IMG/VR virus record: IMGVR_UViG_3300017774_006457
Location: 1-31,598 of that record
Strand: one strand, 5' to 3'
DNA from: a virus
Taxonomy: Duplodnaviria > Caudoviricetes
DNA length: 31,598 bases
In this document: in pieces, positions 1 through 31,598 of the stretch
Layout of the letters: each line of letters begins with the position of its first letter
How positions within the stretch are numbered: the first letter of the stretch is position 1
The notes under the pieces: model-generated
Told to the model about the DNA's origin: nothing
What the model saw: the letters and a program-made list of their open reading frames with translations, nothing else
Databases searched by the model: none
Translations under genes and position numbers: made by a program

Positions 1-115
1 AAAGAGCTTCTTTTCTATCCATAGATGAGAAACGAGCGTAAGTCATAGTATTGAACTTGATAGGATTATCTTGTTCAGTTAGACTTAATACAATACAACA
101 AACTCCTTTTCTCAT
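1..115 (-). CDS. Partial ORF (runs off window), probable UV-damage endonuclease (UvsE/UvdE family) N-terminus
   Basis: Manual translation MRKGVCCIVLSLTEQDNPIKFNTMTYARF resembles UvsE N-termini; TTGACA-17-TATACT promoter just upstream. Confidence 0.5.
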   Translation of the reverse strand, partial: MRKGVCCIVLSLTEQDNPIKFNTMTYARFSSMDRKEAL

Positions 116-121
116 AGTAAG

Positions 122-150
122 AGTATATTGCTTTTTGTCAAATCTGTCAA
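122..150 (-). promoter_or_regulatory. Sigma70-type promoter, leaderless
   Basis: TTGACA (150-145), 17 nt, TATACT (127-122), ATG 6 nt later. Confidence 0.7.
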
Positions 151-161
151 TACTCTATATA

Positions 162-359
162 TTATCTGTAAATATATGTAGATGAATTGTTTTGGTTTTT
201 TAATTCTTTTTTAATCAACGACTTATCTTTTTCATCTGACCAGTTTATGCTATCATAGTTTTCTTTAAACCTATTAGAGAAACAATTTCGAGGTTTATCG
301 CCTTTTCCAGCCCCTATATTTGGCCGATTATCGTTCATATTTGGACTTTTTCGATTCAC
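162..359 (-). CDS. Small hypothetical protein
   Basis: 65-aa ORF with GKGDKPR motif in a co-oriented string of small genes. Confidence 0.55.
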   Translation of the reverse strand: MNRKSPNMNDNRPNIGAGKGDKPRNCFSNRFKENYDSINWSDEKDKSLIKKELKNQNNSSTYIYR

Positions 360-385
360 ATATTTGGCATTTTTTCGTTAGTAAA

Positions 386-682
386 TTAGCTTTTGAAATT
401 TTTTGCTACTTTATTTACATGATCTTTTATGTCATTATAAATATTTATTTCTTTTTGATTAGCTTTTCTTTCTATTTTTGATAAATCATTAAATTTATAT
501 TCTTTTAGTTGATGGTGTTTAAAATGATATACTGGCTTATTTGAATAATTACCATTCGTAAATCTAATATATCTAAATGGAAGATCTTCCCCTTTGATCT
601 TATAAAGAGTTCCTAAGATCGGTTCTTCTTTTTCTTCTTCAAAAACTCCATCAATAAAATTTAATATCTTAATCCAGTTCAT
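386..682 (-). CDS. Hypothetical protein
   Basis: 98-aa ORF, tight packing. Confidence 0.65.
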   Translation of the reverse strand: MNWIKILNFIDGVFEEEKEEPILGTLYKIKGEDLPFRYIRFTNGNYSNKPVYHFKHHQLKEYKFNDLSKIERKANQKEINIYNDIKDHVNKVAKNFKS

Positions 683-683
683 G

Positions 684-863
684 TTATCGTTTTTTCCTTT
701 TGCTTTTAACTCGTTTCCAAATTTTGCATTCTTTATCTAAATCCACACTCCAAAGCATAACTTTACTATAAATTTTGTACCCATATCCATCTCCCCAATT
801 CATAATTGTCATGCTTATTATATCGCCTATAATGTATAATGCATAAGACAAAATATATCTCAT
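684..863 (-). CDS. Small hypothetical protein (59 aa, not in ORF track)
   Basis: MRYILSYALYIIGDIISM...KRKKR*; TTGACA (897-892) and TATAAT (875-870) upstream; abuts next gene. Confidence 0.55.
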   Translation of the reverse strand: MRYILSYALYIIGDIISMTIMNWGDGYGYKIYSKVMLWSVDLDKECKIWKRVKSKRKKR

Positions 864-932
864 AAAAGTATTATATAGAATATATAAACTTTGTCAAGTT
901 TTATATATTTGGGATTTTTTTGTTAGTAAATA

Positions 933-1223
933 TTACTTGTTGAAATCGCCAAGATCACGATCAAAAGAAAACTTTCCAGTCTTTTCTACAAGACCTTCAT
1001 AAGTTTCTTCTGTGCATCCAGCCATTTCAGTAAATGGTGCTACTACTGCAAAGATTCCAAATGCACCAATTGTTGCTGCGGTTGAAATTGGGCGAACAAA
1101 TATAACATCGCCAGCAGAGAGGAAACCGTCTGCTACTGGAGTAGATTCAGATTGAGTTCCAGAATCAGCAAGAGTAATTGAAGCAAATGCCATAAACAAT
1201 AATAGTGTTTTAATTTTATTCAT
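933..1223 (-). CDS. Secreted/membrane hypothetical protein
   Basis: N-terminal signal peptide plus hydrophobic segment. Confidence 0.65.
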   Translation of the reverse strand: MNKIKTLLLFMAFASITLADSGTQSESTPVADGFLSAGDVIFVRPISTAATIGAFGIFAVVAPFTEMAGCTEETYEGLVEKTGKFSFDRDLGDFNK

Positions 1224-1250
1224 ATTTATATTATATATGGATCTGACGCT

Positions 1251-2123
1251 TTATCCAATAAAATTAATATTATATCTGATATTTTGATTAATTAAATCTA
1301 AATCTTCTATTTCATTTTGGCATTGATTTCCTATATCAAACATTTCTTCGTTTCTATAATATAAAAAATTACTTGGATCAATTTTATAATCTAAAGGCAT
1401 ATTTGGAGATATTGCAGTAGGTTTAGGTATAACACCCGCTGCATCTGGAAGTTTTATTCTTTTAAGCCATTTTTCTTTTGATTGAAGTCTGTAATGATTG
1501 AGTCTTAAAAGTCTTTTATCTAAATCAATATGACCTTCTGTGCGTCTTTTTATTAAACTATCATGATAATGACATTCATGTATTGATATTCTTTTAATTA
1601 AATTTGCTAAATGTATAGTTTTTTTATTTTCAGTTAACGCTTTTACTATCCCATTTTTATCTTTAAAATAATATGGTACTCTTTGTCTTCGATTAAAGCT
1701 ATTTACAATATATTTTGGTTGATTTATATAGTTGTTGCTTCCAAATAGTATCATGTCTATTCCATATGATTGAATGTTCATGTTTTCAAATTCATTTAAA
1801 ATATGTTTAAGATTTAAAGTTGCAGGACTCCAAACGTATTCATCAATATCACAAATTAAAATATATTTTGTTTCATTTAATATTGGTAATATAAACCTAT
1901 TGTAACATGAATCTTGTTTGTATTTAGCAATTTGAGTGTTTTTATTATGAAATAATGTTATATATCTTTCGTAAGGTTTTAAAATATCTAAAAAATTATC
2001 ATCGCTAAAATCATTTATTAAATAAAAATGATCTACTTCTCTAGCTAAGTAATGTTCAATCCATTCTTTTAAGTATGGGGCTTCGTTTTTAAAAATTGCT
2101 CCAATTGATAATTTGTATTTCAA
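1251..2123 (-). CDS. Glycosyltransferase, GT-A fold (GT2-like/GT92-like)
   Basis: AIFKNEAPYLKEWIEHY, DFSDD, CDIDEY (DxD), LNHY motifs; TTG start. Confidence 0.85.
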   Translation of the reverse strand: MKYKLSIGAIFKNEAPYLKEWIEHYLAREVDHFYLINDFSDDNFLDILKPYERYITLFHNKNTQIAKYKQDSCYNRFILPILNETKYILICDIDEYVWSPATLNLKHILNEFENMNIQSYGIDMILFGSNNYINQPKYIVNSFNRRQRVPYYFKDKNGIVKALTENKKTIHLANLIKRISIHECHYHDSLIKRRTEGHIDLDKRLLRLNHYRLQSKEKWLKRIKLPDAAGVIPKPTAISPNMPLDYKIDPSNFLYYRNEEMFDIGNQCQNEIEDLDLINQNIRYNINFIG

Positions 2124-2126
2124 ATA

Positions 2127-3761
2127 TTAACAAGTTCCAAAATCAATAGTTTGAGTATCTTCTAGAACCATAAAAAATTGACCATCGCAAGTTAACGTAT
2201 TAGAAATAGTACATTGGGCACCTAAATCTATACAATATTGTTCACCATTTGGACCAATCCCATTCATCCCGCAATTTTTTAACTTGGCATAGACACCTGT
2301 ATATGACACAACATAACAATCGCTTGGTGGACATCTTTTGTCTGGATTATCTTTTTTAAATGATCTGCAACCACTGCGAGAACAACAATTCCGATCAGTG
2401 CATCTAACGCTTTTTTCTGCAGAACTACAATCTGCACAACAATTATTCACGGGTCCGCAACTTATGGTTGGAGTTGGGGTTGGACTTGGAGTATTTTTCG
2501 CACATGTTCCACAGCTACATGTTATATATCTACCAGGATCTTTTGGACAACTTTTTTCAGATCGAGCACATGTGCATGTTTTATTAGGGTCATTTGACTC
2601 TTGTTCATCTGCCCAACTTTCGCAGCTCGACGGGTCTTGAAAACAATTTCCAGTCATCTCACTACACTCACATGCGCTTGGCGTTGGAGTCGCACATAAT
2701 TCACAATGTATAAGTCTAGCTTCGTCACCAGGGCATTCAAAGTCACCAGCATCTGCTACTTGTTCTCCGACCTGACATCTTGCTACCCAACCAGGTCCTG
2801 CAGCATAAGCACAGTCGCAGTATGTTACTGTAAAAGTCCATGTTACTGGAGGATTAGAGCAATAGCATTCTTCTAGTGCTCCGTTTTGACCACAATTAGG
2901 ATGAAATTTATCACAAGGATCACATGTATAACCCTTTTTGTCTTTGTTTGCAATTTTGCAGTCGTTAAGTGTTCGGTATCCATTTCCATTTCCACATTCT
3001 TTTGGCTCATGCACACATTCTTCACAACGTACAATTGGGCAAAATCCTCCCCCTGTGCAAGTTCTAGATTCGCATTTAACACAAAAATCATCTTTACTTT
3101 TTACGCAATTCCAATTACATTGTCCTATTTCATATAAATCTCCTCCGCATCTCTTATCTTTACAATCTTGTGGGCATGTGTTAGTAGGAGTAGGAGTAGG
3201 AGGGGGAGTTGGTCCAATATTAACATCATAGCAATTAGGATTATCTTCTCCATTAGGACATGTACAACTAACGTTTTTACACCAACAATTCAAATAATCT
3301 GGACAACCACCTGAATTTATCCATTTGTCGCAACTTTCGTAAGAACTAAATTGAGCTCCGCAATGAAGCAAGCATTTACATGGCTGTGTTCCTGTAGGAG
3401 TTGGAGTTTTTTTAGGTTCACATGTTCCGCACTGTATATCAGGACAATCTTTTGGACATTTTTTTGTTTTTTGACCAACGCAATCTTCATCTGCCCAACA
3501 ATATGCGCAATTAGTTCCAGTATCACAGTCACAAAAATCTTTGCATGGAGGTGTGCCAGTCCTACAATTCCAACAAGTTCTAGTTTCACAATCCTTTCCA
3601 GAGCAGTCTTCTTTAACACAAATCATTTGAGGGTCATCAAAATAATACAAACCACAATCTCCACAAGCGCATGGAGGCTTAGTAGTCGGCGTAGGATCTT
3701 CTGTATATTCTAAAATTTCAGATATTATTCTTAATAATTCATTATTACGAGATTCGTCCAT
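2127..3761 (-). CDS. Extremely Cys-rich protein with Pro/Thr linkers, possibly virion surface protein
   Basis: 544 aa with dense Cys modules separated by PTPTPT linkers; GTGTAA motif upstream. Confidence 0.75.
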   Translation of the reverse strand: MDESRNNELLRIISEILEYTEDPTPTTKPPCACGDCGLYYFDDPQMICVKEDCSGKDCETRTCWNCRTGTPPCKDFCDCDTGTNCAYCWADEDCVGQKTKKCPKDCPDIQCGTCEPKKTPTPTGTQPCKCLLHCGAQFSSYESCDKWINSGGCPDYLNCWCKNVSCTCPNGEDNPNCYDVNIGPTPPPTPTPTNTCPQDCKDKRCGGDLYEIGQCNWNCVKSKDDFCVKCESRTCTGGGFCPIVRCEECVHEPKECGNGNGYRTLNDCKIANKDKKGYTCDPCDKFHPNCGQNGALEECYCSNPPVTWTFTVTYCDCAYAAGPGWVARCQVGEQVADAGDFECPGDEARLIHCELCATPTPSACECSEMTGNCFQDPSSCESWADEQESNDPNKTCTCARSEKSCPKDPGRYITCSCGTCAKNTPSPTPTPTISCGPVNNCCADCSSAEKSVRCTDRNCCSRSGCRSFKKDNPDKRCPPSDCYVVSYTGVYAKLKNCGMNGIGPNGEQYCIDLGAQCTISNTLTCDGQFFMVLEDTQTIDFGTC

Positions 3762-3853
3762 AATTTAACTAGGTTACACTTAATTTTAAATGAATATTAT
3801 GCAATAATTTAGAATTAAATAATCCAATAGTATATTATAATATAAAAGATTAT

Positions 3854-4372
3854 ATGGATAAAGAAAAATATATAGCAAATTTCGAAAAAAACCCTATATA
3901 TTCATCTTTAAAAGACTTACAAGTAATGCAGTCTAAGACTATAGATAATAATGCAAATTTAGGCGTTTTTGCTAAAAGAAATTTTTCAGAAAATGAACTA
4001 ATAGAATGCAGTCCAATTTTTAAATTAGATTGGAGATCAAAATATCAACAAGATTCTTCAATAATGCAATATGCATTTACTACAAATACTAAATGTCAAT
4101 GTAACGAATGCAAAACTCATGGATATAATCTTTACATATGCTTGGGATATGCATCTATTTATAATAGCAAAAAAGACTCAGATGCTAGTTGGTTTCTATC
4201 TCCACAACATAGAGCTTGGTTTTTGGTTGCTACAAAAGATATAAAAAGAGGAAATGAAATTTTTACTTTTTATGGAAATAGATACAATATGGATTATTAT
4301 AATAAACCAAATAGACCACAATCATTAGATGAAGTAGATTGGTCTAAAATACCTTTAACTCCTACTAGTTAA
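3854..4372 (+). CDS. SET-domain protein (putative lysine methyltransferase)
   Basis: [10 protein letters not shown](S), [17 protein letters not shown] motifs. Confidence 0.85.
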
Positions 4373-5451
4373 TTTTTAATCTCGTACCATCCTTTGCCTG
4401 TCTGGATATTTAATACGTCTTTAAAATATTTTTCATACATTAATGCGACGTTTTCAAGTGAAAATTTTTCAGCAAATCTTCTGCAATCTATAGACTTAAT
4501 TTGTTTAATATTTTTTGCTGCGTTAACAAAATCTTCGAATGTTCTGCATCTATATCCAGTAAGACCATTTATATTGTTTTCAGTAAATGATCCCCAATCT
4601 GTAGTAATGGTTGGTGTTCCGCTCAATAGATTTTCTACTTGAACTCCACCAAATGGTTCTATATATTGAGAAGCAACGAAAGCGCCTTTGGCTTTTGACA
4701 TTAATTTTTTTCTAGTTTCTATATCTGCATACCCAATATGTTGTATATATTCAGAGTTTATTCCCATCTCTTTTAAATTCCCTTGGCCAGCAACTATAAG
4801 TTTTTGTTTCAAATGTTCGCATACTTGATGCGCAATATGAACTCCTTTCCCACTATAAACTCTTCCTAAATATAAAAAATAATCTTCTTTTTCTTCTGAG
4901 TATTCAAAATCATCTAAATCAAAGTAATTTGGTATAACCACATCATACCAATCTTGTTTACAAGTTCCTACTGCTTCTAACCCATAATATGCATGATAAA
5001 TAGCATATGATTCAAAAACTTTAAATCTTGCCCAATGACCTCCAGCGTAACCAATTCCAGGTTCAACCACTATCATATCTTGATGCGCATCACAAATTGG
5101 TCTAACTCCACTTCCCCAAAATGGAAGTAAAAAATCTAATTTTTGTTTTCTTTTATAAATTTCAATAATAGCATTTTTATAAAAAGTTTGATAAGCATGA
5201 TCATTCGTATCAAATTTAAAAAAATTATTTTTCCAATCGTGCGAGCCGTAAGATATTTCAAAATCTTTATTGGTCAAAACTGTAACATGCTCGTCACAAA
5301 CTACGTCTGAATCTTCGTGACCATAATGAATTATATAATGACCTCTAGCTCTCATCATCTTGCAAAACTTAACTACCTTTTGAGTATAAGCGCAAGCATT
5401 AAATAGTTTACTTGAAACTGTATGAGGCAAACCTAATACATGAAATCTCAT
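4369..5451 (-). CDS. Glycosyltransferase family 4 (GT-B)
   Basis: [11 protein letters not shown] and [16 protein letters not shown] (EX7E) motifs. Confidence 0.9.
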
Positions 5452-5454
5452 ATA

Positions 5455-5616
5455 TTATTTTTCTTTAATAAAATAACTTTTTTTAGTTTTAGGATTTAAT
5501 TTGCTAATATAATTTTTTGCTAAAACATAACCTTCTTTGGAAAATGGGAATACTCCATAAAGAAAATTATCTTTTGAATATACGCCATAATACTTTTTCT
5601 TTTTAGTTCTTGGCAT
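5455..5616 (-). CDS. Small basic hypothetical protein (53 aa)
   Basis: Manual ORF MPRTKKKKYYGVYSKDNFLYG..., ends 3 nt before the GT4 start. Confidence 0.5.
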   Translation of the reverse strand: MPRTKKKKYYGVYSKDNFLYGVFPFSKEGYVLAKNYISKLNPKTKKSYFIKEK

Positions 5617-5761
5617 TGTTATGCTCCTCTAGCAGTGTTTTTAATAATTTCAAATGATGAACATTCCAATTATCGCCAGTTTGCCAAGGTTCTCTTACTC
5701 TAGAATCATCATATTCGTTCTTTTCTAAAATTTGATTTAACAGCTTTAATATTTTATCCAT
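5603..5761 (-). CDS. Small hypothetical protein (52 aa)
   Basis: Manual ORF MDKILKLLNQILEKNEYDD..., overlaps next start. Confidence 0.5.
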   Translation of the reverse strand: MDKILKLLNQILEKNEYDDSRVREPWQTGDNWNVHHLKLLKTLLEEHNNAKN

Positions 5762-5830
5762 AATAAATTATACTAAATTTATTGATAAAATTCAAAATCT
5801 AATGTAATATAAATATAGTTCATTCTCATT

Positions 5831-6219
5831 GGGCCCGTACTGGTTTCGATTTTAGAGATCGGAATTAAAATGCAAGTGGAGGTTGAATCGAGGACTCCTT
5901 AAAAAGTTTCAATTTATATTAACTGCCAAAACAGCAAAATATAAAGGTCATATTTCAGCAAGAGTTTCTCTTGTCGAGATGACTGAATCTGTAGCCTAAG
6001 TTCTACAGCGTGACTACCTTGACACATCTATTGGATAGTTGCGTAATTAGATGTTTGAGCATAGGAAGTTTTTTTATTCTTTTTATATTCAATATTCAAA
6101 ATAAAATCGCTGAGTATGTTTGTTTTTTATCTATACAAGGCTAAAAACAAAAAGAACTAAACTTGTAGTATTTCAATTTAGATTTTTAAAAGACAGAGGT
6201 TCAATTCCTCTCGGGTCCA
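5831..6219 (+). ncRNA. ssrA: tmRNA
   Basis: 5' GGGCCCG pairs with 3' CGGGTCC-A including G3-U Ala determinant; 5' CTGGTTTCGA; T-arm AGAGG-TTCAATT-CCTCT; tag ORF 5925-5999; CCA not encoded. Confidence 0.93.
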
Positions 6220-6285
6220 AGTAAACGAATCCCTGTGTCTGCATTTTTATTAGATAATACTATAAAATCCACATATAATGCTTAT

Positions 6286-6837
6286 ATGAAGATAAGAAAA
6301 ACAAAAATAACTTGTGCTCAATGTGGCAATGAACACGAAATAAGGCAAAGCGATTATAATAGAAAAATAAAATCTGGACAAACTAAATTTTATTGTAGTT
6401 TGAAATGTTCTGGAAAAGCTGACTATAAAAATAACCCAATTAAACTAGAAAGAAATAAAGGCAATATTAATTTATTAAAAGGTTACGAAGCTAATAGATT
6501 AGATGAATATAGCCCATTTAAATATTCATTAAATAAAGCTAGATCAAGGAGCAAAGAAAAGGGACAAGAGACAGATTTAACTCTTGAATATTTAAAGCAA
6601 CTTTTAGAAAAACAAAACGGTTTATGTTCATATACAAGTATAGTTTTAGAATTACCTAGAAGCTCTCAAGATGAAGATATAAAGAAAAGTCCAACTAAAT
6701 TAAGTCTTGATAGAATTGACCCAAATATAGGATACATACAAGGAAATGTTGAATTCGTATGTTATTGCGTTAATGTTATGAAAAATGACTTTTCTAAACA
6801 AGAAATGGTAGATTTTATTAAAAAAATTAGAAATTAA
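6286..6837 (+). CDS. HNH/EndoVII-like endonuclease with N-terminal zinc finger (free-standing homing endonuclease-like)
   Basis: CAQCG...FYCSLKC finger; QNGLCSYT...SLDRIDPNIGYIQGNVEFVCYCVNVMK nuclease motif; ATG 6286 preferred to GTG 6235. Confidence 0.8.
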   Translation: MKIRKTKITCAQCGNEHEIRQSDYNRKIKSGQTKFYCSLKCSGKADYKNNPIKLERNKGNINLLKGYEANRLDEYSPFKYSLNKARSRSKEKGQETDLTLEYLKQLLEKQNGLCSYTSIVLELPRSSQDEDIKKSPTKLSLDRIDPNIGYIQGNVEFVCYCVNVMKNDFSKQEMVDFIKKIRN

Positions 6838-6862
6838 AAACTTGACTTTATATAATAAAGAT

Positions 6863-7303
6863 ATGAACATAGCCCCATATTTAGACATATTAGTAAAGAA
6901 CGAAAAGATTTTCGAAGCTTTAAAGAATAAATATCCAGAAATATTAGCTGATTTAACTAGCGCAAAATTTAATCCAACATGCTCTTGTAGAGGAAGGGTT
7001 GCTACCCATTTAAATAAAAAATACGAAGAAGGCGACAAAGATTTTATTGATTTTCTGCTAAATATGGATGAGTTCAAAGAACAAAAAGCTGTAATTGATA
7101 AAATTATTAAAGACACCGAGGAAAAACTTAAAGCTAAAGCTATAGATGTATCGAAAGATACAAGCGTAAGTAATATATATCAAGTACCAAAAGGTCCAAA
7201 AGCTTGGGAAGATTTTAACAAATTTGTAAATGAAAAGGGAATAACATTTAGATCATTCTCTGTTGTAGATAAGGGAGAATTTTTAGAAATTTATTTCCTA
7301 TAA
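6863..7303 (+). CDS. Hypothetical protein
   Basis: ORF with NPTCSC motif, translationally coupled to the next gene. Confidence 0.7.
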   Translation: MNIAPYLDILVKNEKIFEALKNKYPEILADLTSAKFNPTCSCRGRVATHLNKKYEEGDKDFIDFLLNMDEFKEQKAVIDKIIKDTEEKLKAKAIDVSKDTSVSNIYQVPKGPKAWEDFNKFVNEKGITFRSFSVVDKGEFLEIYFL

Positions 7304-7593
7304 TGGTTTCTTTTTTAGTATATTTATTTCTTTGTTTAGGATTAGCTTATGGTTGGTCAGATACAGAAGCTTCAAGACCTTTCAGAAATTTTATAGCAAG
7401 AATACCCTATATTAGGAAACCGCTGCTTTGCCATGAATGTAGTAGTTTTTGGATCTCTTTAGGATTATCATTTTTTATTAATCCGTTAGCTAACTTTACT
7501 TATCCAATTTTAAGTAATATTCTTTCTGGTTTTGCTGGATTTTTTATTAATCTAATTTTTGTAAGAAATCATTTAATTAAATATAAAGAATAA
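7303..7593 (+). CDS. Small membrane protein (DUF1360-like)
   Basis: Hydrophobic helices and LLCHECSSFW motif. Confidence 0.6.
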   Translation: MVSFLVYLFLCLGLAYGWSDTEASRPFRNFIARIPYIRKPLLCHECSSFWISLGLSFFINPLANFTYPILSNILSGFAGFFINLIFVRNHLIKYKE

Positions 7594-7594
7594 T

Positions 7595-7867
7595 ATGAAC
7601 AAACCTCAAGGTAAAATTGATTTAATGTATTTTAGTGCTTCTTGGTGTGGTCCATGTAAAATGATGAAACCTTTGATTGATAATTTTATTAATATTAATT
7701 CAGATAAAGTAAACCTAATGAAAATAGACGTAGATTCTGATCGTCATCTAGCCCAAGCGTATGGTATAAATTCTGTACCAAGTTTTATAGTTTTAAAAAA
7801 TGGTAATATGGTAGATAGATTTAATGGAATGGTTAGTCAATCTAGATTGAATCAAATTTTAAATTAA
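7595..7867 (+). CDS. trxA: Thioredoxin
   Basis: WCGPC active site, SVP cis-Pro motif. Confidence 0.93.
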   Translation: MNKPQGKIDLMYFSASWCGPCKMMKPLIDNFININSDKVNLMKIDVDSDRHLAQAYGINSVPSFIVLKNGNMVDRFNGMVSQSRLNQILN

Positions 7868-8080
7868 TTTTTTATTTTTAGGTACAAAATATATTATAAC
7901 TTCATCACCATATACTTGAAATTTTTTCAATTTATAATTTTTTCTATCAAGAAGATTTTTTAATTCATTTATATATTCACTTTTAGTATAAACTACAATA
8001 GTTCTTTGGTCTTTTGAATCAACTCCATATTCGTCTGCAAATTCAGAACATATCGCTAATGCTTCGCTTTGATTGCTCAC
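7859..8080 (-). CDS. Hypothetical protein
   Basis: 73-aa ORF, GTG start 8 nt from a GTGTAA motif. Confidence 0.65.
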   Translation of the reverse strand: MSNQSEALAICSEFADEYGVDSKDQRTIVVYTKSEYINELKNLLDRKNYKLKKFQVYGDEVIIYFVPKNKKLI

Positions 8081-8098
8081 ATAATAGTTTACACTATT

Positions 8099-9091
8099 TT
8101 AAATAGATTCTTTATTTCCAGAAAATATAATTTCTATATAGTCATTAAGACTATGACTTAAATAAGACTTAATGAAAGATTGCATTGTTTGTAATGAATT
8201 AAATTTAAATAAATTATTATTTTGATATAACTTATAAGTATGCATCCGTTCAAGAATATCACATTTATTAATTATAAGTTTTGTTACTCCAGAGATTTTA
8301 ATTGCATCAATTAGTTTATTTAAATTCAACCAATTCACTATCCTCTTCCTGCCAGTTGTTGAGCCAAACTCTTTACCTAGCTCAATTATCATATTTAATT
8401 CTTCGTCTTGCCAAAGCGAATCTGGAAATAATGGGTCTACTCCACTTTTAGTGTCATAAATTTTAGCTACTCCAATTATATCTCTTACTTTTTTTGGGCT
8501 AAATCCCAAAGAACAAGCTGAATAGGGAAGAGTTTCGCTACTTGTAACATAAGGATAATCTCCATAATTTAAATCTAGCCAAAAACTTTGAGCACCCTCG
8601 CAAAGAATATTGCCGTATAGTTCACCATTCCAAAGATATTTTTTATCTAAATAATCTTTTGCAAGTTTACCAACTCTTAAAGCCTTATCTGAATAACAGG
8701 GGGCAATCCCTTGTCCAGTTGTTCCAAGTTTAGATTTTAAAAATTTAAGATCATATTGAATATGTCTTTCAGTAATAACATGAGTTTTTGGACTTACTTT
8801 AATTAATGACATATCAAAACCTTCTTTTTTAAGATAATCTATTTCATCAAAAAATTTATCAATATTAATAACACAATTTGGACCAATAATACTAAGTTTA
8901 TTTTGAAAAACTCCACAAGGAATAATATGAGTTTTATATTTTTTATCGTTAATATAAACTGTATGACCTGCGTTGGGACCACCATTCCAACGGCAAACAA
9001 TGTCATAATTTTTACTAATAGCATTACTTATTTTACCTTTACCTTCATCTCCCCAAGCTAAACCAAAAATAACATCAACTGCTTTGATCAT
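8099..9091 (-). CDS. purA: Adenylosuccinate synthetase (short form)
   Basis: WGDEGKGK, GGPNAGHT, GTTGQGI, EGAQ, YPYVTSS, GSTTGRKR, NKCD. Confidence 0.95.
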   Translation of the reverse strand: MIKAVDVIFGLAWGDEGKGKISNAISKNYDIVCRWNGGPNAGHTVYINDKKYKTHIIPCGVFQNKLSIIGPNCVINIDKFFDEIDYLKKEGFDMSLIKVSPKTHVITERHIQYDLKFLKSKLGTTGQGIAPCYSDKALRVGKLAKDYLDKKYLWNGELYGNILCEGAQSFWLDLNYGDYPYVTSSETLPYSACSLGFSPKKVRDIIGVAKIYDTKSGVDPLFPDSLWQDEELNMIIELGKEFGSTTGRKRIVNWLNLNKLIDAIKISGVTKLIINKCDILERMHTYKLYQNNNLFKFNSLQTMQSFIKSYLSHSLNDYIEIIFSGNKESI

Positions 9092-9299
9092 TTTTAGGTA
9101 AATTTTTCTCTATAAATTCATTTAGTAATTTTTTACAATAATTCGATCCATCTGATCCACAGCATTTCTTGAATTTCTTTCCTTCAAATGGGCAGTTATA
9201 ATTTCTGCCTAATTTTGGAGCAAGTCTATGAATAGGTGATCTGTCTGTTGCTCTTATATAAAGAGGAATATCATTACTTGATTCTTGTGCTTCGCTCAT
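9075..9299 (-). CDS. SEC-C motif small protein
   Basis: GRNYNCPFEGKKFKKCCG, a variant SEC-C motif. Confidence 0.65.
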   Translation of the reverse strand: MSEAQESSNDIPLYIRATDRSPIHRLAPKLGRNYNCPFEGKKFKKCCGSDGSNYCKKLLNEFIEKNLPKNDQSS

Positions 9300-9490
9300 G
9301 GAGATCTTACATCAAAAATATTTACTTTTTGAGATCCATTTGGACCAGAAATCATCAAATGCATTTCATCTATTGCATTTTCTACTAAACCAAACCAATG
9401 AGTTAACTTGACATGATCGGTTATTACTACAACTCTTTTACCTATCATCCTTTTCAATACATTGAATTTTAATGTTGATTGTTGTTTCAT
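9296..9490 (-). CDS. Small hypothetical protein
   Basis: 64-aa ORF directly behind a consensus promoter. Confidence 0.7.
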   Translation of the reverse strand: MKQQSTLKFNVLKRMIGKRVVVITDHVKLTHWFGLVENAIDEMHLMISGPNGSQKVNIFDVRSP

Positions 9491-9496
9491 ATTTTT

Positions 9497-9525
9497 ATTA
9501 TATATAATTATTATCGTATTGTCAA
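9497..9525 (-). promoter_or_regulatory. Sigma70-type promoter, leaderless
   Basis: TTGACA-17-TATAAT, ATG 6 nt downstream. Confidence 0.8.
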
Positions 9526-9852
9526 TGGAGTTTCTTGAGCTTTCTTTATAAGGAAGACTTTATGATTTAATCTAAAGTTTTCGTTTTCTTTAGCAGAAAT
9601 AATAGCTTGTTGCCTTGATCTTGCTATTGATTCATTTTTATTAAATAAAGAGTACGATTTCTTTTGTTCATTTAGATATTTAATTTGTTCTGTGTTTGAT
9701 TGCATTTGAGATTTTGTAATATAATACTCTACAGATCTACTTGATGTATCCATTTTTTGATATGAAACTTGGGCATGGCATTTATTCATAGCCCAAAAAG
9801 CGACTAGAATCAAACAAATATATTTTATATATTTAATATCAGGCTTTTCCAT
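9511..9852 (-). CDS. Hypothetical protein with N-terminal hydrophobic/signal segment
   Basis: 113-aa ORF overlapping the end of the IMPDH/GMPR gene. Confidence 0.6.
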   Translation of the reverse strand: MEKPDIKYIKYICLILVAFWAMNKCHAQVSYQKMDTSSRSVEYYITKSQMQSNTEQIKYLNEQKKSYSLFNKNESIARSRQQAIISAKENENFRLNHKVFLIKKAQETPLTIR

Positions 9853-10945
9853 GAGAAAATCCCTCGTACATATTGTTACTTGTTGTTCTTACTGCTATGA
9901 TTTTATTCGTCCAAAGACCACCTCGCATATCTTCTATTTTTCTAAATCCAAGATAACTCATAGCGCTTCTTAAGCCGTTAGCAAAATCATAAACAATATC
10001 TTCTATCGTTTTTTCTGATAAAGGAATCAAAGTGTTGTCTCCCTCTACAAAAAGGTTCTTTTTAGTTCCGTCATATAATTCGTAATCTTCTACCACATCT
10101 TTAGATGCCATTCCTCTGTATTTAGCATATTTTTTACCATCTATTTCTACAATATCTTCGTCATCTACTGTATCGTGCAACCCAGCGAAAATTCTTCCGC
10201 ATATAATTCCATCGCATCCACTGGCTATAGCTTTTACTAAATCTTTTGGATAACGAATTCCTCCATCTGCTAATATACTGGGTCTATTTGCTGGATTTGG
10301 ACTATCCTGTTTAAATAAATCAACTTGGGATAATTCCCAATTTCTAACAGCTTTCCATGCATAATAATTACCAGTAACACTTGGACAACCAATTCCAGTT
10401 TTAACTTGCGTTAAACACATAGATCCTGGGCCAATAAGATGTCTAAATCCATCAGCTTTTAAATTAGCTAACCTTGAAACACTCTGTTTTGTTAAAGTGT
10501 TTCCAACAATAATATCTTGAGAAAACCCAGCTGTTTCATACCATCTAAGGAAATCTTCTACATTTTTAGCTAATCCATTAGCAGTATCAAGAAAATAAAT
10601 ATCCGTATAAGTGCTAGTTGCTCTAATTCTTTCTTCTGCATCTTTTAATCCAATTGCATTTATTGAAAATCCGCTTTCATCTTTAATCATTTTAGATTTT
10701 GATCTTTGATCATCAATTGACATGAAACGATGAAGTACTCCAGCACCACCAATTTTATTAATTTTTATGCACGATTTAACGGAGGATATAGTATCCATTG
10801 GAGACAAAACAATAGGAATCTTGATTTGATTGTTCTTAGAAATTTTTGTTGATGTATCTACTTCTTTTCTTGAAGAAATATCTGAAAAATTTGGTAAAAG
10901 CGAAATGTCATCGTACCCTAGAGCTTCTTTAAGATTTTGTTGCAT
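9839..10945 (-). CDS. IMP dehydrogenase/GMP reductase family protein (no CBS domains)
   Basis: SPMDT, GVLHR, IGPGSMCLT (catalytic Cys), ADGGI, YRGMAS, VEG, GLRSAMSYLG. Confidence 0.92.
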   Translation of the reverse strand: MQQNLKEALGYDDISLLPNFSDISSRKEVDTSTKISKNNQIKIPIVLSPMDTISSVKSCIKINKIGGAGVLHRFMSIDDQRSKSKMIKDESGFSINAIGLKDAEERIRATSTYTDIYFLDTANGLAKNVEDFLRWYETAGFSQDIIVGNTLTKQSVSRLANLKADGFRHLIGPGSMCLTQVKTGIGCPSVTGNYYAWKAVRNWELSQVDLFKQDSPNPANRPSILADGGIRYPKDLVKAIASGCDGIICGRIFAGLHDTVDDEDIVEIDGKKYAKYRGMASKDVVEDYELYDGTKKNLFVEGDNTLIPLSEKTIEDIVYDFANGLRSAMSYLGFRKIEDMRGGLWTNKIIAVRTTSNNMYEGFSHGKA

Positions 10946-10951
10946 ATATGA

Positions 10952-10980
10952 ATACTAATATTTTTATATTTTTCTGTCAA
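10952..10980 (-). promoter_or_regulatory. Sigma70-type promoter, leaderless
   Basis: TTGACA-17-TAGTAT, ATG 6 nt downstream. Confidence 0.7.
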
Positions 10981-11389
10981 GTTTTAAAAGTTCTATATTA
11001 TAAAAATTAAATATTTCTTTAGCACCTTCATCAAGTTCATAATCTTCTAAATAAATGATTTTTTTAATTCCATACGAAGCTATATTTAAAGCGCAACTAG
11101 AACATGGAAGTAGTGTACATGCTAAAATATGAGGATTTTCATTTCTATTTATTCTTGATAAAGCATTTATCTCTGCATGTATAATGAATTTTCTTCTATA
11201 ATCTCTATTTAACCAAAAACTTTTATCTTTGTTTACTTTTGGTAATAAACCATTATATCCAGTAGATAATATCTTGCCTTCTTTATCCAAAATGCAACAT
11301 CCTACTTTTTTATATAAATCTTCTGCTCTTTTTGAGCATTCAACTGCTATATTTATAGCCATCTCCTCAAAAGAAATTCTTTCCTCCAT
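10964..11389 (-). CDS. dCMP deaminase
   Basis: KVGC, TGYNG, HAEINAL, PCSSC zinc motifs. Confidence 0.92.
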   Translation of the reverse strand: MEERISFEEMAINIAVECSKRAEDLYKKVGCCILDKEGKILSTGYNGLLPKVNKDKSFWLNRDYRRKFIIHAEINALSRINRNENPHILACTLLPCSSCALNIASYGIKKIIYLEDYELDEGAKEIFNFYNIELLKLDRKI

Positions 11390-11417
11390 CTCCTTATACT
11401 ACTATAAAACTAATGAC

Positions 11418-11446
11418 TTGACAAGACAATTTATTATGTTTATAAT
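11418..11446 (+). promoter_or_regulatory. Sigma70-type promoter, leaderless
   Basis: TTGACA-17-TATAAT, ATG 7 nt downstream. Confidence 0.8.
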
Positions 11447-11453
11447 CATTTAA

Positions 11454-12038
11454 ATGATAATTGGCATTACAGGAGTAGCTAGATCAGGAAAAGATACTTT
11501 CTATTCTATTCTAAAAAAATATTTAGAAGAAAGAAATGTAATCTCTGAGAGATTAGCTTTCGCTGATGATTTAAAAAATGAATTAAATAACTTTAGTAAA
11601 GAGAAATTTAAAATAGATTTATTTAAATGCAATGATCAAGAAAAAGAAATTATAAGACCATTGATGGTTGCTTATGGTAAATGCAGAAGAACCCAAACAA
11701 ATGGTACTTACTGGACTTCTCAATTAGACAAAAAAATACAAAATCTTAAAAAAGATAACATCATTCCAATTATAACAGATGTTAGATATATAGAATATAA
11801 AGATGATGAATATGCATGGTTAAAATCTCATAATGGAATATTAATACATTTATCCAGAAAATTAGACGATGGCTCTTTTGTTCCTCCAGCTAATATAGAG
11901 GAAAAATCTAATGATAATAAATTAAAAGCTGTAGCTGATATATCCGTATGTTGGGATACCTGTCAAGATACTAATGTATTATATGAATTAGCTCAAAAAC
12001 ATTTAAAATCAATTCACGAAAAAATATCACAATCTTAA
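11454..12038 (+). CDS. Deoxynucleoside monophosphate kinase (phage type)
   Basis: GITGVARSGKDT P-loop, AFADDLK, ITDVRY. Confidence 0.85.
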   Translation: MIIGITGVARSGKDTFYSILKKYLEERNVISERLAFADDLKNELNNFSKEKFKIDLFKCNDQEKEIIRPLMVAYGKCRRTQTNGTYWTSQLDKKIQNLKKDNIIPIITDVRYIEYKDDEYAWLKSHNGILIHLSRKLDDGSFVPPANIEEKSNDNKLKAVADISVCWDTCQDTNVLYELAQKHLKSIHEKISQS

Positions 12039-12039
12039 T

Positions 12040-12645
12040 ATGAATATAAAAACAACAAATGATAACGATTTGATACAAGACGTATTAAATCAAAATGATA
12101 GTTATGCTCTTAAAGAATTAGAATTAAGACATAGTGGAATATGTCATAAGATGATTAAAAAATATTATCATAATATGATTCAATCTGGTATTGATCCAGA
12201 AGATGTTATCGCAGAAAAGACTTATGTAATATATAAATCTGTAATGAATTTCAATCCAGATAAAAATGTTAAATTCTCTACTTGGTTAGGAAATCAAATG
12301 AGATATCATTGCCTAAATACAATAAACAAAAATAACCACCATATAACTATGGAAGATACAGCAATTAAGAATATCATTGAAAAAAATCAAATTAAACTTA
12401 ATAATCAAACTACTACTTTTAAAGAAAAAGCTGATATGATCTTTTCTATTTTAGATAGATCAAAAGATAAAAGAATTAAAAAGATATATAAGTTAAGATA
12501 TTTTAATAATAAAAAACTAATGTCTTGGGCTAATATTGGAAAAAAAATGAACTTAAGTACTCAAACAGTAATTAATCTTCATAATAAAGGCAAATCTTTT
12601 TTGAAAAATAAATTGACAAGCGACAATAACTCAGATATAATATAA
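12040..12645 (+). CDS. RNA polymerase sigma-70 family factor (phage sigma)
   Basis: Region 2-like FNPDKNVKFSTWL; region 4 HTH SWANIGKKMNLSTQTV. Confidence 0.85.
   Translation: MNIKTTNDNDLIQDVLNQNDSYALKELELRHSGICHKMIKKYYHNMIQSGIDPEDVIAEKTYVIYKSVMNFNPDKNVKFSTWLGNQMRYHCLNTINKNNHHITMEDTAIKNIIEKNQIKLNNQTTTFKEKADMIFSILDRSKDKRIKKIYKLRYFNNKKLMSWANIGKKMNLSTQTVINLHNKGKSFLKNKLTSDNNSDII
12613..12641 (+). promoter_or_regulatory. Sigma70-type promoter followed by AGGAG ribosome-binding site
   Basis: TTGACA-17-TATAAT; AGGAG before ATG 12662. Confidence 0.8.
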
Positions 12646-12661
12646 AATAATAGGAGACAAT

Positions 12662-12982
12662 ATGGAAAACAATAAACAACAAAATGATTGGCAAAAAAGA
12701 GATATCGGTGCATTATGGAAAAGAGAAGGAAAAAATCAAAAGTATCTTTCTGGTTACTTTAAGGATGAGCTTGGTGAACAAGTAGAAATTGTAATCTTTG
12801 CTAATAAATTCAAAAATGATAATCCAAAAGCTCCAGATTATAGAGTATATCTATCAACAAAGAGCGATGGTACTCCAAAAACTCAAACAACTACCACTAC
12901 TAAAACAGCCCCAAAAGTAGCGGTTAAAACTGAAAAGAAAGTCGTAGCTGAAGTAGTAGAAGAGGAAGAAGATTTGTTGTGA
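12662..12982 (+). CDS. DUF736-like putative single-stranded DNA-binding protein
   Basis: IGALW, YLSG, APDYRV motifs; acidic tail EEEEDLL. Confidence 0.7.
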   Translation: MENNKQQNDWQKRDIGALWKREGKNQKYLSGYFKDELGEQVEIVIFANKFKNDNPKAPDYRVYLSTKSDGTPKTQTTTTTKTAPKVAVKTEKKVVAEVVEEEEDLL

Positions 12983-14061
12983 GCATATGCTTAAATTTGC
13001 CCATTAATTCAGTATCTTTTGGGCAAACTTCTGCATTAATTCTAAAAGAGCTCTTTAGAAGAAAGAGCGAAGCAATTCTATTCCCAATTGGAAATCAAAT
13101 AGATTTCTCTACTCAAAATCTTGATAAAGAATTTCTTGATTGGATCAATTTATCATTACAAGATAATGACTCTAAATACTCTAGAAATAATAGAATATTT
13201 AAACTTTGGCATTTAAACGGTTCTTTAGAATCACTTGCTAAAGAACAAGTGTTATTTTCATTTTATGAATTAGATCAACCTACTCCTACAGAAATAAATA
13301 TTGTAAAAAATAATCATAAAGTATTATTCTCTTCCGAATACACTTGCGAAGTTTTTAAAAATGCTGGGTGCTCTAATGTAGAGTATGTCCCATTAGCTTT
13401 TGATAAATACAATTTTTCCAATACTAATAAAAAATATATGGAAGATCGTATAACATTTAATTTGGTTGGCAAATTAGAAAAAAGAAAAAATCATAAAAAA
13501 GTTATACAAAGTTGGCTTAAAAAGTATGGTAATAATAGAAAATATTTTCTACAATGTGCAATATATAACCCTTTTTTAAAGCCAGAAGATCAACAGCAAT
13601 TAATTAATTCTGTATTAGAAGGTAAGGAATATTTTAATATATCATTTCTAAACTTTATGGAAAACAATGCTATATATAATGATTATTTAAATAGCGCTGA
13701 TATCATTATAGGCATGAGTGGCGGAGAAGGATGGGGATTGCCAGAGTTTCATTCTGTTGCTTTAGGAAAACAGGCTGTTATATTAAACGCTCATTCTTAT
13801 AGGTCTTGGGCGAATAAAGATAATTCAGTTTTAGTAGAACCATCTGGAAAAATTGAAGCATATGATAATATGTTCTTTCATAAAGGCCAAAAATTTAATC
13901 AAGGAAATATTTATACATTTAATGATGATGATTTTATTGATGGCTGCGAAAAAGCTATTAAAAAAATAGAATCTAGTAAAGTAAATAAAAATGGATTAAA
14001 ACTTCAAGATGAATTTTCTGTAGATAAATTAGTAAATAATATATTAAAACATTATGCCTGA
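12979..14061 (+). CDS. Glycosyltransferase (GT-B, GT4-like)
   Basis: VGKLEKRKN, GEGWGLPEFHSVALG. Confidence 0.85.
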   Translation: MSICLNLPINSVSFGQTSALILKELFRRKSEAILFPIGNQIDFSTQNLDKEFLDWINLSLQDNDSKYSRNNRIFKLWHLNGSLESLAKEQVLFSFYELDQPTPTEINIVKNNHKVLFSSEYTCEVFKNAGCSNVEYVPLAFDKYNFSNTNKKYMEDRITFNLVGKLEKRKNHKKVIQSWLKKYGNNRKYFLQCAIYNPFLKPEDQQQLINSVLEGKEYFNISFLNFMENNAIYNDYLNSADIIIGMSGGEGWGLPEFHSVALGKQAVILNAHSYRSWANKDNSVLVEPSGKIEAYDNMFFHKGQKFNQGNIYTFNDDDFIDGCEKAIKKIESSKVNKNGLKLQDEFSVDKLVNNILKHYA

Positions 14062-14401
14062 GTATTTATATCAAAATCCTAAAAATAATAAAATTATATC
14101 AGTAATACAAAGTATTCACGAAAAGCATGAATATATAGATGATTTTGGACTTGTATGGGATAGAGTTTTTACTTCTCCACAACTTAATACTGATGGAACA
14201 TTAAAAGCTGAATGTTCTTCTAAAGAGTTTTCTGAATTTACTGGTAAAAAGAAAGGCACTATGGGTGATCTTTGGGATAGAAGCAAAGAATTGTCTGAAA
14301 AAAGAGAGAAAATTTATGGAAAAGATCCAGTTAAAAATAAATATTTTAAAGACTGGAGTAAAAAACGTAAAGGCAAGAAGCATCCATTAGCTGGAGATTA
14401 A
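14054..14401 (+). CDS. Hypothetical protein (FmdB-like N-terminus lacking Cys)
   Basis: MPEYLY start, basic C-terminus. Confidence 0.6.
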   Translation: MPEYLYQNPKNNKIISVIQSIHEKHEYIDDFGLVWDRVFTSPQLNTDGTLKAECSSKEFSEFTGKKKGTMGDLWDRSKELSEKREKIYGKDPVKNKYFKDWSKKRKGKKHPLAGD

Positions 14402-15309
14402 CTATCTCTATACAAATTTATTTTTTGGATTAATTCTTCTTTAATTTTATCTATTTTTTTAGAAGCCGATTCTTGTATCTTATACATAATATCAATATTT
14501 TTTTTATCTAAAGCTTTTTGAACAGCTAAAGATACATCTTCTGAGGACAAGTTATCACCATTAATTATTACTGGCCAACCGAGTTCATTAGCTTGTTTTG
14601 TGACTTTACCGCCTCCTAATTTAGGATCAATTGCTACAACTGGAATATTATTTTTTAAACTATAAACTAAACCATGAAGTCTTGAACTTATTATTACATC
14701 ACATTTACGAACCAAACTTTCAAATTGAGATATAGAAGTTATATTTGTAGGGTTTTTTCTAATTGGCGTATTTATTAAAGTATCTAATTTAATAATTGCA
14801 TTTCCAGAATCTTTAAAATATTTTTCAACTGCAACATCTACTTGTTGATGTCTTGATGTTTCTATAGGGTTTTGAAAATGGACTAAACATAATCCAACTA
14901 CAAGTACTTTATTACTAGTTGCTTCAAAAGCTAATTCTGGATTTGTTTTACTTGGAGATTCTCTGGGTATAATAAAATTTAAACCATTGCTATCATTTAA
15001 ATAATAATCTTCATTATTAATAATTGATATGTCTAAACCTATTTTTAAACAATGCGAGAATTTTTTATAAATTTTATTTTTACCAAAAGGCCCACAAACA
15101 TATATTAAAGTATCATATTTATTTGGATCTATCTCTTCTATGAGTTGCTGTTTTTCAGTATTACTTACATTATCTATTACATCAAAATTCATTTTGTTTT
15201 CATTTAACCAAGAAATTAGAACTTCTTTAGCTTGAATATCACCAAAAGTAGCATTTTTCCCTATATCGCTAAAAGCGCCTATTATAAGAGTTTTTTTAGG
15301 ATAATTCAT
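14398..15309 (-). CDS. Polysaccharide pyruvyl transferase family protein
   Basis: TFGD and ISSRLHGLVYSLKNNIPVVAI motifs. Confidence 0.8.
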   Translation of the reverse strand: MNYPKKTLIIGAFSDIGKNATFGDIQAKEVLISWLNENKMNFDVIDNVSNTEKQQLIEEIDPNKYDTLIYVCGPFGKNKIYKKFSHCLKIGLDISIINNEDYYLNDSNGLNFIIPRESPSKTNPELAFEATSNKVLVVGLCLVHFQNPIETSRHQQVDVAVEKYFKDSGNAIIKLDTLINTPIRKNPTNITSISQFESLVRKCDVIISSRLHGLVYSLKNNIPVVAIDPKLGGGKVTKQANELGWPVIINGDNLSSEDVSLAVQKALDKKNIDIMYKIQESASKKIDKIKEELIQKINLYRDS

Positions 15310-15320
15310 CTATTATAAAT

Positions 15321-15653
15321 TTATTTTTTATTAATTAAATGCTGTTGTATTATATCAAAATTACGATCTAACTTAGATTCTATTCTATCAAAATAATCAT
15401 CAAAAGATTCTTTTGTTACATAAGTAGTGCTAATTTTTAAAGCTAAATCAGATATTTCTTGTTGATGTTTTCTGCCTTCTGCTTCCATTTCTTTCCTTAA
15501 AGTTATAAAATCGCTAAAAGTTTTATCGTTAATTTCTTTCATTAAGTTCTCTTGTTTGTCAAAAAGAGAAAATACTCTAGTAAATAGCCATCCTCCTAAG
15601 AAAGATAATGCTCCTAAAATAAGGTTAAATAATAGTGTAATATCTAAATTCAC
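15321..15653 (-). CDS. Membrane-anchored coiled-coil protein (holin-like)
   Basis: One N-terminal TM helix then helical domain; GTG start 8 nt from GTGTAA. Confidence 0.55.
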   Translation of the reverse strand: MNLDITLLFNLILGALSFLGGWLFTRVFSLFDKQENLMKEINDKTFSDFITLRKEMEAEGRKHQQEISDLALKISTTYVTKESFDDYFDRIESKLDRNFDIIQQHLINKK

Positions 15654-15681
15654 ATAGATAATTACACATTAATATATGATA

Positions 15682-17379
15682 TTATTCTACTAAAGTGGGT
15701 AGCACTGTTGTTTCTTCAGTAACTATAATTGACTTATTATTAAAAGTCACATTTTTAAATTTATTTCTAAATTTTTGTTGGAATTTAATAAATTTTTTAA
15801 GATTTTTATTTAAAAATAAAACGTTTGGTAAATTATTCTTTAATATATTTGAAATTTTAGAGTACAAAAGAAATTTAGCGTTTTGTTGTGCTTTTTGTAT
15901 AGCTTTTTCTTTATTAACATCTTCACCTCTGCCTAATACTCCTAGTAAATTTCCTTGATATACTTGAACTTTTAAATCATTTATATTATTAAAAGTTTTG
16001 TTGAAGTTAAAAGCTGAAATAGTTTCATTTATTTTTGAATCTATAGGGTCGTAATTTCCATATCCAGAATAAACTACATATAGCATATGATCTGTACCAG
16101 CAATTTTATTAAATAAAGGATTTATTAATTCTATTGAAAAAGGCGTACCGCTAGGTATAATTCCATTCCATGTCCCTGTATTAAATTTTTTTGAAGCAGA
16201 ATATAATCCACTATACATTTGATAAAAAGCAGTCCCACTAATTGGCGTATTTTGTTTTAAATGTCCGTCAGCATCTATTCTATAGGGGTGATACCAATTT
16301 TTAGGATAAAAAGTTCCAGTATCATTAGTTGTATAACCCGAATAATTATATATGTCAAAAGCTGAAGCGTCTTTTCCAGATTCAAAAAAACGTATACCTG
16401 AAGGAAATGTTGCTTCAATATTTTCAGAGCTAGGGAAAATTGCTTTAACTGCTATCCCACTTGTAATTTTTTCATTTATAGTCTTTGGTGTTTGATAAAT
16501 AAAATTTTTCTGTCTTGTTACGGTATATTGCTTAGACCCATGTACTAAAGTATTACATAGTCCAGTTTCAGCTTTATGAGGAGAAATATAACATATTCTT
16601 TCATTTTGTCCAATTCCAGTTGAAATTAAAATTATACCTTTAAAATCTTGTTCGCCAGTATTAAGATTTTTTGTAAAACATGTTATTTTAGTCGGAACAT
16701 TATAAGCATTAAAATTATTTGTTATAACGGTTGTTGGATAAGTTAAATAAAAATTATTCAATAATGTAGTTGTCGATTCTCCAGGCAATCGATTTTCTTT
16801 CCAATTAACAAAATTTGTATTTGACATTGAATTTTTACCACTAAAAACGTTTGTTAAATTAATTGTTTTAGAAATAGAAATTTGACCAGTTTTATCAAAA
16901 CTAAATCCACTTAATATATTTTGATTTTTTATGCCACTTTCAAAAGAAAATCTAGCGTAAGGAAAAGATTCATTTGTACCTTTAAATTTTAAAATTTCTA
17001 AATTTTTGTTTGAAAAATCTATGAATTGATTAAAATAATTTTCATTGTTAATTAATTTATTATCTACTTTAGACAGATCACAAAAAGATAATTGCCCAAA
17101 AAGAGGAATTCTTTTTTGCACTTGAGCATTAAAGATAACGGAATCTGGTACTAATTTAAAATTTTTAGTTACAGTTAATTCAGTGCTTGTTGTTTCTGCT
17201 GAGATAAGATTAACAACTGCTTTTTTACTTTTAAGAGAGCCTTCAGATACTATATCTAATTTAAACTTTTTAACTTCATTGCTCGTAGATTCTACATTAT
17301 CTACAATAGAATTGCTTGCAGCTATATTTGCAGCTGGCAGACCTAGTAATTGTAAATCTTCTTCGTTTATTAAACTCAT
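15682..17379 (-). CDS. Ribozyme-associated hypothetical protein, paralogue A1
   Basis: 565 aa; shares GQLSF, ICYISPH, YSGLY...FNTGTWNGIIPSG with 21574-23091. Confidence 0.85.
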   Translation of the reverse strand: MSLINEEDLQLLGLPAANIAASNSIVDNVESTSNEVKKFKLDIVSEGSLKSKKAVVNLISAETTSTELTVTKNFKLVPDSVIFNAQVQKRIPLFGQLSFCDLSKVDNKLINNENYFNQFIDFSNKNLEILKFKGTNESFPYARFSFESGIKNQNILSGFSFDKTGQISISKTINLTNVFSGKNSMSNTNFVNWKENRLPGESTTTLLNNFYLTYPTTVITNNFNAYNVPTKITCFTKNLNTGEQDFKGIILISTGIGQNERICYISPHKAETGLCNTLVHGSKQYTVTRQKNFIYQTPKTINEKITSGIAVKAIFPSSENIEATFPSGIRFFESGKDASAFDIYNYSGYTTNDTGTFYPKNWYHPYRIDADGHLKQNTPISGTAFYQMYSGLYSASKKFNTGTWNGIIPSGTPFSIELINPLFNKIAGTDHMLYVVYSGYGNYDPIDSKINETISAFNFNKTFNNINDLKVQVYQGNLLGVLGRGEDVNKEKAIQKAQQNAKFLLYSKISNILKNNLPNVLFLNKNLKKFIKFQQKFRNKFKNVTFNNKSIIVTEETTVLPTLVE

Positions 17380-17383
17380 GATT

Positions 17384-17448
17384 AACCAAATATTCTAGCA
17401 TCGTAAACCTCTTGTACTGTGGTTTTTTATCTAGCCCAGAATTTTCAT
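17384..17448 (-). ncRNA. Predicted 65-nt circularised exon of ribozyme copy 1
   Basis: Lies between omega-G (17449) and UGGUU site complementary to IGS GACCG; ends pair (AUUCUGG/CUAGAAU). Confidence 0.55.
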
Positions 17449-17700
17449 CATTTTGTTATCGTTAAATTGTTTATATTTAACATCTTTATATTTCTATAAA
17501 GTTCAGACTATATCTTCTTTTATTTCTAAAAGTTTGGGCGCTCTTGGACAATTTTATTGTTGGTACTCAATCGTCTAGTCGTTACACCTTACAGCCTATC
17601 TTTCCCAGCTGTCTTGGCTCGGTATTGTCTTCCATTTTTTAATGGTTAAGATTTCCACCGAATTCACCCAATAACGGTCATTTAAATTTTAAAAAGAACT
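17449..17700 (-). ncRNA. Group I intron ribozyme core (IA-like) lacking an upstream exon, copy 1
   Basis: P3 UUGGGUG/CGCCCAA, P4 UUCGGU/ACCGAG, AAGGUGUAACGACUA, GAAGAUAUAGUC (P7 GACUA/UAGUC), GNRA-capped P8 and P9, ends AACAAAAUG. Confidence 0.9.
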
Positions 17701-17708
17701 AATCTTTA

Positions 17709-17734
17709 TTACACTTAATTTTTTTTATGTGTAA
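17709..17734. promoter_or_regulatory. Back-to-back GTGTAA promoter motifs
   Basis: TTACAC 17709-17714 (minus, ribozyme) and GTGTAA 17729-17734 (plus, 8 nt before ATG). Confidence 0.65.
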
Positions 17735-17742
17735 CATAATTT

Positions 17743-18300
17743 ATGCCTAACTTATTACCTTTTAGAGACTACAGCGAGCATGAAGTCATTAATTTATATT
17801 CTTGTAATACAGTTGCAACAAAGGGAAGTTTGGTAAAGCTAATTACGCCTGTTGGTAAAAATGTTTTAAATCTTTCAGATATAAGTGTAGGAAATAAATT
17901 CCCTAATACAATAAATAATAATTTTGATATAATTGGCCAAGTAGAAATTGTAACAGCTTATAATGATGTGCCTAGTGCTCTAGGATTACTGCTTTATGAT
18001 GTTCGTGAAACTGATGAAAATGGAGAGCGTCTAATTTTTAATCCAAGAAAAATGGCAGAAATAAATGCTGTTTTACCAATAATTCATGCTGTACCAATTC
18101 TAACAAGAGGTATAGTCTCAATTAATGATATTGATGAAACTGCTCGATTAGGTGGAGCTGGTGGAGCTCCACAACTTGGTGCAGCTGCTTATGTAGGAAA
18201 TAATGGAAGAATTGCTGTAAATGGTATAATTAAAATAGGTAAATTTTTAAGCACAAAAGATTCTAATGGATATTGTTTAATGAAAGTGAATTTTGATTAA
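17743..18300 (+). CDS. Hypothetical protein, paralogue B1 (possible capsid decoration/cement protein)
   Basis: 185 aa, highly similar to 23473-24027; beta-rich; structural role is inferred only. Confidence 0.7.
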   Translation: MPNLLPFRDYSEHEVINLYSCNTVATKGSLVKLITPVGKNVLNLSDISVGNKFPNTINNNFDIIGQVEIVTAYNDVPSALGLLLYDVRETDENGERLIFNPRKMAEINAVLPIIHAVPILTRGIVSINDIDETARLGGAGGAPQLGAAAYVGNNGRIAVNGIIKIGKFLSTKDSNGYCLMKVNFD

Positions 18301-19034
18301 TGAGCATTTGTTGTAAAAGATCTACTGGTTGGAGCGCTACAAGAAGTGTTCAAAGCTTATATGTTGCAATCACTTCTATATCTGCAAAAACTAGTCTTAA
18401 AACAAAATGCGTAAGTAATACTTTACCCGAACATTCTTGGATAACAAATCCACCAAAAACAATTTGTAGTCGAGCTTTTATAAGTACTCATGAACAATCT
18501 TGGTCTGGAGATAGCATTGGCTCTGATTTAATAGATGGATTTATTGTTACTCCTTCTTTTAATTATTCTTATCTTTTAGATGCTTCAACTGGATCTTGGA
18601 CAAATTCATCACCATATTCAATATCAGCTGGAGGATGTTTGAATACAAGTGAAATTACTAATATACAAGTTGTATCTGATAATACAGAATGTTTAAACAA
18701 CAACGGACCAGAATGCTCAAGAACTTTATTTTCTAAAACAGATAATTTTAAAGTAAAGGGTTGGAGTTTAAATGATTATAAAGAAGTGACAAATGGATAT
18801 GAAGTATATTCTTATTTAATAGATATTCAACTTACTTGGGAAGCAAGAGTTAGAGTTTTTGAAACAAAATTAAGTTTATCTAATACAAACCATGATTGTT
18901 GCCCAGATCAAGGAGACAATTTAAGTTATGCTTCTTCGCCTAACACAGATGATACCGCTAATTTAGATTCAATTGTTAATTCTATAAGAACTATGCCGTA
19001 TTTTATGATAGCTCTTATGGCTAATAAAAAATAA
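18300..19034 (+). CDS. Ser/Thr/Cys-rich hypothetical protein
   Basis: 244-aa ORF coupled via TAATG. Confidence 0.7.
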   Translation: MSICCKRSTGWSATRSVQSLYVAITSISAKTSLKTKCVSNTLPEHSWITNPPKTICSRAFISTHEQSWSGDSIGSDLIDGFIVTPSFNYSYLLDASTGSWTNSSPYSISAGGCLNTSEITNIQVVSDNTECLNNNGPECSRTLFSKTDNFKVKGWSLNDYKEVTNGYEVYSYLIDIQLTWEARVRVFETKLSLSNTNHDCCPDQGDNLSYASSPNTDDTANLDSIVNSIRTMPYFMIALMANKK

Positions 19035-19044
19035 AAATCAAATT

Positions 19045-21060
19045 ATGGCAAGGTACGCGCCTCCTAATTTTTCTTACCCACCATATCCATTACCACCCGA
19101 TGAGGGAAGTGGGGTTATTAAACTCATTCCATGCTCATCTGTAGCATGTTCTTTACCACCTAAAAACTGTTATGCATTTGGTTTAATCCCCTACAGAGAA
19201 TGCTATCAAGATGGAAAATGCAAATATTGGTATGAAAATTCTTTTAAAGAACCTATTTGGACAGGTGGAGAAGCAAGCATTTTATGGGAAGATGATCCAA
19301 AAATTGGTGCTTGGATATATAAGATGTCTTTTTCAAGTAATTTTCGTGGTATCAAAGAAAAAACATTAAAACCAGATCCAAATTTTCCTAGTATTGTAAC
19401 TTTTGTATGTAATCAACTCAAAAAAGTTGAAGTTAATAGCACTTGTAAATTCGACCTATATCACAAAAGTTTACCTGTAGTCTATTGGGCTAATAAAAAT
19501 GTGGGAACAACTCCTCCTGAAATGGCAGGAATTATTAATAAATATGGAGGTGCTTTTCTAACAGCAGATAGGCCATACCAACTGTCTTCCATCGACCCGC
19601 GCTATCCTGCCGCTATTAAGATAAGATTATATTCTGATGTTAAAAATTTAACCCCTTACCCTCCTCCCCCACCACCTCCGCCTCCACCACCTCCGCCACC
19701 TCCACCACCTCCACCTCCAGTTGCTTGTTCTAATTTTTACTTATCAAATGTTAGTTGGACAAATGTTGATAATTGGGAAACGGTAACAGGTATAAAATTT
19801 GATAGATCGAAAGGGTTTAGATATATGGGTATTCAAAGATGCCCAAACCGTATAATAGGAGTTGATCCAATTTCTTTCTGCGCGGGTGGCAAAGTAGATC
19901 CTAGTTTTCCATGGCTTCTCGGATGGGTTAAAATGTTGCATTGGTTGGATTCTGATGGAGTTTTACATTACATAAAACCTCGTGAAAATGTTGCTTTAGT
20001 AAACTATGGAGGAGAAAATTCTATAATAAAAAAGTATACTGGAATTGGTACAATAGCACCTTCTAAAGAAGGAATAATGGCAATGTGTAAAAAATATAAA
20101 ATAAAATTTATAGGATCTATATTTAATGAATACTACTGCCGTCAAACAAATGAACAAGTTTTTACGGGAACTATTCAAGAAATTCAAAATGTTGTTGTTC
20201 CACCCCAACCTCCTCCACCTCCTCCCCCGCCTCCACCGCCACCAACTTCGGTTTTTTGTGACTATCCTTTCTTACAATTTGTTAATTGGGCTGGAAAACT
20301 TTCTAATGATGATTTTAGAGACTTAACAGGTAGAGTTTTAAGATCTGCATACGATAGTCCAGGTTTTGCAAATTGTCCCAATTTTATTACGAGGAGTAAA
20401 CTAACTGGACTGTGTCCTGCTCGCCAAATAAGTAATAAATTTCCATGGCTTATTGGATGGGTTAGATATTTACATTGGAGAGATTGGACTTCAAACTTTC
20501 ACGAAGAAAAAACTATTAAACCTATTGCTATAATATATAATGATAACATAAAAAAAGCATTAGGCGATGAAGCTGATGTTTTTTATAAAGATATTAAAAC
20601 ACCTTCTCAAAACGAAATAGAAACAATGTGTAGAGATCTTGGTATAGAATATGTAGGATTTGTGGGTCTTCCAGAAACTTGTACCGCAACTAGACAAAAA
20701 GTATTTTCAGCAGGTATCATACGAATTAAAGTGAATCTAATACCGCCTTGTTGTTTTTGCTCTTCCCCTCCGCCTCTGTCATCTCCACTCCTAATTCCGC
20801 CTACACAAACATCACGAATTTTAAAAACAAGCTATTGCGGAACTCTTGGGTATATAACATACCATCCAAGAGGATTTTTAAATAAACAATATCCAGAAAT
20901 AATTGGTTATGCCATGTGTAGTGGAATGAGAAATGAGTGTCCAATTGTAGAAACTATTGGAGATGCTGCTAAGTTAGCAGGTATTTTTAATTGTGCGTGG
21001 ACTGTATATGGTAAGGAATCAGGAACTCCAACCCTAAGCCTCATTGCTCGTAGTGGATAA
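19045..21060 (+). CDS. Poly-proline-linked multidomain protein with internal domain duplication
   Basis: Two long poly-Pro tracts, each followed by a domain with CPN...C...FPWL(L/I)GWVxxLHW. Confidence 0.8.
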   Translation: MARYAPPNFSYPPYPLPPDEGSGVIKLIPCSSVACSLPPKNCYAFGLIPYRECYQDGKCKYWYENSFKEPIWTGGEASILWEDDPKIGAWIYKMSFSSNFRGIKEKTLKPDPNFPSIVTFVCNQLKKVEVNSTCKFDLYHKSLPVVYWANKNVGTTPPEMAGIINKYGGAFLTADRPYQLSSIDPRYPAAIKIRLYSDVKNLTPYPPPPPPPPPPPPPPPPPPPPVACSNFYLSNVSWTNVDNWETVTGIKFDRSKGFRYMGIQRCPNRIIGVDPISFCAGGKVDPSFPWLLGWVKMLHWLDSDGVLHYIKPRENVALVNYGGENSIIKKYTGIGTIAPSKEGIMAMCKKYKIKFIGSIFNEYYCRQTNEQVFTGTIQEIQNVVVPPQPPPPPPPPPPPPTSVFCDYPFLQFVNWAGKLSNDDFRDLTGRVLRSAYDSPGFANCPNFITRSKLTGLCPARQISNKFPWLIGWVRYLHWRDWTSNFHEEKTIKPIAIIYNDNIKKALGDEADVFYKDIKTPSQNEIETMCRDLGIEYVGFVGLPETCTATRQKVFSAGIIRIKVNLIPPCCFCSSPPPLSSPLLIPPTQTSRILKTSYCGTLGYITYHPRGFLNKQYPEIIGYAMCSGMRNECPIVETIGDAAKLAGIFNCAWTVYGKESGTPTLSLIARSG

Positions 21061-21087
21061 AATCTATTACAGTTTTAAATGATTAAA

Positions 21088-21570
21088 TTATATACATCTC
21101 AAGCGGACTGTCACTATTTTAGGACCCCCACTACCTGGAGTATTCTTTTGTTCGTTACTTAGTGGAGAAAGAGCGCAACCATGCAAAGGTTTGCAGCATG
21201 TTGCACCAGACGTGTTTTTAAGACTATATTCTACCTCTTTTGGTCCAGATATAGGAATTGTAGAACCCACTAGATTTCCATCGTTAGCTGATTTACCACA
21301 TGCTGCACATCCATCATTGACTACCTTTGAGTATTCGTAATATTCTAGCTCAATTTTCTTCTTTTCTTCTACACTTACATTGCATTTACAATTTTCAGGA
21401 GGACATGTATCATTCCCAAAAGGACCAGTTGATGTATTTCCAGTAGAAATATATTCAGTGACACTTTTAACAGGTGTATATTCGGCCTGGCATAGCATAT
21501 AGGTAGAACATGAAGGCGTAGGAGTAGGGGTAGAGGTAGGGGTAGAGGTAGGGGTAGGGGTAGTAGGCAT
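21088..21570 (-). CDS. Pro/Thr-repeat, Cys-rich small protein
   Basis: MPTTPTPTSTPTSTPTPTP N-terminus; 3 nt after the paralogue A2 stop with AGGAG. Confidence 0.7.
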   Translation of the reverse strand: MPTTPTPTSTPTSTPTPTPSCSTYMLCQAEYTPVKSVTEYISTGNTSTGPFGNDTCPPENCKCNVSVEEKKKIELEYYEYSKVVNDGCAACGKSANDGNLVGSTIPISGPKEVEYSLKNTSGATCCKPLHGCALSPLSNEQKNTPGSGGPKIVTVRLRCI

Positions 21571-21573
21571 AAA

Positions 21574-23091
21574 TTAACTCCTTGTTAAGAATTTTTTCAA
21601 TTTTCTAAATTTACGATTTTCATATATAATTTCTGGAATATGTGTTTTTATAATACTACTAATTTTATTTAATATATTATATCTAAAATTTATTTTACTT
21701 TTAATAAGAGCTGAATCAATATCTTCGCTATATGCTCTTCCTGTAGATTTAATAGAACAATCGTAATCTACTAAAACTTTTGTATCTAAAACTTGGGCTT
21801 TTTTATTAATTTCACTAGGAATTATATTCGCGCCGTATGTATATAAACAATTAAATATTTTTTTATCTAATGCGTCTTCTGAAGAATATCCTGTATATAA
21901 AACAGATAAAGTATTATTCACTCCATACTCTTTGCCTCTTCCTAAATCGAATCCAATTATTTCAATAGAAAAATTTACTCCAGAAGGTATAATCCCATTC
22001 CAAGTTCCTGTATTAAAAGTTTTATTTGCGTTATAAAGGCCACTATACAATTTATAAAAATATGTATCTTTTATAGGAGTAGTTTGTTTTAATTCAGAAT
22101 TAGATAAAACTTTATGTAAAGAAGCATCGTCCAATCCATTTTTAGATTCATCAAATTGTATGCCTGTCCATTTTATTTTTTGAGATAAGTATTCTGATCC
22201 TAATTTTAAAGTAGGTAATATAATACCGCTGGGAATTCTCCTATATTGAACAATATTAGAATTAACAAATTTTTGAGTTCCAGTATCAAGATATTTTCCA
22301 GTGAATGGTTGAGCTTTATATACAACTGTATTAGTAAAGCCAGTGGTATAATCATGAGGAGAAATATAACATATTTTTGAATTTACTCCGTTGCCAGTGC
22401 TAATAACTAGTAATCCATCTATTTCTTCTATTCCACTAAAAGTATCGTATGAAGGATTAATTTTTGTAGGAATATTTAATTTATTAAATTGATTTGCAAA
22501 TAATGTATTTGGATATGGTAAATAGTAATTGCCTGTTTTTAAAAAGTTTTTATTAACAGAGGCAATTTTTTCTCCTGTTAAAATATTTTCATGAATAAAA
22601 GTTTTTTGAGAATAGACTCCTTTAAAAGAATTTGAATAACCATTTAAAGTATTTGAATTTGATATACCAGAATTATATGTAAAACGGCTAAAAGAAAGGT
22701 CTTTATCTACACCAGGAATAGAATATAAATCTTTATTTAAATGAAAAGGTTTAAAATAATCATTATTTTCTGGAGAATATGAATATTTATCAGATTTAAA
22801 AAAACTTATCTGACCAAGGAATGGAACTTGAGAATTGTATTCTGAATAATAAAAAGGGTTTTCAGATCCTAATTTAAAAGATTGGTAATTAAAATTATTT
22901 GTTCTTTGCCCTCTTTCTAAAGTTTTTGTTGTAATAAGTGGCTTTGGATTTCTTAATGTGCCAATATTAAAAATATCTAATTTTGAATTTTTTAAATAAG
23001 GGTGAGTAATAGGATTCTGATCAGTAAATTGTATTTCTGAGTCAGATATAATTTGACCAGCTAATCCTAATTTTCGAAAAGATTCTTTCAT
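21574..23091 (-). CDS. Ribozyme-associated hypothetical protein, paralogue A2
   Basis: 505 aa; paralogue of 15682-17379. Confidence 0.85.
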   Translation of the reverse strand: MKESFRKLGLAGQIISDSEIQFTDQNPITHPYLKNSKLDIFNIGTLRNPKPLITTKTLERGQRTNNFNYQSFKLGSENPFYYSEYNSQVPFLGQISFFKSDKYSYSPENNDYFKPFHLNKDLYSIPGVDKDLSFSRFTYNSGISNSNTLNGYSNSFKGVYSQKTFIHENILTGEKIASVNKNFLKTGNYYLPYPNTLFANQFNKLNIPTKINPSYDTFSGIEEIDGLLVISTGNGVNSKICYISPHDYTTGFTNTVVYKAQPFTGKYLDTGTQKFVNSNIVQYRRIPSGIILPTLKLGSEYLSQKIKWTGIQFDESKNGLDDASLHKVLSNSELKQTTPIKDTYFYKLYSGLYNANKTFNTGTWNGIIPSGVNFSIEIIGFDLGRGKEYGVNNTLSVLYTGYSSEDALDKKIFNCLYTYGANIIPSEINKKAQVLDTKVLVDYDCSIKSTGRAYSEDIDSALIKSKINFRYNILNKISSIIKTHIPEIIYENRKFRKLKKFLTRS

Positions 23092-23096
23092 AGTTA

Positions 23097-23158
23097 ATCC
23101 AGTTAGCTCCTCAACAACCTCTGACCTTTTAAGAGATTTTACGTGATTAGCTTACTAA
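23097..23158 (-). ncRNA. Predicted 62-nt circularised exon of ribozyme copy 2
   Basis: Lies between omega-G (23159) and UGGAU site complementary to IGS GUCCA; internal AAUCUCU/AGAGGUU stem; ends pair. Confidence 0.55.
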
Positions 23159-23393
23159 CATTTTGTTAACGCTAAAAAGTTTACTTTTAGCATCTTTACA
23201 TCGCTGTAAAGTTCAGACTATATCTTCCTGCTTTCGCAAGTTTGGGCGCTCATGGGCAATATTATTGTTGGGACTCAATCGCCTAGTCGTTACACCTTAC
23301 AACCTATCTTTCCCAGTTGTCTTGGCTCGGTATTGTCTACTTGAGATTTCCACCGAATTCACCCAAAATGGACTATTTAAATTTAAATGAACT
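23159..23393 (-). ncRNA. Group I intron ribozyme core (IA-like) lacking an upstream exon, copy 2
   Basis: Same core as copy 1 with compensatory changes in P6a, P7.1, P8, P9, P9.1; ends AACAAAAUG. Confidence 0.9.
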
Positions 23394-23401
23394 AAACATC
23401 T

Positions 23402-23461
23402 TTACACATTTTTTAAAAAAAAAGCTTTTTTATTTTTACTTTTTTTTATTTTTTTGTGTAA
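23402..23461. promoter_or_regulatory. Back-to-back GTGTAA promoter motifs separated by A/T tracts
   Basis: TTACAC 23402-23407 and GTGTAA 23456-23461. Confidence 0.65.
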
Positions 23462-23472
23462 TATATTTTGCT

Positions 23473-24027
23473 ATGCCAAATTTAATGCCATTTAGAAATT
23501 ATAGCGAATATGATATTATTAATTTATTTGCATGTTCAGTAGAAGCGACAAAAGGGACATTAGTAAAACCAATACAAAAATTAGAAAAAAATCCTTTAAA
23601 CTTATCTCAAAATGCTCCTGGAGCAATATATTCAAACGCAGTAAATAATTTATTTGAATTGACTGGACAAGTAGAACCTATAGCAAATTATAATGATGTA
23701 CCAACTGCTTTAGGAATTTTATTGTACGACGTAAGAGAAAAAGATGAAAATGGTGAAAAATTAATTTTAAATCCAAGAAAAGCGGCAGAAATGAATGTAG
23801 TACTACCTAAAATACATGCTGCGCCAGTATTAACTAAAGGAATAGTGCTTATAAATGATATAGATGTATCTAATCATGGATCTGGCGGTGGAAATCCATC
23901 TATAGGCGATGCCGCCTATGTAGGTGATGCGGGAAAAATTGCTACAGACGGATTAGTTAAGATTGGAAAATTTTTAAGCCCTATTGATAGTAATGGTTAC
24001 GCTTTAGTAAAAGTAGATTTTGATTAA
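23473..24027 (+). CDS. Hypothetical protein, paralogue B2 (184 aa; start corrected)
   Basis: MPNLMPFRNYSEY aligns with MPNLLPFRDYSEH of B1. Confidence 0.8.
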   Translation: MPNLMPFRNYSEYDIINLFACSVEATKGTLVKPIQKLEKNPLNLSQNAPGAIYSNAVNNLFELTGQVEPIANYNDVPTALGILLYDVREKDENGEKLILNPRKAAEMNVVLPKIHAAPVLTKGIVLINDIDVSNHGSGGGNPSIGDAAYVGDAGKIATDGLVKIGKFLSPIDSNGYALVKVDFD

Positions 24028-25092
24028 TTAAAGTTTCAAATCACCAAAATCTTCATCTTCTATATCTGTTTTTCTTGCGCCAACTTTATAGCTAGAAATC
24101 TCAGTTTCTTGAGGAGCAACTTGTACTTTACTGCTATCTAGATAACTATCATGCCATCCACCAATAGGATTATCTTTTTGGTTGAATATCTTCTTATAAC
24201 CCAAGCTTCTTAGCCTACTATCACAAAGCCACTTAGAGTAGCCATCTAGAACCTCCGCATTTAATCCAAGTAAACTACCATTACTAAACAGATATTGCGA
24301 CCATTCACTTTCATTCTTGGCAGCTTGTTCGTAGAAAGCATAGATTTTGTCTTCACTTTTCTTGACTATACTTGTGAAACCTTCTTTATCTTCATCTCTT
24401 AATATTTTAAGTAGATTTTGACTTACAGCAAAATGCAATGCTTCGTCGCGTTGAATGAATTTTATAATTTTAGAATTGCCTTCCATCTTGCCACGATATC
24501 CAAAATAAAAAGAACAAGCAAAAGAAACATAAAATACAAGTCCTTCCATTACATTAATAGAAAGAATGGCATCAAAAATCTTTTGTTTAGGATCTTTCTT
24601 TTCATCATCACCAAGAATTTTATCAAAGTTATTTCTAATTAACTCAGCGCGACTTGTAATCTCTTTATCTTCCATGATGCTATCAAAAAATTTAGTAGCA
24701 TCTGGATATACATTATTTAATAGATAAGAATATGAATAACTATGAATACCTTCAAATTGTGCCCAAGTATTCATGCAAATCTCAAGTTCTGGATTAGTAA
24801 CGTAATCTTTGAGCGAATGAATACTTCTAGAAAGCATACTATCTCCAAGAGTTTGAAATCTTAAATTACTATCAAATACAAATCTTTCTGTATCAGTTAA
24901 GTTTTTGTAATCGCTTCTATCTTTTCCTAAAGCAATTTCATGAGGCCACCAAAAGTTTTCGTTTTGCTTTTTGAATAATTCAAAGAATATTGGATATTTA
25001 AACCTATCATATCTTTGTAAATTTAAATCTTCTCCAAGAAATAATGGTTGTTTAGTAAAATCGATATTTTTAAAATTTAAAACAGTTTTCAT
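24028..25092 (-). CDS. nrdB: Ribonucleotide reductase class Ia beta subunit
   Basis: FWWPHE, QTLGDS, EGIHSYSY (radical Tyr), MEGLVFY, RDEALH, VAPQETEISSY. Confidence 0.96.
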   Translation of the reverse strand: MKTVLNFKNIDFTKQPLFLGEDLNLQRYDRFKYPIFFELFKKQNENFWWPHEIALGKDRSDYKNLTDTERFVFDSNLRFQTLGDSMLSRSIHSLKDYVTNPELEICMNTWAQFEGIHSYSYSYLLNNVYPDATKFFDSIMEDKEITSRAELIRNNFDKILGDDEKKDPKQKIFDAILSINVMEGLVFYVSFACSFYFGYRGKMEGNSKIIKFIQRDEALHFAVSQNLLKILRDEDKEGFTSIVKKSEDKIYAFYEQAAKNESEWSQYLFSNGSLLGLNAEVLDGYSKWLCDSRLRSLGYKKIFNQKDNPIGGWHDSYLDSSKVQVAPQETEISSYKVGARKTDIEDEDFGDLKL

Positions 25093-25714
25093 TTTTTTCT
25101 ATGTAATATTTAGTGCCATATACTTGCAAATATTTATTATTAATACGACAAAAATCATTAGCAGCTTTTGCTACTCCTGACCAATTCAAATCATCTCCTA
25201 GAATAATTCCATTTGGATTTAATAATTGATAATAATAATTCAAATCAGAAAAAACCTCTTTCTCTGTATGAGCTCCATCAATATAAATTAAATCTGCTTT
25301 TATATTAAATTGATTAAATATTTCATATGAATTTGCAGAAGTGTTTGGTATAGGTATAATTATATCTTGGCAATTATTATGTATGACATTACTTAAGAAT
25401 TGATAATATAATTGAGGATATCCATGTCTTAAATTTAAATGAGTAGTCCAATCTTTAAAATGTTCTGAAGAGCCTAAAAATGTATCTACGCATAAAATTT
25501 TAGTATTTAATTTTAATCTTTTACAAATATTAGACATATGGATAGCAGACGCGCCTTTCCATGTACCAATTTCAATGATAATTGATGGTTTAATTAGTTC
25601 TATTAATGTATTAAATATTGGATTTTGAGAATCCCATCCTTGAAGATCATTATCGTACTCTGGAACATAATTATATATGTTTTTTGTATTAAAAATATTT
25701 TCAAGAATATCCAT
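25070..25714 (-). CDS. Class I SAM-dependent methyltransferase (Methyltransf_24-like)
   Basis: IEIGTWKGAS, CVDTF, YIDGAH, GDD; ATG 25714 follows the nrdA stop. Confidence 0.88.
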   Translation of the reverse strand: MDILENIFNTKNIYNYVPEYDNDLQGWDSQNPIFNTLIELIKPSIIIEIGTWKGASAIHMSNICKRLKLNTKILCVDTFLGSSEHFKDWTTHLNLRHGYPQLYYQFLSNVIHNNCQDIIIPIPNTSANSYEIFNQFNIKADLIYIDGAHTEKEVFSDLNYYYQLLNPNGIILGDDLNWSGVAKAANDFCRINNKYLQVYGTKYYIEKNENCFKF

Positions 25715-25718
25715 AAAA

Positions 25719-27968
25719 TTACAATTTACATGCTCCACTAGCGCAGTCATCTTCTTTTTGTGTCATAGACTGCTCTTTATCTCCATCGTCTGTATTATTA
25801 TAATATAAACTAATTAGTCCAAGACTATAAGCATACATTATTTCTTTCATAACTTTGCTATCTGGTAATATGTGGTTATCATAATGACTATAATTATAAT
25901 ACACATTAGTAGAAATAGCCATATCAATATATTTTTGAATTACTGCATTTATTTTTAATAAGCCTAAATTGTCTTTAAAATCAAAAGCTAATTCATAATT
26001 ATGATCATATTTTCCAATTCCTGGGACCATAACTGGGAGTTTGCCCATTTTGCTTGTTTTATAAGTTATAAGGCTACGAATTGGTTCAACGCCATTTGTG
26101 GATGATTGAATCACAGAGCTACTCTCGCAAGGCATACAAGAAGACAATGTAGAATGTCTTAATCCAAATTCTTTAATATCTTTTCTTAACTTTTCCCAAT
26201 CAAGTGATAGTTTTCTTTTAAATAGTTCATCTACTTTATCTTTGTATGTATCAATAGGTAATATACCTTTAGAATATTTAGTTCTATCAAATTTTTCGCA
26301 CTTGCCTTTTTCTTTGGCTAATTCAATGCTACTCTTTAATAAATAATATTGAAAATGTTCCATCCATTCATCAACTACTGATAATGACTTATCTGAACTA
26401 TATTTCAATTCATTTTTAGCAAGAAAAGCTGCAAGATTGGTAATTCCAACTCCAAGGCTTCTGCGTTTTTTAGCAAAATTTTCAGCAGCAACATTAAAGT
26501 AATCTTGAAGCTCAATGATTTCATCAAGAAATCTTACGATAAGATCGCAGGTCTTTTCAAGATCTTGCCAGTTTTTAATTTCTAGCATATTTACTGCCGA
26601 AAGAATGCACATACCAATCTCCGCTTCTTTATCATTATAATCATTTAATGGAATTGTTGGATGAATAACTTCTGTACAAAGATTACTCATAGTAACCTTG
26701 TCTAACCAAGCTCCATGATTATTTGCATGATCAACATTTAAAATATAAATTCGACCAGTTTCAACTCTCTCTTTAATTATTAGAGAAAATAATTTACGAG
26801 CAGATATTTTCTTCTTAATTTTTAATTTCTTAGATTCACATTCTTTATATACTTTATCAAATTCTTTAGTTCCCCATGCTTCAAAAAGTTCTGGAACTTC
26901 TGAATTATTAAATAAAGTAATGTCTTCATCTTTTAAAACTCTATCGTAGAACAACTTACTCATTCCAACTGTATAATCAAGTTTACGAACTCTATTATCG
27001 TCTGTTCCAGCATTATTTTTTAATACCACAACGTCTTCAATTTCATAATGCCACCATTGAATATTACAAGTTGCACTTCCACCTCTTAATCCATTTTGTT
27101 GCCATGCTTTTACGCTACTCTCGTAGATTTTTAAGAATGGAATTAATCCAGTATGAACTACTTCTCCATTTTTAATAGGAGAACCAATAGCTCTAATCTT
27201 GCTTATATCAATACCTATACCACATCTATTAGCAGTAGCCATACTAACAGCAGTAGCACTAGCAGTAATACTTTCTCTAGTATCATCAACGCCAATCAAA
27301 CAGCAGCTAGCGTAATTTCTGCTAGATGTTCTGACTCCTGCCATTACTGGAGTTGGAAGATTAATCTTATGCTTACTAATAGCATCATAAAATTTTCTTA
27401 CATAATTAAGTCTTGTTTCTGCTGGATATTTTGCAAATGCATAAGCTGCAATAAGTATATAAGCAAATTGTGGAGTTTCATAAATTTTTCCAGTTGTTCT
27501 ATTTTTGATTAAATATTTATCACAAAGTTGTTTGATTCCAGCATAAGTAAAAATATAATCTCTTTCATGATCAATAAACTCACCAATCTTATTAATCTCA
27601 TCTTCAGAATAGTAACTCAAAATACTATCATCGTAAATCTTATTTTTAATACTCTCTTTTAAAAACTCTAAAAGTCTTGGAGCATGTTTTCCTTTCCAAA
27701 CATCTTTTCTTAATTGATAATTTAAAAGTCTACCAGCAACGAATTGATAGTTTGGTTTTTCAATAGAAATTAAATTCGCAGCACTCTCAATCAATAAGTT
27801 GTGTATTTCTTTTGTGCTTACGCCATCTGTAATATTTATCTTAGCATTAATTTCAATATCTGTGAGGCTTACTCCAGAATATCCTTCTATTGCCCAGTTT
27901 ATTACTTTATTAATTTTATCTATGTTAAATTTTTCAGTAGCGTTATTTCTTTTCTTTACATTAATCAT
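25719..27968 (-). CDS. nrdA: Ribonucleotide reductase class Ia alpha subunit with ATP cone
   Basis: VKKRN ATP cone, ASCCL, SNLCTE, MCILS, SLYY, C-terminal CASGAC. Confidence 0.97.
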   Translation of the reverse strand: MINVKKRNNATEKFNIDKINKVINWAIEGYSGVSLTDIEINAKINITDGVSTKEIHNLLIESAANLISIEKPNYQFVAGRLLNYQLRKDVWKGKHAPRLLEFLKESIKNKIYDDSILSYYSEDEINKIGEFIDHERDYIFTYAGIKQLCDKYLIKNRTTGKIYETPQFAYILIAAYAFAKYPAETRLNYVRKFYDAISKHKINLPTPVMAGVRTSSRNYASCCLIGVDDTRESITASATAVSMATANRCGIGIDISKIRAIGSPIKNGEVVHTGLIPFLKIYESSVKAWQQNGLRGGSATCNIQWWHYEIEDVVVLKNNAGTDDNRVRKLDYTVGMSKLFYDRVLKDEDITLFNNSEVPELFEAWGTKEFDKVYKECESKKLKIKKKISARKLFSLIIKERVETGRIYILNVDHANNHGAWLDKVTMSNLCTEVIHPTIPLNDYNDKEAEIGMCILSAVNMLEIKNWQDLEKTCDLIVRFLDEIIELQDYFNVAAENFAKKRRSLGVGITNLAAFLAKNELKYSSDKSLSVVDEWMEHFQYYLLKSSIELAKEKGKCEKFDRTKYSKGILPIDTYKDKVDELFKRKLSLDWEKLRKDIKEFGLRHSTLSSCMPCESSSVIQSSTNGVEPIRSLITYKTSKMGKLPVMVPGIGKYDHNYELAFDFKDNLGLLKINAVIQKYIDMAISTNVYYNYSHYDNHILPDSKVMKEIMYAYSLGLISLYYNNTDDGDKEQSMTQKEDDCASGACKL

Positions 27969-28059
27969 TTCAAAAACTTTCTATTGTAGATGTAAGTAAT
28001 GTTACAGTATTTTTGTATTTTAAAAAAGAAAATAATTAAATCTTATTAACATTTCTGAC

Positions 28060-28389
28060 TTATGTAGATAAAGAGTGTACTAATCTAACTTCTGGAATTA
28101 ACTTCCCAATGAGTTCTTCAAAGCGGAGCTTTCCCTGTATTTTCATACAAAGTTGAAAAAGCCTATTAGTTCTACTTCCCAATTGAGTCTGTAAGCCTTT
28201 CGGCCCCTAACACTTATCGGATGTCGGTAGGATCATCCATCGCGTGTTAGCCCTTACACCTACACTCCCACTATTACTAGTGGTTATCTGGGTCGCAAGC
28301 TCCTATAGCGTTGCCCACGTTTCGAACTAATAAGACTTATCGTTTTTTTTGGAGTACGACAAACCTTATCCGCTAATTGGGCGGTATGT
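28060..28389 (-). ncRNA. Unidentified large structured RNA
   Basis: GC-enriched ORF-free island with its own promoter, three GNRA hairpins, nested long-range helices; 3' end approximate. Confidence 0.7.
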
Positions 28390-28395
28390 TTATAT

Positions 28396-28424
28396 ATAGT
28401 ATAATGTATATTTATGTTTGTCAA
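28396..28424 (-). promoter_or_regulatory. Sigma70-type promoter for the structured RNA
   Basis: TTGACA-17-TACTAT. Confidence 0.7.
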
Positions 28425-28453
28425 ATAAATTTATTTAAAATATAATACTTATA

Positions 28454-29197
28454 ATGAAAAAAGTTTCTTATTGTACTGTATGCTATGGTAGATTATGGCA
28501 ATTAGCCTTCACTTTAAAAGATAATTTAGAAAACCTCAAAGATGACGAAGAGCTAGTACTAGTTGATTATAATAGTCCAGATGATACTATGCTTTTCGTT
28601 TTAGGAACAAAATTTTTTGAAAAATATATTCAAGAAAATAAATTAAAATTTATTAAAATTCTAAATATTGAAGAATACAATTGCCCTAAATCTAAAAACA
28701 TATCTCACAGATTAGCTTCTGGTGGAATTTTAGTAAATTTAGACGTTGATAATTATTTATTAGGCATGAGAGATAAAATTGATAAGACTTTTAATAAAAA
28801 CGATACAAGCATACTACATATGTTTAATGAATCGAAAGGGGGGACTTTTGGTAGAATAGCTTTAACAAAAAATATGTTTTATAAATTAGGAGGTTATGAT
28901 GAACAACTCTTACAACATGCCCACCAAGATTCAGATTTAATCGAAAGAGGGAAAGGCATTGGTCTAGAATACGTATTAGATCCTTTAGATACAACTGTGA
29001 TACCGAATAATATTTATGTTAAAAATAGATATTTAAATCAAAACTGGTTTGATATGAAACAAAAAAATATTCAAATTAGTGAAAAAAACTTAATAAATAA
29101 AGAATTTGTTGCAAATAAAAAATATGGTTGGGGAAATTGCAGTTTCATTGAGAATTACGATAAAAAAATAAATAATTATTCATCTATATTTCCATAA
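28454..29197 (+). CDS. Glycosyltransferase family 2/7C-like
   Basis: LVDYNSPD, NLDVD, GGYDE...QDSDL. Confidence 0.85.
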   Translation: MKKVSYCTVCYGRLWQLAFTLKDNLENLKDDEELVLVDYNSPDDTMLFVLGTKFFEKYIQENKLKFIKILNIEEYNCPKSKNISHRLASGGILVNLDVDNYLLGMRDKIDKTFNKNDTSILHMFNESKGGTFGRIALTKNMFYKLGGYDEQLLQHAHQDSDLIERGKGIGLEYVLDPLDTTVIPNNIYVKNRYLNQNWFDMKQKNIQISEKNLINKEFVANKKYGWGNCSFIENYDKKINNYSSIFP

Positions 29198-29216
29198 TAT
29201 AATGTAATAATATTAT

Positions 29217-29897
29217 ATGGTATATAGAGTATTCAGTTCTTATCAAACAGATAATCCTAGAATAAAAAATGCCATTGAATCTTGGAATAGACAAAGCATT
29301 ATAAATATTCCAATAAATAATTCGGAACTTAAAAGAAATCTAAGCGGTTTACCATTTTTAAAAGACTTGCTAGACGTAGGATATTCTAAATGCAAGGAAG
29401 ATGATGATATTATACTATATGCAAATGTTGATATAGGATTAGTAGAAGATTTCAAAGATTTTCCAAAAGAAAATTTCTTTTCGGTTAGAAAAAATGTAGA
29501 AAATATAAGAAAATATAACAAATCAGAGATAGAAATTATAAAACACCAACCAGTAATATGTGCTGATATTTTTGGTATAACAAAAAAATGGTATGAAGAA
29601 AATAGATATATTATACCAGATTTTATTATAGGTTCTCCAAGTTGGGATTTAGCTTTACTTTATATGACAGACGGCATAAGATTAGATAATATTTCTTTTC
29701 ATGTTATTCATGAAGCAGAATGGACAAAAAATTATAATAAACCTTTACACGCTTATAATAGAAAAATATTTTATACTTTTCTTAAATCAAAAGGGTTTGA
29801 TTTATCAAATATTAAAAATAAACAACTCACAAAATTACCTATTAAAATATTAAATATTTTTAAAAAATCTAAAGGATTTGATTATCTATATTATTGA
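29217..29897 (+). CDS. Putative glycosyltransferase-like protein
   Basis: LPFLKD, YANVDI, ADIF, IGSPSWD, HVIH motifs; next to a GT2 gene. Confidence 0.55.
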   Translation: MVYRVFSSYQTDNPRIKNAIESWNRQSIINIPINNSELKRNLSGLPFLKDLLDVGYSKCKEDDDIILYANVDIGLVEDFKDFPKENFFSVRKNVENIRKYNKSEIEIIKHQPVICADIFGITKKWYEENRYIIPDFIIGSPSWDLALLYMTDGIRLDNISFHVIHEAEWTKNYNKPLHAYNRKIFYTFLKSKGFDLSNIKNKQLTKLPIKILNIFKKSKGFDYLYY

Positions 29898-29921
29898 ATA
29901 ATGGTGTAATATACTAATAAT

Positions 29922-30920
29922 ATGGAAATTGATTTTTCAGAACAATTAAAAGCAGATAAAAAAGGGAAAGCTCCATTAAATAAACCCTTTAGATTACCTT
30001 CTGGAAGCAAAAAGAAATTTGGGGTTTATGTAAAAAACGATAAAGGTAATATTGTAAAAGTTACTTTTGGAGATCCAAATATGTCTATTAAAAGAGACAA
30101 TCCAGAAAGAAGAAAAGCTTATAGATCAAGACATGGTTGCGATAATCCTGGCCCAAAATGGAAAGCTAATTACTGGTCTTGTAAAATGTGGAGCGCAAAG
30201 CCAGTTAGCAAAATAACTGCTAGTTGTGGTAAACCTAATTGCGGTTCAGTACAAAATAGCGAAGAAGAAATAGTTTTAGAAGTTGACGTTCAAGCAAAAA
30301 ATAAAGGTCTTTGGTATAACATCCAACAGAAGAAAAAAAGAATGGGTAAAAACTATCGCCCAGCAAAACCAGGATCTCCAGATCGCCCAAGTCAAGAAGC
30401 ACTTAAAAAAGCACAAGGCGAAGAATACGAATGGGATGGTGAAACAGAATTTGATCAAGTTGAACTATTGAAACTTGACCCATCTCTAGCTGAAGCTCCA
30501 GAAACTCCAGAAGAAGAACTAGAAGAATATAAAGACGATTTTTATGGAATGATTGTTGGATCAATCAATTCTATTTATCAACATGCAAAAAATGTTATGG
30601 ATAAAGTTAATGATCCAATGGTTAAAGAAAATCTTACAGAACCATTCTTACAACAAATGGCTGCTCTTGCTGAAGATTATATGATTACAATTCATAATTA
30701 TGTAATGTTTAATAAAGAAGACGAAGCTATAGCTTCGACAATGTTTAAAATTGGAGATAAAATTCAAAATATTAATTCAAATTGCTTGCATTATGGCAGC
30801 GAAGGAATTATAAAAGAAATTATTGGAAATGTAGTAGTTTATGAATGCACAAATGATCGTGCAAATTGTAAAAAAGGCGATTTAGTTTATAAGACAAGAA
30901 TTCAATTAAAAAAAATATAA
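29922..30920 (+). CDS. Multidomain hypothetical phage protein
   Basis: Basic domain VTFGDPNM...RHGC...ANYWSC, GLWYNI..KKKR motif, acidic region; GTGTAA upstream. Confidence 0.75.
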   Translation: MEIDFSEQLKADKKGKAPLNKPFRLPSGSKKKFGVYVKNDKGNIVKVTFGDPNMSIKRDNPERRKAYRSRHGCDNPGPKWKANYWSCKMWSAKPVSKITASCGKPNCGSVQNSEEEIVLEVDVQAKNKGLWYNIQQKKKRMGKNYRPAKPGSPDRPSQEALKKAQGEEYEWDGETEFDQVELLKLDPSLAEAPETPEEELEEYKDDFYGMIVGSINSIYQHAKNVMDKVNDPMVKENLTEPFLQQMAALAEDYMITIHNYVMFNKEDEAIASTMFKIGDKIQNINSNCLHYGSEGIIKEIIGNVVVYECTNDRANCKKGDLVYKTRIQLKKI

Positions 30921-30975
30921 TTTATGGCAAACGAAGGTTTGATCTTTCCAAAACTTAACGATAGACAAAAAGATC

Positions 30976-31506
30976 TTGATAAAAAAATTAAATAAACTTT
31001 GGAATTGGAAATCGAAAACAATATCTGTTGGGTTAGCATTAATCGTATCTTGGGTCTCTTGTTTTAAAATTGGTTTTGAACTTAAAAAATATAATAACAT
31101 AACTAACCTTCCAAATTCTTGCTTTGTTGACGCTATGATTTATGCTTCTCAATGTAATCTTCTTTTAACAACAAATAGCGAAGCTTGGAATAACGTTTAT
31201 GGTTTTACATTTTACTACAAAGACGATATAGACAATATAATTGGTCATGCAGTTTGTGTTTTTGAGTATAAGAATAACTTATGGATCTATGATCCAAACT
31301 GGGGAACATCACCAATATGCAAAGTTGGAGATCAAAAACAATATAGGGAAAAAATAAAGTTGTACATCAATAAAACTTATCCTATAATAGTAGTAGAGGA
31401 CTTTATGCTAAATGACTGGACATATGTTCAAAAAATAAAGAAAAATAAAATGAACAAAATCTATAAAGAGGTGTCTATACATTTAGATGAAGACAAAAAG
31501 GAGTAA
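30976..31506 (+). CDS. Membrane-anchored protein with possible transglutaminase/papain-like Cys-His-Asp triad
   Basis: TM helix, NSCF, GHAVCV, WIYDP. Confidence 0.5.
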   Translation: MIKKLNKLWNWKSKTISVGLALIVSWVSCFKIGFELKKYNNITNLPNSCFVDAMIYASQCNLLLTTNSEAWNNVYGFTFYYKDDIDNIIGHAVCVFEYKNNLWIYDPNWGTSPICKVGDQKQYREKIKLYINKTYPIIVVEDFMLNDWTYVQKIKKNKMNKIYKEVSIHLDEDKKE

Positions 31507-31512
31507 CTATAT

Positions 31513-31598
31513 ATGAAAAATAACCTATTAAAAAAGGTACTAAAAAGCACAGCCGCAAAATTAATTGCGGCTTTTTTAATGTCTGGAGCTGTCCAAGA
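31513..31598 (+). CDS. Partial ORF with signal peptide (runs off window)
   Basis: AAGGAG then MKNNLLKKVLKSTAAKLIAAFLMSGAVQ. Confidence 0.6.
   Translation, partial: MKNNLLKKVLKSTAAKLIAAFLMSGAVQ

Follow-up and report, generated by a model that had tools for sequence, protein, structure and literature searches.

A phage-encoded group I ribozyme that is intact and interrupts no gene probably works by back-splicing, joining the two ends of an exon that lies downstream of it. The window, the whole 31,598-nt (31.6-kb) contig that we analyzed, comes from a large AT-rich phage-like genome and encodes a tmRNA, a ribonucleotide reductase, a sigma factor, glycosyltransferases and purine enzymes. On its minus strand, from 17714 to 17384, a promoter-like box is followed in turn by a 21-nt leader, the guide GACC, the catalytic core with its omega-G, a 65-nt segment and the target GGUU, and then by a 4-nt spacer (AAUC) and the AUG of a 565-aa gene at 17379 (Table 1). 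In the mechanism that we propose, transcription would start at 17700, GTP would cut at the downstream 5' splice site (17384|17383), and the freed U at 17384 would then attack at omega-G 17449. The predicted products are a 65-nt RNA circle, the released ribozyme, which would close on its own leader, and a G-added mRNA of the 565-aa gene whose leader is 5 nt long; this last product had been left out of the initial annotation. The two transesterifications and three products follow from known group I chemistry and from an engineered self-targeting design. Cutting at the downstream site is very likely, and formation of the circle is likely, while the chances that the circle has a job of its own are about even. 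One late-type promoter would thereby yield both a stable folded small circle and the short-leader mRNA that is usual in these phages.

Table 1. Positions of the two ribozyme units and adjoining genes in the 31,598-nt window.
Feature	Coordinates	Strand	Basis or remark
GTGTAA promoter-like box of the ribozyme transcript	17709..17714	-	Spacing to starts; putative promoter
Predicted 21-nt 5' leader, start A17700, with motif GUUCUU (17699-17694)	17680..17700	-	Start deduced from spacing
U17680, P1-extension/P10 base	17680	-	Within predicted leader
Internal guide sequence GACC(G), directly 5' of P3	17675..17679	-	Sequence and covariation with downstream target
Group I catalytic core, omega-G 17449	17449..17671	-	Rfam and located helices
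P3	17671-17665 with 17540-17534	-	Located helix
P7 (G-binding pair)	17580-17576 with 17510-17506	-	Located helix
Further core helices P4-P6a, P7.1, P8, P9, P9.1 and P9.0	within 17449..17671	-	
65-nt exon, predicted circle	17384..17448	-	Rod, closing stem from exon base 2
P1 target UGGUU	17384..17388	-	Predicted 5' splice site 17384/17383; U-G wobble with G17679
4-nt spacer and 565-aa gene	15682..17383	-	ORF; predicted G-added short-leader mRNA
Divergent 185-aa gene	17743..18300	+	Shares bidirectional promoter region with ribozyme
Copy 2, same layout	23097..23407	-	Sequence comparison with copy 1
Copy 2 guide GUCC (GUCCA)	23373-23370 (23373-23369)	-	
Copy 2 omega-G	23159	-	
Copy 2 62-nt exon	23158-23097	-	
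Copy 2 target GGAU (UGGAU)	ending 23097	-	

The core has what is expected of a group I ribozyme. Rfam RF00028 matches 17484-17720 (minus strand) at 52.6 bits against a gathering threshold of 50, and the omega-G lies where the initial annotation had placed it, in a core that has the helices from P3 to P9.1. Across 11 aligned members of the family described below, P3, P7, P9 and P9.1 are paired in 100% of cells, P6a in 98.5% and P7.1 in 90.9%. The P7 G-binding pair, omega-G, the P1 wobble and P10 are all found, with the P1 partner located downstream. An interrupted gene is not: upstream genes are varied and include no tRNA. In copy 1, no P1 or P2 hairpin precedes the core, the upstream ORFs amount to just the divergent gene and no tRNA is predicted, as had been claimed, and P3 starts 37 nt after the GTGTAA box, in keeping with the earlier estimate. 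Copies of this box precede the start codons at 17743, 15653 and 8080, and likewise A17700 and A23393, at a spacing of exactly 8 nt, from which we infer the 21-nt leader. A generic sigma-70 promoter scan did not pick up the box and neither supports nor tests it. Rfam returned no riboswitch or aptamer match in the window or the family loci, the predicted leader being just 21 nt long, and no group II match in the window and 20 loci.

GACCG (17679-17675) can pair with UGGUU (17388-17384), 65 nt after omega-G, just as first described. GGUU is absent from the minus strand between 18300 and 17681 and occurs twice within 17448-17000, at 17406 and 17384; only at 17384 does the +1 base pair with the guide's 5' neighbor. 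That neighbor is U in copy 1, where the first exon base and the base after the cut site are both A. The second copy, whose core is 84-93% identical to that of copy 1 and is not reported by Rfam, carries GUCCA and UGGAU at the equivalent positions, and here the guide's 5' neighbor is A while the first exon base and the base after the cut are both U. Both the compensatory change and the covariation between the 5' neighbor of the guide G and exon base 1 (U/A versus A/U) are thus borne out. In copy 2, 5 nt separate the target from AUG 23091 of a 505-aa paralogue (23091-21574). The entire cassette, consisting of the divergent cement-like gene, the ribozyme and the large uncharacterized gene, is duplicated, at 15682-18300 and 21574-24027, approximately 5.7 kb apart.

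P1 is just 4-5 bp, and a 5-bp match in two copies could be chance; tests in homologues show that it is not. Four pattern scans gave at least 250 distinct group I cores. Among the matches listed, a usable P3/P4 anchor and sufficient upstream DNA were present in 159, and 66 of these passed a rule blind to the downstream DNA (AT-rich upstream, a G 13-14 nt before P4, no A-run). Three were dropped, two with a P2 hairpin and one that was too short, and L198 was added by hand; the 53 members with at least 250 nt downstream were kept and grouped in 42 exon clusters. The metagenome scan returned mostly chance matches, and since guide positions 1 and 4 were set by its pattern, the rows that it supplied are biased at position 4. 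The final set holds 59 distinct family cores (among the matches listed), outside of which stand L143, L191, L137, L061, L362 and several short loci, because the rule did not call their omega-G or their target was truncated. Family members precede at least four unrelated gene families, and their upstream neighbors are many and different. The same scans contained about 180 conventional group I relatives (among the matches listed). The leader motif GUUCUU occurs in 38 of 69 family-like rows as opposed to 1 of 181 other group I cores, again among the matches listed.

The initial annotation had proposed looking for guide-target covariation in homologues, and the family provides it. A strict site was defined as U-G plus three Watson-Crick pairs plus the P1-extension pair, 40-250 nt after P7, and in the null each member was given another class's guide (2000 draws). 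Strict targets were found downstream in 38 of the 42 exon clusters (among the matches listed), against a swapped-guide mean of 11.4 and maximum of 20. A conventional upstream 5' exon had been named as one finding that would speak against back-splicing; upstream, strict targets were no commoner than chance (5/40, null 8.9), and inside the next ORF they numbered 5/39 (null 6.0). We also took a blind site, the last GGNU before the first long ORF, which was testable in 34/42 clusters: its N pairs with guide position 2 in 27/34, and the next base pairs with the guide's 5' neighbor in 30/34. All four Watson-Crick forms occur at guide position 2 of the 59 cores (G-C 41, A-U 7, U-A 7, C-G 4), where sites were chosen for pairing and positions 1-4 are therefore descriptive. 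On the core tree the position 2 pair has undergone at least 13 changes, with the A-U and U-A rows dispersed over it (7 and 6 changes), and compensatory changes also appear at position 3 (G-C, U-A) and position 4 (U-A, A-U). P1 is 87% paired on an unfitted alignment of 11 subfamily members, two rows of which are one column off. Targets also match in the members reached through the protein (L547, L552, L553) or the leader motif (L533), two being of new classes, and by eye in L137, L061 and L191. There are exceptions: L143 and L362 have three pairs only, with no 4-bp target, the wobble position is C in L536, and 2/59 cores break the P1 extension.

These results bear on whether the unit could be a dead intron relic with matches arising by chance. 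The near-threshold Rfam score of copy 1, the failure of Rfam to report copy 2 and the likely decay of one member, L536, would all suit a relic. With core helices that are intact and covarying, targets so far above the null and a family spread over many gene contexts, we give that explanation almost no credence.

P10, formed by the guide's 5' neighbor and the first exon base and active only in the second step of splicing, pairs in 54/59 members (among the matches listed) and is broken in 5/59; it was called regardless of target, with omega-G assigned by rule, or by hand for five late rows. Since U pairs with A or G and the chance level is high, the weight is carried by the 11 rows in which the neighbor is not U, and P10 is Watson-Crick in 9 of these. 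The exons, 15-192 nt long, also pair at their ends. In the window's subfamily, exon bases 2-5 have partners immediately 5' of the target in 19, 18, 18 and 17 of 20 members, falling to 4/20 at the next position, and the closing pairs are of many types. Exon ends of a second subfamily, with exons of about 76 nt, pair in 23, 23 and 22 of 23 members, then in 1/23. Such pairing brings both splice sites together, and ligation would close a 4-nt loop. Against selection on the exon, a fold z below -1.5 is reached by only 26/54 exons, and copy 1 folds no better than shuffles (z 0.33 linear, 0.0 circular); copy 2 is a rod with z -2.9.

Second-subfamily exons are 75-79 nt long and contain a pseudoknot of bases 16-18 with about 38-40, which takes six sequence forms and is Watson-Crick in 15/16 distinct rows, compared with 0.9 for swapped triplets. 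It is for this subfamily that we have the strongest grounds to propose that the circle would be the selected product. The 75-79 nt pseudoknot exon, found in L016, L041, L167, L178, L188, L198, L216, L269, L282, L283, L302, L401, L405, L426, L441, L448 and L469, lies upstream of a conserved gene of approximately 126 aa and is a structured RNA motif that is new in its own right. In 5/54 members of the family, a U-tract or a separate -10 box intervenes between the target and the next gene; the ribozyme-exon unit can therefore stand alone and does not solely serve the gene.

Elsewhere the predicted cut is close to a gene. It falls 2-9 nt before the AUG in 21/26 members of subfamilies A and C with a called ORF, and the ribozyme precedes the gene for a relative of the 565-aa protein at 16/16 loci (three identical, four in one contig). 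The 565-aa protein itself has no Pfam, PHROG or Atlas match, and the first protein-led scan gave no relatives. Shine-Dalgarno sites are rare in these phages (3/133 ORFs), and in many of their genes a -10 box lies 5-12 nt 5' of the start. Given the rarity of Shine-Dalgarno sites and a cut so near the AUG, step 1 would convert a rod-adjacent start into an mRNA that has a short leader and begins with a triphosphate G. This suggests that the ribozyme could be one that only cleaves, step 1 freeing the mRNA as a GTP-dependent or time-delay switch and the circle being waste or not being made at all. The exons of subfamily A are in line with such a role, as they are hypervariable with no common sequence, which makes any function of their circle hypothetical. 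We consider cleavage alone unlikely as the full account, because P10, which plays no part in step 1, covaries, because omega-G and P9.0 have been retained and the ends of the exons are paired, and because the 76-nt subfamily preserves both length and pseudoknot, some members being separated from the gene by a U-tract or new promoter. Moreover, a plain promoter beside the AUG would give the same mRNA.

Back-splicing also has to be weighed against splicing in the usual direction. AGUU at the start of the leader (17700-17697), missed in the initial annotation, is a weak upstream alternative that makes three contiguous pairs with the copy 1 guide, as is also possible in 19/27 members with the leader motif. 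If AGUU were a tiny upstream 5' exon, splicing would be conventional or switchable: the ribozyme would splice itself out of the 5' UTR, and the downstream site would be an alternative target, along the lines of the C. difficile c-di-GMP ribozyme. We regard this as distinctly improbable. The motif never follows guide changes, its pairing is broken in 8/27 members, the fourth pair forms in 1/27 and the pairs are mostly wobbles. Most of the 76-nt subfamily lacks GUUCUU, and in five members (L432, L193, L259, L154, L466) it sits in the P5 loop and not in the leader; nor do upstream targets exceed chance, and no aptamer was found by Rfam. No constant pairing partner of GUUCUU was found, and we take it as a docking strand or cyclization site. 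In L140 and L150, which are related stand-alone cores, 16-27 nt of a GUUCUU-bearing leader are paired with a segment further downstream, much as in engineered constructs with homology arms.

Runs containing parts of the window are mostly lake and freshwater metatranscriptomes, and the four examined, out of 23 listed, are all of that type. In one lake run, X2, two contigs, one of 157 nt (depth 1511) and one of 135 nt (depth 1195), have 30-nt overlaps with each other at either end, one overlap (26-nt end) being deduced from record lengths and contig depth being a poor measure. Together they describe a closed 232-nt loop, from a relative roughly 90% identical, in which the ribozyme 3' end (omega-G) runs into its own leader and guide GGCC. 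The loop fits a released ribozyme whose omega-G has attacked the 5' end, a closure that is established group I chemistry according to excerpts of PMC6274462, and it suggests that the ribozyme is active in nature; it would also arise by 3' hydrolysis, from an upstream splice site or by template switching. The junction reads best as a join just after the leader GUU, which resembles the full-length intron circle of the same excerpts and so lends something to an upstream AGUU exon. Also in X2, a nearer strain is represented by an unspliced contig at depth 140, with the divergent gene at 24-29, and a search for DNA of the X2 strain gave 39 matches, all of them chance coding matches. The exon back-splice junction (17384 to 17448) was absent from the contigs of the four RNA runs, in which a near-identical exon is covered at depth 140. 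Library preparation usually loses RNAs of 65 nt. As DNA, the junction occurs neither in the window nor in the family loci examined. The strain of the window itself is present in run X1 at depth 3-9, where it may be DNA.

The ribozyme contigs are the deepest pieces of X2, poor measure though depth is, which raises the idea that the released ribozyme is the important product, a guide-directed trans cutter or splicer of host or phage RNAs. The released core would be an intact guide-plus-omega-G enzyme, and guides often differ among same-genome paralogues, as in the two window copies, in L546/L547/L552/L553, and in L173 and L533. A guide of 4-5 nt gives little specificity, however, each guide change is matched in cis, and head-to-tail closure would consume omega-G, all of which makes a trans role very hard to credit. 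Different guides in paralogues could keep the copies from cross-reacting.

Several candidate identities for the exon were rejected. The copy 1 circle begins with AUG but reaches a stop after five codons, and the AUG start is not conserved, which disfavors translation. As an antisense guide, its longest matches elsewhere in the window are only 12 and 11 nt. ARAGORN and Rfam gave no match to a permuted tRNA, an SRP-like RNA or a known Rfam RNA, and the predicted junction closes a 4-nt loop, not the 7-nt loop of an anticodon. Among exon variants, L369 is a tandem pair of ribozymes with exons of 15 and 25 nt, and L137, L061 and L191 have very short exons and no P9.1.

Among phage group I introns, the T4 td-like introns belong to subgroup IA2. 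The back-splicing unit shares with phage introns (RF00028) the P3-P9.1 core, the G-binding pair, omega-G, the U-G wobble and P10, and differs from them in lacking an interrupted gene, an upstream P1 hairpin, P2 and a homing endonuclease, and in having its own promoter-like box. L128, L142, L179 and L227, whose guides are GGCC and whose P1-P3 spacing is short, are conventional introns of ribonucleotide reductase-like genes and possible relatives of the family's ancestor. The closest design that we found is engineered. In self-targeting-and-splicing (STS) with the Tetrahymena intron (Lee 2023, Cui 2023, as summarized in excerpts of PMC11394858), RNA is circularized with P1 alone; the order of 5' guide, intact ribozyme, omega-G, payload and 3' target ending in U is the order found here, and in the same excerpts G attack followed by ligation gives a circle at sites set by P1 and P10. 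Unlike STS, the phage unit is natural, with a 220-230 nt core and a 4-5 bp P1; its exon has its own rod and no antisense arms, and a protein gene follows. Unlike permuted intron-exon (PIE) constructs, its ribozyme is unsplit, the whole core lying 5' of the exon in normal domain order with only the exons swapped. The earlier claim of natural back-splicing is supported by comparative evidence (38/42 and 54/59, above), with two corrections: the engineered counterpart is STS and not PIE, and the circle is still a prediction.

Natural systems offer partial parallels. Circularly permuted (CP) group II ribozymes, as described in the portions of PMC8637638 that we cite, are likewise natural with reversed splice-site order and make small circles (15-86 nt, versus 15-192 nt predicted here). 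They differ in using group II chemistry with permuted domains (D5-D6-D1-D4) and a branch adenosine and branched product, and they reside in chromosomes and plasmids of bacteria. Conservation of their circles is poor, whereas a pseudoknot is kept in one phage subfamily. The same portions describe the lariat-capping ribozyme, a group I derivative that also remakes an mRNA 5' end but branches in one step. In the intron circles covered by excerpts of PMC6274462, omega-G closes onto the 5' end, like the X2 contigs, but those circles are introns, not exons. Unlike CP group II ribozymes, the phage unit is predicted to make a downstream mRNA end too.

In the C. difficile riboswitch-ribozyme, the alternative site lies just before the start codon. 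This c-di-GMP-II system (excerpts of PMC3984707 and PMC9481103) resembles the phage unit in being domesticated, in residing in a 5' UTR and in altering a leader through alternative G-attack sites. As far as excerpts of PMC3984707, PMC9481103 and PMC3649979 go, it has an aptamer and a normal upstream 5' exon and is confined to C. difficile, while the phage unit has no aptamer; the excerpts of PMC3984707 and PMC9481103 mention no circular exon. A 2023 paper (PMC10085705, in excerpt) gives natural circular permutations only for hammerhead, twister, 5S rRNA and group II, and the system of PMC12336344 is, in the text available, engineered. Our literature search, with subscription papers and supplements outside its scope, found engineered systems, CP group II ribozymes and intron circles only and no natural group I back-splicer, in agreement with the initial annotation, to which no described phage system of this kind was known. 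The motif of the family could figure in the supplement tables of a noncoding RNA survey.

The phage ribozyme unit is real and conserved, and apparently undescribed. Having found none of either in print, we would count it as the first natural group I counterpart of CP group II ribozymes and the first dedicated circular-RNA-making phage gene class; it is a case of a selfish intron turned into a stand-alone RNA-processing gene. In a broader reading, to which we assign even chances, it is a widespread class of phage ribozymes yielding structured small circles with an infection job and GTP-capped short-leader mRNAs, with several orthogonal copies per genome; the circle may act as a decoy, regulator or virion RNA. 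The family offers dozens of compact natural scaffolds for scarless RNA circularization, exposes new structured small RNAs including the 76-nt pseudoknotted one, and allows a test of whether a leaderless-type mRNA can owe its 5' end to a ribozyme.

In cultured phages, ribozyme matches were only partial and to conventional introns, with no match for the flanking proteins, and a search of bacterial genomes gave 0 matches. Many genes of the window seem to have little or no leader, which gives a hint as to the host. The divergent 185-aa gene likely encodes a capsid cement or decoration protein, although this is a lead only: it has an Atlas feature score of 0.97 to clusters in which 13% of members carry Phage_cement. 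Its relatives neighbor the ribozyme in 10 of the clustered loci, and the neighbor is not constant. A GC-richer intergenic stretch 5' of the ribonucleotide reductase gene (28130-28385, minus strand) has a strong fold (z -3.6, 0/200 shuffles) and no Rfam match, making it a candidate for an unknown structured RNA. The window also encodes, all on the plus strand, a phage SET-domain protein (3854-4372) and a phage tmRNA with an unusually long tag (5831-6220), which is followed by an HNH/endonuclease VII-like gene (6235-6837).

What the first reader, a model, noticed from the sequence alone, without database searches (positions are those of the whole stretch)
17297..17411. Ribozyme cleavage would create a G-added, near-leaderless mRNA: possible GTP-dependent translational switch
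Seen: predicted cleavage sites lie 4 nt (copy 1) and 5 nt (copy 2) before the ATG of the downstream paralogues. Established: step 1 of group I splicing adds exogenous G/GTP to the 3' fragment. This would give G-AAUC-AUG and G-UAACU-AUG, matching the leaderless style of this genome. In uncleaved copy 1, GAGG-6 nt-AUG (17401) opens an out-of-frame 34-codon ORF overlapping the real start; in the circle it would read MLEYLVMKILG*. Copy 2 has no equivalent ORF. Inference: ribozyme activity gates expression, functionally reminiscent of the GIR1 lariat-capping ribozyme.
Basis: inference. Interest (0 to 1): 0.7.

Follow-up and report, generated by a model that had tools for sequence, protein, structure and literature searches.

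The report
Reversed group I ribozyme trims mRNA
Two phage genes each sit behind a self-splicing-type RNA whose splice sites are in reversed order, so it likely cuts itself off just ahead of the start codon, adds a G and closes a small RNA circle; the cut would probably help the gene be translated, but nothing found shows that it senses GTP as a switch.

Summary
On the minus strand two group I ribozyme cores have their guide sequence at the 5' end and its U-G target behind the terminal G, 4 and 5 nt before AUG (products start at 17383 and 23096). I hand-curated 99 phage relatives. Guide and target covary, and the second-step pairing P10 holds in 81 of 85 (shuffled mean 52), so a cut with G addition and then a 62-65-nt circle is likely. 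This is a natural form of the engineered TRIC layout. The scan noted this architecture before on other DNA (e1-9799634). In this gene family leaders are short (median 7.5 nt, 26 loci) and lack Shine-Dalgarno sites, and the phage uses leaderless starts. Family-wide, though, leaders run 2-140 nt, none is 0-1 nt, 7 copies have a terminator after the cut and 2 have no downstream gene. The upstream ORF occurs at chance frequency. I found no aptamer or other sensor. Best reading: constitutive 5'-end maturation that probably frees the start codon (0.55); a GTP-dependent switch about 0.1. It is not GIR1. No activity or RNA end was shown, and I found no paper on it.

The parts
17708..17714 (-). GTGTAA promoter-like box for the copy-1 transcript (inferred -10 element)
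   Evidence: the same word lies 8-12 nt before 6 gene starts in the window and upstream of the ribozyme in related phages; the sigma-70 scan found no minus-strand promoter here
17692..17700 (-). boxA-like motif, copy 1
   Evidence: GNTC(A/T)TT lies 8-15 nt before the guide G in 40 of 99 relatives; E. coli consensus GNTCTTTAANA in bioRxiv 10.64898/2026.07.09.737519 (passage)
17675..17679 (-). internal guide sequence, copy 1 (wobble G at 17679)
   Evidence: covariation with the target across 99 loci
17449..17671 (-). group I catalytic core P3-P9.1, IA2-like with a P7.1/P7.2 insert, ending in the terminal G at 17449
   Evidence: Rfam RF00028, 52.6 bits, E 1.3e-12; P, Q, R, S elements located; the subgroup label is recalled
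17384..17448 (-). 65-nt spacer between the 3' and 5' splice sites, predicted circle, copy 1
   Evidence: P10 and P1 pairing; weak predicted rod, z +0.26
17380..17383 (-). 4-nt leader left on the mRNA after the predicted cut (5 nt with the added G)
   Evidence: sequence
17297..17411 (-). GAGG plus a 34-codon out-of-frame ORF; probably incidental
   Evidence: chance test; GAGG reads GGGG in the close relative L183
15682..17379 (-). 565-aa downstream gene of unknown function, paralogue 1
   Evidence: no PHROG or Pfam match; family of 72 proteins
17743..18300 (+). divergent 185-aa gene with a GTGTAA box 8 nt before its start; duplicated together with the cassette
23401..23407 (-). GTGTAA promoter-like box, copy 2
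23385..23393 (-). boxA-like motif, copy 2 (one mismatch)
23369..23373 (-). internal guide sequence, copy 2 (wobble G at 23373)
23159..23366 (-). group I catalytic core, copy 2, terminal G at 23159
   Evidence: alignment with copy 1; elements located
23097..23158 (-). 62-nt spacer, predicted circle, copy 2; holds GAGGAG (23112-23107) 15 nt before AUG
   Evidence: (rod, z -2.4)
23092..23096 (-). 5-nt leader left after the predicted cut (6 nt with the added G)
21574..23091 (-). 505-aa downstream gene, paralogue 2; predicted beta-rich fold with no structural match
   Evidence: model pLDDT 79.9; no Foldseek hit at E<=0.001 in PDB or BFVD
23473..24027 (+). divergent 184-aa paralogue of 17743-18300

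Best explanation
Each copy is a group I ribozyme with its splice sites in reversed order that likely cuts its own transcript 4-5 nt ahead of the start codon, adds GTP to the new 5' end and closes the 62-65-nt spacer into a circle, a step predicted to run constitutively and to free the start codon rather than to sense GTP. Steps: (1) inferred: transcription starts about 20-25 nt before the guide, at the GTGTAA box. (2) Shown by sequence and covariation: the guide at the 5' end pairs with a GGNU site behind the terminal G (P1) and with the first base after the terminal G (P10). (3) Inferred from established group I chemistry: free G or GTP attacks the U-G site and ends up on the 5' end of the downstream mRNA, as a triphosphate if GTP is used, like a primary transcript. 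(4) Inferred: the freed 3'-OH attacks the terminal G, giving a circle and a free ribozyme. (5) Inferred, weakest: in this gene family the uncut RNA is poorly translated (no SD; guide pairing and a spacer stem next to AUG), while the product has a 5-6-nt A/U-rich leader like some native genes, so the cut is a maturation step that the gene depends on. My odds: cut with G addition 0.85; circle 0.75; gene depends on the cut 0.5-0.6; regulated by GTP level 0.1.
For: Rfam group I core. In 99 curated phage loci the first guide/target pair takes four Watson-Crick forms (G-C 48, C-G 32, A-U 15, U-A 4). The first P10 pair holds in 81 of 85 loci with a called terminal G (permuted mean 52.1, 0 of 5000; after dereplication 60 of 63 against 34.9). 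The base after the cut pairs in 89 of 99. Three of 3 loci retrieved by protein alone fit. The core is nearly invariant while the spacer keeps only length and a predicted stem; the stem closes 1 nt after the terminal G and 3 nt before the cut in 12 of 16 folded circles, and stems at this place speed TRIC (PMC12270912, section 11). In the gene family 18 of 26 leaders are <=10 nt, 0 of 23 have an SD word, and leaders are 82% A+U. Of 16 protein-first loci, 12 show the ribozyme, 2 do not reach the gene start but have it in other loci of the same contigs, and 2 distant partial matches lack it. A 5' phosphate is reported to be required for leaderless translation (PMC9031893, passage). Weak hint: CDS contigs of two RNA studies stop at 23083 and 23081, 13-15 nt inside the predicted 5' end, where a DNA run goes on.
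Against: No activity, RNA end or junction was observed. Family-wide, leaders are 2-140 nt (median 17.5; <=5 nt in 16 of 88) and none is 0-1 nt, so the cut is not tuned to make leaderless mRNA. A 5-6-nt leader gave about a tenth of leaderless initiation in Caulobacter reporters (my arithmetic from the fit in PMC8459731). Short spacing also follows from compaction: gaps between co-oriented genes here have median 3 nt, 18 of 28 <=10 nt. Many internal genes here start without SD or promoter, so the uncut RNA might be translated too. Seven of 29 long-leader or gene-less loci have a terminator-like hairpin after the cut, and two face a convergent gene, so the mRNA role is not universal. One RNA contig (run X5, 23060-23216, depth 2.6) bridges the copy-2 cut: uncut precursor or carried-over DNA. 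Sites were curated by hand, and the loci are related.
Confidence: 0.55

Rival explanations
1. The circle or the free ribozyme is the selected product; the G-tipped mRNA is a by-product and the gene is translated about equally with or without the cut.
For: P10 conservation; tight circle-length classes near 60-71 and 73-80 nt; intact ribozymes followed by a terminator (7 loci) or by no same-strand gene (L270 second copy, L293); the compaction null; SD-less internal starts in this genome.
Against: The circle sequence is not conserved in this clade. None of the terminator or gene-less cases belongs to this window's protein family, where every close orthologue found keeps the ribozyme.
Confidence: 0.22
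2. One reading: the cutting rate follows the GTP pool (or another host signal) and so gates translation, with the upstream ORF repressing the uncut form.
For: Step 1 needs exogenous G (PMC3984707, passage); the C. difficile ribozyme acts as a gate that needs guanosine (PMC9481103, passage); this contig carries purA-like and guaB-like genes (recognised from memory); a boxA-like motif could couple folding to host Nus factors.
Against: No riboswitch family anywhere in the window at E<=1; about 22 nt of RNA before the guide; small ordinary peripheral helices and an unconserved spacer; upstream ORFs at chance level and absent in copy 2. Recalled, not from a call: group I ribozymes usually reach half-maximal rate below the GTP level of growing cells, and the precursor cannot be transcribed without GTP.
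Confidence: 0.1
3. The cut turns the gene down, as in C. difficile, by removing upstream ribosome-binding sequence and leaving a poor 5-6-nt leader.
For: In C. difficile GTP cleaves 4 nt upstream of the start codon and the ribosome binding site is lost (PMC12564702 and PMC3984707, passages); short leaders depress initiation (PMC8459731); copy 2 loses a GAGGAG 15 nt upstream.
Against: 0 of 23 family members have an SD word at -16 to -4 even before the cut; the copy-2 GAGGAG is far from AUG and sits in the predicted stem; no alternative splice site exists to give an ON state.
Confidence: 0.08
4. The main route needs no free G: hydrolysis at the terminal G, then attack of that G on the downstream site, fuses the ribozyme to the mRNA and drops the spacer as a linear piece (the analogue of full-length intron circularisation).
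For: This exoG-independent pathway is established for group I introns (PMC3679873, passage).
Against: It does not use P10, which is conserved in 81 of 85 loci.
Confidence: 0.05

Closest known systems
TRIC, trans-ribozyme-based circularization, and the related Tetrahymena STS/Rzy constructs (engineered; PMC12270912, passages and section 11; PMC10415121, abstract)
   Same: An intact group I ribozyme upstream of the target; the guide forms P1 with the target's 3' end and P10 with its start; the product is a circle; a stem joining the two splice sites helps.
   Different: Those are laboratory designs. Here the layout is natural, in phage, behind a promoter, and the piece released at the 3' side is the mRNA of a gene.
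c-di-GMP-II aptamer plus group I ribozyme of Clostridioides difficile CD3246 (Lee 2010 and Chen 2011, not read; seen through passages of PMC12564702, PMC3984707, PMC9481103)
   Same: A group I ribozyme in a 5' UTR; GTP can cut 4 nt before the start codon.
   Different: There an aptamer chooses between a normal upstream site (ON) and the downstream site (ribosome binding site lost, no second step). Here there is no aptamer, no upstream site and no SD, and the second step appears to be selected.
GIR1 / lariat-capping ribozyme (PMC5393178 and PMC3679873, passages)
   Same: A group I-derived RNA that sits 5' of an ORF, cuts itself off and leaves a protected 5' end.
   Different: GIR1 lacks both splice sites, has a rearranged core, branches 2',5' to make a 3-nt lariat and serves a homing endonuclease in eukaryotic rDNA. 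This RNA keeps a standard core, both splice sites and the G-binding pair.
Circularly permuted group II ribozymes (Roth 2021, PMC8637638, passages)
   Same: Natural reversal of splice-site order, small circles (15-86 nt there, 13-192 nt predicted here), tie to a neighbouring gene, role unknown.
   Different: Group II chemistry with a branched product and no free G-tipped mRNA; bacterial chromosomes and plasmids rather than phage.
Conventional phage group IA2 introns (T4 td, Twort; subgroup features recalled)
   Same: P, Q, R, S core, P7.1/P7.2 insert, P9-P9.1, terminal G.
   Different: They interrupt genes, have the 5' splice site and P2 before the core, and join two exons.

Membership tests
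Group I intron (RF00028) | Catalytic core with P/Q (P4) and R/S (P7) elements and P3 | tested here: met
   52.6 bits against a gathering score of 50; elements located in both copies
Group I intron (RF00028) | G-C pair of the guanosine-binding site in P7, and a terminal G | tested here: met
   GACUA/UAGUC present and invariant in 10 of 10 aligned copies; terminal G at 17449 and 23159; which pair binds G is recalled
Group I intron (RF00028) | P1 with a U-G wobble and P10, set by the guide | tested here: met
   out-of-sample check
Group I intron (RF00028) | 5' splice site upstream of the core; interrupts a gene and joins two exons | tested here: not met
   the U-G site lies 62-65 nt behind the terminal G; the core lies between divergent genes
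Group I intron (RF00028) | G-dependent transesterification | not testable with these tools
   needs an in vitro assay
GIR1 / lariat-capping ribozyme | Lacks 5' and 3' splice sites; rearranged core | tested here: not met
   both sites are present and covary; the core matches RF00028 and no GIR1 family was hit
GIR1 / lariat-capping ribozyme | Lies in a twin-ribozyme intron upstream of a homing endonuclease gene | tested here: not met
   the downstream proteins match no PHROG, Pfam or PDB family
GIR1 / lariat-capping ribozyme | 2',5' branching | not testable with these tools
   needs biochemistry
C. difficile allosteric group I ribozyme | Ligand-binding aptamer 5' of the ribozyme | tested here: not met
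   no riboswitch hit in the window at E<=1; about 22 nt precede the guide
C. difficile allosteric group I ribozyme | Two alternative GTP attack sites, one before the core | tested here: not met
   no guide-complementary GGNU between the promoter-like box and the guide in either copy (sequence)
C. difficile allosteric group I ribozyme | The cut creates or removes a ribosome binding site | tested here: not met
   0 of 23 family members have an SD word at -16 to -4, before or after the cut
Circularly permuted group II ribozyme | Group II domains D5-D6 before D1-D4 | tested here: not met
   Rfam finds a group I core and no group II family
Leaderless mRNA | AUG at, or within about 1 nt of, the 5' end | tested here: not met
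   predicted leaders are 5 and 6 nt with the added G; the shortest of 88 is 2 nt before G addition

The most novel reading that the evidence does not exclude
A phage ribozyme that re-caps its own mRNA with pppG and so acts as a host-state gate: cutting, tuned by the GTP pool or by Nus factors bound at the boxA-like site, decides when a late gene becomes translatable, while the same reaction stamps out stable RNA circles and a free guide-bearing ribozyme that could cut GGNU sites in other RNAs.
Probability: 0.1. Interest if true: 0.92.

Novelty: new variant of a known kind. Interest (0 to 1): 0.7.

Why it matters
The group I introns described in the papers I read splice with the 5' site first; I found the reversed order only as an engineered way to make circular RNA. 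A natural family of about a hundred phage copies with covarying guides would give nature-optimised circularising ribozymes and a route to a bacterial-type mRNA 5' end made by RNA catalysis, with a non-templated G. It also makes an old question testable in a 300-nt RNA: whether the guanosine need of group I ribozymes is ever used on its own for gene control. If the cut gates translation, it is a bacterial counterpart of lariat capping by different chemistry.

Tried and rejected
(1) An alternative guide 5' of the AT-rich hairpin, which would put both cuts 5 nt before AUG: rejected, because the G 13-14 nt before P4 covaries with the target in relatives and that upstream word is the boxA-like motif. 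(2) Upstream ORF as a repressor: chance level. (3) The idea that leader length simply follows each phage's SD use: not supported, since neighbours of the marine clade are SD-poor too (2 of 31) while its cut leaders carry an SD word in 18 of 31. (4) Automatic best-score site picking chose another site than homology did in 15 loci, often inside the coding sequence; I used homology. (5) Start-region opening energy is lower after the cut in 21 of 21, but the windows differ in length, so I give it little weight. (6) Metatranscriptome contigs of 4 runs showed no back-splice or skip joint at either copy; depth was 2-15 and contigs drop such forms, so this says nothing about absence. Copy 1 was covered only by one contig, 17437-17663. 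(7) Rfam found no family in the spacers of 16 loci. (8) The downstream protein: no hit in PHROGs, Pfam, PDB sequences, ESM Atlas, annotated phages or Foldseek. (9) Annotated phages hold only partial matches to the core, covering at most 42% of the query (13 records). (10) In 108 cores from prokaryote genomes none looked permuted by motif filter and eye; that scan covered 27 of 64 parts. (11) The sigma-70 scan found no minus-strand promoter at either copy. (12) I found no measured GTP half-saturation value in the passages read.

Full report
Setting. The window is a whole 31.6-kb AT-rich contig with a tmRNA gene, a sigma-factor-like gene and ribonucleotide reductase, purA-like and guaB-like genes (recognised from memory). 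It looks like a piece of a large freshwater phage. Two duplicated cassettes 5.7 kb apart each hold a divergent gene pair with about 360-380 nt between the starts.

Observation. On the minus strand each gap holds a group I core (Rfam RF00028, 52.6 bits for copy 1; copy 2 by alignment). P3, P, Q, R and S, a P7.1/P7.2 insert and the terminal G were located. There is no P1-P2 before the core. The GAGG, the 34-codon ORF, the circle peptide and the lack of an AUG in the copy-2 circle all check.

Relatives. Pattern scans gave 84, 48 and 28 viral loci, 105 metagenome loci and 120 loci from prokaryote genomes (27 of 64 parts scanned). From these I curated 99 distinct reversed ribozymes by hand. Left out: conventional introns caught by the patterns; exact duplicates and some near duplicates (L198, L233, L243, L269); the window's own contig (L219, L234); loci cut too short (L109, L238, L245, L246, L259, L265 and partial hits); and loci where I could not fix a site (L184, L207, L223, L250, L260, L296). 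Where several sites matched a guide I chose by homology; an automatic best-score rule differed in 15 loci. Pairing at guide positions 1-3 is therefore built in; what counts is its variety (four pair types at position 1, changes at 2 and 3) and the pairs not used for choosing. The terminal G was called by a distance rule in 85 of 99. The rule does not use P10, but I set it after seeing examples. The first P10 pair holds in 81 of 85 against a permuted mean of 52.1 (0 of 5000), and in 60 of 63 after dereplication; the second pair in 69 of 85 against 43.4. The loci are related, so these are not probabilities. Three loci found only through the downstream protein (L421, L423, L430) carry the ribozyme, a matching site 13, 4 and 8 nt before AUG and a paired P10 base; L423 and L430 each also have a second matching word. 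P10 serves exon joining (PMC3984707, passage), so the second step, the circle, appears to be selected. The layout equals engineered TRIC (PMC12270912, passages). None of 108 cores from prokaryote genomes looked reversed.

Is the product near-leaderless by design? In the window's protein family (23 loci by BLAST clustering, plus 3) leaders are 2-40 nt, median 7.5, <=10 nt in 18 of 26 and <=5 nt in 9 of 26. None of 23 has an SD word, before or after the cut. The phage does use leaderless starts: 12 of 40 genes have a -10-like box 4-8 nt before the start (background 3.9%), 4 more at 9-13 nt, and 6 of 40 have an SD-like word; neighbours in related phages give 25 of 77. The gene family and the ribozyme travel together: 12 of 16 protein-first loci show it, 2 more have it in other loci of the same contigs, and 2 distant partial matches lack it and have their own promoter-like box. 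Against design: over all 88 loci with a downstream ORF the leader is 2-140 nt, median 17.5, never 0-1. A 31-member marine clade keeps an SD word in 18 leaders. Seven of 29 long-leader or gene-less loci have a terminator-like hairpin after the cut and two face the end of a convergent gene. Gaps between co-oriented genes in this window have a median of 3 nt, so compaction alone can give a short spacing. A 5-6-nt leader is also a poor leaderless start in Caulobacter, about a tenth by the published fit (PMC8459731, passages), though the host here is unknown.

Is it a switch? I found no sign of a sensor. Rfam shows no riboswitch in the window. About 22 nt precede the guide, most of it a boxA-like motif seen in 40 of 99 loci (consensus from bioRxiv 10.64898/2026.07.09.737519, passage). 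The spacer is not conserved in sequence. Overlapping upstream ORFs occur in 6 of 19 dereplicated family members against 7.2 expected, and with an SD word in 2 against 0.84 (107 of 500 shuffles). The close relative L183 reads GGGG for GAGG. The known case of a GTP cut 4 nt before a start codon, in C. difficile, is steered by a c-di-GMP aptamer and removes the ribosome binding site (review passages; the primary papers were not available). That group I ribozymes are mostly saturated at cellular GTP is recalled, not checked.

RNA evidence. Contigs of four metatranscriptome runs cover the copy-2 ribozyme in whole or in part. In two studies the CDS contigs stop at 23083 and 23081, just inside the predicted 5' end, while a DNA run continues: a weak hint. 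One low-depth contig bridges the cut, and two ribozyme contigs run 9-14 nt past the terminal G. No joint was seen. Contigs cannot show ends, strand or level.

Mechanism. Most likely the ribozyme folds on the nascent late transcript, docks the site behind it, adds G or GTP to the downstream mRNA, then closes the spacer into a circle and is released. With GTP the new end is a triphosphate like a primary transcript; a 5' phosphate is reported as needed for leaderless initiation (PMC9031893, passage). In this gene family the cut probably converts a blocked, SD-less start into a usable short-leader start. That is a maturation step, and nothing shows it is regulated. Function resembles GIR1 (cut off upstream RNA, leave a protected end), but GIR1 lacks splice sites and branches, so this is not a member.

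Downstream protein. A 72-member family with a conserved N-terminal K-L-G-L-like motif; confident beta-rich model with no significant fold match. Its function stays unknown.

Novelty. Five full-text searches (listings and abstract starts only) returned engineered systems and no natural reversed group I ribozyme. The library lacks most subscription papers and I read no supplements, where such RNAs could be listed. Natural permuted group II ribozymes are known (PMC8637638, passages). This scan noted the architecture once before in another phage (e1-9799634); that note is not independent evidence, and I tested the layout on my own loci.

Verdict. Real and unusual RNA; observation confirmed; cut and G addition likely; translational maturation about even odds; GTP switch unlikely. 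New variant of a known kind, interest 0.7.

Noticed in passing
window 17692-17700 and 23385-23393 (minus); 40 of 99 loci: A boxA-like motif 8-15 nt before the guide, in several spellings; it could recruit host NusB/NusE for antitermination or folding.
   Followed up: partly
L125, L177, L227, L229, L430 (spacers of 140-192 nt): The predicted circle holds conserved sequence blocks shared across divergent phages and has no Rfam match; it may be a structured RNA cargo.
   Followed up: partly
marine clade, e.g. L087, L105, L175, L253: Circles of 73-80 nt look like structured rods with shared motifs, ahead of a basic protein of about 125 aa with a QTHG-like motif.
   Followed up: no
L094, L110, L111, L125 (one 147-kb contig): Four copies in one phage with three different guides; two have identical cores but unrelated spacers, which suggests recent duplication or gene conversion.
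   Followed up: partly
L270 (minus strand, two cores about 280 nt apart): Two reversed ribozymes in tandem, the second ending at a convergent gene.
   Followed up: partly
L296: A terminator-like hairpin and a separate GTGTAA box now precede the gene, and the homologous cut site has C in place of U; possibly a decoupled, decaying copy.
   Followed up: partly
L096, L128, L132, L173, L189, L216, L228, L241, L248, L252, L254: A compact subtype without P9.1, with the terminal G apparently right after P9, in front of tail-like genes.
   Followed up: no
window 5831-6220 (+) and 6235-6837 (+): A phage tmRNA gene followed at once by an endonuclease-like gene.
   Followed up: no
window 15677 to 24027: RNA-run contigs from three studies join 15677 to 24027, so relatives may lack or rearrange the whole 8.3-kb block that holds both cassettes (short sides, 23-31 nt; weak).
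   Followed up: no
window 23321-23365, loose ends: Other group I cores, one preceded by a boxA-like word and a GGCC guide, occur at higher depth in the same RNA and DNA runs.
   Followed up: no
window 2127-3761, 19045-21060, 21088-21570: Long Cys-rich and Pro/Thr-rich proteins with no family match flank the cassettes.
   Followed up: no

Follow-up and report, generated by a model that had tools for sequence, protein, structure and literature searches.

Group I introns are selfish elements that remove themselves from genes. In the c-di-GMP-II-dependent group I ribozyme of C. difficile, the target of GTP attack is a downstream site close to the start codon when the ligand is lacking, and a cut at the alternative site removes the ribosome-binding site. 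This tandem of riboswitch and ribozyme lies in a 5′ leader and controls translation, according to the accessible text of a review (PMC9481103). Natural back-splicing by a group I intron has been described for the ND5-717 intron of corallimorpharian mitochondria, a giant intron (Chi et al., 2019, PMC6545197). The circular genome splits this intron within P8, and it re-establishes the reading frame of ND5. The permuted group II ribozymes are likewise natural; in the accessible text of Roth et al. (2021, PMC8637638) they are ORF-less bacterial RNAs with reversed splice sites inside the ribozyme, which cut out a small circle and are said never to abut an ORF. The same text names the lariat-capping ribozyme GIR1, derived from group I and domesticated to make an mRNA 5′ end, which works by one-step branching to a 2′-5′ lariat and has a changed fold (PMC8637638). 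Engineered STS constructs run from an internal guide sequence (IGS) through ribozyme, omega-G and payload to a target U, and P1 alone suffices for circle formation in vitro in the available part of the report (2023, PMC10457212). This IGS-first, cut-site-last design is so far mainly known from laboratory engineering. The accessible portion of a 2023 list of natural permuted RNAs (PMC10085705) names no natural permuted group I family in phages, and we found no publication on such a family in a search of mainly open-access main texts; alignments in supplements could contain the motif.

The window, that is, the whole stretch of 31,598 nt that was analysed, is an AT-rich contig of 31.6 kb with a tmRNA and phage-like genes. 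Relatives of the element described here occur on IMG/VR viral contigs of up to 178 kb, and the stretch itself is represented in RNA runs from freshwater metatranscriptomes. One module is present twice, consisting of a 184/185-aa gene on the plus strand and, on the minus strand, a divergent GTGTAA motif, the ribozyme, a spacer and a 505/565-aa gene (Table 1). The ribozyme element is intergenic, and no host gene is restored. On balance, we read it as an intact group I ribozyme of permuted order in the leader of a phage gene, which is predicted to cut 5 nt before the start codon and likely matures an mRNA with a short leader. Measured against the systems above, as far as their accessible texts go, the element has the order of the STS constructs, which are artificial, whereas it is natural, carries a payload of 20–192 nt and has a gene right behind the target. 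It shares with ND5-717 a 3′ splice site that comes first, but it has a contiguous core, with the break in the loop of P1, and restores no gene. In contrast to the permuted group II ribozymes, the phage family is of group I, phage-borne and mostly cuts 2–15 nt before the AUG; no group II match (domains D1–D6) was obtained in a local Rfam scan, and the core is that of group I. Unlike GIR1, the phage RNA keeps a full group I core and omega-G; the local scan gave no Rfam match to the lariat-capping family, and a standard P3–P7 core fits without the P15 pseudoknot.

Table 1. Features of copy 2 of the module, with the corresponding positions of copy 1, numbered from the first letter of the window.
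Feature	Position	Strand	Remark
GTGTAA motif, putative phage late promoter	23402..23407	-	
AGTTC(A/T)TT motif near the inferred transcript start	23386..23393	-	
Internal guide sequence (IGS)	23369..23375	-	G 23373 pairs with U 23097
Group I core, P2 absent	23159..23367	-	
P3	23367-23360/23248-23241	-	
P4	23356-52/23331-27	-	P5 also in core
P6a	23320-16/23303-299	-	
P7	23288-84/23220-16	-	
P7.1	23283-78/23260-55	-	
P8	23240-27	-	
P9	23211-194	-	
P9.1	23191-85/23177-71	-	
Omega-G, 3′ splice site	23159	-	similarity of the copies ends here; junction point in RNA contig X6
Folded spacer ("exon") of 62 nt, predicted circle	23097..23158	-	ends pair: positions 2-5 with -7 to -4
IGS target	23095..23101	-	predicted cut between 23097 and 23096, 5 nt upstream of AUG
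Second IGS-matching site, within ORF	23062..23067	-	omega-G joined to 23063 in one RNA contig
505-aa gene	21574..23091	-	co-inherited with the ribozyme
Divergent 184-aa gene with its own GTGTAA	23473..24027	+	lead: capsid cement/DUF2190-like
Copy 1, layout as copy 2	17379..17714	-	IGS GACCG, omega-G 17449, 65-nt spacer
Copy 1 target U	17384	-	4 nt upstream of AUG of the 565-aa paralogue

The helices and compensatory changes that the initial annotation had listed for copy 2 all lie where it had placed them, and every pair is kept. Among the 53 modelled pairs (P8 was modelled only at its 3-pair base), 45 are unchanged relative to copy 1, six are changed on both sides, two on one side and none is broken, and the long-range P1 holds three of the eight changed pairs. 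The invariance claimed for P7 (23288-23284/23220-23216) and for the 3′ end (23167-23159) holds, both being identical between the copies, and close similarity does end at omega-G 23159, with identity at 180 of 208 positions in the core versus 24 of 62 in the spacer behind it. The proposed pairing of the IGS (23373-23369) with 23101-23097 through a G.U was confirmed and can be extended by two more pairs to 7 bp (23375-23369/23101-23095), a helix that unconstrained RNAfold also forms. A further pairing, of 23370-23364 with the 3′ end, was rejected, since it overlaps P1 and P3 and is not conserved in homologues. The Rfam check that had been suggested gave 61.3 bits with Intron_gpI (RF00028; gathering threshold 50) in a local scan, and 11 of 14 homologous loci matched the same model; a scan across the whole 31.6-kb contig missed both copies, which only small scans recover. 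The RNA has the P3–P9 core with the P, Q, R and S elements, P7 with a terminal omega-G, and a G.U in P1 whose U lies downstream of the core, and the presence of P7.1 presumably places it in an IA-like subgroup. The order of 5′ exon, intron and 3′ exon that restores a host RNA is not found. The element works like a group I intron but, with its reversed exon order and no restored gene, is not a strict member of the group. It embeds no homing endonuclease, as had been claimed, the longest stop-free frame on the RNA strand being 33 codons. Copies from other phages (L137, L108) are more closely related to copy 2 than copy 1 is, indicating by sequence relationship that the two are old paralogues and not the result of a recent duplication.

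The permuted order is supported by comparison across loci. Pattern scans returned at least 19, 120, 38 and 40 viral loci and at least 119 metagenome loci, many of which were duplicates, chance matches or ordinary introns. Among the matches listed, 44 distinct cores had GTGTAA or AGTTC(T/A) just upstream, and 36 were tested after eight had been dropped with the core end or the downstream ORF missing in the fetched DNA. The test was blind to the target: the G located 10–11 nt before P3 and the next three bases were taken, and their complement plus U was sought in the 23 nt before the next ATG. The exact target of a locus's own IGS was present in 22 of the 36 loci, compared with a mean of 6.5 and a maximum of 16 for permuted IGSs (100,000 trials), a permutation figure that overstates independence because the loci are related and are not independent trials. 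In the controls, matches were seen in 75 of 1018 cases for IGSs of other types and in 4 of 157 for other gene starts. Among the 14 misses are loci outside the family (L008, L151, L263), loci with the target at a greater distance before the ATG and one G.U variant. Over 34 loci, the IGS and the downstream target covary; on a tree of these cores the nine IGS/target types require 17 changes, and the partners switch together. Tree sisters that differ in both partners are copy 2/L137, L114/L159, L202/L203 and L213/L272. As these 34 targets had been curated on the basis of pairing, the downstream count of 31/34 is circular. An unfitted alignment of 14 short-spacer loci has the G.U in 14/14, followed by a next pair that is GC in six, AU in five, UA in two and CG in one. 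In the alignment of 14 loci, 97.8% of the cells are paired (slid controls, 35–43%) and 21 of the 53 pairs show double changes, and the guanosine-binding pairs of P7 are invariant in 14/14. One locus that was found via its protein alone and has a diverged P4 (L473) also obeys the pairing rule, with the IGS GACC and with GGUU two bases upstream of the ATG. Taken together, the permuted order, in which the 3′ splice site is ahead of the 5′ splice site, is about as sure as a comparison of sequences allows. The design is present in more than 30 related phage sequences. A scan of 20 of 64 GTDB parts gave no core among 120 loci, most matches being chance, and none of 42 partial matches in cultured phages covered more than 26% of the query.

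Seven RNA runs (X1–X7) were examined as assembled contigs, a form in which 60-nt circles are lost. In X6, one 230-nt contig (depth 3.6, no mismatches) joins 23158 to 23062 with a one-base ambiguity. The junction reads as omega-G 23159 followed by 23063; of the five GGAU sites within the next 1000 nt, the second ends exactly before this point. It is the sole junction from copy 2, it uses this second site (23064) and not the predicted one, and its product lacks a start codon. In X7, a 277-nt contig comes from a relative with 10 differing letters and 2 gaps versus copy 1, and the depth is 415 in this ribozyme contig versus 10 in the adjacent gene. The contig loops from its 3′ end into its own leader; its 222 aligned and 25 other letters make 247, which equals the record length minus 30 and would fit a circular unitig at k = 31. 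On the RNA strand, omega-G is joined just behind AGUU, 5′ of the IGS GGCCG. Attack of a freed omega-G on IGS-bound sites is a known way in which excised group I introns circularise, as described in the available part of PMC13168695. The two junctions likely reflect an active ribozyme, each being a single contig for which a DNA origin is possible, and the omega-G may have been freed through either ligation or hydrolysis. The selection for an intact ribozyme that the initial annotation had proposed is borne out by the IGS/target covariation over 34 loci, by the lack of a covarying splice site upstream and by these two junctions at omega-G. Its 62-nt circle has the right predicted length (23158-23097), but neither the circle nor the mRNA end with an added G was seen in the contigs of the seven runs. 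Contigs of X1 and X3 run uncut through the spacer and omega-G, or through the target, which means that precursor or DNA is present. Contig ends of X1, X2 and X7 lie near the AUG at 23081-23094 and are too weak to place a 5′ end, and copy 1 itself has no cover in X4–X6.

The X7 circle closes just behind AGUU, as the circle of a full-length intron would, which is what a conventional intron with a very short upstream exon and a 5′ splice site at AGUU predicts. This arrangement, or that of a decaying remnant, was already disfavoured and is extremely improbable. AGUU is constant while the IGS is variable, and AGUU cannot pair with IGSs of the GUCC or GCCN types. A strict upstream target is found in only 2 of 34 loci, no splice site upstream shows covariation, and the IGS G follows GTGTAA at just 8 nt in four loci, leaving no room for a 5′ exon (28 nt separate GTGTAA from the IGS in copy 2). 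On these counts a conventional upstream P1 was ruled out. The absence of any broken pair between the copies likewise argues against a decaying remnant.

The position of the cut relative to the gene points to a role in leader maturation. Within 60 nt of 123 ORF starts there are 30 GTGTAA occurrences, 25 of which lie 8–12 nt before the ATG, so this motif is a putative promoter, and SD-like motifs are present at 12 of the 123 gene starts. GTGTAA close before the ATG, together with few SD-like motifs, suggests that these phages likely use very short leaders. The predicted cut leaves a leader of 2–15 nt in 24 of 32 loci with an ORF (5 nt at copy 2). In addition, no ribozyme is present in the two most distant relatives of the gene (L474, L475), whose GTGTAA lies about 30 nt ahead of the ATG. 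Maturation of the leader is favoured on the grounds that short leaders appear typical, that 2–15 nt are left in most loci and that ribozyme-less relatives have GTGTAA near the ATG. In the other 8 of 32 loci the cut lies 20–44 nt before the ATG, three of them with their own GTGTA in between. In L176 (minus strand), a C replaces the U at the cut site behind the spacer, followed by a terminator-like hairpin and a new GTGTAA, and the ribozyme-spacer unit seems from this arrangement to have a transcript of its own. Loci of these kinds do not need leader maturation.

In the proposed mechanism, transcription would begin a few bases downstream of GTGTAA, and the IGS at the 5′ end would pair with the site behind the folded spacer, the step that covariation shows. 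By group I chemistry, a free guanosine would then attack between 23097 and 23096 and give the mRNA G-UAACU-AUG, whose short leader would resemble those of the phage's other GTGTAA genes. The freed U is predicted to attack omega-G, so that the 62-nt spacer leaves in circular form. Carrying a free omega-G, the ribozyme may go on to attack other IGS-bound sites; it would either circularise on its own leader or become joined to the mRNA at the second site, as in one contig each. Maturation of the mRNA would depend on guanosine and on ribozyme folding. The AGTTC(A/T)TT motif, which we take to resemble a boxA antitermination signal, has its GTTC 8–9 nt after GTGTAA in 18 of the 19 loci having both; it also precedes the tmRNA and shifts into the P5 loop in some loci. 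In 5800-6837 (plus strand), the phage tmRNA has ATGTAA and the ribozyme's AGTTCATT motif ahead of it, and an endonuclease-like ORF (PHROG 3322) immediately behind. In L004 and L151, related cores with a AGTTCTTT motif have another layout, in which the leader pairs at length with the sequence behind the core.

The opposite output, an OFF switch in which the cut strips the ribosome-binding site as at the alternative site of the C. difficile c-di-GMP-II ribozyme, is very unlikely. It would explain GAGGAG in the copy 2 spacer, 16–21 nt before the AUG, and the X6 product without a start codon. However, most homologues have no SD-like sequence at that place, short leaders appear normal in these phages, and no aptamer fits upstream. 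In the accessible description, the C. difficile system combines an aptamer with a 5′ splice site in the usual upstream position, both of which are absent from the phage element; no match to the c-di-GMP-II aptamer was found in 23000-23500.

Conventional relatives with the same core interrupt capsid-type genes. Two of these P2-less, P7.1-bearing introns (L014, L073) have near-identical core motifs and an IGS directly before P3, its G at -15 as opposed to -10/-11 in the permuted family; unlike the latter, they have normal exon order, restore the coding frame and often carry an ORF. In L014 the IGS adjoins P3, and an ORF-containing loop separates it from the 5′ splice site, located 612 nt upstream. 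Such comparisons suggest that the family probably originated from a phage intron without P2 that was broken in the loop joining the 5′ splice site and the IGS; the permuted order would follow if the upstream part were lost and a target downstream were captured. In a search with the protein only, the ribozyme was upstream of the gene in 15 of 20 loci, and in three others the fetched span ended at or short of the gene start. This long co-inheritance with one gene family and the lack of a mobility gene are the basis on which we infer that the ribozyme is domesticated, i.e., useful to the phage. Any intron within an essential transcript is expected to be under purifying selection for splicing, and a selfish intron could be trapped here, kept intact only since the gene is untranslatable until the ribozyme removes itself, with no benefit to the phage. 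This account, which also fits the existence of ribozyme-less gene relatives (L474, L475), is unlikely. The element lies outside the coding sequence, where one deletion would remove it, yet it is kept before genes that are only 25–40% identical; moreover, it has no embedded endonuclease and is intact even where the gene has its own promoter.

The spacer itself has features of a folded RNA. Its GC content exceeds that of the locus in 34 of 34 cases (mean 0.44 vs. 0.31), and spacers are rod-folded with paired ends, 4/4 pairs forming in 11 of 34 compared with 66 of 1108 crossed pairs. By the same chemistry, selection might act on the small folded circle, as an RNA with a structural or regulatory role to which the downstream protein perhaps binds, the short leader serving only to let the next gene use the same promoter. 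We regard this as less likely than leader maturation. Besides composition and fold, it agrees with motifs that are common within spacer subfamilies, with the persistence of the ribozyme-spacer unit where the gene has its own promoter and with a weak dsRBD/uS5-like match in the model of the 505-aa protein. On the other side, a mere linker would also need paired ends, spacer lengths range from 20 to 192 nt, no sequence is common across subfamilies, and no Rfam match was obtained in the 14 loci scanned. The circle of copy 2 lacks an AUG, contains no more than 24 open codons and restores no split reading frame, and the circle was not seen in the RNA runs. Coding circles were rejected, copy 2 lacking an AUG and the spacers a common frame. 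For both circles, no antisense target above 12 nt was found within the 31.6-kb contig. A broader reading, possible if tentative, is that phage-domesticated IGS-first ribozymes act as a circular-RNA factory, which would deliver from a single late transcript a stable folded circle with a job of its own, a GTP-capped mRNA with a short leader and a free, guide-directed RNA-cutting ribozyme; the circle would possibly act with the protein encoded directly behind.

Variation among spacers and guides was observed in several groups. Four loci (L080, L106, L038, L128) form a subtype with a spacer hairpin of 15–20 nt, whose loop repeats the IGS GCCUGUG in three. Spacer subfamilies with shared internal motifs and no Rfam match are L062/L090/L109/L119, L140/L169/L262 and L114/L159 (75–76, 140–192 and 135–140 nt, respectively). 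Copies on one contig always carry different IGS tetramers (copies 1/2; L202/L203/L169; L161/L168; L156/L213), which would avoid cross-reaction; by a rough estimate, this pattern in 4/4 contigs of the curated set is not beyond chance.

A free-standing family long kept in front of particular phage genes would correspond, within group I, to the permuted group II ribozymes, with a defined mRNA 5′ end as a testable output. It would mean that mRNA leaders and small circles are made by ribozymes during phage infection. It would also provide about 30 compact natural ribozymes (about 210–260 nt) laid out as scarless RNA circularisers, as biotechnology has built by hand.

The neighbouring genes offer leads on function. 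The 505-aa protein has 69 relatives, and its predicted model (pLDDT 82.6) has no clear fold match. It has no match in Pfam, PHROGs, Atlas, PDB sequences or Foldseek, and a single-protein locus search was also empty. The dsRBD/uS5-like arrangement in the model (Z at most 5.2 over 48 residues, rmsd 1.9) is only a lead, as Z values under 8 are common by chance. The divergent 184-aa-type gene is upstream in 12 of 34 loci; Phage_cement was assigned to 13% of the members of its cluster at 0.97, which is likewise a lead only. Elsewhere in the window, 2127-3761 and 19045-21570 code for Cys-rich and Pro/Thr-repeat proteins without a Pfam or PHROG match. An ORF-free, GC-richer stretch at 28040-28400 (minus strand), with no Rfam match, lies upstream of a 749-aa gene, presumably for ribonucleotide reductase alpha, and is a candidate structured RNA.

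Follow-up and report, generated by a model that had tools for sequence, protein, structure and literature searches.

The DNA analyzed here, referred to below as the window, is a phage contig of 31.6 kb (31,598 nt, 29% GC) that encodes ribonucleotide reductase-like, nucleotide-metabolism and sigma-factor-like proteins together with a tmRNA, some of these names having been read from translations. It contains two copies of a cassette, 5.7 kb apart, in each of which gene B lies on the plus strand and, divergently from it, a group I ribozyme core is followed by a short non-coding stretch and then by gene A.

In copy 2 all of the elements other than gene B2 (23473-24027, plus strand) are on the minus strand. 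A promoter-like TGTAA motif (23400-23408), the putative start region of the ribozyme transcript, is followed by a GUUCUUU-family 5′ element, GUUCAUUU (23385-23394), with invariant alignment columns, and by the internal guide sequence UAGUCCA (23369-23375), which lies directly 5′ of P3 with neither a P2 nor an upstream exon. The core extends from P3 to the terminal omega-G (23159-23366) and includes the P7 strands at 23288-23284 and 23220-23216. Next come the predicted exon 2 (23097-23158), the predicted 5′ splice site (23096-23097), which follows the exon and precedes the AUG of gene A2 by 5 nt, and gene A2 itself (21574-23091, 505 aa).

Copy 1 has the same arrangement on the minus strand, with a near-invariant GUUCUUU-type element (17693-17701), the guide UGACCG (17675-17680), which pairs with UGGUU/A (cut after UGGUU), the core (17449-17671, omega-G at 17449) and the predicted exon 1 (17384-17448). 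The AUG of gene A1 (15682-17379, 565 aa), a paralogue of A2, is 4 nt after the splice site, and gene B1 (17743-18300, plus strand), a divergent paralogue of B2, lies upstream on the opposite strand. The lengths given in a preliminary description of the locus, 62 nt (minus strand, 23158-23097) and 65 nt (17448-17384), are correct; each stretch starts after the terminal G and ends with the U that forms the U.G pair.

Elsewhere in the window the tmRNA (5831-6220, plus strand) is followed directly by an endonuclease-like ORF (6235-6837, plus strand; PHROG matches, E 8e-26), and the two are possibly a homing pair. Cys-rich and Pro/Thr-repeat proteins of no known family are encoded around the cassettes (2127-3761 and 18300-21570), and similar Cys-rich genes occur downstream of A or B in relatives. 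In two RNA runs (X4 and X5, see below), contigs from a related phage join window position 15677 to 24027 (short side 31 nt, with six letters between), suggesting that there are relatives lacking the whole 8.3-kb double cassette and that gain or loss of the block may occur.

A ribozyme family upstream of gene A

Both window cores score above the gathering threshold of 50 bits with RF00028 (52.6 bits for copy 1; 61.3 bits, E 4.6e-15, for copy 2). Searching viral and metagenome contigs by pattern and by protein yielded 29 distinct complete loci of this kind (each designated by L and a number); two incomplete loci (L053 and L092) and a more distant intron (L002) were left out. The exon set comprises 28 members, two of which are the window copies, L089 having been dropped because its exon is identical to that of L073. 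The only Rfam model that matches the loci is the group I model, and group II domains (D5/D6 at the 5′ end) were not found. The P7 strands forming the guanosine site are invariant across 23 aligned loci, and the other hallmarks of group I ribozymes are present: a P3-P7 core, a terminal G at the 3′ splice site (G17449 in copy 1, G23159 in copy 2), a P1 with a U.G pair, and P10. What is missing is an upstream 5′ exon with its 5′ splice site, the matching site being located downstream instead; P2 is also absent between the guide and P3.

The core pattern also retrieved many phage tRNA genes containing ordinary group I introns (L040, L043-L046 and others); canonical phage group I introns are of the P7.1/P7.2 type and belong to subclass IA. 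The ribozyme pattern was not found in GTDB genomes by exact matching, and in cultured phages only a quarter of the core was matched. A broader 3′-end pattern gave 122 viral loci, of which the best 34 distinct ones comprise seven known members of the family, the rest being other introns.

In 27 of the 29 loci a TGTAA-type motif precedes the guide G by 29-37 nt, and in the remaining two by 57-60 nt. The GUUCUUU element is nearly as constant (28/29 loci), 14-25 nt before the guide and in most cases 15 nt downstream of where the TGTAA motif starts. No partner covarying with it was found, and a sigma-70 scan gave no signal above shuffles. A homologue of B is present within 900 nt upstream in 20 of the 29 loci, and is divergent in 19. 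Because only about 30 nt separate the guide from the TGTAA motif and a divergent B gene usually follows, there is no space for a conventional first exon.

The association with gene A is strict. An A-like reading frame follows the ribozyme in all 29 loci, and every one of the 16 loci fetched via protein A contains the ribozyme, compared with one of the 32 fetched via protein B. One viral contig carries at least four cassettes (L103, two at L109, and L110) with three distinct guide types among them, each cassette having its own exon and A paralogue. In most of the listed loci among those fetched via B, this gene is situated between those for a probable prohead protease and the major capsid protein, a position that makes B a probable head decoration protein and the B genes of the cassettes displaced paralogues of it.

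Protein A belongs to a family without assignment, with 75 relatives at 50% clustering and a conserved basic C-terminal helix. It has no PHROG match, no Pfam match above noise and no PDB sequence match, one of 40 members giving the Pfam uS5 N-terminal domain at E 0.2; Foldseek returned nothing at E ≤ 0.001 in the PDB and viral libraries, and there was no Atlas match. It was not found in cultured phages, and in viral contigs a single-protein scan was empty and an alignment-based scan recovered the loci. No endonuclease match was found with PHROG or Pfam, although the gene is sited where an insertion in L1 would be. Predicted structures (mean pLDDT 75.5 and 66.3) gave KH- and dsRBD-like alignments with a best Z of 4.5 for the whole protein, and a list rich in dsRBD-like folds with a best Z of 5.6 (rmsd 1.7, 54 residues aligned) for the C-terminal part, both below the background of 7-8, and we treat the likeness of these models to KH-/dsRBD-like folds as a lead only. 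The A2 model also contains a very long beta-hairpin (residues 247-298, two strands of 23-25 residues) that has no significant fold match and appears to resemble those of oligomeric tubes or pores.

Guide pairing, splice-site order and the exon junction

To identify P1, only position was used to define the guide, which was placed 9 or 10 nt before P3. In 24 of the 28 loci a site no more than 45 nt before the gene A AUG allows a perfect P1, with three Watson-Crick pairs and the U.G; of the remaining four, three have a G.U within P1 and L079 has a mismatch. When guides were permuted among loci a mean of 9.5 perfect P1s was obtained (maximum 18 in 20,000 trials); such p-values overstate independence because the loci are related, and the safer figure is a count on a tree built from the core only, with guide and exon excluded, on which the guide type changes 14 times, the site type 14 times and the pair jointly 15 times. 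There are seven guide types, and the clearest coordinated changes are in L106 (GCGU with ACGU) and L103 (GCCA with UGGU). The copy 2 guide pairs with UGGAU/UA at 23101-23095 (cut after UGGAU), and the minimum free energy fold of the copy 2 precursor yields this P1 unprompted. A canonical upstream P1 was considered and rejected, as the invariant upstream AGUU stays constant while the guide changes. The predicted cut falls 2-13 nt before the AUG in 22 of the 28 loci (median 7 nt) and 20-51 nt before it in the other six.

The 3′ splice site also covaries with the guide. P10, formed between guide position −1 and exon position +1, is paired in 25 of 28 loci versus 17.4 under permutation (p 5e-5), by U-A, U.G, C-G, A-U and G-C pairs in different loci, suggesting selection for ligation at the 3′ splice site. 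The two exon ends are held in a fixed register, with U+2 opposite G−4 in 24 of 28 exons, giving a junction consisting of a 4-nt loop closed by the U.G (6 nt if this pair is discounted) on a 4-bp stem, beyond which position +6/−8 is mostly unpaired. The proposal in the preliminary description that pairing of the ends juxtaposes the splice sites gains strength from covariation of this stem, in which 66 of the 84 cells at +3 to +5 are paired compared with 35.8 under permutation (maximum 52), and the same register recurs in 18 of the 23 short exons versus 2.4% of shuffles. The exon ends of L095, L080 and L086 were set by hand as the last site before the AUG, the imperfect site of L079 was kept, and the terminal G of L103 was moved 3 nt by analogy with L109; the P1 test is independent of these hand-set ends.

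Splice sites in reversed order, spaced 60-192 nt apart, thus recur across the loci; the circle itself is a prediction. Judged from the sequences, the stretches of 62 and 65 nt are genuine exons belonging to a group I ribozyme with reversed splice sites, and the covariation of P10 and the end stem fits selection on exon ligation. Second guide-matching sites are present near the main one in L003 (exon positions 54 and 60), in L110 and L111 (7 nt before) and in the window (23064), and could give alternative ring sizes, 95 nt in the case of window copy 2.

Six freshwater or lake RNA runs (X1-X6) were examined as contigs. One contig in X6 (230 nt, depth 3.6, no mismatches) joins 23062/23158 with one ambiguous letter, which on the RNA strand is the omega-G, G23159, joined to U23063 directly after GGAU. 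The site involved (GGAU/UA, cut after GGAU; 23063-23064, minus strand) is inside gene A2 and is the nearest of three such sites in 1522 nt of gene A. This joint is the expected product of an attack by the omega-G at a guide-paired site, a reaction distinct from exon ligation and of a kind described for ordinary group I introns in the available text of PMC13168695. Since it falls exactly at the omega-G and a second guide-matched site, the ribozyme appears to be active in nature, and the joint supports both site assignments; it comes from one low-depth contig, for which a DNA deletion is an alternative source. In X1 and X3 unspliced contigs cover the exon, and X1 and X2 contigs end at 23083 and 23081, stopping 13-15 nt before they reach the predicted cut, which is at most a weak hint.

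The preliminary description had predicted that the two stretches are released as small rod-like circles. The conserved length and rod fold described below agree with this, but no head-to-tail exon joint is present in the contigs of the six runs, which could easily miss a 62-nt circle; nor is there a copy 1 back-splice joint in the listed contigs, whose pieces span exon 1 only partly. We consider it very likely that the ribozyme is active, and probable that the predicted ring is formed.

Size and fold of the predicted exons

The exons fall into a short class of 60-80 nt (n = 23, with 22 of them within 60-71 nt) and a long class of 135-192 nt (n = 5). Circular folds of the short exons are single-hairpin rods in 21 of 23 cases versus 19% of shuffles, so that length and fold passed the test of conservation among homologues that had been proposed for them. 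The sequence, by contrast with this constant shape, is poorly kept (median pairwise identity 52%), variable positions being mostly within stems, and exon length tracks A length poorly, as illustrated by L007 with 65 nt and an A protein of 700 aa. Constant size and shape with free sequence suggest that it is the shape that is recognized, the recognizing partner being either a protein or the ribozyme itself.

The pairings of the ends previously quoted for both window exons are present in their predicted folds, although in copy 1 AUUCUGG with CUAGAAU is the second stem, the junction stem being formed by positions 2-5 with 59-62. A hairpin fold had been described for both; it is better than those of shuffles for exon 2 (−15.5 kcal/mol and z −2.65 as a linear molecule; −9.6 kcal/mol and z −2.02 as a circle; 1000 dinucleotide shuffles) but not for exon 1, which has a rod fold in the family junction register that is no better than shuffles (z +0.18 linear, +0.16 circular). 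The exon of L082, the nearest relative of copy 1, likewise folds no better than shuffles, and only seven of the 28 exons reach z < −2 on their own. With the ends held fixed, the interior beats shuffles in 20 of the 23 short exons (median z −1.46).

An inner stem using a shared AGAGGUU motif had also been proposed, but this motif occurs in only two of the 28 exons, those of the window, is lacking in L082, and is at chance level, some 7-mer being shared by 26% of shuffled versions of the two exons. What recurs instead, and had been missed along with the long-exon subfamily and the strict link to gene A, is an inner stem with a bulged U. In exon 2 this motif occupies 23111-23146 (minus strand), where a short stem with the bulged U (strands 23146-23137 and 23116-23111) is accompanied by an A-rich loop and a distal hairpin. 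In a subgroup of ten sequences including copy 2 pairing of the bulged-U stem beside the A-rich loop extends to 96% of cells, four of its five pairs have changes on both sides, and none of 500 shuffles does as well. A descriptor of the motif matches 15 of the 23 short exons versus 4.4 expected (2-7 for other bulged bases), a figure to be read with the provision that it was drawn from the same sequences and that some of the 15 matches are in other registers. A mixed subgroup of five exons aligned poorly, and when 22 short exons were aligned together by sequence, RNAalifold called no pair; the model built from this alignment (R1) is for that reason a sequence-only one and was not used.

The long exons (L110:1238-1429, L081:632-771 on the minus strand, L111:1624-1763, L105:2313-2447 and L106:2311-2450) have conserved interiors with multiple stems. 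Those of L110, L081 and L111 are 67-75% identical and share a conserved 3′ domain in which a similar bulged stem is found, whereas identity among the corresponding A proteins is 36-49% across their N-terminal 170-190 residues. Three of the five long-exon loci adjoin tRNA clusters.

In the window and nine related loci, five of which have long exons, no exon matches an Rfam family or contains a self-cleaving motif, as a viroid-like or retrozyme circle would. The rings show no sign of coding capacity, having no common length modulo 3 and no common frame, and 12 of the 28 lack any AUG frame. With both strands of the remaining window considered, the longest matches are 11 and 12 nt, which is shuffle-like (p 0.81 and 0.44), and with the lack of conserved sequence this speaks against the guide role that had been suggested for the circles.

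Predicted reaction and relation to known systems

We propose the following course for copy 2. Transcription would start about 25-30 nt before the guide, in the vicinity of the TGTAA motif, and the guide pairs with the 3′ end of the exon, as the covariation shows. By group I chemistry, free guanosine would then cut after U23097, freeing a gene A mRNA that carries an extra G and has a leader of 5 nt, and the freed U, aligned by P10 and the 4-bp end stem of the exon, would attack after the omega-G, closing a 62-nt ring in the ligation to which the covariation points. The end stem would then mask the bases that bind the guide and presumably hinder reverse splicing, and the omega-G of the spent ribozyme may attack a further guide-matching site in the mRNA, as in the joint seen once. 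A bent rod of about 65 nt with its bulged U and A-rich loop could bind protein A, and the complex could conceivably be part of a virion-associated particle with B, the head-protein paralogue.

Our preferred reading, which the sequences leave finely balanced, is that a small closed rod would be made by back-splicing and that its conserved shape is likely recognized by the protein encoded next to it; whether selection acts on the ring itself as a structured RNA is a point on which we are evenly divided. Protein A is the obvious candidate for a partner because it is strictly linked, is encoded by the same transcript and has the conserved basic C-terminal helix, and we tentatively suggest that it may bind the putative ring. 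More speculatively, the cassette could act as a circular-RNA factory of the phage, in which one reaction gives both a structured ring and the mRNA for its partner protein, with several such pairs per genome and possibly built into the virion beside the B paralogue. Were this true, the cassette would represent a new type of ribonucleoprotein system, and would be the first group I gene dedicated to making a circular RNA.

The main rival explanation, possible although we do not favor it, is that the ring is made as a by-product of maturation of the gene A mRNA, which would lose a hairpin beside its AUG and gain a 5′ G, the shape of the exon serving splicing only, perhaps by docking onto the core where the missing P2 would be. 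The closeness of the cut to the AUG in most loci, the absence of P2, the variable exon sequence and the finding in the available text of PMC12270912 that a stem-loop at the junction suffices for engineered systems are all in keeping with this. However, the cut is 20-51 nt away from the AUG in six loci, covariation of P10 would be superfluous if cleavage alone mattered, and the conserved multi-stem interiors of the long exons exceed the needs of junction geometry. Rather unlikely is cutting with no ring, by hydrolysis at the omega-G and attack of the omega-G at a guide-matched site, such that the exon is released as a linear molecule and the ribozyme is rejoined to the mRNA. The sole joint seen is of this type, and terminal-G attack is documented for group I introns (PMC13168695, available text), but the same joint is expected after normal two-step splicing as well, and P10 and the junction stem covary as expected if the exon ends are ligated.

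That the ring instead acts by base pairing, as a guide or antisense RNA, or serves as a template that is translated by the rolling-circle mode, seems to us very improbable. Variable sequence on a constant scaffold and several cassettes per genome, four on one viral contig, are what a guide might show; its variable positions, though, are mostly in stems, matches to the remainder of the window, on either strand, are no longer than in shuffles, and for a template both the lack of a shared length modulo 3 and the 12 rings without an AUG frame are unfavorable. Least credible is a dead or ordinary intron that has lost its upstream exon, with the downstream match and the RNA joint arising by chance or from a DNA deletion: DNA can occur in RNA libraries and the joint is from one contig, but it connects the omega-G to a guide-matched U with only 1 nt of shared sequence, the compensatory changes in P1 are repeated, the core is invariant, and the exon is retained in all 29 genomic copies examined.

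Among known systems, the preferred reading of a ring closed by back-splicing finds its closest parallel in engineered designs in which an intact ribozyme makes circles, TRIC (PMC12270912) and end-to-end STS (PMC10457212). As far as the available text of these reports shows, they share with the phage loci a whole group I ribozyme upstream of the circularized sequence, a guide that pairs with the U at its far end, and a stem-loop at the junction, which helps circularization in the engineered designs. They differ in that the phage ribozyme is natural and what is cut away is the mRNA for a conserved gene, and in that TRIC and STS use an extended anticodon arm with a 7-nt loop (U third) and a stem of at least 5 bp, whereas the phage junction has a 4-nt loop and a 4-bp stem.

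Compared with canonical phage group I introns, the ribozymes have the same P3-P9 core, P7 guanosine site, omega-G, P1 U.G and P10, but lack an upstream exon and P2, have their own promoter-like motif, and have the 5′ splice site downstream. The lariat-capping ribozyme, according to the available text of PMC8637638, is also derived from group I, lies before an ORF and reshapes the 5′ end of the mRNA, but it acts by one-step branching with no exon; retention of the omega-G, P10 and exon in the phage ribozyme points to a predicted chemistry of two-step splicing rather than branching. Natural group I back-splicing has been described for the ND5-717 intron of mushroom-coral mitochondria (Chi et al. 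2019, PMC6545197), which in the text available is of normal type but giant, its P8 containing most of the genome, and restores a protein gene when it is spliced; in the phage loci it is the gene that is permuted between the 5′ splice site and the guide, and the exon is small and non-coding.

The circularly permuted (CP) group II ribozymes (Roth et al. 2021) also have reversed splice sites, typically less than 100 nt apart, and produce a small circle whose function is an open question (PMC8637638). In the portion of that report available they are bacterial, use group II chemistry with a branched product and are said never to abut an ORF, unlike the phage ribozymes, which have a group I core, lie from a few to 51 nt before a single gene family and have a conserved exon shape. 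Natural RNA permutations are listed in PMC10085705, the available text of which names no such group I case, and in the literature searched, largely open articles, no description of a permuted phage group I family was found. The cassettes, carried by uncultured freshwater phages, are predicted to be a natural version of a circularization trick so far engineered, and to be new among group I ribozymes. Because the predicted circle goes together with a single protein family and keeps its shape, its function is directly testable. If confirmed, nature already uses the intact-ribozyme circularization recently engineered for RNA therapeutics, offering compact ribozymes (about 240 nt) without P2 and 28 natural solutions for guide and junction from which to learn, and group I introns gain a counterpart to the permuted group II ribozymes.

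Follow-up and report, generated by a model that had tools for sequence, protein, structure and literature searches.

We identified a predicted non-coding RNA gene in large freshwater (lake) phages whose transcript carries two short boxes that are identical within each copy of the RNA and change together between copies. This twin-box RNA represents a new family among the ornate RNAs of phages, one in which the boxes are an unusual feature. It is encoded in the window, a 31.6-kb phage fragment (14% complete) that also contains nrdAB, purA, IMPDH, a sigma factor and glycosyltransferase genes. Box 1 equaled box 2 in 108 of 108 unique full-length copies, which together display 10 box variants. We consider it probable, given this covariation of identity, that one complementary strand pairs with both boxes. 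The reading that we favor, with a probability of roughly 0.28, is that box 1 would re-pair with the phage's own template DNA at box 2, the outcome being replication initiation.

The first-pass annotation had proposed a structured RNA of about 330 nt with a promoter of its own. The element itself stood, and its length was revised to about 289 nt (Table 1) because conservation ends after box 2 at about position 28101. The promoter, TTGACA-17-TACTAT, is present at 28424-28396, and TTGAC lies 34-47 nt upstream of the RNA in 102 of the 108 homologues; promoter-like sites alone show no excess here (23 versus 20.3 by chance). We infer that the gene is transcribed from this sigma70 promoter. Homologues were collected from 80 nrdA loci (80 kept of 203) and through pattern scans, in which the patterns left the box core and box 2 unfixed. 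An RNA homologue was present in 227 of the 354 collected loci, and the unique full-length RNAs, 282-335 nt long, all belong to one phage clade; a divergent copy was included by hand in this set, and 15 truncated ones were left out. The homologous RNAs begin at ACAUA and have 39% G+C, versus 16-20% in their flanks. Each contig searched carried a single copy (18 of 18; 13/13 and 5/5), and in several phages the RNA stands back to back with tmRNA. A looser pattern returned 120 loci, 97 of which contained no homologue and were rejected. Model matches scoring 17-29 bits in a bacterial genome and in a phage clade farther away were likewise rejected, since they fell in coding sequence, one of them in mutS. 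Five records (fragments) of the more distant clade gave only weak matches in coding regions.

Table 1 Predicted features of the twin-box RNA gene and its surroundings in the window.
Feature	Position	Strand	Remark
Promoter, sigma70-type, -35 TTGACA / 17 nt / -10 TACTAT	28396..28424	-	conserved in homologues; predicted
Predicted ncRNA gene, ~289 nt, conserved ACAUA start to box 2 end	28101..28389	-	ends predicted from conservation
P1, variable 5' hairpin	28370..28384	-	61.7% paired
P2 hairpin, A-rich loop	28338..28361	-	88.6% paired; double changes in 5/6 pairs
P3, long-range helix closing the core domain, 28332-28324 with 28172-28164	28164..28332	-	77.4% paired; double changes in 7/9 pairs
P4 stem, CAA/A internal loop; loop 28303-28298 is the pseudoknot 2 5' strand	28289..28317	-	98-100% paired
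P5 hairpin	28268..28283	-	85.0% paired; double changes in 5/6 pairs
Pseudoknot 1, GUAGG (28263-28259) with CCUAC (28231-28227) in the P8 loop	28227..28263	-	95.0% paired
P7-P8, extended stem bearing the pseudoknot 1 loop	28207..28250	-	79.4% and 94.4% paired
P9, GAAA hairpin (GCC-GAAA-GGC), longer in other subfamilies	28195..28204	-	alignment inspection only
Box 1 (UCA, one extra A, 9-nt core), junction before P3 3' strand	28174..28186	-	comparison of copies
P10 hairpin	28133..28152	-	77.1% paired on 4 base pairs
Pseudoknot 2 3' strand (AGCUCC), near the 3' end	28125..28130	-	97.6% paired
Box 2 (UCA and the same 9-nt core), last conserved element	28101..28112	-	comparison of copies
Conserved nrdA upstream block (TACAC ... 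TGTTAATAA ... TGTAA), outside the RNA	28001..28080	-	own element of nrdA
nrdA, ribonucleotide reductase large subunit	25719..27968	-	neighbor of the RNA, no component

The proposal that this is a novel large phage ncRNA was supported: the RNA is conserved and covarying, has its own conserved promoter and lacks an Rfam match. Rfam 15 returned no match to E=10 on positions 27950-28500 and none to E=5 over the RNA in 20 homologous loci, where the adjacent tmRNA was detected, and no known ribozyme model matched the RNA. The models of ROOL (RF03087) and GOLLD (RF02032) did not match either; in one of these searches the ROOL control also gave no match. BLAST comparison of two RNA subfamilies with GenBank phages, and of one with plasmids, produced one 25-nt chance match only. 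As annotated, the RNA has no group I intron signature: RF00028 did not match it, though a group I intron was detected at another site of the window, and the RNA is intergenic with its own promoter rather than interrupting a host gene. That intron match (17484-17720, minus strand, 52.6 bits) lies between annotated ORFs, with a 565-aa ORF at 15682-17379 directly downstream. Judged from listings, no description of the twin-box RNA was found in the literature. PMC10690425, of which a part was accessible, mined IMG/VR for RNAs of 29-151 nt, and fragments of the twin-box RNA may be among its candidates; four of its six text supplements held no match to the box motifs. The accessible part of the Minerva preprint (10.64898/2026.09.22.753630) deals with other systems.

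The description of the region as highly structured was supported by its folding energy, which was below that of shuffled sequences (z -2.63), by the homologues folded individually (mean z -2.86; 27 of 30 below -2) and by covariation. On an alignment of 36 representative sequences, 86.4% of the cells of a 59-pair model were paired, versus 70.1% when shuffled and 36-45% when slid, and 42 of the 59 pairs had changes on both sides; these counts lean toward the model, because the window sequence served to draw it and the aligned sequences are related to one another. RNAalifold returned two long-range pairings in which double changes were numerous. Among the helices read previously, covariation supported the long-range UAUUAGUUC/GAACUAAUA helix together with CCACUA/UAGUGG, CUAACAC/GUGUUAG and GGAUG/CAUCC. 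The 5' hairpin also exists, although its alignment is poor. Two further pairings had to be abandoned, namely the UGUAAG/CUUACA helix (P6), paired in 64.7% versus 64.2% when shuffled, and a pseudoknot between the 5' loop and a distant AAUUGG, paired in 67.5% versus 63.9%, with its middle pairs mostly broken. The first reading had lacked the P4 stem, the twin boxes and two pseudoknots, GUAGG/CCUAC and GGAGCU/AGCUCC, the latter with double changes in 6 of 7 pairs. The transcript is predicted to be a doubly knotted RNA.

The twin boxes share UYA and a 9-nt core, differ by the extra A in box 1 and lie 69-79 nt apart (about 75). They were compared with up to 3 mismatches allowed. On a tree built with the boxes masked, at least ten concerted changes were counted, a C/U change having arisen twice, and close relatives whose RNAs are 15-21 differences apart differ in both boxes; 63 copies carry one and the same box. 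The cores are purine-rich (5-9 of 9 letters). By computation, both boxes were more often unpaired (0.70 for box 1 and 0.61 for box 2) than the RNA overall (0.42), and the predicted fold would keep box 1 single-stranded. A single strand pairing with both boxes is proposed because covariation of like with like would then be expected, as for A and A' of DRT10.

Searches for a partner within the RNA and in phage contigs returned no candidate other than the template. No conserved internal complement of the boxes occurs inside the RNA, and 8-mer and 12-mer searches of 11-13 contigs revealed no third co-varying genomic site. Other box-like sites in the phage genomes were rejected as coding look-alikes without co-variation. 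The junction of the pre-tmRNA leader with the mature tmRNA (window 5822-5833, plus strand), which shares 9 letters with box 2, was also rejected, as it did not co-vary in relatives. Because the template DNA is the sole complementary strand certain to exist, and no other partner was found in the phage sequences, we propose it as the partner. This single-copy, non-coding phage gene would give a sigma70-driven transcript of two-pseudoknot fold, which would present box 1 unpaired, and box 1 could capture the template DNA at box 2. A lasting RNA-DNA hybrid would result, which might act as a replication primer or give the phage helicase an opened duplex. The boxes would drift in pairs, only their mutual match being required. 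Template-DNA pairing would account for there being a single copy, for the drift in pairs and for conservation that stops at box 2.

In ColE1, two stretches likewise form a spaced direct repeat. According to the accessible parts of PMC4412123 and PMC5043065, the persistent hybrid from which ColE1 replication is primed forms between an rG stretch in RNA II and a dC stretch in the template. The twin-box RNA corresponds to such a primer, at the sequence level only, in having a purine stretch that matches a downstream template stretch. For hybrids of box RNA, computed energies ran from -8.0 to -12.5 kcal/mol, similar to the DNA duplex and 1.3-6.5 kcal/mol better than for the reverse strand. Against the template model, a hybrid of 10-12 bp barely matches the DNA duplex in stability, and G runs are absent from the commonest box. 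Host RNase H would be required, since none was found in 5 of 5 phage contigs. No replication-origin skew signal separable from the coding strand was found at the RNA, either in nrdA loci or in nine long contigs. Four-fold-site skew of nrdA in 27 co-oriented versus 23 opposed loci did not differ for GC4 (p=0.32) and for TA4 differed in the wrong direction for an origin model (p=0.048). The global GC-skew minimum lay within 1 kb of the RNA in three of the nine long contigs and 5-9 kb off in three; in three the minimum near the RNA was only local, and the skew follows the coding strand. The conserved orientation of the RNA does not discriminate, because tmRNA shares it.

The template model also leaves unexplained a codon-like pattern of the box changes. 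Reverse-complement boxes read x-F-P-M, x-F-P-V or x-F-S-L, and in that frame 10 of 16 single box changes would be synonymous (p=0.046 by column shuffle across six frames), in a test that was post hoc and marginal. This pattern would suit an RNA acting in trans whose identical boxes serve as antisense guides to a host RNA (probably an mRNA) and follow that target when it differs, a reading that we regard as possible though doubtful and as only slightly less likely than the template model. The computed accessibility of the boxes and the movement of the RNA gene as a cassette, often beside tmRNA, are in keeping with such guides. However, no phage gene was found as a target, one box is common to 63 copies, and G-U wobble should permit drift between the two guides, yet they differ in none of the 108 copies. 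If the partner is host RNA, the transcript would be a phage twin-guide RNA. We only tentatively suggest a wider class, a programmable guide RNA in which a double-pseudoknot scaffold or ribozyme bears two identical 10-12 nt guides that pair in turn with one strand (own DNA or host mRNA), with at least ten matched reprogrammings in nature and no known protein partner.

The letters invariant in both boxes (GA, U, A, G, AA) rank with the best conserved positions of the RNA, as might be expected of a decoy or scaffold for a dimeric sequence-specific protein, whether of the phage or of the host (for example a defense nuclease), with one subunit per box; by inspection, the GA..UY flanks could also pair and place the two tails in pseudo-symmetry. 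Such a protein would nevertheless tolerate differing letters at the degenerate positions, none of which differ in 108 copies, and no phage protein tracked the two main RNA subfamilies among 42 testable ortholog groups; we judge this explanation unlikely. An outside partner would be unnecessary if the boxes touched each other through symmetric like-with-like pairs, as a parallel duplex or multimer in an assembly of the ROOL, GOLLD or OLE style, which appears distinctly unlikely. The extra A in box 1 counts against such contact, as does the lack of similarity to ROOL or GOLLD, and we know of no precedent for a 10-12 nt parallel duplex of mixed sequence. In its favor, the accessible part of PMC12286853 describes a symmetric helix of four A-A pairs in OLE, and ROOL and GOLLD as phage RNAs that build RNA-only cages.

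Identity covariation of two distant boxes marks re-annealing in telomerase, DRT10 and comparable systems, and the A-B-A' identity pattern of DRT10 and DRT2 is present here; a cognate reverse transcriptase (RT) alongside is not. The accessible part of PMC12632851 reports that A and A' of DRT10 must be identical and that matched double changes rescue, so the boxes could form a realignment template on which an RT makes tandem repeats, or an RT decoy. We consider this very unlikely. No RVT_1 domain was found in two of two long contigs, one rated 100% complete, and no RT profile matched among 145 of 199 ORFs (Pfam) or 67 ORFs (PHROGs). The B segment, of about 57-67 nt, is structured and no multiple of three, whereas DRT10 fails at 20 nt. 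Viral contigs, which drop rare molecules, showed no back-jump junction, and four DNA runs no box-to-box joint. Explanations beyond those weighed here, a ribozyme included, together receive little probability.

The first-pass annotation had also suggested a leader regulating ribonucleotide reductase. Among the 80 nrdA loci, the RNA lies directly upstream of nrdA in 25, the window included, and about 1.2 kb upstream in one; it lies downstream of nrdAB on the opposite strand in 25 and is absent within 3 kb in 29, in six of which whole records place it about 7-14 kb from nrdA. The same-strand position 5' of nrdA is thus not fixed, with 26 of 51 nearby copies upstream and 25 downstream opposite. 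Moreover, nrdA has an upstream block of its own, its TACAC block being present in 73 of 73 in-clade loci, whether they carry the RNA or not. Because of the downstream opposite copies and this block, the reading as an nrdA leader is not supported, and a cis-regulatory leader or antiterminator for nrdAB is hardly credible. One RNA-library contig of a relative does run from the 3' half of the RNA into nrdA, but the library may contain DNA, from which the contig could stem; only small shares or fragments of the four RNA runs used were present as contigs, too little for a discrete transcript to show. The minus strand also lacks a terminator. In the nrdA block, the middle 9-mer is found in either orientation and has the sequence TTATTCACA in some relatives. 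We take it to resemble a DnaA box, and the block could serve DnaA control of nrdAB or be an origin element. Between nrdA and nrdB lies a methyltransferase gene (window 25070-25750, minus strand), a slot that in relatives holds other genes or none. The closest named carriers of nrdA are only about 53% identical to the window nrdA.

A 172-kb relative, rated 100% complete, encodes Pol III alpha, DnaB, DnaG, RecA and terminase, and no replication initiator was named among 145 of its 199 ORFs scanned with Pfam. If own DNA is the partner, the twin-box RNA would be a candidate for an RNA that starts replication in large phages whose replisome is of bacterial type and for which no initiator has been named. 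The host of these phages is probably a member of the Verrucomicrobiota, a lead rather than an assignment, because the top look-alike clusters of two host-like proteins of the 172-kb relative were mostly from that phylum. A prepilin-type N-methyl protein, a PATR-repeat protein and a FecR protein encoded in a relative (L405:203-3342, L404:18802-19698) also resemble Verrucomicrobiota proteins. The window carries a tmRNA with the long tag AKTAKYKGHISARVSLVEMTESVA (5831-6220, plus strand); tags were near-identical in 9 of 10 tmRNAs of related contigs, and one was divergent. A tRNA-Ser with the rare ACT anticodon occurs in 6 of 13 related contigs (e.g. G005:28171-28260, G001:68910-68996).

The twin-box RNA is small, has a covariation-backed fold and is represented by 108 natural variants. 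RNase P RNA, which it resembles in size, is recognized by a P4 helix with a bulged U that joins CR-I to the 3' CR-V. The G(G)AAAG before the pseudoknot helix presumably resembles the CR-I motif; unlike in RNase P RNA, however, the helix is continuous without a bulged U, and the partner strand is on the 5' side, within the loop of a hairpin. Together with the lack of an Rfam match, this agrees with the earlier reading of no RNase P signature.

As in the template RNAs of DRT10 and telomerase, two short copies vary between systems and are identical within one (PMC12632851, accessible part), but the twin-box repeats are 10-12 nt rather than 2-4, the spacer is far longer and structured, and neither an RT nor a repeat product was found in these phages. 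ROOL, GOLLD and OLE are likewise large, covarying, pseudoknotted phage ncRNAs near tmRNA or tRNA genes according to the accessible part of PMC12286853, in which twin identical boxes are not described for them; the twin-box RNA is under half their length. Compared with ColE1, it lacks plasmid similarity, is 290 nt long with two pseudoknots, has 12-nt twin boxes of mixed sequence in place of a G run, and displays neither an antisense RNA I nor a skew signal. It nevertheless shares with ColE1 RNA II a purine stretch that would pair with the template strand (PMC4412123, PMC5043065, accessible parts), and with both RNA II and the T4 origin transcripts, which act as R-loop primers, the predicted character of a folded, non-coding RNA under a host-type promoter.
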